Shown in pieces: positions 1-64,000 of a stretch of DNA of 64,000 bases; positions within the stretch are counted from its first letter, which is position 1; each line of letters opens with the position of its first letter. Source of the DNA: an uncultured Chloroflexia bacterium. GTDB taxonomy: Bacteria > Chloroflexota > Limnocylindria > Limnocylindrales > CSP1-4. The position numbers were made by a program, and so were the translations under genes. The notes below the pieces were generated by a model. It was given only the letters and a program-made list of their open reading frames with translations, did no database searches and was not told where the DNA came from. The DNA lies in the NCBI GenBank assembly GCA_963771795.1, contig CAVYUR010000002.1, positions 23,557 to 87,556 on the forward strand, in the 5' to 3' direction.

Positions 1-815
1 TGCCATACGCGAGCGCAACACCAGAAGTGCTTCTCGCGGCCCACCAGGCCGAGTGTGGGATCAGCTTCCAGGACTCGCTGACGTTCGCTGCGGCGGCCGG
101 CGCGGACATCGTGAGTGTCGCCGCAATCCTCCAACGAACCGCGTCCGCCATCGGCGTTCTGGGTGGCGGTCCGCTCCAGCGGCCTAAGGACCTCGACGGT
201 AAGACTTACGCAGGCTTCGGCTATCCGAACGAGGTGCCGACGCTCAAGGCGGTTATCGCGGCCGACGGCGGCAAGGGCGAGTTCACGGTCGCGACGCTGA
301 ACAGCGCGGCCTACGAGGCGATTTACAACAAGCAAGCCGACTTCACGATCCCGTTCACCGCCTGGGAGGGGGTCGAGGCCGATCTCCGCGGAATTGACCT
401 GCGCTACTTCCAGTTCTCGGACTACGGGTTCCCCGAGTTCTACCAGGTCGTCATCGCATGCGATCGGCAATGGCTCGAGAAGGACCCGGACGCGGCGCGC
501 AGGTTCGTCGCGGCCACGGTCCAGGGCTTTGAGTTCGCCGCCGCGGAACCCGCTGCGGCGGCCGAGATCCTGATCGCGGAGAACCCGGGCGTATTCGACT
601 CGAACAAGGAACTCCCGGCGGCAAGCCAGCGCTTCCTCGTCGATGGGGATTACCTGCTCGACGCCGAAGGGCGGTTCGGGACGCAGACGATCGAGCGCTG
701 GCGAGGCTACTCCGGATTCCTGTACGAGCAGGGACTCCTGGTCGACGGCGCCGGCAAGCCGCTTACGGCCCCGCTCGACTACGCCTCGCTCTTCACGAAC
801 GACTTCCTGCCGTGA
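1..815 (+). CDS. ABC transporter substrate-binding protein, NMT1/THI5 (ThiY-like) family, 5' partial
   Basis: Frame is open to the window start (PYASATPEVLLAAHQAE...). Motifs DLDGKTYAGFGYP and FTIPFTAWEG, C-terminal FTNDFLP. The stop overlaps the permease start (GTGA). Confidence 0.8.
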   Translation, partial: PYASATPEVLLAAHQAECGISFQDSLTFAAAAGADIVSVAAILQRTASAIGVLGGGPLQRPKDLDGKTYAGFGYPNEVPTLKAVIAADGGKGEFTVATLNSAAYEAIYNKQADFTIPFTAWEGVEADLRGIDLRYFQFSDYGFPEFYQVVIACDRQWLEKDPDAARRFVAATVQGFEFAAAEPAAAAEILIAENPGVFDSNKELPAASQRFLVDGDYLLDAEGRFGTQTIERWRGYSGFLYEQGLLVDGAGKPLTAPLDYASLFTNDFLP

Positions 816-1618
816 CCGAGCGGGCGACGGACGGCTGGCGGCGGTTCGGGCCGCCGGTCGTCCTGGTCGCGATCTTGCTCGTCGCCTGGGAGACTTACTC
901 CAGGGCATCGGGCATGAGTCAGTTCGTGCTTCCGTCGCCGAGCAGCGTCGTCGGCTCGCTGTGGGAGTCGCGTGAGCTTGCCCTCCAACACAGCGTCCCG
1001 ACGATCGTCGAGACGGTCGCCGGCCTCGGCGTCTCGATCGTCTTCGCGATCGCTGCGGCGGTGGCGATGGATCGGGCAGGGATCGTACGCAGGGCAGTCG
1101 AGCCCCTCTTGGTCGCCTCACAGACGATCCCGATCGTGGCCGTGGCCCCGCTGATCGTGGTCTGGTTCGGGTTCGGGCTCGCCCCGAAGATCCTCGTCGT
1201 CGTCCTTGTCACGTTCTTCCCGATCACCGTGGCGCTGCTTGCGGGCTTCTCGTCCGCGGAGGCCGCTGCGACGGACCTGATGCGCTCGTTCGGCGCCTCG
1301 TCGTGGCAGACGTTCCGCAAGCTGCGCTGGCCGTCGGGACTGCCCGGGCTGTTCACCGGATTGCGCATCTCGGCGACCTACGCGGTCGTCGCCGCGGTGT
1401 TCGCGGAATACGTCGGGGCGACGGAGGGGCTCGGCATCTGGATGCAGCTCTCGCAGAAGTCCTTCCGAACCGACCTCGTCTTTGCCGCCATCCTGCTCAC
1501 CGCGATCCTCAGCATCGGCCTGTTCGCGCTCGTCGTCGCAGCTGAACGAGTGACGATTCCGTGGTACCGGGCGTCCCGTTCGGCGCGCCTGCCGGAACGG
1601 TCTTCCGAAGCGGCGTAA
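812..1618 (+). CDS. ABC transporter permease, NitT/TauT (ThiX-like) family
   Basis: Multiple TM helices, SQTIPIVAVAPL, EAA-like loop (DLMRSFGASSWQTFRKLRWPSGLP), AEYVG..GLG. Confidence 0.85.
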   Translation: MTERATDGWRRFGPPVVLVAILLVAWETYSRASGMSQFVLPSPSSVVGSLWESRELALQHSVPTIVETVAGLGVSIVFAIAAAVAMDRAGIVRRAVEPLLVASQTIPIVAVAPLIVVWFGFGLAPKILVVVLVTFFPITVALLAGFSSAEAAATDLMRSFGASSWQTFRKLRWPSGLPGLFTGLRISATYAVVAAVFAEYVGATEGLGIWMQLSQKSFRTDLVFAAILLTAILSIGLFALVVAAERVTIPWYRASRSARLPERSSEAA

Positions 1619-1709
1619 CGTAGGGCGTACAACCCCGGTACACGATCTACGCTTACCAACGCGGCAGGCGCTGGCGCGTCGCGCGCAGCCGCACCAGGAG
1701 GGCCCCGAC

Positions 1710-3161
1710 ATGACCGACGTCATCGAGCGCGTCAAGACCTACCAGCAGTTCATCGGCGGCGAGTTCGTCGATTCCGCGTCGGGTGAGACGCTCGACGTCG
1801 AGAACCCCGCGAACGGCCAGGTGATCGCCAAGGTGCCGGCGTCCGCCGACGAGGACGTCAACCGGGCGGTCGATGCCGCCGACAAGGCCTTCCAGACCTG
1901 GCGCCATACGACACCGCAGGATCGGAGCCTGATCCTGCTCAAGATCGCCGATGCCCTCGAGGCAAACGCCGACGAGCTGGGCCGGCTCGAATCCGCGAAC
2001 GCCGGCAAGCCGGTCGGCGCGGCGATCGACGAGATCGCGGTCTGCGCGGATCTCTTTCGGTTCTTCGCCGGGGCGGCGCGGGTGATGGACGGCCTGGCCG
2101 CGAACGAGTTCCTTGCCGGCCACACCTCGATCATTCGGCGCGACCCGATCGGCGTGGTCGCGAGCATCGCCCCGTGGAACTACCCGCTCTACATGGCCTC
2201 CTGGAAGCTTGGCCCGGCGCTTGCCACCGGCAACACCGTCGTGCTCAAGCCGTCGATCCGGACGCCGCTGACAGCGCTGCGCTTTGCCCAGATCCTCGCG
2301 GAGCACCTGCCGGAAGGCGTCGTCAACGTTCTGTCGGGCTCCGGAGCGGCGATCGGCGACACGCTCGTCGCCCACCCGAAGGTCCGGATGGTCTCGATTA
2401 CGGGCGATACGGTCACCGGCAAGCGGATCGCCGAGATCGCCGCTGGGACCGTCAAGCGCCTGCACCTCGAGCTCGGCGGCAAGGCCCCGGTCATCGTCTT
2501 CGACGACGCCGATCTCGACCTGGCGGCCGAGACCCTCAAGGCTGCCGGGTACTGGAACAGCGGCCAGGACTGCACCGCTGCCACGCGAGTCATTGCCGGG
2601 CCGGGCGTCTACGACTCGTTCCTCGAGAAGCTCTCCGACCAGGTCCGCTCGATCAAGTGGGGCGACCCGGCCGAGGCGGACGATCTCGACATGGGCTCGC
2701 TGATCGCTCCGGCCCACGCCGACAAGGTCCAGGGCATGGTCGATCGCGCCCGGGACGGCGCCGAGGTGGTCGTCGGCGGGGTCCGACCGGATCGGCCGGG
2801 CGCGTACTACGAGCCCACAATCGTCGCCGGCGCGGACCAGAAGTCAGAGATCATCCAGGACGAGATCTTCGGGCCGGTCGTCACCGTCCAGCGGTTCGCC
2901 GACGAGGACCAGGCCGTCGCCTGGGCCAACGACACGCCGTTCGGGCTCGCCTCGTCGATCTTTACGAGCGACATCGGCAAGGCGATGCGGGTGGCCAAGG
3001 CGCTCGACTTCGGGCACGTCTGGATCAACGAGCACTTCACGCTCGCGTCGGAGACGCCTCACGGCGGCGTGAAGCAGTCCGGCTACGGCAAGGACGGCTC
3101 CAAGTACGCGCTCGAGGACTACACGTTCGTCAAGCACGTGATGATCAATACGGGCATCTGA
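1710..3161 (+). CDS. patD: Gamma-aminobutyraldehyde dehydrogenase (NAD-dependent ALDH)
   Basis: ALDH motifs PWNYP, LELGGKAP, NSGQDCTAA, EIFGPV, GGVKQSGYGKD. AGGAGG SD upstream. Confidence 0.75.
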   Translation: MTDVIERVKTYQQFIGGEFVDSASGETLDVENPANGQVIAKVPASADEDVNRAVDAADKAFQTWRHTTPQDRSLILLKIADALEANADELGRLESANAGKPVGAAIDEIAVCADLFRFFAGAARVMDGLAANEFLAGHTSIIRRDPIGVVASIAPWNYPLYMASWKLGPALATGNTVVLKPSIRTPLTALRFAQILAEHLPEGVVNVLSGSGAAIGDTLVAHPKVRMVSITGDTVTGKRIAEIAAGTVKRLHLELGGKAPVIVFDDADLDLAAETLKAAGYWNSGQDCTAATRVIAGPGVYDSFLEKLSDQVRSIKWGDPAEADDLDMGSLIAPAHADKVQGMVDRARDGAEVVVGGVRPDRPGAYYEPTIVAGADQKSEIIQDEIFGPVVTVQRFADEDQAVAWANDTPFGLASSIFTSDIGKAMRVAKALDFGHVWINEHFTLASETPHGGVKQSGYGKDGSKYALEDYTFVKHVMINTGI

Positions 3162-3179
3162 CGCCCGTGCCGACCAGCC

Positions 3180-4136
3180 TCACGGGACCAGTCTGACGAT
3201 CTCCTCGCGGATCTCGCCCAGGCGGCCGATCGTCTCGAGGTCCCACGGCGACCGAAAAACGAAGATCGGGTGGCGGAAGCCGACGGCAGCGTAGTCGGCC
3301 AGTGCGGCGGCGATGTCCTTCGGCGGCCCGAAGGCCGCTCGGCTCTCCCAGGCCGTCGGTTGGTGGGTCGCCAGGTATGAGTTCCAGACGGCCTCCGCCT
3401 CGGTGCGGGAGCCGCGCGCCACGGCATTCATCGTGAACGTCCGCTCGATCTCCGCCTGATCGCGGCCGACGGCCTCGCAATGCTCGACGAGAATCGCGTC
3501 ACTGGCGGCGAGGGTCTCCGGGCTGCCATAGGCGTTCCAGATGTCGGCATGGAGGGCGACGGTCCGGAGCGTCTTGCGCGGCCCGGACCCGCCGATCAGG
3601 ATCGGCAGGCGCTCCTGGAGTGAGCGCGGCTCGCAGAGTGCGTCTTTGAAGGTGTAGAACCGGCCCTCATGGCTGAACCGCTCTCCGTCGAGCAGCCGCC
3701 GGATGATCCCGACCGCCTCTTCCAGCCGATCGAGCCGCTCGCCGAACCCGCTGCCGAAGTCGACTCCGAAGGCCTCGTGCTCCCGCTCGAACCAGCCGCC
3801 GCCCAGGCCCAACACGGACCGCCCGGCGCTGATCCCATCGACCGTGGTCGCCAGCTTGGCCGTGAGTCCCGGATTCCGGAACGTGTTGGCCGCGACGAGC
3901 AGGCCGATCCGGGCGCGGGAGGTGGCGGCCGCGAGCGCGGCAAGCGCCGCCCAGCCCTCGAGCTTGCCGTCGTCCGAGTCGCCCTCGTCGGACATGAGGT
4001 GGTCGTCCACCCAGAGGCTGTCGGCCCCGGCCTCTTCGGCGGCCACGACCGCATCGCGGAGGCTCGGCCAGTCGGTTCGCTGGATCCAGAACGCCGCGCC
4101 GATCTGGATCGGGTGGGGAGGTGCCGGTGACTGCAT
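3180..4136 (-). CDS. LLM-class (probably F420-dependent) oxidoreductase
   Basis: AEEAGADSLWVDDH, RNPGLTAKLATTVD, LGLGGGW, PILIGGSG motifs. Confidence 0.8.
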   Translation of the reverse strand: MQSPAPPHPIQIGAAFWIQRTDWPSLRDAVVAAEEAGADSLWVDDHLMSDEGDSDDGKLEGWAALAALAAATSRARIGLLVAANTFRNPGLTAKLATTVDGISAGRSVLGLGGGWFEREHEAFGVDFGSGFGERLDRLEEAVGIIRRLLDGERFSHEGRFYTFKDALCEPRSLQERLPILIGGSGPRKTLRTVALHADIWNAYGSPETLAASDAILVEHCEAVGRDQAEIERTFTMNAVARGSRTEAEAVWNSYLATHQPTAWESRAAFGPPKDIAAALADYAAVGFRHPIFVFRSPWDLETIGRLGEIREEIVRLVP

Positions 4137-4142
4137 CGATCG

Positions 4143-4152
4143 ATGCTACGCT
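4143..4152. promoter_or_regulatory. Overlapping back-to-back -10 boxes (TAGCAT on -, TACGCT on +) for divergent leaderless genes
   Basis: Each hexamer lies 6 nt upstream of an ATG (4136 on -, 4159 on +). The intergenic gap is only 22 nt and has no SD. Confidence 0.55.
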
Positions 4153-4158
4153 CGGGCC

Positions 4159-5091
4159 ATGGCCGTGAACGTGCTCGTTGCGCCATCGCCGACGCCCGAT
4201 GAAGGGCTCCGCGACGCCATCCTCGGCTGGTACGACGCTCGCGGACGGAGCCTCCCGTTCCGCGGCACGACGGATCCATACGCGGTCCTCGTGTCCGAGG
4301 TCATGGCCCAACAGACGCAGATCTCGCGCGTGGCTCCGGCCTGGACGGCGTTCATGGCGATGTTCCCGACGATCGCCGACCTCGCCGCCGCTACATCTGC
4401 CGACGTGCTGCGGGCATGGCGCGGGATGGGCTACAACCGCCGAGCGCTCAACTTGTTGCGAACGGCCCGTGTCATTGTCGAGGACTACGGCGGCCGGCTG
4501 CCGTCCGACGTCGCGACATTGCAGCGGCTGCCGGGGATCGGCCCGTATACGGCTCGCGCGGTGGCCGCGATCGCGTTTCGCGCCCCGGTCGGGGCGGTCG
4601 ACACGAACGTCCGACGGGTGCTCGGTCGAGCGATCGGCGGCTCGCTTGACGCGTTCTCCGCGAGCGAGCTCCAGCGTGTTGCCGACGCCGTCGTCCCCGC
4701 TGGTCGGCCGGCCGACTGGACCCATGCCGTCATGGACGTCGGCGCGACGTTCTGCCGGACAACCCGGCCGCTCTGCGGCGATTGCCCGGCCGCGACGGCG
4801 TGCCGCTACGCGGCTCTCGACTCGGCTCTCGACTCGGCGGGGACCAGCCCCCGTCGGCCGGGCCGGAGGCCCGGGTCGACATCGCCCTTTACCGCCACCT
4901 CGCGCTGGCTCCGCGGCAGGATCCTGGATCGGCTCAGGGAGGCTGACGGCGCCGTGTGGGCCACGTTCGACGAGAAGATCGGCGTCCACGACGGCGCTGC
5001 CGTCGTCGAGGCGCTCAAGACCCTTGCTGGCGAGGGACTGCTCGAGCGCCACCCAACCGATCCGCGGCTCGCCCGACTGCCGATCGTCTGA
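4159..5091 (+). CDS. mutY: A/G-specific adenine glycosylase, short form without a C-terminal NUDIX-like domain
   Basis: VLVSEVMAQQT, HhH motif LPGIGPYTA, VDTNVRRV, Fe-S motif C-x6-C-x2-C-x5-C (FCRTTRPLCGDCPAATAC). Start reassigned to ATG 4159. Confidence 0.9.
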   Translation: MAVNVLVAPSPTPDEGLRDAILGWYDARGRSLPFRGTTDPYAVLVSEVMAQQTQISRVAPAWTAFMAMFPTIADLAAATSADVLRAWRGMGYNRRALNLLRTARVIVEDYGGRLPSDVATLQRLPGIGPYTARAVAAIAFRAPVGAVDTNVRRVLGRAIGGSLDAFSASELQRVADAVVPAGRPADWTHAVMDVGATFCRTTRPLCGDCPAATACRYAALDSALDSAGTSPRRPGRRPGSTSPFTATSRWLRGRILDRLREADGAVWATFDEKIGVHDGAAVVEALKTLAGEGLLERHPTDPRLARLPIV

Positions 5092-5127
5092 ACCGGCGCA
5101 CCGGCTGGCGAGCGGCTAGGCTTCGCC

Positions 5128-5940
5128 GTGATGACCTCCACCTCCGTGCCGTTCGAATCGTCGACCGAGCCGCCGCTGCCCGCGGACGATCCGGGCCTGT
5201 TCGAACTCGACCTGCGCGGCCTTCGAAGCCGCTGGGCCGCGACCGCAAACCGGCCGCCGATGAGCGCCGAAGCGATGGTGGGTGCCGACAAGAAGGCGCA
5301 GCGGCTGGGCGTTCCAGGCGAGCGGCTGATGGAGCACGCCGGGACCGCGGCCGGAGCGGCGGCCCGAGCGCTCGCGATCGAGACCGACCGATGGCTCAAG
5401 GGGCCGATCGTCGTATTCGCGGGTCCCGGGAACAACGGCGGGGACGGCTTTGTCGCGGCCCGCCGACTCGCGAAGGCCGGAGCACAGGTCGTCGTCGCGT
5501 TCGTCGCCAGTGAGGGTCGGCCGAAAGGTCGGGACGCCGCCCGGAACTGGGACCGGCTGATCAACGAGCCCGGCGTGACGCTCATCCACGCCCCCGCGAG
5601 CCGCGATCTCGCGATTCTCACCCAGGGGATCGAAAAGGCATCGATCATGGTGGACGCGCTGCTCGGCACCGGCGTCAGCGGTGAGCTTCGCGACCCGATC
5701 CGCAGCGCGGTCGAGCTGATCAACGGGGCGCGGGCCGCGATGGTCCCGGTCCTCGCCATTGACACGCCAACCGCGGTCGACCTGTCGAGCGGCCAGCCGT
5801 CCGATCCGGCCGTCCGGGCCGATCTCACGATCACCTTTCACCGGCCGAAGACCGGCCTCCGGACGCGGATGGGTGCCGCGCTCGCCGGGCGAATCCTCGT
5901 CGCACCGATCGGAATCCCCTCGCAGGCGGACCGTGGCTGA
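5128..5940 (+). CDS. nnrE: NAD(P)H-hydrate epimerase (stand-alone YjeF N-terminal domain)
   Basis: LMEHAG, GPGNNGGDGFVAAR, VDALLGTG, AIDTPT motifs. TAGGCT -10 just upstream. Confidence 0.85.
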   Translation: MMTSTSVPFESSTEPPLPADDPGLFELDLRGLRSRWAATANRPPMSAEAMVGADKKAQRLGVPGERLMEHAGTAAGAAARALAIETDRWLKGPIVVFAGPGNNGGDGFVAARRLAKAGAQVVVAFVASEGRPKGRDAARNWDRLINEPGVTLIHAPASRDLAILTQGIEKASIMVDALLGTGVSGELRDPIRSAVELINGARAAMVPVLAIDTPTAVDLSSGQPSDPAVRADLTITFHRPKTGLRTRMGAALAGRILVAPIGIPSQADRG

Positions 5941-6142
5941 GCGTGCGATCGGCCTCAGGGATGTGCTCGTCGCGGCCGGGCTGAGCGTTGCCGTGGTCCT
6001 CGGTGCGGCGCTCGCGACGAGCCTGCTGCCGCCCGACGCCCAGGCGATCGTCTTCAAGACGCCTCTGCTGATCGTGGTGCTCCTCGTCGGCACCGCGGCG
6101 GCGCTCTGGCGGATCGCGCGGCCGCGGCCGCCGGGCGAATGA
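5933..6142 (+). CDS. Small two-TM membrane protein
   Basis: GTG 5933 overlaps the nnrE stop and its stop overlaps the glpD start (ATGA). Two hydrophobic helices. Confidence 0.6.
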   Translation: MAERAIGLRDVLVAAGLSVAVVLGAALATSLLPPDAQAIVFKTPLLIVVLLVGTAAALWRIARPRPPGE

Positions 6143-7764
6143 CGGCGGCGCCGGGCGATAGACGGCGCAGCGATCTCTCGACGCTCGCGAGCGAGAGCTT
6201 CGACGTCCTCGTGGTCGGCGGCGGCATCGTCGGTTGCGGCGCGCTGCTGGATGCAACGTCGCGTGGGCTCCGGGCGGCGCTCGTCGAGCGTGAGGACATC
6301 GCCGTCGGCACGTCGAGCCGGTCGTCGCGCCTGATCCACGGCGGGCTCCGCTACCTCGAGCAGTTCCGGATCCATCTGGTCCGCGAGGCGCTGGCGGAGC
6401 GCGCACGGCTGCTACGACTGGCACCCCATCTCGTCCGGCTCGAGCCGCTCCTCTTCCCGCTCTACGGGCGACCCGTGGTGACGCGCGCGTTCTACGAGGC
6501 GGGCATGACGCTCTATGACGTCCTCGGTGCCCGTCGCGACGGTGGCTGGCATCGCCACCTGTCGGCCGCGGAGACGATCGAGCTCAGCCCGACGGTTCGT
6601 TCGGCCGGCCTTCGAGGCTCGCTCATCTACCACGACGGCGTCGAGGATGACGCGAGATATGCGTTGACGGTGGCCAGGACGGCCCAGCGATCCGGAGCCA
6701 CGGTTGTGACGCGGGCAGCTGTCGAGGGTCTTGTCGAAGAGGGCGGCCGGCTTGTCGGCGCGCGGGTCCGCGACGCGATCGGCGGCGATGTCCTTGAGGT
6801 CCGGGCACGTGCCGTGGTTGACGCGACCGGGGTCTGGGCTGCGGATCCATCCGCGCCCCTGTCCGGCGGGTCGACCAGGATCGTCCCGAGCCGCGGTGCC
6901 CACCTCGTCGTCCGTCGCGACCGGATCCCGAGCAGCGTCGGCCTGACCGTGCGGGTTCCGGGCAAGGTGGTCTTCCTCGTCCCGTGGCCGGGTCACTGGT
7001 TGATCGGGACGACCGATGCGCCGTACCACGGCCCGATCGATCGCCCGACGGCCGGCGTCGACGAGGTCGACGAGCTCATCGCCGCGGTCAATCGAGCGCT
7101 CGATGTCGACCTTGGTCGGGAGGACGTCGTCGGGACCTACGCTGGGCTGCGGCCGCTGATCGCGCCATCGAGCGGTTCGACCCTGACGGCGTCTCGAGAG
7201 CACCGGGTCGTCGTCGAGGCGAACCGGCTCGTCCGGGTCAGCGGCGGGAAGTACACGACCTACCGCGTCATGGCCCGTGACGCGATCGACGCGGCCGTTC
7301 GCGAGCTGGGATTCGAGCCGAAGGATCGGCCGAGCAGGACGGCCAGTCTCGCGCTCGTCGGGGCGACGGATCGCGAAGCCCTCGATGCGCTGGCGACCTC
7401 GCTCGCCTCGGCACATTCCCTGGCGCCGGCGGTGGCGACCCGGCTGGTCAACCGTCACGGAACGCAGGCTTCGGAGGTGGCGGCCGTCGGGGCGGGCGAG
7501 GGTCTGCTCAGCAGGCTCGGCCCGGAGATCGACCACCTCGAGGCCGAGGTCACGTGGGCGGCGCGCGAGGAGATGGCGCTGTCGCTCGACGACGTCCTCG
7601 CGAGGCGGATGCGGCTCGTTCAGGAGCTGCCGGATCGCGGGGCGTCGATCGTTCCGCGGGTCGCCGAGCTGCTCGGGCGGGAGTTGGGCTGGGACGAAGC
7701 CAGGCGAGGCCGCGAAAGCACCGAGTTCCTCGAATCCGCCCGACGCGAGTACGGGGTTCCATGA
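6139..7764 (+). CDS. glpD: FAD-dependent glycerol-3-phosphate dehydrogenase/oxidase
   Basis: DVLVVGGGIVG, GTSSRSSRLIHGGLRYLEQ, GLRPL, GGKYTTYR motifs. Confidence 0.92.
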   Translation: MTAAPGDRRRSDLSTLASESFDVLVVGGGIVGCGALLDATSRGLRAALVEREDIAVGTSSRSSRLIHGGLRYLEQFRIHLVREALAERARLLRLAPHLVRLEPLLFPLYGRPVVTRAFYEAGMTLYDVLGARRDGGWHRHLSAAETIELSPTVRSAGLRGSLIYHDGVEDDARYALTVARTAQRSGATVVTRAAVEGLVEEGGRLVGARVRDAIGGDVLEVRARAVVDATGVWAADPSAPLSGGSTRIVPSRGAHLVVRRDRIPSSVGLTVRVPGKVVFLVPWPGHWLIGTTDAPYHGPIDRPTAGVDEVDELIAAVNRALDVDLGREDVVGTYAGLRPLIAPSSGSTLTASREHRVVVEANRLVRVSGGKYTTYRVMARDAIDAAVRELGFEPKDRPSRTASLALVGATDREALDALATSLASAHSLAPAVATRLVNRHGTQASEVAAVGAGEGLLSRLGPEIDHLEAEVTWAAREEMALSLDDVLARRMRLVQELPDRGASIVPRVAELLGRELGWDEARRGRESTEFLESARREYGVP

Positions 7765-7815
7765 CGCTCGGGTCCCCCTCGATTTTCCCTCTGTACAAGA
7801 GAGTTCCAACGCGGG

Positions 7816-7949
7816 TAGACTCCCCCACGGAATGTCGCGGAAGCGTCCGCGACTAAAGAACGTAGCTCACCGACGACTCGGACTCCTCTCACGGCTGACG
7901 CGAGAAAACCCAGAGGGATCGCGCGGCTACCGAGAGGAGTTTTCGTTTC
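7816..7949 (+). promoter_or_regulatory. Promoter (-10 TAGACT) and structured ~120-nt 5' UTR with a sequestered SD
   Basis: Hairpin 7834-7853 (8 bp). ACTCCTCTC 7882-7890 is complementary to GAGAGGAGT 7932-7940, which contains the SD. Confidence 0.55.
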
Positions 7950-8363
7950 GTGTACAACGACAAGAATCTGACCTGCGCTGACTGCGGCCAGGAGTTCGTG
8001 TTCACCGCAAGTGAGCAGGACTTCTACGCACAGCGTGGGTTCACCGAGCCGCGCCGTTGTCCGTCGTGTCGCGCAAGCCGCAAGGCTGCCCGCGGTGCGG
8101 AGGGCGGCGGCAGCAGCTACGGCGGCGGCTACAGCGCAGGCGGCGGCTACAGTGCCGGCGGCGGTGGTGGCGGCGGCGGTGGCTACAGCAGCGGCGGTGG
8201 TGGCGGCGGCGGCTACGGCCGCGACCGTGGTCCCCGCGAGATGTTCGCAGCAACATGCTCGTCCTGCGGCCGTGAGGCCCAGGTCCCGTTCCGCCCAACC
8301 AGCGGCAAGCCCGTGTACTGCTCGGACTGCTTCCGAAGCCAGCGCGGCGGATCCAGCTACTAA
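7950..8363 (+). CDS. Zinc-ribbon protein (N-terminal zinc-ribbon + Gly/Tyr-rich linker + CxxC-x17-CxxC domain)
   Basis: DKNLTCADCGQEFVFTASEQDFYAQRGFTEPRRCPSC and ATCSSCG...FRPTSGKPVYCSDCF. Confidence 0.85.
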   Translation: MYNDKNLTCADCGQEFVFTASEQDFYAQRGFTEPRRCPSCRASRKAARGAEGGGSSYGGGYSAGGGYSAGGGGGGGGGYSSGGGGGGGYGRDRGPREMFAATCSSCGREAQVPFRPTSGKPVYCSDCFRSQRGGSSY

Positions 8364-8411
8364 ACCAGTCCTCTCGGCGCGGGCCATCGAGCCCGCCGAA
8401 CCACGTGATCC

Positions 8412-8440
8412 CGAGCCAGGTCGTCAGCCGACCTGGCTCG
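8412..8440 (+). terminator. Perfect 12-bp hairpin downstream of the zinc-ribbon gene
   Basis: CGAGCCAGGTCG-tcagc-CGACCTGGCTCG. The U-tail is poor (ATCGATTCT). Confidence 0.55.
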
Positions 8441-8492
8441 ATCGATTCTGAGTGGCGGGAATCTCGGCTGTCACGCCAGGACGATCAGGGCC

Positions 8493-8785
8493 GCGTTGCG
8501 GCCTGTGCTCCTCGCTCACGGACGTCTGAGTCCGTTCGCGCTTGGAACCAAGCACGCGCTTCGCGCGGCGGTGCTCGGACCGCGCCTTGCCCTGACCGCC
8601 CGGGCGCGACGAACGCAGTCGGCTGTCGCGTCTGGACGGCCGATCGCGGCGTTGACCGCTGCGCTCCTCGCTCACGGACGTTGAGTCCGTTCGCGCGTGG
8701 AACCAAGCACGCGCTTCGCGCGGCGGTGCTCGTGGTCGCCTTGCGCTCGACCATCCGGCCGCGACGAACGCCGTCGGCTGTCGTG
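8493..8785. repeat. Tandem duplication, period 155-156 bp, of a multi-hairpin unit
   Basis: Cores 8507-8577 and 8663-8732 differ by one indel and one substitution. The flanks are also homologous. Confidence 0.9.
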
Positions 8786-8801
8786 GCGGGGCACACTACC
8801 T

Positions 8802-8963
8802 GACAGATACCACCCTGTGTGGTGAGCGTCGGCACTGACACGCCCAACAGGGCTGGGACTGTGACGAATCCGGCTCAACCGGGCGCCATCAACACCCCGG
8901 GTGGTGGATGTCGTCAACTGGCGCCCGATCCGCGGTCACAAACTACGCGAGGTGGTATCTGGC
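8802..8963. repeat. Gene-less (solo) copy of the nuclease-associated repeat module, folded into a long inverted-repeat hairpin
   Basis: ACTACGCGAGGTGGTATCTGGC at 8942-8963, inverted copy at 8802-8823, GGGTGGT core at 8899. Homologous to 14329-14412 and 13472-13542. Confidence 0.8.
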
Positions 8964-8994
8964 GCCTACCTGGCGCCAAGCTGAACGACGGTAC

Positions 8995-9627
8995 TCAGCC
9001 GCCACGCCCAACGAGCAGCCCGAAGTCGAACTTTCGCTCCGTGCCATGGATCAGGCGGTCGATGTTGTCGGCGTGGGCTATCCAGACGATCGCCGCCGCT
9101 GCGGAGGCATAGAGCGGATACGCGCCGGAGATCGGCCCGTTTGCGGCTGCCCAGAGCCCCCAAGTGGCAACGGCCATCGCACCCGTTCCGAGCAACGAGC
9201 CCAGCGACACGTACCGAGTCAAAGCGACCGCGGCCACGAACACTGGCGCGGCGAGCAAGACGGCAACCGGCTGGATTGCGAGCATGCCCCCGAGATTCGC
9301 TGCGACGCTCCGTCCACCCCGGAGTCCGAGGAATATCGACCAGGTTGCACCGACCACCGCGGCCAGGGCACACAGGACCTCGACGGCGGCGCCCAGATCG
9401 AGGAGCCGGGCTACTAACACGGGGATCGCGCCTTTCAGCGCATCGCCGAGGAGCACGACGGCCGCTGGACCAGGCCCCAATGCTCGCAGCGCATTCGTTC
9501 CGCCTGTCCGTCCCGAACCAACCGTCCTCGGGTCCGCACCGCCGACCAGCCGCGCCACGGCAATGCTGATCGGGATGGATCCGACGAGGTATGACGCGGC
9601 CACGAGCAGGAGAGCCGATCCGTCCAT
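8995..9627 (-). CDS. plsY: Glycerol-3-phosphate acyltransferase PlsY
   Basis: YLVGSIP, DPRTVGSGRTGGTNALR, DALKG, GGRSVA, HADNIDRL..GTE. Confidence 0.9.
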   Translation of the reverse strand: MDGSALLLVAASYLVGSIPISIAVARLVGGADPRTVGSGRTGGTNALRALGPGPAAVVLLGDALKGAIPVLVARLLDLGAAVEVLCALAAVVGATWSIFLGLRGGRSVAANLGGMLAIQPVAVLLAAPVFVAAVALTRYVSLGSLLGTGAMAVATWGLWAAANGPISGAYPLYASAAAAIVWIAHADNIDRLIHGTERKFDFGLLVGRGG

Positions 9628-9725
9628 CCCGGGGCGAGTCTAGCAGCGGCGGATCTGCGGTCGGCCGCCATCAGACCCGTGTCGTCGGTTGCGCGGTTCT
9701 CGACGCCACGCGTACCATCGCCACG

Positions 9726-9788
9726 ATGACCCAATCGCCCGTCCGGCCGCTTGGCGTGCTCGGGATGCGGCCCGCCCGAGGCTCCTGA
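9726..9788 (+). CDS. Putative leaderless 20-aa upstream ORF (MTQSPVRPLGVLGMRPARGS) ahead of lpdA
   Basis: TACCAT -10 at 9713-9718, 7-nt spacer, ATG 9726. The stop lies 3 nt before the lpdA ATG. Confidence 0.4.
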   Translation: MTQSPVRPLGVLGMRPARGS

Positions 9789-9791
9789 CCC

Positions 9792-11234
9792 ATGGCCGTC
9801 GGCTCTTCCAACGACTTCGATCTCGTCGTGCTCGGCGCGGGTACCGGCGGCTACACGGCGGCGTTCCGGGCGGCCCAGCTCGGGCTGCGCGTCGCGCTCG
9901 TCGACGAGGACAAGATCGGCGGGACGTGCCTCCATCGCGGCTGCATCCCGACGAAGGCCCTGCTGGAATCCGCCGCGTTCACCGAGCGTGTCCGCCATGC
10001 CAAGGATTTTGGCCTGAAGCTGCCGGGCGAGGCCGAGATCGACTACGTCCAGATGGCCGCCCGCCGCGACCAGGTCGTCAAGCGGATGTGGACGGGGCTC
10101 AAGACGCTCGTCGACAAGAACAAGGTGACCTGGATCCAGGGTCGTGGCCGCCTCGATGGCCCCAACAAGATCCGGGTCGCCCAGGCCGGCGAGGATGGCA
10201 CCCCCGGAAAGGGCGGCGAGCGGGTCCTCCAGGCCAACGACGTGATCGTCGCTACCGGGTCGCGCGTCAAGTCGCTGCCCGGCCTCGTGCCGGACGGCGA
10301 ACGGATCCTGACCTCCGACGACGTCCTGCGCGCCGACAAGCTGCCGAAAGACGTGATCGTCGTCGGTGGCGGCGCGGTCGGCGTCGAATTCGCCTCGATG
10401 TACCACGACCTCGGCGTCAAGGTCACGCTTCTCGAATACCTGCCGGCGATCGTCCCGCTCGAGGATCGCGAAGTGAGCCAGGCGCTCGAGCGCAGCTTCA
10501 CCCGCCGCGGCATGACCGTCATGACGAACGCGCGCTTCGACGCGACCAAGGTCGACATCGAGAAGGCGGGCGTCTGCGTGATGGTCGGGCCGGAGGGCAA
10601 GGAGCCGCAGGAGCTGCGGGCCGACTTGATGCTGGTCGCAGCGGGACGGGCGACGAACGTCGAGGAGATCGGCCTCGATACGACGAAGGTCGAGGTCGAC
10701 AAGGGCATCATCAAGGTCGACGGCCGGATGCGGACGAAGGAGCCCCATGTATACGCGATCGGGGACGTCGTCGGCGGGCTGATGCTCGCCCACACCGCCG
10801 CGCACGAGGGCATCGTTGCAGCTCACACGATCGCCGGGGAGAAGGACGTCCACCCGATCGACTACGTGAAGCAGCCGCGGGCGACCTACTGCCGCCCGGA
10901 GATCGCCTCGATCGGGTTGACCCAGCAGCAGTGCGAGGAGCAAGGGCTGCCGATCAAGGTCGGCAAGGTGCCGTTCCAGGCGATCGCCAAGGCGATCATC
11001 GGCGGCGAGTACGAGGGCTTCACCAAGGTCATCGGCCACAAGGAGACGGACGAGACCCTCGGGATCCATATCATCGGCCCGCATGCGACGGACCTGATCG
11101 CCGAGGCATCGGTCGCGTTCGAACTGGAAGCGACGCCGTGGGAGATCGGCGGCGCAACGCACGCCCACCCGACCTTCTCGGAGGTCATGGGGGAGGCGGC
11201 GATGGCCGTTGACGGACGATCGATCAACTTCTGA
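9792..11234 (+). CDS. lpdA: Dihydrolipoyl dehydrogenase (E3)
   Basis: GAGTGGY, GGTCLHRGCIPTK redox disulfide, GGGAVGVEFA, HAHPTFSE. Confidence 0.95.
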   Translation: MAVGSSNDFDLVVLGAGTGGYTAAFRAAQLGLRVALVDEDKIGGTCLHRGCIPTKALLESAAFTERVRHAKDFGLKLPGEAEIDYVQMAARRDQVVKRMWTGLKTLVDKNKVTWIQGRGRLDGPNKIRVAQAGEDGTPGKGGERVLQANDVIVATGSRVKSLPGLVPDGERILTSDDVLRADKLPKDVIVVGGGAVGVEFASMYHDLGVKVTLLEYLPAIVPLEDREVSQALERSFTRRGMTVMTNARFDATKVDIEKAGVCVMVGPEGKEPQELRADLMLVAAGRATNVEEIGLDTTKVEVDKGIIKVDGRMRTKEPHVYAIGDVVGGLMLAHTAAHEGIVAAHTIAGEKDVHPIDYVKQPRATYCRPEIASIGLTQQQCEEQGLPIKVGKVPFQAIAKAIIGGEYEGFTKVIGHKETDETLGIHIIGPHATDLIAEASVAFELEATPWEIGGATHAHPTFSEVMGEAAMAVDGRSINF

Positions 11235-11253
11235 GCCGGCAGCGGAGGAGCTG

Positions 11254-12354
11254 ATGGCGGTGACATCCCGGACGCGCAAGGCGGCGGCAGCGCACCTCGG
11301 TGACGCGGTCGGGCTGTCCGACGCGCAGTTGCTCGAGATGTACGGCGTCGTCGCGCTCGCCCGGGCCGTCGACGAGCGGATGTGGATCCTCAACAGGGCC
11401 GGCCGGATCCCGTTCGTGATCTCGGGGCAGGGTCACGAGGGCGCCCAGGTCGGGATCGCCTGGGCCCTTGAGAAGAAGAAGGACTGGATCGCCCCGTTCT
11501 ACCGCTCGATCGCGACGTGCCTGACGTTCGGGATGAGCGCCCGCGACATCCTCACCGCGCAGTACGCGACCGCGAGCGACCCCTCGTCCGGCGGCCGTCA
11601 GATGCCGGGTCACTACGGCAGCCACGAGCACAACATCGTGTCGGTCTCCTCGCCGGTCGCGACCCAGCTCCTCCACGCCGTCGGGATCGCGCTCGCCGCG
11701 AAGATCCGCAAGACCGGCCAGGTCGCAATGACCTCGATGGGGGAGGGGAGCAGCAACCAGGGAGACGTCCACGAAGGGCTCAACTTCGCGGCGATCCACA
11801 AGCTGCCGTTCATCTTCGTCGTCGAGAACAACGGCTACGCGATCAGCGTGCCGCTGGCCCGCCAGGTCGCCGGCTCCAGCGTCGCCGATCGGGCGGCCGG
11901 CTACGGGATCCCCGGTGTCACCGTCGATGGCTCCGATGTCCTGGCCTGCTACGCCGCGTCGCGCGCAGCCGTCGAGCGAGCCCGGCAGGGCGATGGACCG
12001 ACCCTCATCGAGGCAAAGGTCACCCGCCTCACCGCCCACTCATCGGACGACCAGCAGACGAAATACCGCTCCGAAGAGGAGCTCGCCGCTGAGAAGGCAC
12101 TGGACCCGCTGCCGCTCTTCCGGGCGCAGCTCGCCGATGCGGGCGTCCTGACGCCCGAGGCGGAGGAGAAGATCGTCGCCGACATCACCGCCGCAGTCCA
12201 CGACGCGACCGAGTACGCGGAGTCGCAGCCGGATCCCGACCCCTCCACGGCGATGAAGTGGGTCTTCGCCGAGGACTGGCCGGGCGAGACGCCGCCGCCG
12301 TGGGGCTTCGGGAAGCCAGGCGTGGCCGAGGGCGAGGGCGAAGGCGCCCACTGA
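11254..12354 (+). CDS. bkdAA: 2-oxoacid dehydrogenase E1 alpha, branched-chain (Bacillus BkdAA-like)
   Basis: MWILNRAGRIPFVISGQGHEGAQVG, TPP motif GEGSSNQG...VENNGYAIS, AHSSDD. GGAGGAG SD before ATG 11254. Confidence 0.75.
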   Translation: MAVTSRTRKAAAAHLGDAVGLSDAQLLEMYGVVALARAVDERMWILNRAGRIPFVISGQGHEGAQVGIAWALEKKKDWIAPFYRSIATCLTFGMSARDILTAQYATASDPSSGGRQMPGHYGSHEHNIVSVSSPVATQLLHAVGIALAAKIRKTGQVAMTSMGEGSSNQGDVHEGLNFAAIHKLPFIFVVENNGYAISVPLARQVAGSSVADRAAGYGIPGVTVDGSDVLACYAASRAAVERARQGDGPTLIEAKVTRLTAHSSDDQQTKYRSEEELAAEKALDPLPLFRAQLADAGVLTPEAEEKIVADITAAVHDATEYAESQPDPDPSTAMKWVFAEDWPGETPPPWGFGKPGVAEGEGEGAH

Positions 12355-13337
12355 TGCCGACCAAGACCTTCATCGAGGCGATCCGCGAGGGCCTGCGCGA
12401 GGAGATGGCCCGAGACGAATCGGTCATCGTCCTCGGCGAGGACGTCGGCAAGAAGGGCGGCGTCTTCCTGGTCACGGACGGGCTGTGGGCCGAGTTCGGT
12501 GAGGAGCGGGTCATCGATACGCCCCTCACGGAGTCGCAGATCATCGGAACCTCCATCGGGGCATCGATCAACGGGCTCCGGCCGGTCGCCGAGATCCAGT
12601 TCGCCGACTTCATCTTTCCGGCCTTTAACCAGCTCCTCTCCGAAGCGGCCCGGATGCGCTACCGCTCGAACAACGGTTACGGCCTGCCGATGACGGTTCG
12701 GGCGCCGTACGGCGGCGGCGTCCACGGCGCGCTCTATCACAGCCAGTCGGTCGAGGCGTTCTTCACCCACATCCCCGGACTGAAGGTCGTGATCCCGTCC
12801 ACGCCGTACGACGCCAAGGGCCTGCTCCGCTCGTCGATCCGCGACGAGGACCCGGTCCTGTTCTTCGAGCACAAGAAGATGTATCGGAGCGTGCGCGGCG
12901 ATGTCCCGGACGGCGAGTACAGCGTGCCGCTCGGCCGGGCCGCGGTGACTCATCCAGGGACCCAGGTGACGGTCATCGCCTACGGACTGATGGCCCACTA
13001 CGCGCTCGAGGCCGCCGACCGGGTCGCGGACGAGGGGATCAGCGTCGAGGTCGTCGACCTTCGGACGCTCCGCCCGCTCGACAAGGAGACGGTCCTCGAT
13101 TCGGTCCGCAAGACCGGCAAGTGCCTCGTCGTCTACGAGGACAATCGCTTCGGTGGGTATGGCGCGGAAGTTGCCGCGATCGTGGCCGAGGAGGCGTTCG
13201 ACTACCTCGATGGCCCCGTGTCCCGGATCGCCGGCCCGGATGTCCCGAGCGTCCCGTACAACCACGCGCTCGAGGACTGGTTCATGGTGAACCCGGAGAA
13301 GATCGCCGACAGCATCCGGAAGCTCGCCGCGTACTAG
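12354..13337 (+). CDS. bkdAB: 2-oxoacid dehydrogenase E1 beta, branched-chain type
   Basis: GEDVGKKGGVF, DTPLTES, EIQFADF, GGGVHGALYHSQS. ATG overlaps the E1 alpha stop. Confidence 0.8.
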   Translation: MPTKTFIEAIREGLREEMARDESVIVLGEDVGKKGGVFLVTDGLWAEFGEERVIDTPLTESQIIGTSIGASINGLRPVAEIQFADFIFPAFNQLLSEAARMRYRSNNGYGLPMTVRAPYGGGVHGALYHSQSVEAFFTHIPGLKVVIPSTPYDAKGLLRSSIRDEDPVLFFEHKKMYRSVRGDVPDGEYSVPLGRAAVTHPGTQVTVIAYGLMAHYALEAADRVADEGISVEVVDLRTLRPLDKETVLDSVRKTGKCLVVYEDNRFGGYGAEVAAIVAEEAFDYLDGPVSRIAGPDVPSVPYNHALEDWFMVNPEKIADSIRKLAAY

Positions 13338-13375
13338 CGGCTAGTTGCCGAGGAGCGCCCGCAGGCCGCGGCAGC

Positions 13376-13489
13376 CGCCACCTACCACCCCGAGTAGTCG
13401 ATGACGCGCCGGGACGACACCACGGCGCTCCACCGAGCCCGGAATCCCCGGATCCTGCCGTCATGCTCCGTTCGGGGTGGTAGATGGCG
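13376..13489. repeat. 18-bp inverted repeat (1 mismatch) built from the same motif family
   Basis: CGCCACCTACCACCCCGA at 13376-13393 versus TCGGGGTGGTAGATGGCG at 13472-13489. Confidence 0.85.
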
Positions 13490-14412
13490 ACATATTGAGG
13501 GGACGAACAAGGCAACAACTACGCGGGGTGGTATCTGGCACTAGCCCGCACCCCGGATAACCGGGAGTAGAGAGCCCGCCGCCAAGATCGGCCGATGGAT
13601 GACGTGCGCGTGGGCCGGCTCCTTCGTGCCATGCGGCTTCGGCTCGGATGGACACAGAAACGGCTGTCGGCGCGCAGCGGCGTAAGCCAACAAGAAATCT
13701 CGCTGTTCGAGCGCGGACACGTGGACCGTGCGCCGATTCGACTTGTCCGCACCGTGTTCAAGGCGCTCGACGCCAGCGCTGACTTCGACATTCGCTGGAG
13801 GGGCGGCGGCATGGATCGGTTGCTCGACGACCGACATGCCGTACTTGTCGCCGCGGCCGGCTCGTTGCTCGCACGTGCTGGTTGGGAGGTGCTGCCCGAG
13901 GTGTCGTACAGCAGGTTCGGTGAGCGTGGGTCGATCGACCTCGTTGCCTGGCATGCACCTACGAGAACCCTCCTCGTCGTCGAGGTGAAGTCGGAGCTGA
14001 CATCGCTCGAGGCAACGCTCCGGAAGCACGACGAGAAGGTGCGCCTCGGCCCGGAGGTAGTAGCAGAGAGATACGGCTGGCGGCCAGTGAAGGTGGCGCG
14101 ACTCCTCGTATTGCCGGATAGCCGAACCGCCCAACGCCGGGTGGCCGGCGCCGACAGCGTCCTGCAACGGGTATATCCGGCGCGCGGCTGGACCGTCCGG
14201 CGATGGCTCAAGGCTCCGATCGGGCGTGGCGATGGGCTCATCTACCTGCCAATAACCGCCCCACGTAGTCGAAGTCGAGCTTCGGAACGATGAAGGAGCC
14301 GGATTCGGCGCGGATCGCCCAAGGTGCACGCCATCCACCATCGAGGGTGGTGAGCGTCATCCAGTTGCCGACAGGATCTCGGCAGTCACTACGCGGGGCG
14401 GTATCTGGCACT
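13472..14412 (+). mobile_element. Candidate nuclease cassette: direct-repeat modules 870 bp apart flanking an HTH-nuclease gene
   Basis: ACTACGCGGGGYGGTATCTGGCACT at 13518-13542 and 14388-14412 (24/25 identical), with upstream GGGTGGT cores at 13475 and 14345. Mobility is inferred, not shown. Confidence 0.55.
13595..14293 (+). CDS. XRE-family HTH fused to a PD-(D/E)XK-type nuclease domain
   Basis: N-terminal LLRAMRLRLGWTQKRLSARSGVSQQEISLFERG (XRE HTH). C-terminal GWEVLPEV...GSIDL...LLVVEVKSE (E, D, ExK catalytic pattern). Confidence 0.75.
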   Translation: MDDVRVGRLLRAMRLRLGWTQKRLSARSGVSQQEISLFERGHVDRAPIRLVRTVFKALDASADFDIRWRGGGMDRLLDDRHAVLVAAAGSLLARAGWEVLPEVSYSRFGERGSIDLVAWHAPTRTLLVVEVKSELTSLEATLRKHDEKVRLGPEVVAERYGWRPVKVARLLVLPDSRTAQRRVAGADSVLQRVYPARGWTVRRWLKAPIGRGDGLIYLPITAPRSRSRASER

Positions 14413-14423
14413 CGGGCGCCGAG

Positions 14424-15599
14424 TCACGGGCGCGACGCAGCGACTGAGACACGCAACGGGCGACCGAGGAATGCCGCCAGGCGATCCGCCTCGTCCTTGA
14501 GCTCAGGCCGGGCACCGCCGCGCCAAGAGAAGAATGGCGTGACCGCGATCGTGCCCGAGCCGCGCTTGGCAGCCTCGATCTCCCAGGTTCCGGCGACCCG
14601 GCCGTCGATGACGACGACCGGCGTGACCCAGCCGGCCGTCCGATGGACGCGGTCGTGGTGGGCGTTGCCCAGCACGGAGTCGACCCGGCGTGGCAACTCG
14701 TTGGTGAACGGATCGAAGCCCGGTAGGAGTCGAGCCTCGTGGATCGGCTTCACCGCGGCGAGCGCGGCGACATCCTCGCCGCGCACCAGACCCCGGATGC
14801 CATCGACGTCGACCTCAACGATCGGATCGGTCATGACCTTGAGCGCCCGCGTGACTGCCGCCATGCGCCCGCCGCCCCACCAGCGGGCGATCATCTCGCG
14901 GCTGGCGCCCGGGAAGACCGCGAGGTAGCGCTCGATGAGCCGCCCCAGCGCGTGGTCCGCGGCTTCCGGATCCTTGTCCGGTGCAATACGCCGGCCGAGC
15001 CACTTCGAGGGATCGACGAATGCAACGTTCCGGCCGTCCGACGGGCCGAAAATCAACCGACCGCGCTGCGCGGCCGGGCCAAGGAACGTTCCCCAGCCGG
15101 TCAGCATGTCCTCGCGCAGATGGGGTCTCTTGACGCGCTTCACCACCGCGTCCACGACCTCGACGCGGGTCATCGGGCGGTCTGACAGCCCGTTGCCGAT
15201 GGCATCGATCACCTCGGCCACGCCCGCCTCGGTCATCTTGAAATAGCGCAGCCAGACCGGCGTGTGCCAGCGCTCGAGGCTCCGTGCGGCGACGACGAAT
15301 TCCTCAAGATCGTCCGGGCTGAGCAGGTGCAGGGTCTGGCGGAAGGCCCAGACTTTGACGAGGCTCCGGCGCTCCCACAGCGCATCCCGCACATCCGCGG
15401 GTCGCAGCCCGTCGATCCTGGCGGCTGCCTGGAGTTCCGCCGAGCTCAGCACCTGGGCGTGGAGGCCGACCATCCGGGCGACGACATCGACGAGCTCGTC
15501 CCGCTTCGCCCGGTTGGTGATGCGTTGGCGCTGGAGTCGAAGCGTCAGGACCTGGGGCCAGGTCGTCGAAAGGGCCGGTGGGGCGGCTGGCTTCGGCAT
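14424..15599 (-). CDS. Winged-helix DNA glycosylase, AlkZ/YcaQ (HTH_42) family
   Basis: GLHAQVLSSAELQ, VKVWAFRQTLHL, RLLPGFDPF, PVVVIDGRVAGTW. Confidence 0.75.
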   Translation of the reverse strand: MPKPAAPPALSTTWPQVLTLRLQRQRITNRAKRDELVDVVARMVGLHAQVLSSAELQAAARIDGLRPADVRDALWERRSLVKVWAFRQTLHLLSPDDLEEFVVAARSLERWHTPVWLRYFKMTEAGVAEVIDAIGNGLSDRPMTRVEVVDAVVKRVKRPHLREDMLTGWGTFLGPAAQRGRLIFGPSDGRNVAFVDPSKWLGRRIAPDKDPEAADHALGRLIERYLAVFPGASREMIARWWGGGRMAAVTRALKVMTDPIVEVDVDGIRGLVRGEDVAALAAVKPIHEARLLPGFDPFTNELPRRVDSVLGNAHHDRVHRTAGWVTPVVVIDGRVAGTWEIEAAKRGSGTIAVTPFFSWRGGARPELKDEADRLAAFLGRPLRVSVAASRP

Positions 15600-15648
15600 C
15601 GCCAAATGATGCCGTCTCGACCTGACATGGTTTGTCAGGTACGGCGCG

Positions 15649-16479
15649 TCAGATCTCGACGGCGCCCTGGATGCACGTGATCGTCCCGCCGCCGACCCAG
15701 ATCGTGCCCTCGGGATCCTGGCTGATGTGAGCTCGGCCGGCGCGGCCCAGCGCGGTGCCCTGGCTGGCGATGTACGGCGCCCGGGCCCGTCCGGTGCCCA
15801 GCAGCCAGCCGGCCAGCGAGGCGTTGAGGCTGCCCGTCACGGGGTCCTCGACCGTCGCGCCGTTGAGTGGGAAGAACGCCCGGACCTCGAAGGCGGCCGA
15901 TCCGCCGGCCGGATAAGGCCCGACGACGCCCAGGTCAAGGTCCACGAAACCCGGCTGGAGCGCCAGGACCTCGGCCGCCGACGACAACAGGACGGCGACC
16001 CAGCCCGGTCCGTTGTCGACCCACTGGCCCTCGACGATCGCCTCGCGCGGGATCCTGAGTACGTCGGCGATGTGGGCGATTGTCGGTTCGTCGACCGGCC
16101 CATCGCGGACGAGCGGCGGCGCCGCGAATGCGAGTCCGTCTGCGGATCGTCGGATTGGAATCAGGCCCGCCGGGCACTCCTGGACGATCAGAGCGGGGTC
16201 CCGGGGCAGGCCGCCCGCCTCGAGCCAGGCGTGGCATGTCCCGAGGGTCGGGTGCCCGGCGAATGGCAGCTCCTGGCCCGGCGTGAAGATGCGGACACGG
16301 TAGTCGGCCTCTTCCGAGGTGGTCGGCACGATGAACGTCGTCTCGGAAAGGTTCGTCCATTGAGCGAACCGCTTGAGCGTGGCATCGTCGATTCCGGAAG
16401 CGTCGAGGACGACCGCGACCGGATTGCCGCGGTACGGCTCCGTGGTGAAGACGTCGACCTGACTGAACGCGCGTCGCAT
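15649..16479 (-). CDS. PhzF-family isomerase/epimerase
   Basis: QVDVFTTEPYRGNPVAVV, NLSETTF, ELPFAGHPTLG, EDPVTGSLN. Start reassigned to ATG 16479. Confidence 0.88.
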   Translation of the reverse strand: MRRAFSQVDVFTTEPYRGNPVAVVLDASGIDDATLKRFAQWTNLSETTFIVPTTSEEADYRVRIFTPGQELPFAGHPTLGTCHAWLEAGGLPRDPALIVQECPAGLIPIRRSADGLAFAAPPLVRDGPVDEPTIAHIADVLRIPREAIVEGQWVDNGPGWVAVLLSSAAEVLALQPGFVDLDLGVVGPYPAGGSAAFEVRAFFPLNGATVEDPVTGSLNASLAGWLLGTGRARAPYIASQGTALGRAGRAHISQDPEGTIWVGGGTITCIQGAVEI

Positions 16480-16596
16480 GGTTTGAGTCTGCCACGGACA
16501 ATCGTGTGCGGCGCATCGCGGCTCGATGCGCGACACTAGGCGCCGAACAACGCGATGGCGGACCCCGATCCGCCCGGCGACCCGGAGGACTGACCA

Positions 16597-18207
16597 GTGG
16601 CCAAGGTGACGATGCCCCAGCTCGGCGAGAGCGTCGCCGAGGGGACGATCGGCAAGTGGCTGAAGCAACCCGGTGACACCGTCGAGAAGTACGAACCACT
16701 CGTCGAGGTGATCACCGACAAGGTCAACGCCGAGGTTCCCTCGCCGTTTGCCGGTGTGCTCAAGGAGATCCTCGCCGAGGAAGGTGCGACCGTCCCGAAC
16801 AACGCCGAGATCGCGGTCATCGAGACCGCCGACGAGAGCAACGGGACGAGTGCCGCCGCCGAGGCCGCACCCGCGGCAGAAGCCTCGCCCGCAGCGGCGG
16901 AAGCAGCGCCGCCGGCCGAAGAGCCCGCCGCAGCCGCGGAAGCCCCGGCAGCCGCCGCCACGGCCGCCCCGGACGAGGCGGGCAACGGTCCGGCCGGCTC
17001 CGACGAGCGCCCAGCGGCCGAAGCCCCGACGATAGCCGCACCGGCGCCAGCCGCACCGGCGCCAGCCGAACCCGCCGCGGCTCCGACCGCCGTCGCGAGC
17101 GCGGTCGCGGCGCCACCCAGCGCGACCGATAGCAACGGGCCGGGGAACCCGGACGCCCGCATGACGCCCGCCGTCCGACGTCTTCTGCGCGAGCACGGCC
17201 TGACGGCCGCGCAGATCGTCGGAACGGGCGGCGGCGGACGCATCACCCGCGACGACGTGACGAACTACGTGGAGTCGCAGCGAACAGGAAAGCCCGTCGG
17301 CGGCCAGGCGGTCGCCGGCACAGCGGAAGCACCTCCGGCGCCTGCGGCCGCGCCCGCTGCCGCCGCACCCGCCGCAACCACAGCTGCGGCTCCAGCCGCT
17401 CCCGCGGCCCCGACCGCCGCACCGGCGCCGGCGCCAACGGGCCCCACGCCTGCCCGGGTCGCCGCCTCAGGCGGCACGTCGATCAACTTCCCCGATGGCG
17501 TCGACGAGTACCTCGTTCCGCTGACCCAGATGCGGAAGGGCATCGCGGCCCAGATGACGCGGGCGCTCCAGGCGCCGCACGCCTACGTCCAGATGGAAGT
17601 CGACGTGACTCGCCTCGTCGCCTTCCGAGAGAAGGCCAAGCGCGAGTACCAGGCTCGCGAGGGGATCGGCCTCAGCTTCGTCCCGTTCGTGGTCAAGGCG
17701 TCGGCGGAGGCGCTCAAGCGCAACCCAACGTTCAACGCCACCTGGACCGACCAGGGTCTCGTCGCCAAGCGCCGCGTCAACATCGGCGTGGCGGTGGCGG
17801 TGGACGACGGCCTCATCGTCCCGGTGATCCGCGATGCGGACCAGCTGTCGATTCACGGGCTCAACGTCGCGATCGCGGACGTGGCGGCTCGCGCCAAGGC
17901 CGGCAAGTTCAAGGTCGACGACTTCGGCGGCGGAACGTTCACCGTCGACAACACGGGCTATCTCGGGACGAACCTCGTGATGCCGATCCTCAACGTCCCG
18001 GAGGTCGGGATCGTGACGATGGAGGCGATCACCAAGCGCCCCGTCGTCGTCTCGACGCCTGATGGCGACGTGATCGCGATTCGGCCGGTGATGAACATGG
18101 TCCTTGGCGTCGACCACCGAGCGAACGATGGCGCCGGCGGCGCAGCCCTCCTCCGCGACATCAAGGCATGGCTCGAATCAGTTGGCCCGGACACGCCGAT
18201 CTACTGA
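16597..18207 (+). CDS. bkdB: Dihydrolipoamide acyltransferase (E2)
   Basis: Lipoyl domain MPQLGESVAEG...TDKV, E3-binding MTPAVRRL..EHGL, catalytic DHRANDG. GGAGG SD. Confidence 0.85.
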   Translation: MAKVTMPQLGESVAEGTIGKWLKQPGDTVEKYEPLVEVITDKVNAEVPSPFAGVLKEILAEEGATVPNNAEIAVIETADESNGTSAAAEAAPAAEASPAAAEAAPPAEEPAAAAEAPAAAATAAPDEAGNGPAGSDERPAAEAPTIAAPAPAAPAPAEPAAAPTAVASAVAAPPSATDSNGPGNPDARMTPAVRRLLREHGLTAAQIVGTGGGGRITRDDVTNYVESQRTGKPVGGQAVAGTAEAPPAPAAAPAAAAPAATTAAAPAAPAAPTAAPAPAPTGPTPARVAASGGTSINFPDGVDEYLVPLTQMRKGIAAQMTRALQAPHAYVQMEVDVTRLVAFREKAKREYQAREGIGLSFVPFVVKASAEALKRNPTFNATWTDQGLVAKRRVNIGVAVAVDDGLIVPVIRDADQLSIHGLNVAIADVAARAKAGKFKVDDFGGGTFTVDNTGYLGTNLVMPILNVPEVGIVTMEAITKRPVVVSTPDGDVIAIRPVMNMVLGVDHRANDGAGGAALLRDIKAWLESVGPDTPIY

Positions 18208-19198
18208 GCCGTCCCAGAAGCGGATCGCCGTCACCGGCGGAGCCGGGTTCGTCGGTCGGGGAGTCGTCCGCGGGCTGAGTGATCGTGGTGACACGGTCGT
18301 CGCCCTGGTCCGTGACCCGAAGAAGGCGCCACCGGACCTCGCTGGTCCCGGCGTCGAGCTCGTCGCGAGCGATCTGTCCGACGTCGAGGAGCTCGCGGAG
18401 CAACTGCGCGACGTGGACGGCGCAATTCACGTCGCCGGCAGCTACCGGGTCGGCATCCGGAAGGACGAGCGTGGCGCGATGTGGGATGCCAATGTCGGGA
18501 CCACGACGCGAATCCTCGATGCCGTCGAGGCTACAAGAGTGCCGCGCATCGTCTACGTCTCGACCGCGAACGTCTTCGGCAACACCCGTCGCGTGGTCGT
18601 CGACGAGACGTACAAGCGCGACCTCGCCGGGGGCTTCCTTAGCTGGTACGACGAGACCAAGTACGGAGCCCACGAGGTCGCAGAGCAGCGAATTGCGGCC
18701 GGCGCGCCCGTCGTGATCGTCATGCCGAGCCAGGTCTATGGGCCCGGCGATCACACGGCAGTCGGGGAGCAGCTGCGACTGGCCTACGAGGGTCGCCTCC
18801 GATATCGGGCTGCCGACGACGTCGGGCTCGGCTTCGTCCACGTCGACGATCTGGCGGCCGGGATCATCGCGGCGCTGGACCGCGGCGTCGTCGGCCAGTC
18901 CTATGTGCTTTCCGGGCCGACGACAACGCTTCGAGACGCGACCGAGATAGCCGCCCGGATCGGCGGGCACACGCTGCCGCGACTCCGGATCTCATCCGGC
19001 GTCCTCCGCGCCATGGCGCCTCTTGGGCGCCTCGTTGGCCAGCCGAACCTGCGTGAGGTTGTCTCGGCATCGGCCGGCGTCACCTACTGGGCATCGGCCG
19101 CGAAGGCCGTCGCTGAGCTCGGCTTCGCGCCGCGCGATGTCGAACAGGGCCTGCGCGACACCTTCACAAGCCGCGACGCGGCCGAACCATCGCCCTGA
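18182..19198 (+). CDS. NAD-dependent epimerase/dehydratase (extended SDR); start uncertain
   Basis: KRIAVTGGAGFVG, YxxxK (YDETK). No ATG lies near the expected start: either TTG 18182 or a lost T in CCCA(T)GAAGCGG near 18216. Confidence 0.75.
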   Translation: MARTRRSTEPSQKRIAVTGGAGFVGRGVVRGLSDRGDTVVALVRDPKKAPPDLAGPGVELVASDLSDVEELAEQLRDVDGAIHVAGSYRVGIRKDERGAMWDANVGTTTRILDAVEATRVPRIVYVSTANVFGNTRRVVVDETYKRDLAGGFLSWYDETKYGAHEVAEQRIAAGAPVVIVMPSQVYGPGDHTAVGEQLRLAYEGRLRYRAADDVGLGFVHVDDLAAGIIAALDRGVVGQSYVLSGPTTTLRDATEIAARIGGHTLPRLRISSGVLRAMAPLGRLVGQPNLREVVSASAGVTYWASAAKAVAELGFAPRDVEQGLRDTFTSRDAAEPSP

Positions 19199-19635
19199 TG
19201 GTCGGCCGCCTGGCCCTTACCGTCTGTGCGGCAATCTTGGCATCGGGCGGGTGCGGTCGGATCCTCCCGGGAGATGAGGTCCTTTCGGTCGTAAGAACCG
19301 ATGGGGACCTGCGCGTTCGGGTGGCTGGCTGGGCGAGGTCCGGGGCCGAAGTCTTCCTCTGTCCCAACCCGATCGTGATCCCTGACGACCGACAGAATGT
19401 CGGAGCGCTAGTCCTGGCCGCGGGCTGCATCATCGTCGGGCAAGTCGGTGCGGACTCGGACAATTCGGAGGTTGCCGTTCGTTTCGACGAGCTCCTCCCT
19501 CTTGAGCAGTCGCAACTTGATCGCCGGGCAACATGGTCGGTCGTGGTCCTCCAAGTCCCAGAGCCAACGAATCACCCGCCGGAGTCCATCCAGCAGGAGA
19601 TCCCGGGTGGACCCATCAGCCCGCCACCAGCGTGA
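19198..19635 (+). CDS. Hypothetical exported protein or lipoprotein
   Basis: TGATG overlap with the upstream gene and a hydrophobic N-terminus ending in Cys. No family recognised. Confidence 0.5.
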   Translation: MVGRLALTVCAAILASGGCGRILPGDEVLSVVRTDGDLRVRVAGWARSGAEVFLCPNPIVIPDDRQNVGALVLAAGCIIVGQVGADSDNSEVAVRFDELLPLEQSQLDRRATWSVVVLQVPEPTNHPPESIQQEIPGGPISPPPA

Positions 19636-19658
19636 ACGATCCGACGTAGACTCCCGGC

Positions 19659-20687
19659 ATGTCCCGCGAGCTCCCGATCTTTAGTCCTTCGGGTCCAGCC
19701 CACCACGGCTCTTCCGCGCCTGAGACCATCGCGATGGGCGGCTCGGTCACGCCGCTGCGGAGGCATCCCGACTGGATCCGCTCGCGACTGCCGTCCGGCG
19801 AGAACTACCACGACCTCAAGGGCCTGATGCGCGGCCTCAATCTCAACACGGTCTGCGAAGAGGCGCACTGCCCGAACATCGGCGAGTGCTGGGACCAGCG
19901 GACCGCGACGATCATGATTCTCGGCGACACGTGCACGCGGGCCTGCGGCTTCTGCGCCGTCAAGACGGGCCGACCGACCTGGTTCGACGACGACGAGCCG
20001 CGCCGGGTCGCCGAAGCAGTCGGGGCCATGCACCTCGAGCATGTCGTCGTAACGAGCGTCGCCCGGGACGACCTGCCCGACGGTGGATCCAGGATCTTCG
20101 CCGAGACGATCCTCGCGATGCGCGATACGAGCCCCGGGATGGGGATCGAGGTCCTGATCCCGGACTTCGACGGCTCCGACGATCGGCTGCGGACCGTGAT
20201 GGACGCCCGGCCCGACATCCTCAACCACAACCTCGAGACCGTGAAGCGGCTCCAGAAGCCGGTCCGCAAACGAGCCCGATGGGATCGCAGCCTGTACGTC
20301 CTGCGACGGGCGAAGGAGATGTCGGTCGAGATCGGCTACCCGGCCCACACGAAGTCGAGCCTGATGGTCGGCCTGGGCGAGGCACGCGACGAGCTCACGG
20401 AGGCGTTCGAGGCACTGCGCGAGGTCGACGTTGACATCCTCACGATCGGCCAGTACCTGCGGCCTTCGGAAAAGCACCTGCCACTTGAGCGCTACTACCA
20501 TCCCGACGAATTCGCTGAGATGAAGCTCGAGGCGCTCGGGCTCGGGTTCAAGCACGTCGAGTCCGCGCCGCTCGTCCGGTCCAGCTATCACGCCCGCGAC
20601 CAGGTCCCGGGCGCGGAGCTGCGGGCGCTCCGCCGCCGCCAGGCCACACTCGACTCCGACGGCCGCGTCGTTCCGGCAGCCAGCTGA
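19659..20687 (+). CDS. lipA: Lipoyl synthase
   Basis: [21 protein letters not shown] radical SAM motif, VRSSYHA. Leaderless TAGACT -10 at 19647. Confidence 0.95.
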
Positions 20688-20718
20688 TCAGGCCCCGGCA
20701 GCTGCCCGGGCGGACGAC

Positions 20719-21474
20719 ATGAATCCGGACCCCGACGCCACCGAGCTCTTCGTCGAGCGAGTCCGGGTGACGGGGCGGCGTCCGATCGTCTCGGCGGTGA
20801 TCGTTGGCGCGGCGGTCGTGTCGTTGATCGGCCTCGCCATCCTGAAGCCATGGGTACCGCCGCCGGACTTGCGCGCCGACGGAGTTTCGACTTCGGGGTC
20901 AACAATCGCGCCGTCGTTCGGAAATGCAGCCCCGTCGCGGGCACCGACCAGCGCCACGCCTCGACCCATCGTCCAGGCGACGCCGCTGCCGTTTCTCCCA
21001 CGTGCCGCCGAACTCCTCGGGACCGCGGCGCGGCACGATGACTGGGGCATCCGTGCGGTCGTCGTGCCGGCCGTGACGATGCGATTCGATGTGAATGGGC
21101 CAGTCCTCGCCGAGCGCTGGATGTCAATCGACGTCGCCCACGGCGCGGCATGGAACCTGGCACGGGAAGGCGCGGCGGAGAGCTCGGGCGATGCCGTACT
21201 GGCGATTGGTGCAACGACGCCCGCCGAGGTCACTCCACTCGGCGTCCGGTTCTGGCGGCTCGACGACGTGTCCGGACCGCGCGAGATCGAGCCAGTGCTG
21301 CTCCAGAGCCCCGATCAACAAACGCAGTTATGGCTGCCAGACCCTGCCAACTCGACGCGGATCGGCACGTGGCCGCCCGGGTCCTACAGGATCGATGTGA
21401 CGGATGGGGAGCGGGTCGTCCGGCTCGTGATCATCGTCCGAGGCGAGCCTTCGGCTGACCGCCCCTCGAACTGA
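20719..21474 (+). CDS. Hypothetical single-TM membrane-anchored protein
   Basis: One TM helix (IVSAVIVGAAVVSLIGLAIL), Ser/Thr/Pro linker, beta-rich C-terminal domain (WPPGSYRIDV). Confidence 0.6.
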   Translation: MNPDPDATELFVERVRVTGRRPIVSAVIVGAAVVSLIGLAILKPWVPPPDLRADGVSTSGSTIAPSFGNAAPSRAPTSATPRPIVQATPLPFLPRAAELLGTAARHDDWGIRAVVVPAVTMRFDVNGPVLAERWMSIDVAHGAAWNLAREGAAESSGDAVLAIGATTPAEVTPLGVRFWRLDDVSGPREIEPVLLQSPDQQTQLWLPDPANSTRIGTWPPGSYRIDVTDGERVVRLVIIVRGEPSADRPSN

Positions 21475-21575
21475 GGCCTTGAATCGCCGTCGGCCGAGCC
21501 ACATAATCCCGCGACCGGGCTGGACCCATCGCTTCGTGACTGCGCCCGGGGCGATGACAGCGTGAGAGTGCGGCC

Positions 21576-23259
21576 TTGCAAATCGTGGCCCTCGCACCGC
21601 CCGGTCAATTCCCGACGACCATCGCAGACCTGCCCTGGTGGGGCAGCCTCGCGGCGTCCGGCCACGACCTCGAGCGGCCGTCGGTCAACGCCCGGTGGTG
21701 GCGCGACCTGGCGTCGCCGGACGGGGCGCGGACGCTAAGGGCGACATCAGGCAAGATCCCGGACCTGGCGACCAACGCCGGCGCCGCTCTCCAACTGCTG
21801 CAGACGGCCGAGACGTTCGCCAGCCGCGACCGCTATCGATCGGCGGTCGGCGCCATCGGTCGCCTTCTCGACCAAATCAACGACGATCAGCCGGATCTCC
21901 GGCTGTCCTTTGCGGCCGGTGCGCGTGTTCGAGGGCTCGATTGCGAGGATAGTCGCGCGATCGTCCGGTACGCCGGCCGCGCTACTCAGCTGTCGGCGTC
22001 AGTCGAGCGAGCCCTGCGCGTCGTCGGTCCGGAGCCCGACATTGCCATCGTCTCTGTGACGAGCACGGAGGAGCTCCTCACGGCCTTCATCGCGGTGCGT
22101 CTCCTGAAGGAACGGTCACCCAGGCTGTTCGCGGTCCTCGCCGATCACAGCTTCGGAAGCTTTTCACTTACGCCCCATGTCGATGCGCTCGCTCGCTCTG
22201 GCGCAGTCGCCACATGGTTCGACGCCATGATCGTCACGCCCGGCGATCGCGATGCGCTCGTCCCGGCGATCGTTCGCGAGCTTGAGCAGGGCAAGCGACC
22301 CACGGGCTTCCTCCGGCTCGGCGACCTGCCGGACGTCGAGGCGAGCGCGGCCGGCAGCTCTGCCCCGCCGCCGACGGATACCTTCGCGCCGGCGCCGGTG
22401 GCCCGGCTCCGACTGAGTGGCGGTCGCTGCTACTGGGATCGCTGCACGTTCTGTGTCCAGGCGGAGAGCCTGTCGGACCGGCCGCCGTCGCTGGCTGACG
22501 TTCCTACCGCGGTCGAGCGTCTCGAACGGTTCGTGGCCGCCGGGTACCGCCATGCCATCTTCGCCGACGAGGCGCTCGCCCCGGCGTTCCTGGCGCGCCT
22601 GTGCGAGGCCCTGGAGGAACGTGCTCTGCCGATCGAATGGGCATGCCGCTCGAAGATCGAACGGGCCTTCACACCGGAACTGTTCAGGGCGATGGCCAAA
22701 ATCGGCTGCACCGAGGTCCTGTTCGGGCTCGAGTCCGTCGTTCCGCGCGTGCTGCGGCTCATGGACAAGGAGACTCCGGGACTCGACGCGGACGGAATCG
22801 CTCGAAATCTGCAGTGACGCCGCCGCATCCGGCATCGGCGTCCACATGAACCTGATTGCCGGGTTCCCGGGGGAGCGACCGGCCGAATTGGAAGCCTCGG
22901 TGGCGTTCGTCGAGCGCCGCCTGGCCACCCTGCCGAACGCGACCTTCTCCCTGACGCCGTTCATGCTGTTCAACGAGGCCCCGATCGCCGCCGATCCGAC
23001 GGCCCCGCTGACATCGCCGTCGGCCGCCGGCGACATGCCATTCATTCGTCGCCACTCGGGGGCGGAAGCGTGGGAGGGCGACCGCCGTCGCATCCTCGCA
23101 GCGTTGCCGCGCCTCGAACGCCGGCTGCGCGCGGCTGGAGGGTGGGGCGACGATTTGGCCTCGCGCCTTGCATGTGATTTGCTCTCCGAAACGGGACACG
23201 CGCTCATCTTCAAGTCGGCGGCTCGTGGGCCGGGATCGCCACGCTGGAGGGCGGCGTGA
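21576..23259 (+). CDS. Radical SAM protein (class B / B12-binding-like architecture); apparent +1 frameshift near 22805
   Basis: RCYWDRCTFC (Cx4Cx2C), FADEAL, WACRSK, FGLES..PRVLRLMDK. The C-terminus GIGVHMNLIAGFPGE continues in the 22417-23259 frame. TTG start uncertain. Confidence 0.75.
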
Positions 23260-23750
23260 CGACGCGCTCACTTGCGACATCGAGCCGATGGATCGGCAGC
23301 GCCGTGCTCTTCCCAGTCGCTGCGGTCGTACTGGTTGCCGCGTTCTGGGCCGAGTTCGGGCAGCAATTGCTCGGGCTGGCCGGCCTCGCCTGCGCGGCGT
23401 GCGCCGATCCCAGCAACGGCATCGACCCGGCGGGGGCGGCAGCCGGGGCTGCGGCGGCGGGAACCGTGGCGGGCGGCGCGGCGGCTGGAGGCGGCACGAC
23501 GGGAACCGATGGCGCCGATGACGCATCAGGTCGCGAACCATGGACCCCAAGGCCGACCCGGGATGCTCGCCTTCCCGACCCAACCGATGACTCAGGTGAT
23601 CAAACCCCGTGGGAGTCGCTCCCACCAAGGCCCCCAGATGCCTGGTATGAGGATCGGAGGCTGATCGAGGCCACGGAGCAGTTGCAGAAGTGGGCCGAAG
23701 GATGGATCGGAGTCGACCGAAAGGGCACCGCCCCGGCGTCCAAAGCGTGA
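23256..23750 (+). CDS. Membrane-anchored CAAC-motif protein, paralogue A (candidate RiPP-like precursor)
   Basis: GTGA overlap with the rSAM stop. TM helix, LLGLAGLACAACADPSNGID, Gly/Ala-rich tract, C-terminal KGTAPAS. Confidence 0.75.
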   Translation: MTTRSLATSSRWIGSAVLFPVAAVVLVAAFWAEFGQQLLGLAGLACAACADPSNGIDPAGAAAGAAAAGTVAGGAAAGGGTTGTDGADDASGREPWTPRPTRDARLPDPTDDSGDQTPWESLPPRPPDAWYEDRRLIEATEQLQKWAEGWIGVDRKGTAPASKA

Positions 23751-23763
23751 GGGAGAGGAAGCG

Positions 23764-24276
23764 ATGACTGTCTCGTCAGTCATGTGGAGCCGCTCGCGGA
23801 TCGGCCTCTGGGTGCTGATTCCGTCTGTGGCAGCAGTTCTCACGGTCGTGGCTCAGGCCGCGGTCGGACAGGACCTGCTCGGCCTCGCGGGCCTCGCATG
23901 CGCGGCCTGTGCCGATCCGAGCAACGGCATCGACACGATCGGAGCGGTCGGTGGGCTATTCGGCGCTGGAACGGCGGCGGGCGGTGCGGCAGCCGGGGGC
24001 GGGACCGGGACCGGCGAAACAGGCGGCGTCGGGGTCGACCGAGACGGCCGGACCGTGTGGTATCCGACCGGCCCCGAGAGCTTTCCCGATGAGCAGTCCC
24101 GCCGGAACTGGTTCGACCAGCACTTCGGACCGGGGCCGGGGCCGGTGCACCAGACGATCATCGACACGACGATTCGCGTGGGAGAACAGGTGGAAAAGTG
24201 GGTACAGGAATGGGTCGATCCGGACAAACGATGGCTCTTCGACGAAAAGGGCACAGCGCCGGCGTCGTTGTCATGA
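23764..24276 (+). CDS. Membrane-anchored CAAC-motif protein, paralogue B (candidate RiPP-like precursor)
   Basis: GGAGAGGA SD. The same 20-aa motif starts at the same residue (38). Gly/Ala tract, C-terminal KGTAPAS. Confidence 0.75.
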   Translation: MTVSSVMWSRSRIGLWVLIPSVAAVLTVVAQAAVGQDLLGLAGLACAACADPSNGIDTIGAVGGLFGAGTAAGGAAAGGGTGTGETGGVGVDRDGRTVWYPTGPESFPDEQSRRNWFDQHFGPGPGPVHQTIIDTTIRVGEQVEKWVQEWVDPDKRWLFDEKGTAPASLS

Positions 24277-24295
24277 CAATGAGTGAGGCGACGCG

Positions 24296-25463
24296 ATGAC
24301 TGCTCCGGCGATTGCAGCACCGACCCGGCGTGGAATCCCGACCCTGCTCCTCACTGGCGGCCTCATCGCGGCCATCGTCGTGTTCCTGTGGCAGCTCGCC
24401 CTGGTTCTCGCGCGGAGGCGGCGAGGCGTTCCTTATCAACCTCTGGTATCACGGCTATGTCTTCGTCTGGCTCCTGGTCATCACGGCCCTCGGGCGAACC
24501 CTCCCCCTCAGAGTCCTGGCCGCGGCGTTCTTCTTCGGGCTGTTCCTGTCCGTTGCCGTCGCGCTGGCGATCGGAGCCCCGCTCGCCGATGCTCTCGGGT
24601 CCAGCAGCCGGCTCTTCGACTCGGTCCTCATCCCGGGGCTCGAAGAAATCAGCAAGGGCCTGCCGATTCTGGCGTACTTCTGGATCCTGACCCGGCGGGG
24701 GACGTGGCAGCCGTCGATGACGGACGGATTGATGCTCGGCTTCCTCGTCGGGGCAGGTTTCGCGATCTACGAAGACGCCCTGTTCGACCGGAGCTTCGGG
24801 AGCGACTTCGGCATCGCGGACCTGACCGTCATCTTCCCGACCGTCGACGACCATCGCCTCATCGGCGAGGGCCGGAGCTTCGGCTTCTACCACGCCCAGT
24901 GGTCGGCCCTGATCGGCCTGGCGATCGGTGCCGCCTTCTTCTTTCGAGCGCGCTTCCGGCTCGCGTGGCTCTTCCCGATCGTTGCCCTGGCAGTCGTCTG
25001 GCTCGATCACGGGCGCGTGAATTACGTCGCCGGAGAGCTCGGCATTGCCGTTCGCAGCAGCCCGACCTCAGACGTGCTCGGATCGCTGACGCTCGGTGGT
25101 CGACTGCCCGTCTACCTGCTCATTGCCGGGATCATCGCCGCTGTCGTAACGGAGATCGTCGTTCGCCGCCGCATGGCTAGGCGGGACTACTTGTTCAAGG
25201 GCATCTCGCTGCCGACCCTTCTGACATGGCTCCGGTCGGGCGGTGTCGCCGGATTGCGGCGCGTCCAGGCGGGTCGCGAATACATTCGAGCGCGTCGCGC
25301 CGTCCACTACGCGCTGTGGCACTCGGCTCCGGGAGCGCTCGATTCGGGTCGGGTCTCGCGGATGGGCAGGATGCTTGTCGTCTTGGGCATGCGCGCCGGC
25401 ATGACGTTCCCGGAGCCCGGCGGCGTTCAGGGCCCGGCGCCACCACCGGCTCCTGCGGTGTGA
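24296..25463 (+). CDS. prsW: PrsW-family intramembrane metalloprotease; apparent +1 frameshift near 24400
   Basis: PGLEEISKG, GAGFAIYED, HAQWSALIG, WLDH motifs. The N-terminal TM (MTAPAIAAP...VFLWQL) is in the 24296 frame. Confidence 0.75.
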
Positions 25464-25479
25464 TTCCGACCGCCCGACT

Positions 25480-25498
25480 AGAACGTATGTTCTATACT
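25480..25498 (+). promoter_or_regulatory. LexA (Cheo-type) SOS box overlapping a TATACT -10 of a leaderless gene
   Basis: AGAAC-GTAT-GTTCT at 25480-25493, TATACT at 25493-25498, ATG 7 nt later. Confidence 0.8.
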
Positions 25499-25505
25499 GC
25501 CTCGT

Positions 25506-26510
25506 ATGGACGTCGCGTATCGCGAGGAGCCTTGCCGCTCGGCGCTGAACCGCGTGAGGGGCATGATGTTCGGCTGGTCGCTCAACCCGTACATGGGCTG
25601 CGCCCACCGCTGCACCTTCTGTTACGTCCGGAATTTCGAGCGGCGCGCCGATCGGCCCTCTGACGACCGATACGGCCGATCGATCCGGGTCAAGGTCAAC
25701 GTCGTCGAGGTGCTTCGCCGGGAGCTCGCTAGGCCGCGCTGGAAGCACGAAGTCGTCGCAATCGGAGCCGCGACGGACCCATACCAGCCGGCGGAGGGCA
25801 GGTACCGGCTGACGCGCGGCTGCATCGAGGCGCTCGCCGAGGCCCGCAACCCGCTCTCGATCATCACCCGCGGCCCGATGGTCATCCGCGACATCGACGT
25901 CCTCGTGGAAGCCTCGCGACGTGCGAAGACATCGGTCACGTTCTCCGTCCCCACGCTCGATCACGAGATCTGGCGAACGACGGAACCGGGCACGCCGCCA
26001 CCCCGGCAACGGCTTCGGGCGCTGAGCCGCCTGGTGGACGCGGGCATCGACGCCAGCGTCGGGATGGCCCCGATCCTGCCAGGTCTATCGGACCGGCCTG
26101 AGCTGATGGCGGACGTCGTCAAGGCCGCCCGCGATGCCGGTGCGACGTCGATCTGGACGAACGTGCTGTACCTCCGGCCCGGAACGCGCGAGCACTTCCT
26201 TGAGAACCTCGCTCGCGACTGGCCGGAGCTCGTGCCACGTTATGAGCGCCAGTACGCCGGTCGCGCCTACCTGCCGAAGAGCCAGGTCGAGACGGTTCGG
26301 CGCGAGGTCGCGGACCTTCGCCATCGGTTCGACATCGCCGATCGTCGCCAGGTCAGGCTCATGCCGGCGCCCGCGCCTGATCCGAACGAGCAGCTCCAAC
26401 TGGGCCTCGGCGCCGCCGTACCTGGCCAAATGTCCACCCGCAGAACGTTCGGGAAGCTGGGTGGTGCCGTCGGCGCTCTGGATGGCGATTCGTTAGCCGC
26501 TACAGGGTGA
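25506..26510 (+). CDS. SplB-like DNA-repair radical SAM protein (Rv2578c/PA0069-like family)
   Basis: SLNPYMGCAHRCTFCYVR, GAATDPYQPAEGRYRLTR, EPGTPPP..RL, MAPILPGLSD. Confidence 0.85.
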   Translation: MDVAYREEPCRSALNRVRGMMFGWSLNPYMGCAHRCTFCYVRNFERRADRPSDDRYGRSIRVKVNVVEVLRRELARPRWKHEVVAIGAATDPYQPAEGRYRLTRGCIEALAEARNPLSIITRGPMVIRDIDVLVEASRRAKTSVTFSVPTLDHEIWRTTEPGTPPPRQRLRALSRLVDAGIDASVGMAPILPGLSDRPELMADVVKAARDAGATSIWTNVLYLRPGTREHFLENLARDWPELVPRYERQYAGRAYLPKSQVETVRREVADLRHRFDIADRRQVRLMPAPAPDPNEQLQLGLGAAVPGQMSTRRTFGKLGGAVGALDGDSLAATG

Positions 26511-26644
26511 TTCTTCGCGCAGGAGCGCCCTGTAGTGGGGTCGGACCTGCCCTAGGGTTCCCCGGGCGAACATTTGGCCAATTGCAGTCGCTGGGGCGGC
26601 CCCGACACCCGCCGGAAGCCAGTCCCTCGGCTATCCTGAGTCCG

Positions 26645-27700
26645 ATGGCACGCCAGCTCTCACGCAAGGTCCCGCTCGCCGAGCTCCACTGCCACCTCGG
26701 CGGCGCGGTGACGCCGGCGATCATGTGGAGCATCGCCCACGCCCAGGGCATCAAGCTCCCCACCCGCGACTACTGGGAGTTCCGGGACTCGATCACGGTC
26801 TCGGACAAGCGCAGCCGGTCGTTCGACGGGTACCTCCAACTCTTCCACTGGACGGAGCTGATCCAATCCTCGCCGCTGGCGGTCGAGCGGGCGGTCTACG
26901 AGGTCGTCGGCGGCGCGTACCGCAAGAACAACGTCACGACGATGGAGCTCCGCTTCAACCCGATGAAGCGAAACCGCGGCGGCGAACAGGACCTCGACCA
27001 CATCATCGCGGCGGCATCGCGCGGGATGGACCGGGCGACCCTCGAATACCCGGTCAAGCCCGGCCTGATCTTCTGCCTGGACCGGGCTTTTCCGTTCGAG
27101 CTCAACGAGATCATCACCGAGAAGGCGATCGGCTGGCGCGATCGCGGCGTGGTCGGGATCGACATCGCCGGTCCTGAATCGGCCACGTTCCGCGTCGCCG
27201 ACTACAAGCGCCTCTTCCGGAAGGCCCGCCAGTACGGTCTCGGGCTGACCGTCCACACGGGCGAGTCCGGGTCCATCGACGAGGTGGCACGCGTGGTCGA
27301 GCTGCTGGAGCCCGACCGGATCGGCCACGGGGTCAAGGCAGCCTACGACCCGCGGGCGATGGCGATGATCCGGGAGCGCGGGATCGTCCTCGAGATCTGC
27401 CCCAGCTCGAACCTGAATACGCGCGTCGTCTCGGGCTGGGACGAGTTCCGCTGGATCTTCGACACATTCCGGCGAAACGAGATCCGCTTCACGATCAACA
27501 CGGACGGGCCGGAGATGCTCCAGACCTACATCCGCGACGAGATGGCGACGCTGGGGCGGCTGGGGATCCTCTCGCTCGAGGACCTCGAGCAGGCGGCTGC
27601 GACGTCACTCGCCTCATCGTTCGTCCCGAACGTCTCCGACGTTCCGGCGCCGCGCCTGGCCCCCGCCACTCGCGAGGTCGTGGAGCGCGAAGAGGCCTAG
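26645..27700 (+). CDS. add: Adenosine deaminase family protein
   Basis: ELHCHLGG, GIDIAGPE, TVHTGE, RIGHG, EICPSSN, INTDGP. Leaderless TATCCT at 26632. Confidence 0.8.
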   Translation: MARQLSRKVPLAELHCHLGGAVTPAIMWSIAHAQGIKLPTRDYWEFRDSITVSDKRSRSFDGYLQLFHWTELIQSSPLAVERAVYEVVGGAYRKNNVTTMELRFNPMKRNRGGEQDLDHIIAAASRGMDRATLEYPVKPGLIFCLDRAFPFELNEIITEKAIGWRDRGVVGIDIAGPESATFRVADYKRLFRKARQYGLGLTVHTGESGSIDEVARVVELLEPDRIGHGVKAAYDPRAMAMIRERGIVLEICPSSNLNTRVVSGWDEFRWIFDTFRRNEIRFTINTDGPEMLQTYIRDEMATLGRLGILSLEDLEQAAATSLASSFVPNVSDVPAPRLAPATREVVEREEA

Positions 27701-28446
27701 GGCGCCTCGGCGGTGGCGCCCGACGCGACCATCGCGCGCAGGTCCGGCAATTCCACGATGCGGTAGGTGCAGCTGCGGTCGCCCGACGCGATGTGGGTCT
27801 CGCGAACGACGTTCGCTCCGAGCACGTCGCGGAACAGGTCCAACTCGGCTTCGCACGGCAATGAGCTCTGGGCGGCGATCCCGAAGATCGCGCAATTGCA
27901 TTGCCGCAGGCGGATCGTGCCGTCGTCGCCGACGCTCGCGCTCGACAGGTAGCCCTGCTCGTCCTGGATGACGGCCAGCTCGCGGACCTTCGCCTCCAGC
28001 GAAGCATCGGCCGGCAGACGCTCGTCGAGCCGGCTCCGGACCTGGTCCGCGATCAGCTGCCGGCGGACGGCGAAGACCCGGGCAACGAGCTCATCGCCCC
28101 CGACCGTACCGACGGCCGCCAGGAGGCCCGCCGCGAGCGCGTCGTAGTTCGAGGGGAAGGTGACCTGCGCGCTGGGCGTCACGTCGTAGAGATGCCGCGG
28201 CCGCCCGACGCCGTGGCGGACCGTCCGCCGATCGACGAAGCCGGCCGCCTCGAGGGAGCGTAGCTGCTGGAGGATGCCGGTCCTGCTTGCCCCGAGCGCG
28301 ATCGCCAGCTGCTCGGGGGAGCTCGGCCCGTCGCGGCGAAGCTGGACGAGGATCTCCCGGCGGAGGCCCGACGCGCCCGGCTGACCCGGGTTGTGGCCTC
28401 GCGGCGTGCGGGAGGTCGGGGACGCCTGAGAGTGCGGCGCAGGCAT
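27697..28446 (-). CDS. HTH transcriptional regulator, SufR-like with C-terminal Cys cluster
   Basis: HTH (LAIALGASRTGILQQLRSLE), GRPRHLY, QCNCAI...CEAEL...CTY. Start set at ATG 28446 behind TAGCCT. Confidence 0.75.
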   Translation of the reverse strand: MPAPHSQASPTSRTPRGHNPGQPGASGLRREILVQLRRDGPSSPEQLAIALGASRTGILQQLRSLEAAGFVDRRTVRHGVGRPRHLYDVTPSAQVTFPSNYDALAAGLLAAVGTVGGDELVARVFAVRRQLIADQVRSRLDERLPADASLEAKVRELAVIQDEQGYLSSASVGDDGTIRLRQCNCAIFGIAAQSSLPCEAELDLFRDVLGANVVRETHIASGDRSCTYRIVELPDLRAMVASGATAEAP

Positions 28447-28523
28447 GGCGGCTAGGCTAGCACTCGCGCCTCGACGCCGCAGGATGGCCCCGGAGCAGGG
28501 GACCATGCGGTACCCTCGGGGTC

Positions 28524-29690
28524 GTGGACCTCGACCTCTCGCCCGAGCATGAGCTGCTCCGCCGGACGATCCGCGACTTCATGGTCAAGGAGGTCGCACC
28601 CGTCGTCGACGAGCACGAGCGCGAACGAAAATTCCCCGTCGACATCGTCCGCCAGCTCGGCGAGATGGGCTGGCTCGGCATCCCGATTCCCGAGGACGAA
28701 GGCGGCGCCGGCCTCGATACCCTCGCCTACGCGATCGCGATCGAGGAGATCGGCCGTGTGTGGGGCTCGCTCGGGTTGATCGTCGCCGCCCACACCAGCC
28801 TCGGCTGCGGACCCATCCACCTCGCTGGAACGCCGGAACAGAAGGAACGCTTCCTCGTCCCGATGGCGTCCGGCAAGGTGCTCGGCGCGTATGGCCTGAC
28901 CGAGCCCGGCGCGGGCTCCGACGCCGGCGGCACCCGAACCACCGCCCGCCACGAGGCCGGCTCAGACGGCGGCACCTGGGTGATCGACGGCGGCAAGAGG
29001 TTCATCACGAATGCCGGCCACGCCGGGACGTACGTGATCACCGCGAAGACGGGTGAGAAGGAGAAGGGCGACGCCGAGATCAGCGCCTTCATCGTGCCCG
29101 CCGACACGCCCGGTTTCAGCGTCGGCCGGCTCGAGGAGAAACTTGGCCTCCACGCATCAGCGACGGGCGAGCTGATCTTCTCCGGTGCGAGCGTGCCGGC
29201 GGCGAACATGCTCGGGCCGCAGGGCGACGGCTTCAGGACGTTCCTCAAGATCCTCGACGGCGGGAGGATCTCGATCGGCTCGCTGGCCGTCGGGCTTGCC
29301 CAGGCCGCGCTCGATGCCTCGATCCCGTATGCCCAGACTCGCGAGCAGTTCGGGCGGCCGATCGGCAGCTTCCAGGGCGTAGCCTTCATGGTGGCCGACA
29401 TGGCGACAGAGATCGAAGCGGCCCGCCAGATGGTCTGGCGGTCGGCCTGGCTCAAGGACCAGGGCCGCGACTACAGTCTGGCTGCTGCCCAGGCGAAGCT
29501 CTTCGCCTCGGAAGTCAGCTCGCGGGCGACCAATAATGGGATCCAGATACACGGCGGCTACGGCTACGTCGAGGAGTACAAGGTCGAGCGCTTCATGCGG
29601 GATGCGAAGCTGACCGAGATCGGCGAAGGGACGAGCCAGGTCCAGCGGCTCGTGATCGCCCGCAAGATCCTCGGCCTCCGCGTCGTCTGA
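28524..29690 (+). CDS. Acyl-CoA dehydrogenase (short/branched-chain type)
   Basis: YGLTEPGAGSDA, KRFITNA, KLGLHASAT, GRISIG, QIHGGYGY, IGEGTSQVQRLVIAR. Confidence 0.92.
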   Translation: MDLDLSPEHELLRRTIRDFMVKEVAPVVDEHERERKFPVDIVRQLGEMGWLGIPIPEDEGGAGLDTLAYAIAIEEIGRVWGSLGLIVAAHTSLGCGPIHLAGTPEQKERFLVPMASGKVLGAYGLTEPGAGSDAGGTRTTARHEAGSDGGTWVIDGGKRFITNAGHAGTYVITAKTGEKEKGDAEISAFIVPADTPGFSVGRLEEKLGLHASATGELIFSGASVPAANMLGPQGDGFRTFLKILDGGRISIGSLAVGLAQAALDASIPYAQTREQFGRPIGSFQGVAFMVADMATEIEAARQMVWRSAWLKDQGRDYSLAAAQAKLFASEVSSRATNNGIQIHGGYGYVEEYKVERFMRDAKLTEIGEGTSQVQRLVIARKILGLRVV

Positions 29691-29797
29691 ACGGCGACAA
29701 ATCGCCACAAGCACGGGTGTAGCATCCGGCCGACACCCCCGCGCGTAAGGCGGGCGGTCGACCACGGTGTGGTCGTGCGAACCAGGAGGGTGGTTCC

Positions 29798-30358
29798 ATG
29801 CACAAGCAGGTCAGCGCCTTGGTATCCGCGGGCAGTTCGCCCGGCAAGCTTGCCCTGTTCGGCAAAGCGCTCGGAGCCGCGGACCTGGACATCGATACGA
29901 TCGGTGGCGCCGAATGGCTCCACGATGGTCCGCTGACGTTCATCCTCAAGGACGACGGCGAGGCGGCCATGCGACGCTTCGCGAGGGTCTGCCACGCTCA
30001 CAAGGTGCCGTGGCTCAGCTTCGCCATCGTCGCTGTCCAGATGAACGACGTGAAGGGTGAGCTCGGAAGGGCTGCCGACGCGGTCGACAACATCAACATC
30101 TACTCGGTGATCGTCCTCGAGTCGTCTGGAGACACGGCCCGGGTTGGACTCGGGATCCGGCCAACGGAGGCCGATGAGGTGGTCAGCCGACTTGGGCGCG
30201 CCGATCCTCCGTTCACGGCGGAGGTTCTTCATCACCCCGATGACCCGAACGAAGGTGTCATCTGGGACGAACGGACCGAGAGCCTCCTCCCGCTCTGGGA
30301 GGATCCGAGCACGCAGAAGGACGACCCTCGATTCTGGCAGTTCCAGAGCGCCGGCTGA
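29798..30358 (+). CDS. ACT-like domain protein, paralogue 1
   Basis: SPGKLALFGKAL..DIDTIGG and DVKGELGRAADAV..INIYSV (ACT-like repeats). Trp-rich tail. AGGAGG SD. Confidence 0.55.
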   Translation: MHKQVSALVSAGSSPGKLALFGKALGAADLDIDTIGGAEWLHDGPLTFILKDDGEAAMRRFARVCHAHKVPWLSFAIVAVQMNDVKGELGRAADAVDNINIYSVIVLESSGDTARVGLGIRPTEADEVVSRLGRADPPFTAEVLHHPDDPNEGVIWDERTESLLPLWEDPSTQKDDPRFWQFQSAG

Positions 30359-30954
30359 TGCATCGCCAGGTCGCATCTTTGATCTCGACCCGCTCGCCCG
30401 GCCGCCTCGCGAAGCTGGGAAGCGCGTTGGGTGCGCGCAGGATCGACATCGCGACCACCGGCGGCGCCGAGTGGAAGCACACCGGGCCCGTCACGCTGAC
30501 GATCAAGAACGACTGGGGCACGGGACCGGACGATCAGCTCCGTGGCTTCGCCGAAGTCATGGCCGAGGGCGAGTTTCCTTGGCTCGTGTTCCGGACGATC
30601 GAAGTCGCACTGAAGGACGAGGCTGGCTCGCTCGGCGCGGCGGCGACGGCGCTCGGTGACGTCAACGTCTACGCCGTCACGATCCTCGAAACCGACGGCA
30701 CCGATGCCCTGGTCGGGCTCGGTGTGCGTCCCAGCGAGGTCGGCGAAGCGATCGAGCGGCTGCGGGCTGCCAAGTACGAGGCACGCCGGCGCCGCCACCC
30801 GAACGAGACCGACGATGACAGCTGGTGGGATGCCTGGGACGACCGGACGGAGCGGCTCATCCCGGACTTCGACAATCCGAAGGTCCGACCCAACGACCGC
30901 AGGTTCTACCAGCTCATACGACCGACTGATCGGGGGGTCGACCGGCGTCGGTGA
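30358..30954 (+). CDS. ACT-like domain protein, paralogue 2
   Basis: TGATG coupling. SPGRLAKLGSAL..IDIATTGGAEW and DEAGSLGAAATAL..VNVYAV. Homologous Trp-rich tail. Confidence 0.55.
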   Translation: MHRQVASLISTRSPGRLAKLGSALGARRIDIATTGGAEWKHTGPVTLTIKNDWGTGPDDQLRGFAEVMAEGEFPWLVFRTIEVALKDEAGSLGAAATALGDVNVYAVTILETDGTDALVGLGVRPSEVGEAIERLRAAKYEARRRRHPNETDDDSWWDAWDDRTERLIPDFDNPKVRPNDRRFYQLIRPTDRGVDRRR

Positions 30955-33900
30955 ACTGACCGGCTCCGACGCGAACCGCGATCGTCGCGGCCTCGACCCG
31001 GTTGTTGACGCCGAGCTTGTCGAGGATGTGGGTGACGTGAACGCTCGCGGTCTTCGGGCTGATGAACAGCGTTTCCGCGATCTCGGCGTTCGACCGCCCC
31101 GCCGCGACCAACTCCAGAACTTCCCACTCTCGTGCCGAGAGGCCGAGGAATCTTGGCCGGATCGGCCGCGACCGGCCCGGTCGGCTCATCCTCGACGGGA
31201 GCCACGGCGGCCGAGGTCGGGGCGGCGAGCAGGATCCGCGACCGCGTCGCGATCGCCTCGATCGCGGTTCGGAGCGGGAGAGCGCCCAAGCTGTCAGCGG
31301 CGGCGTGAGCCTCGCGGAGCAACTTCGCGGCTTCGTCCCGAGGTCCGCGGGCTAGCAGGACGGCCTCTCCCGCGCGCGCTCGAGCACGGGCCGCCGGGAA
31401 CGGCATCGGTACCGCGTCCCAGGCCTCCGCCGCCACGACCCAGGCATCCGATTCGGACTTCCCCTCGAGGCGCGTTCGCTCGGCCTCCACTGTCGCAATG
31501 GTTGCGATGATCGACGGGGTCGGCGTGGCGTCGGCAGTGCCGCCCGCGAGCGTCCTGGCCTGATCGACGAGACCCTCGGCCGCGGCCTTCGCCGCCGTAA
31601 CCGCCGCGGGGTCCCGGAACGCGCGGCCGTTGTCTGCGAGGTCCGCCGCCGCCGCCATCCCGACGACGAGGAGCGGCGCAATCAGCAGGACCTCGTCGCT
31701 CCCCGCGAACTCAGCCAGCGCCTCCTCGACGGCCCGAAGCGCGTCGGCCGGCCGGCCGTCATGGAGCGCCGCCTCGGCGACCGCCTGGAGGAGATACGCC
31801 TGGACGTCCGGGTCGACGTCACCGGTGGCGAGGACCTGCGCGCCCGCCAGCTCGGCGGCGGCGGCGTCCGTCTCCCCGCGGGCCGTCAGGAACATGACCC
31901 GCGTCGCACGCAGGTAGATCGCGCCCGATATGTCCTCCCCGCCGTCGCGACCTTCGGTCGTCATGGCCTCGGCCTCGTCCCAGCGACCGGAGCGCATCAG
32001 GATGTCGCCGGCACTTGCCCGGAGGCCCGCCCCGTAACGGCGCTCGAGACCGACCCGGTTTGCCGTGGCGAGGCCATCCATCGCGACCGTGAGGCCCTCG
32101 TCGAAACGGTCGGTCTGGCTGAGGAAGAACGCCAGGTTGTGCTGCGCACCGATCTGCGACTCGAGCGCGCCGGTCTCCCGGGCGATCCTGACGGCGACCC
32201 GCAGGTGGTCGAGGCCGGCATCGATGTCACCCAGGCCGACCAGGTCCATGCCGAGGAGGTTCAGCAGGCGCGGCTCGCCCTCGTGCGATCCTGCCGCCCG
32301 GAGGGTCGCAAGCGCCTCCTCTGTGATCTCGCGGGATTCGCGGTAGCGCCCGGCAGCCGGAAGCGTGGCCGCGAGCCCGCCGAGGACCCGAGCCCGCTCG
32401 ACGGATGGCGGCTCCGCGGGCACGAGCCCGACCGCCGCCTGGTACTCCGCAACGGACGCCTGGGTCTGGCCGGTCGTCCACAGGTACAGCGCGAGCTTGG
32501 ACCTCAGGATGCCCGCGTGGACCGGATCGGCGGCCTCGTCGATCTCCGCCACCGCGGCCTGGCCGAGGTCCACGGCGAGCGCCCCCTGGCCGTCGCGGTC
32601 CGCGGCCGACGCCGCATGATCGAGCACGCTCGCCCGGTCGACTCCGGCGAGCGTCACCGGGTCGCCGACCCCGTCCCATACCTCGAGCGCTCGTTGGAGA
32701 TGGCGAAGCGCGTCGGCGTGGGCATGGACGGCTGTTGCCTCGTCGGCGGCCTGGACGGAGGCCCGGAGCGCCTCGTGGAGGTTGTCCGCAGCGAACCAGT
32801 GATGGGCGAGCTCGGCGCACGTGCCTCGGGGTACTGCGGCGCCGGCCCGTTCGGGCTCCGCCAGCCAGCCGGCGACTGCCGCGTGGAGTCGTCGACGCTC
32901 GACCGGCAGGAGATCCGCGTAGACGACCTCCGTGAGGAGGGCGTGGCGAAGGCGGTACGTTCCGGCCGCCTCGTCGACCTCTAGGACCTGGCGAGCCACC
33001 GCTTCGCGGATCGCATCGACGAGCTCGCCGTCGGACAAGTCAGTCGCCCGGGCGAGGAGCGCCTCATCCGCGCGAGCGCCGGCGACCGCGACCGCTCCCA
33101 GCATCCGCTGTGCGTCGCTAGACAACCTGGCGACGCGGCTGATGAGAATGTCGCGGAGCGAGCGCGGGATCGATGCCGGTCCGCCGTTGGTGTCTTCCAG
33201 TCCGGCCCGACTAGCCACGATCTCTTCGGCGAAAAACGGGTTCCCCTCCGATCGCGCGTGGATCCGTTCTGCGACGTCACGTTCCGGCCGATGGCCGAGG
33301 ATCCCGGCGACCTGCTCGCGCTGCTCGGCGAGGGTGAGCGGCTTCAAGTCGATGCGCTCGACCACCGGGAAGCGCTCGAGCTCGGCGAGCCTGGCGAGCA
33401 AGGGATGCCCGCGCTCGAGGTCGTCCGAGCGGAACGTCGCGATGATCATGACCCGGCCCTGCTTGAGGTTCCGAGCGAGGAACGCCAGCAGGTCGCGACT
33501 CGCGGGGTCGCTCCAGTGGAAGTCCTCGAGCACGACAACGAGCGGCCGGTCACTGCTCAGGCGGTCGGCCAGGAGGAGGATCAGCTCGAAGAGACGGGCC
33601 TGGTCCAGCGCCCCGCCGGCTGTGGACGGGGCCGCCGGCTCAACCTCGCTATCGGGTGCGAGGAAGCGTGCGAAGCCCGGTGCCACGGCGACGAGCTCCG
33701 GCCCCACATCGCCAAGCAGCCTCGCAAGTCCCTCCGGAGGCAGCTCTCGGCCAAAAACTCGGAGAACCTCCAGGAACGGGCCGTACGGGACGCCCTCGCC
33801 GCCGAGGTCGACGCAACCGCCCACCAGGACCCTCGCGCCCGACTCGCGAGCTCCGGCAGCGAACTCCTCGACGAGGCGCGACTTGCCGAGGCCCGCGTCG

Positions 33901-34016
33901 CCGCCGATGAGGAGGATCGCCGGCACGCCGTCCTCCGCGCGCCGGAGGGCGACGTCAAGTTCGGCGAGTTCGGTCGCTCGACCGACGAGAACGGGACTCG
34001 ATAGCGTGCCCGGCAT
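30914..34016 (-). CDS. LuxR-family STAND ATPase regulator (AAA + TPR + LuxR HTH); apparent +1 frameshift near 31150
   Basis: Walker A GDAGLGKS, Walker B LEDFHW, SEGNPFFAEE. The LuxR HTH LSAREWEVL...FISPKTASVHVTHILDKL is in the 30914-31189 frame. Confidence 0.85.
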
Positions 34017-34064
34017 CCACCGATGATAGGCCCAGCCTGTCTCGCCGCGGTCTGGACCGGACGT

Positions 34065-34802
34065 TCAGCCCGTCGCGGCGAGCCTGACCATGAGCCGGAG
34101 CTCGCCGTTGGCGCCGACGCAGGTCTGGAGCGTCATGCTGGGTTTCGTTTGGGCGGCCCACGCCCACGAAGCGCTCGTCGTCGGCCTGGTGACCTTCCAC
34201 CAGATGACCGAGTAGGTTCGGACCCGGCCCGCGCCGTCGGCGTAGATGACCTTCATGCCCTTGCGCAGGCGCCCGCTCACGTAGGCATCGTGGAGCGCCT
34301 TGAACACGCTGTGCGCGTGGCCCATCAGATAGACATTGTTCCGGCCGGAGCAACCCCAGCGGTAAATGTGGTTGCCCGGCGCCTGGCTCCGCGTGCAGGG
34401 GAACGACGCGACCGACCGCTTGATCCCGAGGGCGGGGATCCAGACGTGATTGCGACCCTTGTATGACGCGGCTGAAGGACTCGTCGAGCGGCTCGGAGCG
34501 ACTACGGCGGCCCGCGCCGTGGTTGCGACTTCGGGCCGGATCGCGGCCGCCCGTCCAAGCGACGGCCGAGCGTGGTTCTGGGGCTCCACGTTGCCGGGAG
34601 CTTCATGGCGCGCGTCACGCGCCGGCGGCACAGCCAGTGCCGCGGCGGCTCCTGTGGGGGCGACGACGGGAGCCACGGAAACGCTGCCCGCGCCGGGCAT
34701 CACGAGGGCGGCCGTTGCCAGCCCGGCGGCTTCGCCGACGAGCATGACCGCGAGGAACAAGGGCAGGAGCAGGCGGCGATGAGAGGTGGTCGAGGGAGCC
34801 AT
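34065..34802 (-). CDS. Sortase-family protein
   Basis: N-terminal TM/signal, HVWIPALGI, GHAH (His), TLQTC (Cys), downstream Arg (LMVR). Confidence 0.75.
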   Translation of the reverse strand: MAPSTTSHRRLLLPLFLAVMLVGEAAGLATAALVMPGAGSVSVAPVVAPTGAAAALAVPPARDARHEAPGNVEPQNHARPSLGRAAAIRPEVATTARAAVVAPSRSTSPSAASYKGRNHVWIPALGIKRSVASFPCTRSQAPGNHIYRWGCSGRNNVYLMGHAHSVFKALHDAYVSGRLRKGMKVIYADGAGRVRTYSVIWWKVTRPTTSASWAWAAQTKPSMTLQTCVGANGELRLMVRLAATG

Positions 34803-34986
34803 ACGGCGAGCATCGACGCGCCGCCCGCCGGCCTCCGTGGCCCGGTGGTCCCGCCCGGGCAGGAACGATGGGACGGGCCCTCGGTCATACGGACGACAGC
34901 AGACCGTCCCTCACGGACCCGGACCGGCCCGGACCGCACCAGGGGGCTGCGCGGCTCGTCGGCCAGCTTCAGCGCCCGTATCTGGA

Positions 34987-35475
34987 TCAGTCGCCGGTTC
35001 CCGCTGCCTCCGTGATCGCCGCCCGGACCGCCGCGCGGAACTCGGGCGCCCACGGCCCCGCGCTGGCCACGACGAACGGCGATGCCTCGATCGAGACGAA
35101 TGCGTCAGCATCCGTCGCGTATGACTGGGCGCAGCCGTCGACGCTCTGGCGCAGACGCTCGAAGCTGGCGCGGTTGCGGAAGATGTAGAGGTACACGCGC
35201 GTCGGTGCCTGCTGGTCGAGCCCGGCCGCGTCCAGCCCGATCGCGGTGCGCTGCAGGGTCAGGTCCTCGCAGCCGGCGTCGCCCGACACGACGTGGTCGA
35301 TCCGGAGCCCGCGCTGCGCCAGTGCGGCGGCGATCCCCTGGAAGTCGGCCGGCGTCGCCGGCGGCGGCGTTGTCGACACACCGCATCCGGCAAGTCCGGC
35401 GACGAGGGCGACCAGGAGCGCTCCGGCCGCGACGACGGACGCCCAGGATCGGGGCGGATGGGGGACGGGGGACAT
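34987..35475 (-). CDS. Hypothetical lipoprotein
   Basis: Lipobox LAGC, two further Cys. Leaderless TAGCCT at 35483-35488. Confidence 0.7.
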   Translation of the reverse strand: MSPVPHPPRSWASVVAAGALLVALVAGLAGCGVSTTPPPATPADFQGIAAALAQRGLRIDHVVSGDAGCEDLTLQRTAIGLDAAGLDQQAPTRVYLYIFRNRASFERLRQSVDGCAQSYATDADAFVSIEASPFVVASAGPWAPEFRAAVRAAITEAAGTGD

Positions 35476-35539
35476 CGGTCGGAGGCTACCATCGGCCGCT
35501 CCGAGGCGCGTCCGCCGCGGTCGATCGATCGTTCGCGTC

Positions 35540-38533
35540 TCAGCCGCCGCGTTTCCTCCGCTTGGCTTCGCGCAGGCGGGTCAGCGTGTCGCTCGCCTCC
35601 TCAGGGACTGGCGCCGGTGCCGGTCGCGGGGCAGCGGCCGGGGGCGGCGGCGCTGCAGCCGGCGGAGTCGCGGGTACGGCTTTCGGCTCGACTGCACGGG
35701 TAGCGGTGCGCGCCGCGGCCGGCCTCTCCGCTACGGGTCCCGGTGTCGGGGCGACCACCAGCGGTGGGGCGACCGCCTCGCCGGATGCCGCGACGTCACC
35801 TCGAAGGATTGCCGCCCTGGCCGACGATCCAGCCGCCCGATCGCGTGCGGCCAACATGCCCGCGACCTCGACCGGCCTTGGCGCGACCGCCCCGCGGCGC
35901 CGCCAGCCGCCGGCCAGCCAGCGGCGGGCGTCGACGAGCTCGCGACGACCCATCGACACCCGCCGCAGGGCGATGTCGAGCGGCCAGAGGAGCAGCGCGA
36001 GGATGAGCAGGCTCGGCCAGAGGTCCGTGTAGGTATCGGTCGTGGCGAGGTCGTGGGTCCAGGGCTGGGCAGCCGTCTCGATTGCCCGACCACTCGTTGC
36101 CGCCCGGAGCGTCGCGAGGAACGCCTCGTTCGAGCCGAGCAGGCGGTATTCAGCCGGCGTCGGCGCGACGAGGCCGAGCGTCCGCCCGAGCGGCGTCGAC
36201 CCGGATCGGGTCTGCGAGACGCGGACGATGTACGCACCGGCCTCGATCTCCCCGAGCGGTGCTTCGTAGACGCCTGGCGCGACCTGGACGAGGCCGATGG
36301 CCTTCGACGTAAGGTCGGGAGCGGTGATCGCGACGCCGGTCGTGTAGAAGTCGCGCGGCGATCCGTCCTCCGCGACGCTCTCGACCCGCAACTTGGTCGT
36401 CGTGCCGTCGGTGATGAGCGAGGCCTCGATGCCCGCGGTCTCCTCGCCCGGGAACGTCCAGCCCACGAGCTGACTGAAGAACTTCGAGAACCCGTCCCAG
36501 CCGACCCAGCTGCGTGCCCAGCGGCCGGTCGAGTCGGAGGTCCACGCGACCGACCTCCCCAGCCCGAACTGCCACTGGGCAAGGAGGGGATCGTCGCGGG
36601 CGGTCACGAGAACCGTCTGGGCGGCGGGCTTGGCGGTCGTGCCGTTGTAGCCCAGCAGCTGGGGGAAGCCTTGGTCGAGGCCGCGCAAGATCGGCGACGA
36701 CGAGGTGATGATCGGATGGAACGTCTCCTCGACGATCTGCTGGCCGGAGACCTGCTGCGTCTCCTTGAGGAAGATGTCGGGGATGCTCGCGGGATTCGCC
36801 GCGTCGTAGAACCGGCCGCCACCGTCCTTCGCCAGGCCCTGGAGGAAGGGGTTCGATCCGCCGCCCGCGCCGACGGTCGAAAGCGTGATCCCCGCGGCCT
36901 TCATCCTGGCGATGATCGCGTCGTACTGGCCGGAGCTGGACCAGCCGTCCGTCAGCAGGATGATGTGGCGACGAGTCGCGACCGTGTCCTCGAGCGAGGT
37001 CACGGCCTGTTCGAGGCCGGCGAAGATGTTCGTCTGGCCGAGCGGCTGGATCCCGGCGATGTTGCCGGGAAGGTTGCTGATCCCGCCGAGCGGCTGGGTC
37101 TTCACGACCCAGTGAGCGGACTGGTCGAAGGCGACGACGCCAAGCTCGTCGCGCGCCGTCATCGCTGCGGCTGCTCGGAGGATGGCTTCCTTGCCGATGT
37201 CGACCTTCCGCACGCCGGACATTCCCGGGCCGCCCATGCCGCCGTCGAAGGAGTTGCAGTGGCATGCGTCCATCGATCCGGACTTGTCGATCACGACCAC
37301 GAGGGCGATGTCGGGCTGCTTCTGCCGATCACGGACCCCCATGTCGACCGGGAGCGTCTCCTCGATCGGTGTCTTCTGGTAGCCGCCGGCGCCGTAGCTT
37401 CGGGGCCCGCCGATCATGACGAGGCCCTTGCCGAGATCCCGGACGTAGACCTGGAGAGACGCCATCTGGCGGTCGGTCAGCGACGTGCGCGGCACGTCGA
37501 CGAGCACGATCGAGTCGTAGGTGGCCAGCGTCAACGGGTCCGCAGAGAGTCCCGCCGCGGCGACGGTGTCGACGTCCTGGCGCTCGAGCTCGAGGGCCGT
37601 CACGAGCTCGGCGGCGACCGACTCGTCACCGGTCACGACGAGGATGCGTGGCTCGCCCTGGACGATCGTGTTCGAGTCCGCCCGGTCGTTCTGGCTGAAC
37701 GTGTTCTGGGCCGCCTCTACGACGACACGGAATCGGACGAAGCCGGCCTCCTGCGGTTCGACGAGGAACTGGACCTTGTTCGCGCCCACCTCGAGATCGA
37801 GGCGCTCGATCCCGACCTGGACGCCGTTGGCGAACAGCCGGACGGTCGCCGGTTGAGCGACGGTCGAATTGACGTCGGCGACCACCTCGACCTTCTCCCC
37901 GAGCCGCGACGTCGAGGGAGTCGTCAGGCGCTCGACGATGACCTCTTCGGCCGTTCCCAGCCCGATCACCTTCGTCTCGACCTGGATTCCGCGAGCGGCC
38001 GCGAGCGCCGCCTCCGACTGGCCCTGGCCCGTCGTGTCGTTGCCGTCCGACAGCAGGACGATCCGCTTCTGGGCATCGTCCGGGAAAAGCGCCGAAGCGA
38101 GCCGGAGCGCGGACCCGATATCGGTGGCGGACTGGACGGGCGAGGATGCGATCCGGTCGATCGAGCGTAGCTCGGCGGGGAGGCGCTCGACGAGAGCTCC
38201 CTTGCCGAACGCGACGATCCCCGCCGCATCGCCCTCCGGCATCAGGGCCAGGCTCTCGCGGATGAACGCGAGCGCGTCCTCGCGACCGTCTTCGCCCACC
38301 GAATCCGAGAGGTCGACCACGAAGACAGTGGCCAGCCGGTCGACCGGCAGGACGAGCCTGAAGCCTGCGAGCGCGAAGACGAGGGCCGTGAGCAGGACCG
38401 TCCGCAGGATCAGCGCGACCCTTCGCCGGCCCTTGCCCGTCCGCCGTCGTGCAGCGGCAAAGAGGCCGAACGTGATGCCGAGCGCCGGAATGAGCAGGAG
38501 CAGCGCGAGCGGGACGTCGAAGGCGATGCCCAT
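35540..38533 (-). CDS. Membrane protein with two VWA domains and a glutamine-amidotransferase-like domain
   Basis: MIDAS motifs DLSDS and DKSGS, LLSDG/LLTDG, N- and C-terminal TM helices. Start at ATG 38533. Confidence 0.8.
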   Translation of the reverse strand: MGIAFDVPLALLLLIPALGITFGLFAAARRRTGKGRRRVALILRTVLLTALVFALAGFRLVLPVDRLATVFVVDLSDSVGEDGREDALAFIRESLALMPEGDAAGIVAFGKGALVERLPAELRSIDRIASSPVQSATDIGSALRLASALFPDDAQKRIVLLSDGNDTTGQGQSEAALAAARGIQVETKVIGLGTAEEVIVERLTTPSTSRLGEKVEVVADVNSTVAQPATVRLFANGVQVGIERLDLEVGANKVQFLVEPQEAGFVRFRVVVEAAQNTFSQNDRADSNTIVQGEPRILVVTGDESVAAELVTALELERQDVDTVAAAGLSADPLTLATYDSIVLVDVPRTSLTDRQMASLQVYVRDLGKGLVMIGGPRSYGAGGYQKTPIEETLPVDMGVRDRQKQPDIALVVVIDKSGSMDACHCNSFDGGMGGPGMSGVRKVDIGKEAILRAAAAMTARDELGVVAFDQSAHWVVKTQPLGGISNLPGNIAGIQPLGQTNIFAGLEQAVTSLEDTVATRRHIILLTDGWSSSGQYDAIIARMKAAGITLSTVGAGGGSNPFLQGLAKDGGGRFYDAANPASIPDIFLKETQQVSGQQIVEETFHPIITSSSPILRGLDQGFPQLLGYNGTTAKPAAQTVLVTARDDPLLAQWQFGLGRSVAWTSDSTGRWARSWVGWDGFSKFFSQLVGWTFPGEETAGIEASLITDGTTTKLRVESVAEDGSPRDFYTTGVAITAPDLTSKAIGLVQVAPGVYEAPLGEIEAGAYIVRVSQTRSGSTPLGRTLGLVAPTPAEYRLLGSNEAFLATLRAATSGRAIETAAQPWTHDLATTDTYTDLWPSLLILALLLWPLDIALRRVSMGRRELVDARRWLAGGWRRRGAVAPRPVEVAGMLAARDRAAGSSARAAILRGDVAASGEAVAPPLVVAPTPGPVAERPAAARTATRAVEPKAVPATPPAAAPPPPAAAPRPAPAPVPEEASDTLTRLREAKRRKRGG

Positions 38534-38534
38534 C

Positions 38535-40643
38535 TCAGGCACTCCCTCCGGCGGGCCGGCGGAGCCGACTCGAGAGCGAGCGCCAGCCGCGGGTGACGAC
38601 GTCGCGGTGGTAGAGCGCCCACTCGACACACAGGCCGATCAGGACGAGCAGGACGATCGGGAACCAGAGCTCGTCCCGGGCCGGTGGTCGAGACTCGACG
38701 GCCGGATCCGGCGCAGCCGAGGCGCCGGGTGCGGGCGCCGCGTGGCCCAGGTTCTCCAGGACGGCCGCGGAGCCAGGGATGATCGTCGACTCCGCCACGT
38801 CGAACAGATCGACAGCAAAGCGGATCGGGGCGTTCGGATCGACAAGGCCCGAGCCGGTTCCGGGGCTGCCCGACGCGCCGGGTGATGCGCTCGGTGTCGG
38901 CGTCGCGCTCGGCGACGGGCTCCCGGGGCTGGCAGAGGCGTTGCCGGCCGCCGGCCGGATCGCCGTGGCCGTGTAGACGCCGAGCAGGTTGGTCTGGGCG
39001 AAGGTCACGCTGGCTCCGCCGGCCGTTCCGGGGGCGAGCTCGACGATCGATCCGTCCGGCCGTTCGACCCGCAGCCCCGTTGCGCCGACGGGCATCGCCA
39101 GCACCACCGGATCGCCGGGCTTGACGGCGTCGGCCGGCGCCGCGCTGCCTCCCATCAGCTCGCCTGTGAGGTTGGCGATCAGGATGGGAAAGGCGACCTG
39201 GAGCGGCAGGTCGCTGCGGCGCGGTTCGAACGCCAGGACACCGGTCGGGACGCCGTCGAGGACGCCCGCGTACAGGAGCGGTGCACCCTTCGGTCCGGGG
39301 ATGACGGCTCGAGCCCAGGCCGGCAGGGCGAGCTTGACCGCTTCGGCGATATGGATCGTCGAGAGGTCGACGTAGCGGAGGATCGGCTCGTCCGGCGAGA
39401 GCGTGCCGATGCCCGGGTTCGTCAGCTTGCCCGAAACGGCGCCGGCCGGGCTCGTCCTGGGCGGAGCGATTACGAGGGTCGGAACTCTCGGCAGCGTCGC
39501 GGGGACGAACCCTTCGAAGATGATCAGGTCCCAGTCGGTCCCGTCGCGCCGTTGCGCGTCGGCCGGGTAGCGAGCCGGCGTCACGCCGAAGAGATTCGAG
39601 TTCGGCAGATACGACAGCGCGGTCTCGAGGTACGGATCGCCCTCGCCGACGAGAAGGATCTCCCGCTTGCGATCGGGCGGGACGATCGCCCAGGCCCGAT
39701 CGTCGGCGGCGAGCTGGTCCGGCGGCTTCGACGGATCCGAGGAGCCATCGGCGGCGACGAGGCGGACCTCGACAACGGCAACGCCCAAATCGACGTCGTC
39801 GATGATCACGTCGGCCCGCTGCAGTGCACCCATCCGGACGTCGCGTGCTTCCAGCAGCAGGCCGTCGCCCCAGAGCTCGAGTCGCCGCATCGAGGGTTCG
39901 ACGTCGAGGTTGGCCATTCCCACGAAGACCGATCGCGTCACGGCGGACGGAGCGGTGCGGACGGCAAGCGCGACGATCGCCTGGTTGCGGCTGCCGCGCT
40001 CGCTCCCGACGCGGAGGACGCGGACCTTGGCGTCGACGTCCGTCGTCGGCACCGATGCCAGCGCTGCGTCGGTCGCGATCAGCACCTCCGCATCGCCGGA
40101 TTGCGACGCGAGCTCAGAGGCGAGCTCCAGCGCGTCGGCGAGGTCGCCGGCGGCGGTCGTGGGACGGATCGATTCGATCGCCAGGCGCACCCGGCCGAGG
40201 TCCGACGAGCCCGCCGCGACGATCCGCGCCGTGCGTCCGGCCTCGATGACGCTGACCTTGCCGCCCGCCGGCAGGTCCTTGAGCGCGTCCAGGGCGGCCT
40301 GTTTCGCCGCGGTCAGGCGATCCGGCGAGACGTCCGTGGCGGCCATGCTGGCGGATGTGTCGATGACGAGGACGATGTCCCTGGCCAAGCCGGCCGGACG
40401 CTCGATGAACGGTCGCGCGGCGAGCAGGACGAGGATGATCACGAGAAGCAGCTGAAGGAGGAAGAGCAGGCTCCGACGAAGCTTCTGCCACGGTGCATTG
40501 GCCTCGACGTCCGCGACGAGCCGCTGCCAGAGCAGGGTCGAGGAGACCTTGGTCTCTTCGCGACGCAGCTTCAGCAGATACATCGCGATGACGGCCGGCA
40601 CGAAGAGGAGGCCGAGCAGCGCGAGTGGCGTCGTGAGGGGCAT
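38535..40643 (-). CDS. BatA-type N-terminal domain + VWA domain protein
   Basis: MYLLKLRR...SSTLLW (BatA-like), DTSASM MIDAS, C-terminal TM with EW.LYHR. Confidence 0.82.
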   Translation of the reverse strand: MPLTTPLALLGLLFVPAVIAMYLLKLRREETKVSSTLLWQRLVADVEANAPWQKLRRSLLFLLQLLLVIILVLLAARPFIERPAGLARDIVLVIDTSASMAATDVSPDRLTAAKQAALDALKDLPAGGKVSVIEAGRTARIVAAGSSDLGRVRLAIESIRPTTAAGDLADALELASELASQSGDAEVLIATDAALASVPTTDVDAKVRVLRVGSERGSRNQAIVALAVRTAPSAVTRSVFVGMANLDVEPSMRRLELWGDGLLLEARDVRMGALQRADVIIDDVDLGVAVVEVRLVAADGSSDPSKPPDQLAADDRAWAIVPPDRKREILLVGEGDPYLETALSYLPNSNLFGVTPARYPADAQRRDGTDWDLIIFEGFVPATLPRVPTLVIAPPRTSPAGAVSGKLTNPGIGTLSPDEPILRYVDLSTIHIAEAVKLALPAWARAVIPGPKGAPLLYAGVLDGVPTGVLAFEPRRSDLPLQVAFPILIANLTGELMGGSAAPADAVKPGDPVVLAMPVGATGLRVERPDGSIVELAPGTAGGASVTFAQTNLLGVYTATAIRPAAGNASASPGSPSPSATPTPSASPGASGSPGTGSGLVDPNAPIRFAVDLFDVAESTIIPGSAAVLENLGHAAPAPGASAAPDPAVESRPPARDELWFPIVLLVLIGLCVEWALYHRDVVTRGWRSLSSRLRRPAGGSA

Positions 40644-40652
40644 GAGCGTGAG

Positions 40653-41600
40653 CTACCCGAGCACTCGTCGTCGTCGCAACTCGGCGAAGATCAGGTCATT
40701 CAGGGGCACGTCGGACGACAGGTCGACGTAGCTCGCGCGGCGGCGGGCCGCGAGATCGGCGAACGACTCCTTCCAGGCGGCGAGCCGCGATCGGTAGGCG
40801 TCAAGCGTTTGCAGATCGGCCGTGATGTCGACGCCAGCCCCCGTTTCGGTATCGACGAGCCGCAGATCGCCCTCGAGCTGCGGATCGAGCTCCTCGGGCG
40901 ACAGGATGTGCAGGACGATCAGCTCGGAACGCGTGGCGGCAAGCTCGCGGATGACGCGATCGGCGGCCGGGTCGAGCAGATCGGACATCAGCACGACGAC
41001 GCCGCGACCGTGGAGTTGGGCGGCCGCGTGGCGGGCCGACGCGACGAGATCAGTCGGTCCGGCGGCGGGCTGGATCCCGGACAGGTTCGAAAGCAGGCGG
41101 AACACCCGACCGGAACCCCGGAGCGGCGTCTGGCGGCGACTCGTCCGGCCACCGAGGGCACTGATCGTGACGCGATCCTCGGATGCCAGGCCGATGTACC
41201 CGAGCGCCGCGGCCGCCCGCTTGGCGAAGATCAGCTTCTCCGGCCGGCCGGACGCCATCGATGCGGACGTGTCGATGAGGATCGTGATCGTCACGTCCTC
41301 TTCCTCGACGAAAAGCTTGACGAACAGCTTCTCGAGCCGGGCGTAGACGTTCCAGTCGAGCTGTCGAAGGTCGTCGCCGAGGGCGTAGTCGCGGTAGTCG
41401 GCGAACTCGACGCTCTGGCCGCGCTTCACGCTTCGGCGGCCGCCCTTGAGCCCACCCCGGACCGGGGATCGGAGTAGCAGGAGGAGCCGCTCCAGCTGCC
41501 TGAGGAAGCCCTCGTCGAAGACCGTCGGGTCGAGGTCGTTCGGCAGGAAGGCCGGGCGGGAGCCCTGCGCCGGCGGCGTGCTCGCTGGTCCCTGGGTCAT
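40653..41600 (-). CDS. DUF58 domain protein (MoxR-associated, VWA-like)
   Basis: SVEFADYRDYALGDDLRQLDWNVYAR, FVEEED, DTSASM, MSDL. Confidence 0.9.
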   Translation of the reverse strand: MTQGPASTPPAQGSRPAFLPNDLDPTVFDEGFLRQLERLLLLLRSPVRGGLKGGRRSVKRGQSVEFADYRDYALGDDLRQLDWNVYARLEKLFVKLFVEEEDVTITILIDTSASMASGRPEKLIFAKRAAAALGYIGLASEDRVTISALGGRTSRRQTPLRGSGRVFRLLSNLSGIQPAAGPTDLVASARHAAAQLHGRGVVVLMSDLLDPAADRVIRELAATRSELIVLHILSPEELDPQLEGDLRLVDTETGAGVDITADLQTLDAYRSRLAAWKESFADLAARRRASYVDLSSDVPLNDLIFAELRRRRVLG

Positions 41601-41661
41601 TGCCAAGCCGCCGCCAGATCCGTGTCGTTCGTGGGTCTCGACCGCGCCGGACCGACGCCGC

Positions 41662-42681
<1,020 letters not shown>

Positions 42682-42721
42682 CGGAACCTCCGGATCGGTC
42701 GCGGGCGCGCCAGCGCCGGCG

Positions 42722-44766
<2,045 letters not shown>

Positions 44767-44767
<1 letters not shown>

Positions 44768-46006
44768 CAGGTGGCCCTCCGGAATGGACGCCGCAGGAAT
44801 CCGGGACGCCAGCGACGTGTTGGTGAGACGAGTTGAACGGATGCGAGGATGAGAACGGTCGACAGGACGATCCAGGCAGCAACGCTGCGCGGCCAGAAGG
44901 TGTCGCGCCGGATGCCGAACGGCTGGACGGGGGCGACGTCATTGACGATGACCTTCCCGTCCGGGAAGACGGCGGGCCCACGCACGCCTACCGGGATCGA
45001 TCACCCCGCCCGGCACGATCGTCGAGCCTCCCGTGGCCCCGCCGCCGATGCCGATGCTGATCGCCCCGTTCGTCACCTCGGCCAGGCGGGAGCACCAGCC
45101 GCCGTATCCGTCGGACGCTCCGCAGATGACGTCGTACTGGGCGGCGAAGGGGTTGTACCAGAGCAGCGCCTGGGGCGGTCGGCCCTTGATCGGCCCGATT
45201 CCCTGGTTGCCAAAGCCCGCCTGATTCGGCGAGATGCCGGCCATCGTCGTCCAGAAGAGGACGACGAAGAGAGAGCCCATCGTCAGGGCCATGACGCCGA
45301 AGAACGTCACGACCGTGGCTGCCTGTGTCCGCTGCATCAACGCAGAGATGAAGAGTCCCAGTGCACCGAGGCCGATCGCCGATGCGAACAGGACGATATA
45401 GCCGCGCAGCACCTCATCCGGCCCGACGCCTCCGAACACGAAGACCATCGCGGTCAGCGGGATCGACGCGATGATGAGGATGAAGACGTACGTGAGCGCG
45501 CTCAGGAGCTTGCCGATGACGATCGCGAGCGACGAGATCGGCGTCGCAGTCAGCATGTCGAGCGTCTGCTTCTCTCGCTCGAGGCTGATCGCCCCGGCAG
45601 TGAACGCAGGCGCGAGGAACACGACGAGGAGGGTCTCGATGATGAGCAGGGCCCCGAAGATCTCCTGGCCGATGAGTGCGGACGCAAACGCCGCCGAGGA
45701 CCCGCCGAACGCACCGGTGTTCCCGTATGCCCGCTCGGCGATGAGCTCCCAGGCCCACGCAAAGCCGGCCAGGAAGAGCAGATAGATGGTCAGGATCACG
45801 AACGCCCGGCGACCGCGCATCCGGCCCCGCAGCTCCTTGACCCCCACGGCGACGATGCCCGCCGCCAGGGAGCGGATCGCCGCAATCGGGTGAGGGCGCC
45901 TGCGTCGTGCGGCCACCGGCCCCACGGAAATGGCGGCTGCCTCGGCGTCGCTCTCCTCGACGTCGACGACCGGGATCTCGACGATCTGGCCTGTTCGGTC
46001 AGTCAT
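44767..46006 (-). CDS. ABC-2-type permease; apparent +1 frameshift near 44994
   Basis: KELRGRMRGRRAF, AGAISLEREKQTLDML. The C-terminal FWPRS...SPTRRW in the 44767-44985 frame matches the adjacent paralogue. Confidence 0.82.
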
Positions 46007-47084
46007 CGCCAGCTACCTCGGGGCTCCGGGACCTGACCGGACGGCCGGGCCAATGCCACCGCCTCGTCGGCGAGATCGACTGTGCGGCGGCGACGATCCC
46101 CACGGCTGCGAGGGCCAGGTAGACGACGACCGACTTCGGCCAGAAGTCGCCGCCGGCCGGGATCGGCTGAGGGACGAGCTGCATCCCGTCGCCGACAAAT
46201 ACTGGATTGCCGGAATCATCAAATTGCTGCCCGGCAAACGGGTCAAGGACAACCCGCGGCATCGTTGCCTGCTGGGCGAGGCAAGCCTCGCCGGTCGCCT
46301 GGCAGATGACGTCGAACTGGGCCACGAACGGATTCAGGTAGAGCAGTGCTTCCGGAGGTCGGGCGGCTGTCTGGTTCTCCTCGCGAGAGTCGAGGCCGAT
46401 CCACGCCGCACTCGCCCCAACGACCAGCAACGCCGTCGCGATGAAGGCCGAAACCGTGGCCGCCTGCGTTCGATTCATCGCCGCGGAGCACCAGATCCCG
46501 ATTGCCCCGATCCCGATCCCCGTTGTCGCGAGGACAAAGTAGCCTCGGAGGAGATCCTCCGGACCGATGCCGCCGAACGCGAATGCCAGGCAGGCGATCG
46601 GGAATGATGCGACGACGACGAGCCCGAGATACGACAGGCCACTGAGCAGCTTGCCGGTGACCATCGAGAGCGACGAGATGGGGGTGACGGCTAGCAGGTC
46701 GTATGTCTGCTTTTCCCGTTCACCGCTGATTGCGCCGGCGGTGTAGGCCGGGGCGAGTGCCACGACCACCAACGTCTCGATAAGCAGGACACCCGCGAAG
46801 ATCCCGCGGCCGATCGCAACTGATTGCGTCGCGCTCAGCGTTTCCATCGGGGCGGTCCGGAGGGCGAGCCACAGCAGCGCCGAGAGGAAGCCCAGGTAGA
46901 CGGTGATGAAGATGAACGCGCGCTTCCCGCGCATCCGACCGCGAAGCTCGCGAACCAGGATGGCCGACACACCGGCCAGCCGGCCAGGATCGTAGGTCGG
47001 GTCGACCGGCCGGGTCGGAAGCGCCGGCTCGGGGACGGCCAGGGGAGCAGCCGCGTCGACGTTCGCCGGGGACGCGTCGGTCAT
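45999..47084 (-). CDS. ABC-2-type permease (paralogue)
   Basis: RELRGRMRGKRAF, AGAISGEREKQTYDLL, LYLNPF, FWPKS...SPTRRW. Confidence 0.85.
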   Translation of the reverse strand: MTDASPANVDAAAPLAVPEPALPTRPVDPTYDPGRLAGVSAILVRELRGRMRGKRAFIFITVYLGFLSALLWLALRTAPMETLSATQSVAIGRGIFAGVLLIETLVVVALAPAYTAGAISGEREKQTYDLLAVTPISSLSMVTGKLLSGLSYLGLVVVASFPIACLAFAFGGIGPEDLLRGYFVLATTGIGIGAIGIWCSAAMNRTQAATVSAFIATALLVVGASAAWIGLDSREENQTAARPPEALLYLNPFVAQFDVICQATGEACLAQQATMPRVVLDPFAGQQFDDSGNPVFVGDGMQLVPQPIPAGGDFWPKSVVVYLALAAVGIVAAAQSISPTRRWHWPGRPVRSRSPEVAGDD

Positions 47085-48040
47085 GCGACGGCCCCGGCGG
47101 TGTTGCCGGAGGTGACCTGCAGGAACAGCTCTTCGAGATCGCTCGCCGCACGGGCGAAGCTGACGACCCTGATCCCGGCCCCGATGGTCCGCGCCAGGAG
47201 CTCCGCGGACTCGTCGTCGTCGCCGCGGAATCCCAGCTCGATCTGACCGTCGTCGAGGATCGTCGCGGAGGCGACCCGTGCCTCGGCGGCGTAAAAGGCG
47301 CGCGCGACCTCGATCGCATCGCCGTCGCCGAGGACTCGGACCCGGAGGACGGCGCCGTACCGGAGCCGTTTCTCGATGTCGGAGACGCGGCCCTGGGCGA
47401 GGACCTGGCCGTGGTCGACGATCGCGACGCTCGTGCAGAGCTCCTCGAGCTCCGGGAGGATATGGCTGCTGATCACGATCGTCTTGCCGAGGGCCCGGAG
47501 CTCCCTGAGAAGTTCGCGAAGCTCGACCCGTGCCCGCGGATCGAGGCCGGACGCCGGCTCGTCGAGCAACAGGACCTGCGGGTCGTGGACGAGCGTGTGG
47601 GCGAGGCAGAGTCGCTGCTGCATGCCGCGCGACAGGCCCTGGACGTACGCATCGCGCTTGTCGCCGAGATCGACGAGGTCGAGGAGGTCGCCGATCATCC
47701 GCCGCCGCTTGTCCGCCGGGATCCCGTAGCAGCGGGCGAAGAAGTCGAGGTACTCCCAGACCTTCATGTCGTCGTAGACACCGAAGACGTCAGGCATGAA
47801 GCCGAGGACGCGCCGTGCCGCATCGGGGTTCCGCCGCACGTTGATCCCGGCGATCTCCGCCTCGCCCGATGTCGCCGAGAGCAGCGTCGCGAGGATCCGC
47901 AGCGTCGTCGTCTTGCCGGCCCCGTTCGGCCCGACGAGGCCGAAGATCTCGCCATCGGCCACCTCGAGGTCGAGCCCGGCAACGGCCAGGGTTCCTGCAT
48001 AGCGCTTGATGAGGCCGCTGGTCCGAACGATCGTCGTCAT
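47081..48040 (-). CDS. ABC transporter ATP-binding protein
   Basis: GPNGAGKTT, LSRGMQQR, LLLDEPASGLDP, SSHIL. Confidence 0.92.
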   Translation of the reverse strand: MTTIVRTSGLIKRYAGTLAVAGLDLEVADGEIFGLVGPNGAGKTTTLRILATLLSATSGEAEIAGINVRRNPDAARRVLGFMPDVFGVYDDMKVWEYLDFFARCYGIPADKRRRMIGDLLDLVDLGDKRDAYVQGLSRGMQQRLCLAHTLVHDPQVLLLDEPASGLDPRARVELRELLRELRALGKTIVISSHILPELEELCTSVAIVDHGQVLAQGRVSDIEKRLRYGAVLRVRVLGDGDAIEVARAFYAAEARVASATILDDGQIELGFRGDDDESAELLARTIGAGIRVVSFARAASDLEELFLQVTSGNTAGAVA

Positions 48041-50536
48041 CGGATGTTCCCTTCGAGCGAGAGGCTGAAGGACATCCCGACACCGTCAGATCGTTCGTTG
48101 ACGAAGCGGACCTGGACCGTGCCCGTCGCGGGATCCACGTACTTGGCCGGGTCCTTCAGGGAGTAGCTCACGCCCTGGCTCAGGTGGGGCAGTCGCCGCC
48201 ACGTGCCCGTCGTCAGGTCCAGGACCTCCATTTCCGGCAATCCGTCGAAGCCGTTCGGGAACGGCTCCTGCGAGGGACACGGCCGGGCGAGACAGACGAC
48301 CGGCGGCTCAGAGGAGGGGAGAGGTTCGATGGGCTGGCCGCCGCCCGCGACCGGCTCGCCGAAGCCCATCGCCAGCAGGACCTTGGTCGCCTCGAACGAG
48401 CCGTCGAACGGGATCGGCCGGTAGGCGAGCGTGACCGTCCCCTGGCCGAAGCTCATCGTGTAGGGGTCCTTGCTGAAGAACGCGGCGTCCGCCGATAGGA
48501 CCGTGCTCCGCATCAGATCCGGTGCAAATGCGGTCTGCCCGCTCACCGACATCGAGACCGGGATGTAGTACAGGATGTTTGCGGATCGAGCCGGCTTCTG
48601 CCCTTCGACGTCGACGGCGAGGAGGCTGTCGCGCCCCCATGCCAGGACGACCGGCCCGTCCGACGGAAGCTGCCCAACGTTGCCCGACATCGGGTCGTAC
48701 GTCAGCTGATCGACGATGCGGTGGCGCGTGGCCGACCGTCGCTGCTTCTCGCTGCTCGCGGCGTTCTCGTTGAAGAAGATCTGACCGAAGATCTTGTCCG
48801 ACAGCGACTGACCGAACTGGCCGCCGGCGACCCGGAGGTTGACGGTGGCCTCCGCCCCTGCCGCGAGATCGGCCAGGACGACGACGTTGCTGCCGAGCAC
48901 GACCGCCGGCGATTCCAGCAGCTTGTCCGAGTCGTTCCGGATCGTGCCCTGGACGACCCCGTTCACCAGCCGGAGGTCCGCATGGATCTTCGGGACGTCG
49001 ACCGGAGTCTCCGCCCTGACTGTCCGGAGCGAGCCGAAGCCGACCGACAGGTTGCGGACCTGGGCAGTGTCCCCCTGGACCACGTCGAGGAGGGCGCCCT
49101 GACCCGCGAAGAAGTCGCCGACGACCGGCGCGGAGAGCAGGGCACCACCGGGGAGCGACAGCTGATACGTGCCGCGCGTCGGCGAGAACACGCCGAGGTA
49201 GACCTGCGCTGTGCCTTCGGTCGCATCCGGTGCGCCGCGTACGATCGCGACCTCGTTGACGATGATGCTGCTGCCGCGCAACGCGTTGCCGAACCCGTAG
49301 GCCCCTACCGCGAAGATCGCGATCAGCACCGGCATCGTCACCCAGGCCCACTCGCGCCGATCGAGACGCCGCAGGACCAGGTAGTTGATCGGGCCGATGA
49401 GGATGATGTAGCCGAGGAGCAGGACAAGCAGCCCGCCGATCGGCGGGAGAGCAAGGGCAGGCAGCTCCGAGACGGCGCCCACGATCTGGCTGTCGTCCCC
49501 GGATCCGATCAACCCCGATGACCGCGGCGGGATCAGGCCTCGCCACATCGCCGTCGTCGAATTCGACTCCGCGATCCAGCCGACCGTCGGATCGATGCCG
49601 AGGACGGTCACCGAGCCGCTGCCGTAGCTGGCGTCTGCGGCGACAACCCGGTCGCCCGACTCGGCCAGGACCCGGCCGCGTGTCAGATCGCCGGCGAGCG
49701 CCGGGACGTCCGTTCTGTCCTTCGGGAGGTCGGTCAGGAGCGACGTCAGCGATTCAGGCGCGACATCGATGGTGTTGATCGGCCGGTACGGCAGGATGTC
49801 GTCGGGGAAGCCGGACAGGACGCCCGGGTCCTGCGGTTCCGCCGACGATGATCAATCGGCCGCCGAGAGCGAGCCAGCCCCGTAGCGCGGCAATCTGGCG
49901 ATCCGTCAGCGTGTTCGTGTCGACGTCCTGCCAGATGAGGCGATCCAGCGCGGACCAGGCCTCGATCCGCTCTGGCAGATCGGTCGGGTCGAGCGGAATG
50001 AGGACCGGCTGGGAATTGTTCGGACCGGCCGGGAGGTGGATGCCCGCGACGATTCCCTGGGACTGAGCCGCAACGACGCCGACCGTCAGCTGAAATGCGT
50101 CGTGGATCGTGAACGCGACCTTCTGCGCAGCCACGACGTTGCCGTTGTCGGCGACCAGCTGGATCTCGAGCTGCTGCCCGAACGAGGGGGGCTGGGCGTG
50201 GAGGACGAACCGCTTGTCCGCCGGACTCGCCAGGTCGACCGGCACGGAGAACCGCGTGCCGCCCTGGGCACCGCCCTGCAGCCGGAGCTCGCCGACGACC
50301 GGAGGGCCATCGTTCGTGAGGCGAACCTCGATCGCGAGCCAGGAGCCGATGCGCGCGTGGCCCTCGAGGAGGACGCGCGCTTCCATCTGGGGCCCGTCCG
50401 CCGCCGCGGCGAGGGGAGCAACTGGGCCGGCCACCGCCCAGAACAGGACGCCGACCAGCGCGATGCGTGCGGCGAACCATCGGGGAGACCGGGACACGGC
50501 GACTCCAGGCACGGGTAAGAGATACGGTCCCAGCAT
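48037..50536 (-). CDS. Large exported/membrane protein of the MoxR-VWA-ABC operon; apparent +1 frameshift near 49825; start uncertain
   Basis: Removing one base at GGACCCGGGCGTC joins ORF 49754-50536 to ORF 48037-49611 (AGPGVLSGFPDDILPYRP...GSGSVTVLG). Signal-like N-terminus and two internal TM helices. Confidence 0.75.
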
Positions 50537-50720
50537 CGACGTCCGGCTCCCCCGAAAAGTTGCGTTCCCGGCTCGACGGTGCCCGCTCTCGACCCGTTGA
50601 CGGCAGCGCCGTCGCCTCTATCGTACGATGCTCCCACGGCAGCACCTCTCGGGCGGTCCCTTTCGCAGGTCGGCCCCAGTCCGCTCCGAGCGCCGTCATC
50701 GCACTCGCCTGAGGGAGGCC

Positions 50721-52040
50721 GTGCCCGAGATCCGTCCGTTTCGCGCCCTGCGCTACGACCCCGAATCGGTCGGCGACCTGGCGGCGGTTGTTGCGCCGCC
50801 CTACGACGTCATCGATCCGGAGAACGAAGCGCGGCTGCTCGCGCGGCATCCGAAGAACGTCGTCCGGCTCGACCTGCCGAGCATTGCGCCGGGGGAGGAG
50901 CCCGACGAGCGGTATCGACGCGCGGCCCGCACGCTCGCGGCATGGCGCTCGGACGGGACGTTCCACAAGGACCCCCGCTCGGCGATCTACGTCTACGAGC
51001 AGACCTACCGGGTCCCCGGAACCGACACGGAGCGGACCCAGCGAGGGTTCTTCGGCCGGCTGCGCCTCGAGTCGTTCGGGCCGGGAGCCGGGATCCTGCC
51101 TCACGAGCGCACGCTCGAGGGTCCGCGCGAGGACCGGTATCGGCTGCTCCGCGCCACCGGCGTCAATACGAGCCCGGTCGTCGGGCTGTATGACGACGCG
51201 TCCGGCAGCACCGCGGCGATCCTAGCCACGATTGCAGGCCGCAAGGCCGCGATCGACCTCCGCGACGACGACGGCGTCCGCCACCGGCTGTGGGTCGTCG
51301 AGGCCGAGGGCGAGGCCGCGGACCACGTCACGCGCCTGCTTGGCGCCGTGGCAGCCGGGCCCGTCACGATCGCCGACGGTCACCATCGCTACGAGACTGC
51401 GGTCCGCTACCGCGACGAGCGACGAATGTCGCGATCGTGCGAGGAGGATCCGGCGTTCGACTACCTGCTGACGCTCCTGCTCGAAACGACAGCCGAGCCG
51501 CTCACGGTCCTCCCGACCCATCGAATCGTGCGCGGGCTGGGCCGCGAGGGCCTGGCTCGGCTTCGCGACGGGCTTGATGAGCTGTTCGAGTCGCGATCGG
51601 CCGGTCGGGCGGAGCTGGAGCGGACGTTCGGCAACGGACTTGCAGAGGGTGGCGCCGGTCGCTTCGGGCTCTGGACGCGCGACGGCGGATCGCTCCTGAC
51701 GGCGCGCCGCGACGCGTTCAGTGGCGCCGGATCCGACGCTGCCGATGCGGTCAGGCATCTCGACGTCTGGCTCCTCGGCGTCGCCCTGGAGCGTCTCTGT
51801 GGCATCGACGATGCGGCCGTGGCCGGCGGTGACCGGATCGCCTACACGAAGTCGGCCTCGGAGGCGATCGCCCGGGTTGAAGGGTCCGTCGACGGCGCCG
51901 ACGTCGCGTTCCTGCTCGAGCCGACGCCCGTGCCATCGATCACATCGGTCGCCCGGTCCGGCGAGGTTATGCCGCAGAAGTCGACCTATTTCTACCCGAA
52001 AGCCCTGACCGGGCTCGTCATCAACCCGCACGAATGGTGA
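50721..52040 (+). CDS. DUF1015 family protein
   Basis: PEIRPFRALRY, APPYDVI, ILPHERT, IADGHHRYETA, MPQKSTYFYPK. GGGAGG SD before GTG 50721. Confidence 0.88.
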   Translation: MPEIRPFRALRYDPESVGDLAAVVAPPYDVIDPENEARLLARHPKNVVRLDLPSIAPGEEPDERYRRAARTLAAWRSDGTFHKDPRSAIYVYEQTYRVPGTDTERTQRGFFGRLRLESFGPGAGILPHERTLEGPREDRYRLLRATGVNTSPVVGLYDDASGSTAAILATIAGRKAAIDLRDDDGVRHRLWVVEAEGEAADHVTRLLGAVAAGPVTIADGHHRYETAVRYRDERRMSRSCEEDPAFDYLLTLLLETTAEPLTVLPTHRIVRGLGREGLARLRDGLDELFESRSAGRAELERTFGNGLAEGGAGRFGLWTRDGGSLLTARRDAFSGAGSDAADAVRHLDVWLLGVALERLCGIDDAAVAGGDRIAYTKSASEAIARVEGSVDGADVAFLLEPTPVPSITSVARSGEVMPQKSTYFYPKALTGLVINPHEW

Positions 52041-52062
52041 AACGACCGATGGTGGACCGCCA

Positions 52063-52938
52063 ATGACCGAGACCACGCCCGACCACATCCTTGCCCGAGC
52101 CCAGGTACAAAGCGCGGGTCGACCGGTGCGCAAGGACGAGATCGAGCTAGTTGAACGCGGCCTGTACATCGAGTCGTGGCTGCCAGAGCGCCGCTCTCGC
52201 CGCAAGCCGCTGCTCTTCATCCACGGCGAGCTGACCGGTTCGTGGGTGTGGGAACGGTATCTCGGGTACTTCGCGGGGCGCGGCTGGGAAGGGCACGCGC
52301 TCAACCTGCAGAACCACTTTTGGTCGCGCACCGTCGATCCGACCGAGCTGTCGTTCGAGACATACACGGAAGACGTCGTCGCTGCGCTCGAGCGGCTCGG
52401 CCCGACGACGGTGATCGTCGGCCACGGGATGGGCGGATTGCTCGCGCTGAAGGCCGCCGAGCGCATGGCGATCAGCGGGATCATTCTCATCTCGTCGGAA
52501 CTGCCGCGCGACCTGCGGGTGCCGGCCCGCTCGCACGAGCTGCGAGAGGTGCCGGCGGTCTACGGCCGGTCGCTCGCCGGCTGGGCGACCCTGCCAGAGA
52601 AACTCCAGCGCGACCACCGCGACCTGACGCTCGACGACGTGATGCGCATCCAGCACCTGCTCGGCCAGAAGCCGCACGAGAGCGGTGCCGCCCGACGGCA
52701 GGTCCTCCAGGGCGTCTCGGTGGATCGCCGGCCGCTCGCCGAGGTCCCAAAGCTGGTCATCGGCGGCGGGCTCGACCAGACGGTGCCGGAGGAGGCGTCC
52801 GAGCGGCTCGCGGAATGGCTCGGGGCCGAGTACGAGCCGTTCGGGGCTCACTCTCACTACGGGCTGATTCTCGGCGAAGCCAGCCACCAGCAGGTCGCCG
52901 AAGCGATCCGCAGCTTCCTGGACGCCAACCGCCTCTGA
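52063..52938 (+). CDS. Alpha/beta fold hydrolase-like protein
   Basis: PLLFIHG, VGHGMGG (Gly replaces the usual nucleophile Ser of GxSxG), D-x-x-V and late His (AHSHYG). Confidence 0.7.
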   Translation: MTETTPDHILARAQVQSAGRPVRKDEIELVERGLYIESWLPERRSRRKPLLFIHGELTGSWVWERYLGYFAGRGWEGHALNLQNHFWSRTVDPTELSFETYTEDVVAALERLGPTTVIVGHGMGGLLALKAAERMAISGIILISSELPRDLRVPARSHELREVPAVYGRSLAGWATLPEKLQRDHRDLTLDDVMRIQHLLGQKPHESGAARRQVLQGVSVDRRPLAEVPKLVIGGGLDQTVPEEASERLAEWLGAEYEPFGAHSHYGLILGEASHQQVAEAIRSFLDANRL

Positions 52939-52962
52939 GCCTTGGCGTCGAACGCGGGTCGT

Positions 52963-52971
52963 TGGTATCAT
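52963..52971 (+). promoter_or_regulatory. Extended -10 (TGnTATCAT) upstream of tRNA-Glu
   Basis: TGGTATCAT about 43 nt upstream of the mature tRNA 5' end. Confidence 0.5.
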
Positions 52972-53014
52972 CCCGACGGCTGCGACGGGTCCTCCCCCGG
53001 ACGCGCCAAGCGGC

Positions 53015-53091
53015 GCCGCATTCGTCTAGAGGCCCAGGACACCGCCCTCTCAAGGCGGAGATCACCGGTTCGAATCCGGTATGCGGTACCA
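53015..53091 (+). tRNA. tRNA-Glu (anticodon CUC)
   Basis: Acceptor stem GCCGCAT/ATGCGGT, anticodon arm CCGCC-CTCTCAA-GGCGG, T-loop GGTTCGAATCC, encoded CCA. Confidence 0.97.
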
Positions 53092-53216
53092 AACCTCCGG
53101 CTCAACCCTTCCGGGTGAGGCCATGCTCGCCGCCAGCCGACGGTTGCCGGGATCGAGACGCGCGCGAGACGGCCCTGGGCGATGGTGCTGACCGCTCGAA
53201 CCAAGGAGGAACCGGC

Positions 53217-54329
53217 ATGACGCTCCACGAACGTAAGACCACGGCGCCTGATGACCAAGCCCTGGCCGGCATCCGGATGTGTATCGACCGGCGACTGCCG
53301 CGTGAGGACGTCCCGGCGGCCGAGGCGGCCGCGATCGAGGAGCGGCCGGACAACCTGCGGCTCGTCCCGATCCGGCGAGGCAATGGTCCCGTCCAGTCGC
53401 GGATGGCGATCATCATCGCCAGCCTGTGGAAGCCCGGCTCCACGCTCCACGTCAAGTTCCTCGATGGCGACACGCTCGTGAAACAGAAGGTCGAGATGGT
53501 CGCCCACGGCTGGGAGGACGAGGCGAATGTCCGGTTCGTGTTCGACGACCAGGCCGACGCCGAGATCCGCATCAGCTTCCTCCAGGAAGGCTCGTGGTCA
53601 TACCTCGGCAAGGACGCCCTCCAGATCCCCGCCAGCGAGCCGACGATGAACTACGGCTGGCTGACGCCCGACTCCGAAGACGACGAGTACTCACGGGTCG
53701 TCCTCCACGAGTTCGGCCACGCGCTTGGCGCCGTCCACGAGCACCAGAGCCCCGCCGTCACAATTCCGTGGGACCAGAAAGCGGTCTACGCGTACTACGC
53801 CCTTCAGGGCTGGTCGAAGGAGGACACGAACCACAACGTCCTCCTCCCGTACAGCCCGGAGGGGATGCAGTTCTCCGAGTTCGACCGCAAGTCGATCATG
53901 CTCTACGCGGTCGACAACCGCCTGACCCTCGGCGACTTCGAGGTCGGCTGGAATCGCGAACTGTCCGAGCAGGACAGGGCGTTCATCCGGAGTCGCTATC
54001 CCGCCGATGAGAAGCCGATCGCGGAACTCGCGATCGGGGCAACGCCGACGGACGCCGCAATCGGCACGGCCGGCGAGATCGACTGGTTCAAGTTCGTGGT
54101 CGACAAGGCCGGCAGCTTCATCATCCGCACCTCCGGCACCACGGACGTCGTCATGAGCCTCCACGGTCCGGGCAGCCAGACGCCCCTGATTGCGTTCGAC
54201 GACGACTCGGGCATCGGCCTGAACGCAAAGATCCAGCGGCGGCTCAACGCGGGAACCTACTTCGTCCAGGTCCGGCACTACGGCCGCACCGGCGTCGGGA
54301 ACTACCAGGTCTCCGTCAAGAAGCGCTGA
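53217..54329 (+). CDS. Astacin/M12-like zinc metallopeptidase with C-terminal PPC domain
   Basis: HEFGHALGAVHEHQ zincin motif, SIMLY Met-turn, PPC-like tail (DDDSG.GLNAKI...GTYFVQV). AAGGAGG SD. Confidence 0.85.
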   Translation: MTLHERKTTAPDDQALAGIRMCIDRRLPREDVPAAEAAAIEERPDNLRLVPIRRGNGPVQSRMAIIIASLWKPGSTLHVKFLDGDTLVKQKVEMVAHGWEDEANVRFVFDDQADAEIRISFLQEGSWSYLGKDALQIPASEPTMNYGWLTPDSEDDEYSRVVLHEFGHALGAVHEHQSPAVTIPWDQKAVYAYYALQGWSKEDTNHNVLLPYSPEGMQFSEFDRKSIMLYAVDNRLTLGDFEVGWNRELSEQDRAFIRSRYPADEKPIAELAIGATPTDAAIGTAGEIDWFKFVVDKAGSFIIRTSGTTDVVMSLHGPGSQTPLIAFDDDSGIGLNAKIQRRLNAGTYFVQVRHYGRTGVGNYQVSVKKR

Positions 54330-54345
54330 CCGGCGCGGGCGTCTG

Positions 54346-54798
54346 TCAAGCGGGACCGGGCTCGAACGACGACTCGATCGCGGTCCGGATCGCTTCGAGT
54401 GCGCCGGTGACCTCCGCGTACTTGACGCGGTCGGCGAGGTCGCCGGCGCCGCTGTCGATCAGCAGCGCGCGCAGGTTCGTCAGGCGGTCGATGACGAAGC
54501 CGACGGGGTCGGCGGTCAGGCGATCGTCGAACGACCGTTCGCCCACGTCGCCCTTCTCGAAGTGGGGGTGGTAGTGGTAGATCACCTCACCGTTCTGGTC
54601 CCGGAACAGGTCCGCTCGCCAGATCCCCTCGCTGACCGGCAGCAGCCGCAGCCCTGCCACGCCGGCCGCCGCGTCGCCAATCTCCTCGTGCTCCACACGC
54701 CGGATCTCGACCCTCGCGCCGGACTCGGTGTCGACGCCGCGCTGGATCCAATGGCCGACGGTGATCGCGATCGGCCCGACGATGTAGGCGTGCAGCAC
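54346..54798 (-). CDS. Hypothetical protein
   Basis: AAGGAGG SD before GTG. GC-typical codon pattern. No family recognised. Confidence 0.6.
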   Translation of the reverse strand: MLHAYIVGPIAITVGHWIQRGVDTESGARVEIRRVEHEEIGDAAAGVAGLRLLPVSEGIWRADLFRDQNGEVIYHYHPHFEKGDVGERSFDDRLTADPVGFVIDRLTNLRALLIDSGAGDLADRVKYAEVTGALEAIRTAIESSFEPGPA

Positions 54799-54827
54799 GT
54801 CGACGTCTCCTCCTTCGAGTGGCTATC

Positions 54828-55730
54828 TCAGCCGCGACGCGTCGATCGCGGGTCGAGCGCGTCGCGAACGCCATCGCCGATGAAGTTCACGGCCAGCACG
54901 AGCAGCGCGATCACGACACCGGGCGGGACCCAGATCCACGGCAGGCCCTGGAGGGTCGATGGCGCCGTTGCTGCGTTGATCATTTCCCCGAGGCTCGGCA
55001 CGGGCGGGCGGACGCCGAGGCCAAGGAACGACAGCGACGCCTCAAGGAGAATCGCCTGGGCGACACCGAACGTGGCGACGACCGTCAGCGGACCGAAGAT
55101 GTTTGGCAGGAGATGGCGGATGGCGATCTCGCGGCTGCTCGTGCCGACGACGCGACTTGCCGTGATGAACTCTGCCTCTCGGAGCGAGAGGAGCTGCCCG
55201 CGGACGACACGCGTCGTATGTGGCCAGCCGAGCAGGCCGATGACCGCGATGACGGAGACGAGCCCCGGCCCGACGATCGAAATGAAGACGATGCAGAGCA
55301 GGATGAGGGGGAGCGCCAGTAGCGTGTCCGTGAGGCGCATGACGAGCTGGTCGCGGATCCCGCCCGAGAAGCCGGCGACCATCCCAAGGGTGGTGCCGAC
55401 CAGCATGTAGAGGGCAACGGCTCCGAAGCCGACGACGAGCGAGATCCGGGTGCCATGGACGACGCGGGCGAGGACGTCACGCCCGGACAGGTCGGCGCCG
55501 AGCGGGTGGCCTGGGCCCGGTGGCTGGCGGATCGCGCCGTAATCCGTCTTGAGTGGGTCGAGCGGGACGAGGAAGGGCGCGACCACGGCGGTCACGACGA
55601 TGACGGCCAGGATCACGACCCCGACGATCGCGAGGCGGTGGCGGAGGAATCGCCGGACGGCCTGGCGAACGAGACTCTCGTGCGCTCCCGCGACGATCTG
55701 GCGGGGGATGCTCTCAGCGTCGGCCGACAT
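54828..55730 (-). CDS. Oligopeptide/dipeptide ABC permease (OppC/DppC type)
   Basis: HPLGADLSGRD, EAA loop EFITASRVVG, HLLPN, EASLSFLGLG, NFIGDGVRDALDP. Confidence 0.9.
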   Translation of the reverse strand: MSADAESIPRQIVAGAHESLVRQAVRRFLRHRLAIVGVVILAVIVVTAVVAPFLVPLDPLKTDYGAIRQPPGPGHPLGADLSGRDVLARVVHGTRISLVVGFGAVALYMLVGTTLGMVAGFSGGIRDQLVMRLTDTLLALPLILLCIVFISIVGPGLVSVIAVIGLLGWPHTTRVVRGQLLSLREAEFITASRVVGTSSREIAIRHLLPNIFGPLTVVATFGVAQAILLEASLSFLGLGVRPPVPSLGEMINAATAPSTLQGLPWIWVPPGVVIALLVLAVNFIGDGVRDALDPRSTRRG

Positions 55731-56685
55731 AGCGAATCCTCGGGTCGGCGACTGAGTAGGCAAAGTCCGCCATGATGCTTGCGATGATCGTGAACGTCCC
55801 CACGATCAGGACTACGCCCATCATCAAGGCCGGATCGCGGTCGCGGGCGGCCCGGACGGCGAGCTGACCGAGGCCCGGCCAGTTGAACACCGTCTCGGTG
55901 ATCACAGCACCGGCGATGAGTTCCGGCAGAAGGATTGCCAGGATCGTGATGACCGGGATCAGCGCGTTGCGCAACGCATGGCGGACCAGCACGACGCGAC
56001 TGATGAGGCCCTTCGCTCGAGCGGTCGTGATGTATTCGGTGCCGAGTACCTCGAGCATGCTCGCCCGCGTGTAGCGCATGAGCTGCGCGGCATTGGCGAG
56101 GCCGAGGATCATCGCGGGCATCACGATGTGGGCGATCCGGTCGACGACGTCGTGTTCCTTGCCGAACGTGAACAGCTCGCCGACCGGCAGGACCTTGAAC
56201 GTGACCCCAAAGAGGTAGAGCGCGACGAGCCCCAGGACGAAGGTGGGCGTGCTGATCAGCAGGATCGTGAACCCGGACAGGGCGTAATCGACTCGGCCGT
56301 ACTGGTTCACGGCGGACAACACGCCGAATGGCAGGCCCACGAGCAATGCGATCAGCGCCGCGACGACCATCAGCGTCAGGGACGGCCCAAACCGGGAGGC
56401 AACCTCCGCGGCGATCGGGCGCCCACTCACGATCGAGTAGCCGAGGTTCCCCTGGACGACGTCGCCCAGCCAGCGGACGTAGCGGATCGGGATGGGCTGG
56501 TCGAGGCCGAGATCGCGACGACGCGCCTCGATGTCGGCCGGGGTCAGCCGGGCAAGAACCTCGGGATCGAGGCGCGCGAGCACGGGATCGCCCGGTGCCG
56601 CCGACAGCACGAAGAAGGCGGCGATCGTGATCCCGATCAGGACCGGGAAGGCGATGAACAGCCGGCGGAGGAAGTACGCGGCCAC
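55714..56685 (-). CDS. Oligopeptide/dipeptide ABC permease (OppB/DppB type)
   Basis: PGDPV, LGLDQP, EYITTARAKGL, RHALRNA, ETVFNWPGLG, DPRIR. Confidence 0.9.
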   Translation of the reverse strand: MAAYFLRRLFIAFPVLIGITIAAFFVLSAAPGDPVLARLDPEVLARLTPADIEARRRDLGLDQPIPIRYVRWLGDVVQGNLGYSIVSGRPIAAEVASRFGPSLTLMVVAALIALLVGLPFGVLSAVNQYGRVDYALSGFTILLISTPTFVLGLVALYLFGVTFKVLPVGELFTFGKEHDVVDRIAHIVMPAMILGLANAAQLMRYTRASMLEVLGTEYITTARAKGLISRVVLVRHALRNALIPVITILAILLPELIAGAVITETVFNWPGLGQLAVRAARDRDPALMMGVVLIVGTFTIIASIMADFAYSVADPRIRYVGRR

Positions 56686-56702
56686 GCGACCTCGCGATAC
56701 GT

Positions 56703-56734
56703 GGCGGCACCCGCCGTGACCGGCGGGTGCCGCC
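56703..56734 (-). promoter_or_regulatory. Intercistronic 14-bp hairpin between the binding-protein and permease genes (mRNA stabiliser/attenuator)
   Basis: GGCGGCACCCGCCG-tgac-CGGCGGGTGCCGCC. Such hairpins are a known feature of ABC operons. Confidence 0.7.
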
Positions 56735-56764
56735 CGTGGTTCTACCGCCTTGCGGCGGCGGTCA

Positions 56765-58423
56765 TTACTGGAGCGTCCAGGTCTCGACGTCCATGAACGA
56801 CTCGCGCTCGTTCAGGTGGATGTCGAAGCCGCCACCAAGGCTCTTCGACGCCACCATCACAAGGTCCGCCGAGTAGAGGTTGGCCTGCGGAACGTCCTCG
56901 TTGAGAATCTTCGCGAGCTCGTGGTAGAGCTCGTCCTGCTTGGCCGGATCGGCCGTCGCACGACCCTCCGCCCAGAGCTCGAAGATCCGGGGGTTGGTGT
57001 ACCCGGATTCTGTCTTGCCCTCCGTGGTGAAGTACTGGGCGGATCGGTCAGGTGACAGGCCCTCGCTTCCGCCGGAGGCGATGAAGCCGTCCCACTGGGT
57101 CCGGTCGTTGTACTTCGCGAGATAGGTCTCGTTGTCCGTCGGGACGAGCTCGACGGTGACGCCGGCCGCCTGCAGGTCGCTCTGGATGAGCGGCATGATC
57201 GCGGTCGCATCCGGGAATGTCTGGTTGTAGAGGAGCCGGAACGGCTCGCCTTTGTAGCCGCCGTCGGCGAGGAGCTGCTTCGCCGTGTCGACGTTGTACT
57301 CGTACTTGTTGAGGTCCGGGTATTCCGCGAAGCCGGGTGGGTTGATCAGGACCTTGGCCCGGCCCTTGTAGAAGTCTGCGACGATCGCCGCACGGTTGAT
57401 CGCGGTATAGAACGCCTGGCGGACCCGCTTGTCACTCCAGGGTGCAGCCTCCGTCTTGAACACGATGCGGAGGATCCCGGGGTTGGCGGCCGAGATGACA
57501 TTGAGCGAATCGATGGCGGACAGCCGGTCGAATTCACCCGGGGAGACGCGGAACGCCAGGTCCAGGTCGCCAAATTCGAGCTGGGCGACGGCCAGCGCCG
57601 GGTCGGCGAACAGCTTGAAGATGATCTTCCCGATCTTCGGCGCGCCCTTGAAGTAGTCGGGGTTTGCATCGAGCTCGACCGACTGGTCGGCGACGAAGTT
57701 CGTGAGCTTGTATGGACCGGTCCCGATCGTGGCACCGGGCTTGCCGAGGGTGAAGTCCACCTTCTCGACGTCGGCCTTGGTGACGTCCTTGAGGATGTGC
57801 TCCGGCAGGATCACGTTGGCCATGTCCGTGATGCTGTAGAGGAACCGCGCGTTCGGCGCGGCCAGCGTCACCTCGACGGTCGAGTCGTCGATCTTCTTGA
57901 GTCCCTCGGGCGTGTTCGTCGTGCCGAGGACGGCCTCGGCACCCTTGATCTGGTTCCAGGCAGGCAGGAAGCCCTTGAAGGCGTCGTAGTTCTGCACGGT
58001 CCAATTGATCGTGAACATCACGTCGTCGGCGTTGAACGCCTCGCCGTCATGCCACTTCGCGTTGTCGACGAGATGGAACGTGTAGACCGTCGCGTCCGGC
58101 GACACGTCGAATGTCTCGGCCAGATCGCCAACGACCGTCTTCGAGTCGGCCTCGGCTTCGACGAGCGTGTTGAAGACCGCGCTCCACCACTGGAACTGGT
58201 TGCCGGTCTGGAACTCGACCGGGTGCCAGAAGTTGTAGTGGTCCGCGAGGCGGGCGACCTGCAGCACGGAGTCGCCGGTGCCGCCCGATGGCTGCTCCGA
58301 CGGAGCAGCGGACGCGGAACCCGAGGGAGCGGCGCCGGACGGCGACGCAGTGGTGGCCGGGGCCGCGCAGGCCCCGACGAGCAGGGCGATCGCGATCCCG
58401 ATCGCTGGTAGACGCAGTCGCAT
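56765..58423 (-). CDS. ABC substrate-binding lipoprotein, family 5 (OppA/DppA type)
   Basis: Lipobox LVGAC, DLAETFDVSPD..YTFHL...WHDG, GTGPYKL, NPDYFKG.PKI. Start at ATG 58423 behind AGGAGG. Confidence 0.9.
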   Translation of the reverse strand: MRLRLPAIGIAIALLVGACAAPATTASPSGAAPSGSASAAPSEQPSGGTGDSVLQVARLADHYNFWHPVEFQTGNQFQWWSAVFNTLVEAEADSKTVVGDLAETFDVSPDATVYTFHLVDNAKWHDGEAFNADDVMFTINWTVQNYDAFKGFLPAWNQIKGAEAVLGTTNTPEGLKKIDDSTVEVTLAAPNARFLYSITDMANVILPEHILKDVTKADVEKVDFTLGKPGATIGTGPYKLTNFVADQSVELDANPDYFKGAPKIGKIIFKLFADPALAVAQLEFGDLDLAFRVSPGEFDRLSAIDSLNVISAANPGILRIVFKTEAAPWSDKRVRQAFYTAINRAAIVADFYKGRAKVLINPPGFAEYPDLNKYEYNVDTAKQLLADGGYKGEPFRLLYNQTFPDATAIMPLIQSDLQAAGVTVELVPTDNETYLAKYNDRTQWDGFIASGGSEGLSPDRSAQYFTTEGKTESGYTNPRIFELWAEGRATADPAKQDELYHELAKILNEDVPQANLYSADLVMVASKSLGGGFDIHLNERESFMDVETWTLQ

Positions 58424-58527
58424 CAGTCGTCCTCCTGTCGATGAATTCCGCCGGGTCTGGTTCCGATGGTCCAGAGCTCCTCCCATGTGCGCCTCCTTCC
58501 ACGATGGTATCCAGGTAGATGGTCGGT

Positions 58528-59805
58528 TCAGGGCGCGATCGACTCGCGGATGATCTGCGCAAGGTCGTCTGCGGTCGCCGGCCGCGGGCTCACGGCGAGC
58601 AGCCGTGTCTGCTTGAGGGCGCCATCGACGAGCGCGTCGACATCGTCCGGGCCGTAGCCATACGACGCCAGCCCGAGTGGGGCACCCACGTCGCGGCAGA
58701 GCGAGTCGATCGCTTCAGGGAGGGCATCGAGCCCGCGCGCGCCACCGGTGCCCGTCAATAGCCGAGCCGCCTCGTCGTGACGGTCCGGGCTCGTCGGATA
58801 GGTGAACCGGAACGCGGCAGCGGCGGTTGCGACGACCGACAGGCCGTGGGGGACGATCGGTCCCTCGTCGGGATAGTCCGGCGCACGGTAGTCGCGGACG
58901 AGGCCGGCGATCGGGTAGGCGCAGGCGTGCGGCAGGTGCACTCCGGCGTTGCCGAAACCGATCCCCGCGAACGTCGAGGCGAGCATCATGCCCTCGCGTG
59001 CCTCGAAGTCGCCCGGCTGGTCGACCGCACGGCGGAACCAGCGGCCAAGCAGCTCGAGCGCCCGGACCGCCCAGATATCGCTGATCGGGTTGGCGCCGTT
59101 GTAGCCCGGCCGCCCGCCCGGCCCGCCAGAGGCCGGCCGCGAGTCGAATGGCCGGGCTGTGTACGACTCGAGGGCGTGGCACAGCACATCCATCCCGCTC
59201 GCGATGGTCACTCCGCGCGGCAGTGACGTGGTAGTCAGCGGGTCGACGATCGCCAGCCTTGGTCGAAGCGCCGGGTGGCTGATCCCGGTCTTCACCCGGA
59301 GCGCCTTAACCCCCAGGACGCAGACCGCGGTGCTTTCGGCGCCCGTCCCGGCCGTCGTCGGCATGGCGATCAACGGTTTGAGGGGCTGCGTCGGTGCGCG
59401 GCCGGCACCAATCGGGGGGTTGAGGTACTCGCCGAGGTCGCCCTCGTTCGTCGAGATCAGGTTCATCGCCTTGGCGGTGTCGATGACCGAGCCACCACCC
59501 ACCGCAACGTAGCCGTCGGGCGCCTCCGAGCGCGCCCAGTCGCCTGCCTCGCGGAGGGAGTCGTCCGTCGGTTCGATGTGAGCGTTGGCGAAAACGACCG
59601 TCTCGACGCCTGCCGCCGCCAGCGAACGCGTCGCGCGACCCGGGAGGTCGGTCCGGGCGAGCCCGGCATCGGTCACAACCGCCACGCGTCGGAGCCCGAG
59701 CCCTGCGGCATGGTGCCCGACCTCGTCGAGCGCGCCGCGGCCGAAGACGAGGGGTGGCGCACCCCAGGTGAAGACCGTTTCGGATGCTTCGGGGGCCGCT
59801 GTCAT
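58528..59805 (-). CDS. Hydroxyacid-oxoacid transhydrogenase (iron-containing ADH family)
   Basis: GGGSVIDTAKA, PTTAGTGAE, GMDVLCHALESYT, GFGNAGVHLPHACAYPIAG, VPHGLSV. Confidence 0.8.
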   Translation of the reverse strand: MTAAPEASETVFTWGAPPLVFGRGALDEVGHHAAGLGLRRVAVVTDAGLARTDLPGRATRSLAAAGVETVVFANAHIEPTDDSLREAGDWARSEAPDGYVAVGGGSVIDTAKAMNLISTNEGDLGEYLNPPIGAGRAPTQPLKPLIAMPTTAGTGAESTAVCVLGVKALRVKTGISHPALRPRLAIVDPLTTTSLPRGVTIASGMDVLCHALESYTARPFDSRPASGGPGGRPGYNGANPISDIWAVRALELLGRWFRRAVDQPGDFEAREGMMLASTFAGIGFGNAGVHLPHACAYPIAGLVRDYRAPDYPDEGPIVPHGLSVVATAAAAFRFTYPTSPDRHDEAARLLTGTGGARGLDALPEAIDSLCRDVGAPLGLASYGYGPDDVDALVDGALKQTRLLAVSPRPATADDLAQIIRESIAP

Positions 59806-59906
59806 GTCGACGCCGGGGTTCACCTCTACTGCAATCTAAGCGGTGCGGAGCAACCATGCTACACGGAGAGTGCGCGGCGGAGTCATTCTTTTCGTAGACT
59901 TCGGGG

Positions 59907-60989
59907 GTGAGCTCCCCCTCGGCGCGTCGCCTCGTGATCCTGACGGAAGGGCAGTGGCACGTCCACAACGCCAAGACCGCGATCGGCGTGATCCGCTACG
60001 GCACCGACGACGTCGTCGCACTCCTTGACTCGACGATCGCAGGGCGAAACGTTGCTGAATGGCTGCCCGGCCATGACATCCCCGCGGTCGCGACGCTGGC
60101 CGAGGCGCTCGCCGTCGACCCGGCACCAACGGCGCTCCTGATCGGAATCGCTCCCACCGGCGGCCGCCTTCCGGCGCCGTGGAGGACGACGATCCTCGGG
60201 GCGATCGACGCCGGCCTCGACATCCTGTCCGGCCTTCACACATTCATCGGCGACGATCCGGAGTTCGCCGCGGCCGCCGAGCGTGCCGGGACGAAGATCA
60301 TCGACTATCGGCGGCCTCCGGACCGGATGGAGACCGCCGTAGGGCGACGCCACCGGGCAGGCACCCGGGTCATCCTGACGGTCGGGACCGACTGTGCGAT
60401 CGGCAAGATGTCCGTGGCTCTCGAGCTGCGCAAGTCCGCCCTCGCTGCCGGCCGGTCGGCCGTGTTTGTCCCAACCGGCCAGACGGGGATGATGATCGAC
60501 GGCTGGGGCGTCGCGGTCGATCGGGTCATCAGCGACTTCGTCCAGGGCACCTGCGAATGGCTGCTCGACGAAGCGGAGGCACGCGGCGACTGGATCATCG
60601 TCGAGGGGCAGGGTTCGCTCGACCATCCGGCGTATTCGTCCGTGACGTTGGGCCTCATTCACGGCACAACGCCACACGCGATGGTCCTGGTCCATAAGCC
60701 GGGGCTCGTCGACCACAACTTCGATCACCTCCCGGATCGGTCGTTCCCGATCGCTCCCCTGGGCGCCTTCATCACGCTCCACGAGCAGGTCGCGAGCCTC
60801 GTCGCGCCGTCGAAGGTCGTCGCGATCGCGGCCAACACATCGCTCATCGAATCGGACGACGACGCGCGGACCGAGATCGCGCGGATCTCCGCGGAGACCG
60901 GTCTTCCGTGCGATGACCCGGTCCGGTTCGGGGCCGATCGGCTGTGGGGCCAGATCGAGGCCGGCGTCGAAGCATTGCCGTGGGTCTGA
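59907..60989 (+). CDS. DUF1611 domain protein (DgcN-like P-loop/N-acetyltransferase family)
   Basis: AKTAIGVIRY, IGIAPTGG, SGLH, VGTDCAIGKM, TGQTG, EGQGSL.HP.YS..TLGLIHG. Confidence 0.85.
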   Translation: MSSPSARRLVILTEGQWHVHNAKTAIGVIRYGTDDVVALLDSTIAGRNVAEWLPGHDIPAVATLAEALAVDPAPTALLIGIAPTGGRLPAPWRTTILGAIDAGLDILSGLHTFIGDDPEFAAAAERAGTKIIDYRRPPDRMETAVGRRHRAGTRVILTVGTDCAIGKMSVALELRKSALAAGRSAVFVPTGQTGMMIDGWGVAVDRVISDFVQGTCEWLLDEAEARGDWIIVEGQGSLDHPAYSSVTLGLIHGTTPHAMVLVHKPGLVDHNFDHLPDRSFPIAPLGAFITLHEQVASLVAPSKVVAIAANTSLIESDDDARTEIARISAETGLPCDDPVRFGADRLWGQIEAGVEALPWV

Positions 60990-61001
60990 GGTGAACCGGG
61001 C

Positions 61002-62054
61002 GTGGCGCTGAAGCTCAGCCACGAGGTCCTGCATCTCAACCTGCGCGAGCGCTTCGTCATCGCCCGCTCGGAGCCCGGCGCCGGCAAGACGGTGACGACG
61101 GTCGTCGTCGAGCTGCGCGACGATCGTTTCCCGGACCTCGTGGGCCTCGGCGAGGGCTACCCGGACCGCTACTACGGCGAGACGCCGGAGACGATGGCGG
61201 TCGTTCTGCCCCTGCTCCTGACGGCGGTCGGGGAGCCTGTTATGACCGCGACTGGGCTCGCCGAAGCCGACCGTGCGATGGACTCGGCGATTGCCCATCA
61301 CGGCGGCGCAAAGTGCGCGCTCGACATCGCCCTCCACGACCTGGCGTCCCAGGTCGCCGGGCAGCCGCTGTATCGATTTCTGGGCCTGTCGGCTGACATC
61401 CCACCGACCGACTTCACGATCGGGATCGACGAGCCGGCGATCGTCGCCGAGCGCGCGTCGAGGGCGGCCCATTTTCCAGCGCTCAAGATCAAGCTTGGTG
61501 GACCGGACGACCTTGCAACGCTTGAGGCCGTTCGGGCGGTGTTCGGCGGGCCGATCAGGGTCGACGCCAACACGGGATGGCAGCCCGACGACGCGCTGGC
61601 ACTCCTGCCGGAGCTGGAGCGGCTCGGGGTCGAGCTGATCGAGCAGCCATTCCCGGGACATCGACTCGACCAGCTCCGCTGGCTCCAGGAGCGCTCATCG
61701 TTGCCGATCGTCGCCGACGAGAGCGCCGTTTCGTTCGAGGCCCTCGAGAGCCTCGTCGGGGTCGTCGACGGCATCAACGTAAAGCTGGCGAAGTGCGGCG
61801 GTGTCGGGCCGGCGCTGCGGATGCTGAGCCATGCGAAGGAGCTCGGATTCCGGACCTTCCTCGGTTGCATGGAAGAAACGACCGTCGGGATCGCGGCATC
61901 GGCTGCCGTCGCGTCACTCGCCGATTGGGTCGATCTAGACGGCAACCTCCTGCTTGCCGACGATCCATTCGAAGGCCTGGAGCTCGGCCCGGAGTGCCGC
62001 TGGCGGCTGTCCGATCGCCCGGGCATGGGGGTCGGCCGCCGACCTGCTGCCTGA
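61002..62054 (+). CDS. Dipeptide epimerase (L-Ala-D/L-Glu epimerase / DgcA-like, enolase superfamily)
   Basis: KIKLG, RVDANTGW, IEQP, ADES, NVKLAKCGG, GCMEET, DLDG. Confidence 0.85.
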   Translation: MALKLSHEVLHLNLRERFVIARSEPGAGKTVTTVVVELRDDRFPDLVGLGEGYPDRYYGETPETMAVVLPLLLTAVGEPVMTATGLAEADRAMDSAIAHHGGAKCALDIALHDLASQVAGQPLYRFLGLSADIPPTDFTIGIDEPAIVAERASRAAHFPALKIKLGGPDDLATLEAVRAVFGGPIRVDANTGWQPDDALALLPELERLGVELIEQPFPGHRLDQLRWLQERSSLPIVADESAVSFEALESLVGVVDGINVKLAKCGGVGPALRMLSHAKELGFRTFLGCMEETTVGIAASAAVASLADWVDLDGNLLLADDPFEGLELGPECRWRLSDRPGMGVGRRPAA

Positions 62055-62083
62055 CATCAGGCACGTACCGCACGGGCGTTCAC

Positions 62084-62097
62084 CGAACACCCGTTCG
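62084..62097. promoter_or_regulatory. LexA (Cheo-type) SOS box
   Basis: Perfect CGAAC-ACCC-GTTCG. Confidence 0.65.
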
Positions 62098-62130
62098 TGT
62101 GGATAAGTTGGTGGACGAGATGGTGGACAA
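62098..62130. promoter_or_regulatory. DnaA-box-like trio with a 12-bp period
   Basis: TGTGGATAA (perfect) at 62098, GGTGGACGA at 62110, GGTGGACAA at 62122. Confidence 0.45.
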
Positions 62131-62308
62131 ACCCTCTTCCGGCGCTGGAGCGTCGGGCCTACGATGGCCACTCGGTCGCCAAGCGCTTCCCAGAGAGGGG
62201 TGAAGCGCGGAACCGATCTCCCGCCCAGGGGAGTCACCCGTGGTCGGTCTGTCCCGCCGACCGTCGGGATGGAATCGTCATGTCATGGAATAGGAGGGCA
62301 CGCCATCG

Positions 62309-62773
62309 ATGGATCCAGGAACTGCGCCGGAGCGTGCATCATCGGTCGATCCCGCCGCAGGCGAACCGGATGCCATCGACTTTGTCCGCTTCTGCTACCG
62401 ACGCCGGCACGTCGGCTGGCCGGAGCTGTATGACGAGATGTGCGCCGTCGCCGGCCGCGGTCTCTACCACGGCTATTGCGCCGAGGACCTGAGCCGCATC
62501 GGGATCGGATTTGCCTTGTACGAGATGCCGGCGCTCGCCACCATCGTCCAGCGCGTGGTCTCAGAGGACCAGGTGCGACGCCGATTGAGCGCCCAGGCCG
62601 TTCGGGTCCACTACCCAGACGGCGAGACCGTCGCCGAACCGGTGGCCGGTCAGAGCAATTCAACGCCCCAGAACGCCCCAGTGGCGCCCCAGCCGACCCG
62701 CACCGAGCAGGCCCCGGCAGAGACGCCCGAAACCCACCCCAGGCTGGTTGCGATGTCGGCCGGCGCGCACTAG
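62309..62773 (+). CDS. Hypothetical protein
   Basis: AGGAGG SD. Ordered N-terminal domain (DFVRFCYRRR..WPELYDEMC) and Pro/Ala/Thr-rich tail. Confidence 0.65.
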   Translation: MDPGTAPERASSVDPAAGEPDAIDFVRFCYRRRHVGWPELYDEMCAVAGRGLYHGYCAEDLSRIGIGFALYEMPALATIVQRVVSEDQVRRRLSAQAVRVHYPDGETVAEPVAGQSNSTPQNAPVAPQPTRTEQAPAETPETHPRLVAMSAGAH

Positions 62774-62838
62774 GGACGCTGTCTTCGACGGCGCCCAGAA
62801 CGCCCTCGATCTCTTTCCCGCCGATATCGGCGGACAAC

Positions 62839-62872
62839 GGAGGACCCCCGCCGGTCAGGGCGGGGGTCCTCC
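62839..62872. terminator. Bidirectional terminator-like hairpin between convergent genes
   Basis: GGAGGACCCCCGCC/GGCGGGGGTCCTCC 14-bp stem followed by TCGTTTC. Confidence 0.75.
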
Positions 62873-62906
62873 TCGTTTCATGCGACCGGCGCGGACCAGG
62901 CTCGGA

Positions 62907-63134
62907 CTAGGCTCGGATCTTGCGCCTGGCCATCTCGCCCTCGATCTGGCGCTCCGCCTCGACGTAGCGGTCGATCTGCTCGCGGACTTTGTTGGCCTCC
63001 GGCGTATAGAGATGGACCTGTTGCTGCAGAACGTACGAGAGCCGCCGGCTCGTCATCCGAACATGGTCGAGATTCTTCATCAGGACGAGCGGATCCATCG
63101 CCGCCAGGTCGGACGGGTGGTACATCTGCTTCAT
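62907..63134 (-). CDS. Small helical hypothetical protein (75 aa)
   Basis: Leaderless TAGAAT at 63141-63146, 6 nt before ATG. Non-shadow amino-acid composition with a coiled-coil-like C-terminus. Confidence 0.7.
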   Translation of the reverse strand: MKQMYHPSDLAAMDPLVLMKNLDHVRMTSRRLSYVLQQQVHLYTPEANKVREQIDRYVEAERQIEGEMARRKIRA

Positions 63135-63162
63135 GACCGCATTCTAGGGCGGAACGGAGCCG

Positions 63163-64000
63163 TCAGATGGCGCGGAGCCCGCGTTGCGGCCACTCCCAGT
63201 CGACCGGCGTTGCCGCCCCCGCGAGCGCGCGACGGCGTCCGGCTTCGGTCGCTCCCAGCACGAGGATTCGGTCGGTCTTCGTCGCTCGTCCAGCCTCGGC
63301 TCCCCAGAGTTTCGTCATCTTCCGGTTCGCCGCGACGTCGTCGAGGGCAATGCCAGCCAGGCGGTATCCCTCAGGTTCGGCCGCCGACTCCCAGACCCGC
63401 TCCGCAAGGCCAACGGCACCCGCGATGGGCCGCCCTCGGTCGAACTCGACGTCACCGATGACTAGGACGACGACCGCGTCGTCCGTCAGGATCGTGCGGA
63501 GGCCCGACAGGACGTCGCGCAGGAACGCCAGGTAGGGCTCGCGGTGGTGGGCATCGTCGAGCGCCGCGTCGATGGCGCGCGCATCGAAGCCGAGCAGCCA
63601 GGTCCGGAGCCAGTTGTAGTAGCCGTACTTGACGACCCGGAGGTAAGGCGGCGACGTCACGACCAGGCGAGCTCGATCGGGCAGGCCGCGCTCGCGCAGC
63701 GACGCTCTCGCCCTCGGCCCGACATCGCGCGCATCGCCGAGCAATGCAAGCCCTGGCGTTTGCGGCGGCGCCTGCCGGTAGAGCCTCGTCAGCTTGCGTT
63801 CGAGGCCATCGAAGACGTCGCGATCGGGTGACTGGAATGCCGTTCGCGCGGCGAAGTCGCGGACGTAGCGCGGGGCCATGCTGAACGTGTTCGGCATGAT
63901 CTCCGACAGGTACGAGGCGCTCTTGCCGTGGAGGATCCCGGTCAGCCCTGCGGCGAGGAACCGATCGGTCGGGCGGGCAAGATCGAGCGCCGTCCGGACG
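63163..64000 (-). CDS. Amino-methyltransferase (N4-C/N6-A DNA methyltransferase-like), 5' partial
   Basis: Motif IV VVTSPPY, VVLVIGD. The frame stays open to the window end (VRTALDLARPTDRFLAAGLTGILHGKS). Confidence 0.75.
   Translation of the reverse strand, partial: VRTALDLARPTDRFLAAGLTGILHGKSASYLSEIMPNTFSMAPRYVRDFAARTAFQSPDRDVFDGLERKLTRLYRQAPPQTPGLALLGDARDVGPRARASLRERGLPDRARLVVTSPPYLRVVKYGYYNWLRTWLLGFDARAIDAALDDAHHREPYLAFLRDVLSGLRTILTDDAVVVLVIGDVEFDRGRPIAGAVGLAERVWESAAEPEGYRLAGIALDDVAANRKMTKLWGAEAGRATKTDRILVLGATEAGRRRALAGAATPVDWEWPQRGLRAI

Follow-up and report, generated by a model that had tools for sequence, protein, structure and literature searches.

The Cys-Ala-x-Cys-x-Asp-Pro (C-A-x-C-x-D-P) signature defines a very rare, undescribed family of small exported or membrane-anchored proteins, two members of which (A and B) are encoded side by side in the 64,000-nucleotide stretch of DNA analyzed here (the window). 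The motif tracks an adjacent PrsW-family protease, not the radical SAM enzyme also encoded at the locus. The small proteins are dedicated partners, most likely as substrates, of this co-inherited protease. In our tentative reading, to which we give slightly less than an even chance, the motif is a juxtamembrane docking or cleavage determinant for a dedicated PrsW, with the radical SAM enzyme as an optional modifier that is translationally coupled.

A conserved motif in two divergent paralogs

Direct translation of the window gave the same 20 residues, LLGLAGLACAACADPSNGID, for both motif copies (Table 1), beginning at residue 38 in ORF A and ORF B alike, as the first-pass annotation had stated. 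The copies differ at 8 of 60 bases (seven third-position changes and one first-position Leu change, TTG/CTG), with 8 synonymous and 0 nonsynonymous differences, which bears out the strong purifying selection proposed for this block. Because A and B are only 44% identical overall in protein alignment, a run of 20 identities is not a chance outcome (0.44^20, or ~7e-8, by simple arithmetic). By the same kind of arithmetic, with ~16 synonymous sites among the 60 positions, all 8 changes would be synonymous by chance with a probability of (16/60)^8 = 3e-5. Recent gene conversion was rejected as the cause of the identity, since a pS of ~0.5 within the motif indicates long divergence. Across the 13 family genes for which DNA was available, the motif showed a pN/pS of ~0.28 and a pS of 0.42 to 0.48.

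Table 1. Positions of the two small-protein genes, their motif copies, and neighboring genes in the window
Feature	Position	Strand	Description
Hypothetical single-pass membrane protein	20719..21474	+	251 aa; first gene of the 4.8-kb segment missing from congeners
Class-B-like radical SAM	21576..23259	+	Intact orthologs 561 aa; frameshifted here
Small protein A	23256..23750	+	164 aa; GTG start
Motif copy in A	23367..23426	+	LLGLAGLACAACADPSNGID
Small protein B	23764..24276	+	170 aa; ATG start; paralog of A
Motif copy in B	23875..23934	+	LLGLAGLACAACADPSNGID
PrsW-family intramembrane protease	24296..25463	+	True start ATG 24296

In this locus, the family-wide core (C46-A47-x-C49-x-D51-P52) and the small-residue hydrophobic stretch that precedes it appear in fully conserved form as the 20-residue block. 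Among 29 sequences, C49 was invariant and C46, A47, D51, and P52 were each at least 90% conserved; the D-P pair and the preceding hydrophobic stretch were conserved as strongly as the Cys residues. The family itself is tiny: a search of 5.8 billion clusters gave 17 matches, and one of 1.84 billion gave 22 representatives. The first-pass annotation had allowed that the motif might belong to a known domain of unrelated function or be confined to this genome. Neither proved to be the case: the core is kept across the family, and no family matches were returned by Pfam, NCBIfam, the PDB, or PADLOC, the last of which gave no sign of a known defense system. Queries of PDB sequences with either the family profile or the radical SAM enzyme likewise retrieved nothing significant, and pattern scans of genome and metagenome contigs with the family alignment yielded no confirmed loci.

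A consists of a short N-terminal tail, a TM helix, the motif, a Gly/Ala tract, a Pro/Asp-rich disordered region, an amphipathic helix, and a KGTAPASKA tail. B is laid out similarly, with a middle region that is different yet conserved among orthologs, and ends in KGTAPASLS. All elements of the shared layout proposed earlier (TM helix, motif, Gly/Ala tracts, KW..W helix, and KGTAPAS tail) were recovered in both proteins, the KW..W helix as QKWAEGW or EKWVQEW (AlphaFold helix 134 to 151, pLDDT 80 to 86). A single segment is of TM grade (residues 12 to 31, Kyte-Doolittle 2.0 to 2.3); neither the motif nor the Gly/Ala tract was hydrophobic enough to form a second one (0.8 to 1.2 versus 2.0 to 2.3 for the real TM helix). 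The TM helix has positive charges on its N-terminal side, the cytoplasmic tail is predicted to span ~10 residues, and the C terminus would lie outside the cell. The AlphaFold model of A, which is only moderately confident (mean pLDDT 64, pTM 0.27) and too low for a fold search, contains one helix from residue 6 to 49 that is broken at Asp-Pro (D51-P52). The motif is thereby predicted to be a helical extension at the outer end of the anchoring helix, ending at D51-P52. Family members are 130 to 180 aa long and mostly TM anchored. Some of them (P0064, P0068, and P0070) lack the N-terminal TM helix and have only ~20 residues before CAAC, as verified for P0068 in its locus (L031); thus, the juxtamembrane picture is not valid for the whole family.

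Two Cys residues at the end of a helix, on what is predicted to be the extracytoplasmic side, could instead have an intrinsic role as a CxxC disulfide or metal site at the membrane surface, with PrsW a regulator or immunity-type partner and not the processing enzyme. As a variant, the CxxC might inhibit the protease by ligating its active site, much as a cysteine switch does. Members of the CPBP/Abi group, which are relatives of PrsW, act as bacteriocin immunity proteins, and a different two-Cys motif (YADNCSxLxDCW) precedes the poly-Ala tract in a module found beside distant homologs of the radical SAM enzyme. However, the first Cys is replaced by Ser in one member (P0015, seen on three contigs), which makes an obligate CxxC redox or metal site, an option raised in the first pass, doubtful; two distant members (P0071 and P0075) lack both Cys residues. 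A simple metal or disulfide site would also leave the equally strong conservation of the D-P pair and hydrophobic stretch unexplained, the match to an HMA-type CxxC domain was not significant (E = 0.3), and the sequence of the window PrsW contains no Cys for disulfide exchange. We consider an intrinsic role quite unlikely.

An ordinary export signal, with the motif as a lipobox or part of a Sec signal peptide, is highly improbable. The LAGLAC preceding the first Cys of A and B presumably fits the permissive PROSITE lipobox pattern, and many members have an AxA-like site after the TM helix. A lipobox was defined here as [LVI][ASTVI][GAS]C no more than ~35 residues from the start and free of charged residues immediately before it, and was rejected: Cys46 comes only after a complete TM helix and then a polar break, too far from the start for a lipoprotein signal, and many members are acidic at -3, which the pattern excludes (Asp/Glu in P0014, P0015, P0060, P0061, P0065, P0066, P0068, and P0069; e.g., GLADLAC, AELGC, and AEGAC). 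The x-C-x-D-P residues that follow the Cys have no role in a lipobox.

The middle regions of both proteins are of low complexity and predicted to be disordered. In type A, this region contains the motif (R)DPR(I/L)P-(D/G)P-x-DD-x-GD-x-T, which occurs in many family members. Orthologs were found for A (P0010, 99% identical, and P0011, 79% identical) and for B (P0001 to P0004, 69 to 87% identical). Among B-type orthologs, the N terminus and TM helix were the least constrained (pN/pS of 0.84), followed by the C-terminal helix and tail (0.31), the middle region (0.17), the motif (0.16), and the Gly/Ala tract (0.03). The first-pass annotation had described the middle as an unrelated variable region carrying a hypervariable payload, in a polymorphic-effector layout. 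The middles of A and B do differ, but each is conserved across the orthologs of its own type, and the B-type middle region is about as constrained as the motif (0.17 versus 0.16), so hypervariability does not hold.

Co-inheritance of the motif with PrsW and a radical SAM enzyme

A and B lie in a 4.8-kb accessory segment in the order hypothetical protein, class-B-like radical SAM, A, B, and PrsW-family protease. The hypothetical protein, which has no Pfam or NCBIfam match, has an ortholog in one related locus (L006, 53% identity) and is absent from another (L004/G329). The three-gene cassette (small proteins, PrsW, and radical SAM) occurs in only 2 of the 43 genomes of the genus, the same 2 for each component; in two congeners (G110 and G050), the Rv2578c-type gene comes immediately after LipA.

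Every locus with a visible neighbor has a family member directly beside a same-strand PrsW gene (10/10: the window, L004, L005, L006/7, L008, L027, L028, L031, L032, and L033/34). Five of the 8 informative loci have an adjacent radical SAM gene. In the other three (L005, L031, and L033/34), no radical SAM gene was present within 4 to 8 kb, and the motif was kept as CAACADP or CAACVDP; these loci sit on contigs of 14 to 100 kb, so the enzyme gene could lie in another part of the genome. With PrsW beside all 10 loci and the motif persisting in three without radical SAM, the motif tracks the protease. The earlier proposal, read as a recognition or processing site, is fair in that the cassette holds both a radical SAM enzyme and a protease; a tie of the motif to the radical SAM enzyme is not supported, given the three loci that keep the motif without an adjacent radical SAM gene. 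Loci carry from 1 to 4 or more small-protein genes, as would be expected of substrates. Judged from gene order, adjacency would fit a substrate, inhibitor, or immunity relationship equally well.

The window PrsW matched PF13367 with 56.1 bits (gathering cutoff, 23.5; E = 4.7e-15), and all of its orthologs are annotated with this family. It retains EEISK, FAIYE, YHAQW, and DHGRVN (the EExxK, FxxxE, and His motifs), and even a 26%-identical PrsW (L017) conserves the corresponding positions. The subfamily is as rare as its partners, with 18 members in 5.8 billion clusters. In this assembly, an extra C at 24397 shifts the PrsW frame by 1 nucleotide into the ORF at 24312 to 25463; DNA alignment with four other loci (L004, L006, L008, and L028) identified it as a single inserted base, and only the 24296 frame gives an N terminus that matches the orthologs. 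A similar break affects the radical SAM gene, where the run at 22805 to 22807 has an extra A (+1 frameshift, this assembly): by tblastn of the intact L006 and L008 orthologs, residues 1 to 410 lie in one frame up to 22805 and residues 411 to 558 in the next frame from 22807. With both genes frameshifted in this assembly, the system may be inactive or decaying here.

The radical SAM enzyme fits no curated family well. PF04055 was the only domain detected by Pfam (Radical_SAM, 7.9e-6), and PF02310 is annotated only in homologs of <30% identity. The best NCBIfam matches were B12-type rSAMs, including RiPP C-methyltransferase models (TIGR03975 and ApyD), all far below their cutoffs. Its AlphaFold model (pLDDT 90) matched TsrM, OxsB, TokK, and MgmA and also the cobalamin-free AprD4 and MiaB/RimO (E of 1e-11 to 1e-8, TM of ~0.4 to 0.46), with E of ~1e-11 and TM of ~0.46 for TsrM, AprD4, OxsB, and MiaB. 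The cluster motif is C-x4-C-x2-C (CYWDRCTFC), and its three Cys residues are invariant in 38 homologs; C285, C290, C293, and C378 are the only conserved Cys residues in the enzyme. Pfam detected no RRE (PqqD-like) or SPASM/twitch domain at the sequence level.

Distant homologs of the enzyme (~42% identity) adjoin small TM or signal-peptide proteins with poly-Ala tracts, and sometimes a PrsW gene. These small proteins lack CAxCxDP, and the partner of the enzyme in these distant clusters is an NAD-dependent epimerase/dehydratase. Related radical SAM cassettes combine a small TM or multipass membrane protein bearing a two-Cys/poly-Ala module with an NAD-dependent epimerase, and some also include PrsW. 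The large membrane proteins encoded upstream of two distant homologs (L030 and L016) were compared with PrsW, since a likeness would have pointed to a protease-substrate fusion; they showed no BLASTP similarity and no Pfam match.

These data bear on a RiPP-type alternative, in which the radical SAM enzyme recognizes or modifies the motif (e.g., by Cys thioether formation or C-methylation) and PrsW is merely a leader or anchor peptidase. The radical SAM gene lies directly upstream of the small proteins and is translationally coupled to them, its stop codon overlapping the start of the first small ORF in the window (as GTGA) and in two other loci (L008 and L028), and it is co-inherited with them in the genus. 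The C-methyltransferase models among its best matches and the small proteins beside its distant homologs point the same way. Ranthipeptides contain Cys-Asp thioethers, a chemistry that two Cys residues next to an Asp would suit. Indeed, the locus resembles radical-SAM RiPP clusters (proteusin-type class-B C-methyltransferases, TIGR03975, and Cys-thioether sacti- and ranthipeptides) in having a translationally coupled enzyme, Cys-containing small precursor-like genes, and a protease in the operon. It differs from them in the size and, mostly, TM anchoring of the precursors, in an enzyme below every curated cutoff with a C-x4-C-x2-C cluster and no detected RRE or SPASM domain, and in a motif that persists without an adjacent enzyme gene. 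The same precursor size and anchoring, and the same lack of detected domains, do not match a classic RiPP with the leader/core arrangement suggested in the first pass. The absence of CAxCxDP beside the distant homologs also counts against a RiPP-type role, and in the predicted topology the membrane would separate the motif, on the outside, from a cytoplasmic enzyme. Finally, the epimerase/dehydratase pairing and the AprD4-like fold suggest that the substrate of the radical SAM enzyme is possibly not a peptide. Taken together, we consider this alternative unlikely.

The small proteins might also be polymorphic secreted effectors or bacteriocin-like proteins freed by PrsW-dependent release, with the differing C-terminal regions as alternative payloads. 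Several divergent paralogs occur per locus, and the cassette is a rare accessory indel. On comparative-genomics inference, Zhang, Aravind et al. (2012) proposed that the PrsW domain processes and releases C-terminal cargo in polymorphic toxins, with occurrence reported in Chloroflexi and Actinobacteria (PMC3482391), and the idea of PrsW releasing such cargo at the membrane is common to both systems. In the published cases, however, PrsW domain and cargo are joined in cis in one protein, and the cargo ends in recognizable toxin domains and is accompanied by immunity genes (PMC3482391). Here, PrsW is in trans and the cargo would be a separate small protein, no toxin or immunity domain was detected (Pfam, NCBIfam, and PADLOC), and the C-terminal regions are conserved, not polymorphic, with a low-complexity, predicted disordered middle under purifying and not diversifying selection among orthologs. 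An effector role thus appears very unlikely.

A possible recognition determinant for PrsW

In the reading we prefer, with the small proteins as partners of a dedicated PrsW, the protease would cut or bind at the motif. The outer end of the anchoring helix, where the motif is predicted to lie, is the expected site of action of a PrsW-type (site-1-like) protease, and cleavage would release the C-terminal part (Gly/Ala linker, paralog-specific Pro-rich region, amphipathic Trp helix, and GTAP tail) from the membrane. We infer that the radical SAM enzyme acts on the small proteins; where present and coupled to the first small-protein gene, it would probably modify them before export.

PrsW cleaves the single-pass protein RsiW in the site-1 proteolysis step of the Bacillus subtilis sigma-W pathway (MEROPS M82, Pfam PF13367). 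The two systems share a multipass PrsW with EExxK, FxxxE, and His motifs and a single-pass partner that would be cut on its extracytoplasmic side. Unlike that pathway, the present system has neither an ECF sigma factor nor an anti-sigma domain, the partner genes are adjacent and multiplied, and the partners carry Cys-Ala-x-Cys-x-Asp-Pro, which is not known from RsiW. To our knowledge, the PrsW site in RsiW has not been described as a Cys motif, which counts against a PrsW-centered reading. An anti-sigma function for the small proteins themselves was rejected, given the short predicted cytoplasmic tail and no sigma gene nearby; none of the 10 loci has a conserved sigma factor gene.

A broader interpretation, which we regard as doubtful, holds that CAxCxDP and the preceding small-residue helix form an unrecognized N-terminal processing or sorting signal and that, with its own PrsW subfamily and a new radical SAM clade, it constitutes a new pathway by which soil bacteria mature small membrane-tethered proteins. 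Such a pathway would run from cytoplasmic modification through membrane insertion to clipping at the Cys motif, and the related radical SAM cassettes would be sister systems. Sorting signals paired with membrane proteases, such as GlyGly-CTERM with rhombosortase and PEP-CTERM with exosortase, have reportedly been recognized in Haft's comparative genomics. They share with the present system a short invariant motif near a TM helix and a dedicated multipass membrane protease. Those signals, in contrast, are C terminal and occur on many proteins scattered over the genome, whereas the motif described here is N terminal and confined to 1 to 4 genes beside the protease.

Because the system is very rare and may be decaying in this genome, its importance is mechanistic rather than ecological. 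PrsW-family proteases are widespread, and we know of a physiological substrate for very few of them (RsiW-type anti-sigma factors). If this PrsW subfamily travels with its own motif-bearing partners, it would offer a clean, genetically defined enzyme-substrate pair and a route to the recognition rules of PrsW. If the radical SAM enzyme acts on the small proteins, radical SAM modification would extend to membrane-anchored precursors of 130 to 180 aa, and the modifier would be a class-B-like enzyme that fits no curated family.

The invariant block and its protein family

ORF A and ORF B, two neighboring genes for small membrane-anchored proteins between a radical SAM gene and a PrsW-family protease gene (see table), both encode the 20-residue block LLGLAGLACAACADPSNGID, which begins at residue 38 in each protein. 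The two copies differ at 8 of 60 bases, all synonymously, and the whole proteins share 44% identity. Recent gene conversion was ruled out as the source of this identity: pS is ∼0.5 inside the motif, which points to long-term constraint at the protein level. The remaining layout described in the first-pass annotation (TM-grade segment, Gly/Ala tracts, Trp helix, and KGTAPAS tail) was confirmed. The small proteins have just one stretch of TM-grade hydrophobicity, at residues 12 to 31; AlphaFold predicts a helix from residue 6 to 49 that breaks at Asp-Pro, a disordered middle region, and a conserved amphipathic Trp helix at residues 134 to 151 (pLDDT, 80 to 86).

Nei-Gojobori counts over the 13 family genes with DNA sequence gave the lowest pN/pS for the motif (∼0.28) and the Gly/Ala tract, with pS undiminished, bearing out the purifying selection proposed earlier. 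In B-type orthologs (the window, L006, and L008), pN/pS was 0.84 for the N terminus and TM segment, 0.16 for the motif, 0.03 for the Gly/Ala tract, 0.17 for the middle region, and 0.31 for the C-terminal helix and tail. The first-pass annotation had also read the middle region as a hypervariable payload, which did not hold. This region differs between paralog types, as might suit polymorphic effectors released by PrsW; it is conserved inside each type, and the A-type sequence (R)DPR(I/L)P-(D/G)P-x-DD-x-GD-x-T is present in many family members. We consider such effectors very unlikely.

Word-indexed searching of 5.8 billion clusters yielded 17 relatives, and 22 came from a full HMM search across 1.84 billion representatives. 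Across 29 aligned members, C49 never varies, and C46, A47, D51, and P52 each reach at least 90% conservation, which defines the family signature as C-A-x-C-x-D-P after a small-residue hydrophobic stretch. The small proteins have no family match in Pfam, NCBIfam, PADLOC, or the PDB. The motif is real, under selection, conserved outside the window genome, and part of no described family. An intrinsic disulfide, metal-binding, or inhibitor role for the CxxC is an alternative reading; one member, present on three contigs, has Ser in place of the first Cys, and two very distant members lack both. We regard such a role as quite improbable. A lipobox or ordinary signal is a reading that we find hardly credible. 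A few members lack the N-terminal TM helix, their start lying only ∼20 residues ahead of the motif (verified for P0068, where the frame upstream falls within the PrsW gene). The member P0012, found on three Logan contigs, ends in ...GATGRRAAP after the middle region without the C-terminal helix and tail, and 4 residues are deleted immediately ahead of its motif; it may be a decaying paralog.

Linkage to the protease and radical SAM genes

A family member directly adjoins a same-strand PrsW gene in all 10 independent loci with a visible neighbor, mostly upstream of it and at times downstream too. The adjoining PrsW genes belong to a single subfamily that numbers just 18 proteins (at least 53% identity), and each locus holds from one to at least four small-protein genes. 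Five loci have an adjacent radical SAM gene in translational coupling with the first small ORF, as would be expected if the motif were a radical SAM modification site. No radical SAM gene was found within 4 to 8 kb in L005, L031, and L033/L034, where the motif still reads CAACADP or CAACVDP. Because the motif is kept at these loci, on present data it goes with the PrsW protease rather than with the radical SAM enzyme, and a modification site appears unlikely.

The best-supported reading, plausible though short of probable, is that each small protein works with the adjoining PrsW protease as a dedicated partner, most likely its substrate, and that the invariant block, where the anchoring helix ends on the outer side, serves as a docking or cleavage determinant. 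Cleavage would then release the C-terminal part. PrsW cleaves the single-pass protein RsiW, a precedent for the proposed mechanism. A second precedent comes from comparative genomics, which has suggested that C-terminal cargo is processed and released by PrsW domains (PMC3482391).

Upstream of the small-protein/PrsW pair at L033/L034 is a further PrsW-family gene, different from the first and encoding a Cys-rich (zinc-ribbon-like) N-terminal segment. It is followed by genes for a 201-amino-acid membrane protein and a trypsin-like protease.

Coordinates of the cassette and related features (window positions unless a locus is named)
Feature	Locus	Position	Details
Presence/absence segment	window	∼20685-25505	4.8 kb between LipA and Rv2578c-type gene; five genes (251-aa hypothetical protein, radical SAM, A, B, PrsW)
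Radical SAM gene	window	21576-23259	upstream of A; TGA stop overlaps GTG start of A
ORF A	window	23256-23750	164 aa; motif copy 23367-23426
ORF B	window	23764-24276	170 aa; motif copy 23875-23934; 13 nt after A
PrsW-family protease gene	window	from 24296	19 nt after B; Pfam 4.7e-15
Tandem paralogous ORFs	window	29798-30343, 30358-30927	downstream of acyl-CoA dehydrogenase gene
Single counterpart of tandem ORFs	L006	11304-11894	
Region of second PrsW-family gene	L033/L034	441-3381	
P0012	L008	6267-6662	
∼550-aa multipass membrane protein	L030 (G616)	9814-11520, minus strand	directly upstream of distant radical SAM homolog
∼550-aa multipass membrane protein	L016	4348-5952	directly upstream of distant radical SAM homolog

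The radical SAM enzyme and its distant homologs

Intact radical SAM orthologs have 561 amino acids and the cluster motif C-x4-C-x2-C, whose three Cys are invariant across 38 homologs. The AlphaFold model, a confident one (pLDDT, 90.4), matches enzymes that combine a Rossmann-like domain at the N terminus with a radical SAM barrel, including TsrM, OxsB, TokK, and MgmA, as well as the cobalamin-free AprD4 and MiaB/RimO; at E values of ∼1e-11 and TM scores of ∼0.46, this likeness is at the level of architecture only. Sequence-family scores all fell far under curated cutoffs, and neither an RRE nor a SPASM domain was detected in the enzyme.

Paenibacillus athensensis, metagenome-assembled genomes labeled Binatia, Gammaproteobacteria, and Sulfobacillus, and other metagenomes carry homologs of ∼42% identity. 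In the clusters of these homologs, the radical SAM gene has one gene upstream of it, is always followed by an NAD-dependent epimerase/dehydratase gene (L015, L016, L017/L018, and L030), and is sometimes accompanied by a PrsW gene. The upstream gene is of two types. One encodes a small protein that has a TM segment or signal peptide and a poly-Ala tract; the other encodes a ∼550-amino-acid multipass membrane protein (no Pfam match in L030 or L016) whose C-terminal end consists of YADNCSxLxDCW, poly-Ala, a Pro-rich stretch, and then a short tail. The latter shares the module order of the small proteins (TM, two Cys, poly-Ala, Pro-rich, tail), although here the module is fused to a large membrane protein. 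The upstream proteins terminate in G-x-[KR]-[AG] (GVRG, GIRG, and AGTKA), resembling many tails of the window family (PASKA, AGGKA, and GARG). As a lead, this sequence likeness hints that the tail rather than the Cys motif may be the feature common to this radical SAM clade, and it may be a shared C-terminal recognition tail.

Distribution, possible decay, and significance

Of 43 genomes of the genus, 2 carry the small proteins, and the PrsW gene and the radical SAM gene each occur in those same 2. Among 300 additional genomes from the class, none had the small proteins; among 401 genomes from the phylum, the radical SAM gene turned up in 2, one of these being a distant homolog. In two congeners (G110 and G050), the Rv2578c-type radical SAM gene directly follows LipA at ∼45 nucleotides; thus, the intervening segment of the window is a presence/absence polymorphism.

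Scored against four or five orthologs, both enzyme genes are broken in the window assembly by single-base insertions, an extra A in the run 22805-22807 (radical SAM) and an extra C at 24397 (PrsW), the latter placing the true PrsW start at ATG 24296. Eight syntenic flanking genes are intact relative to L006. In G329 (L004), which alone among the other genomes of the genus has the cassette, the radical SAM gene is spread over several frames with stop codons. The broken genes reflect either real cassette decay in the genus or long-read assembly error. Farther downstream in the window, the tandem paralogous ORFs share 44% and 81% identity with a single L006 gene.

The papers and databases searched contained no account of this partnership between a PrsW subfamily and its own small proteins, whether a class-B-like radical SAM enzyme is present or not. 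Its components are each of a familiar kind: a PrsW-type protease paired with a membrane substrate, set in a RiPP-like operon. Although its great rarity and possible inactivity in the window genome weigh against its interest, the cassette provides a clean candidate pair of enzyme and substrate in a protease family about which little is understood.
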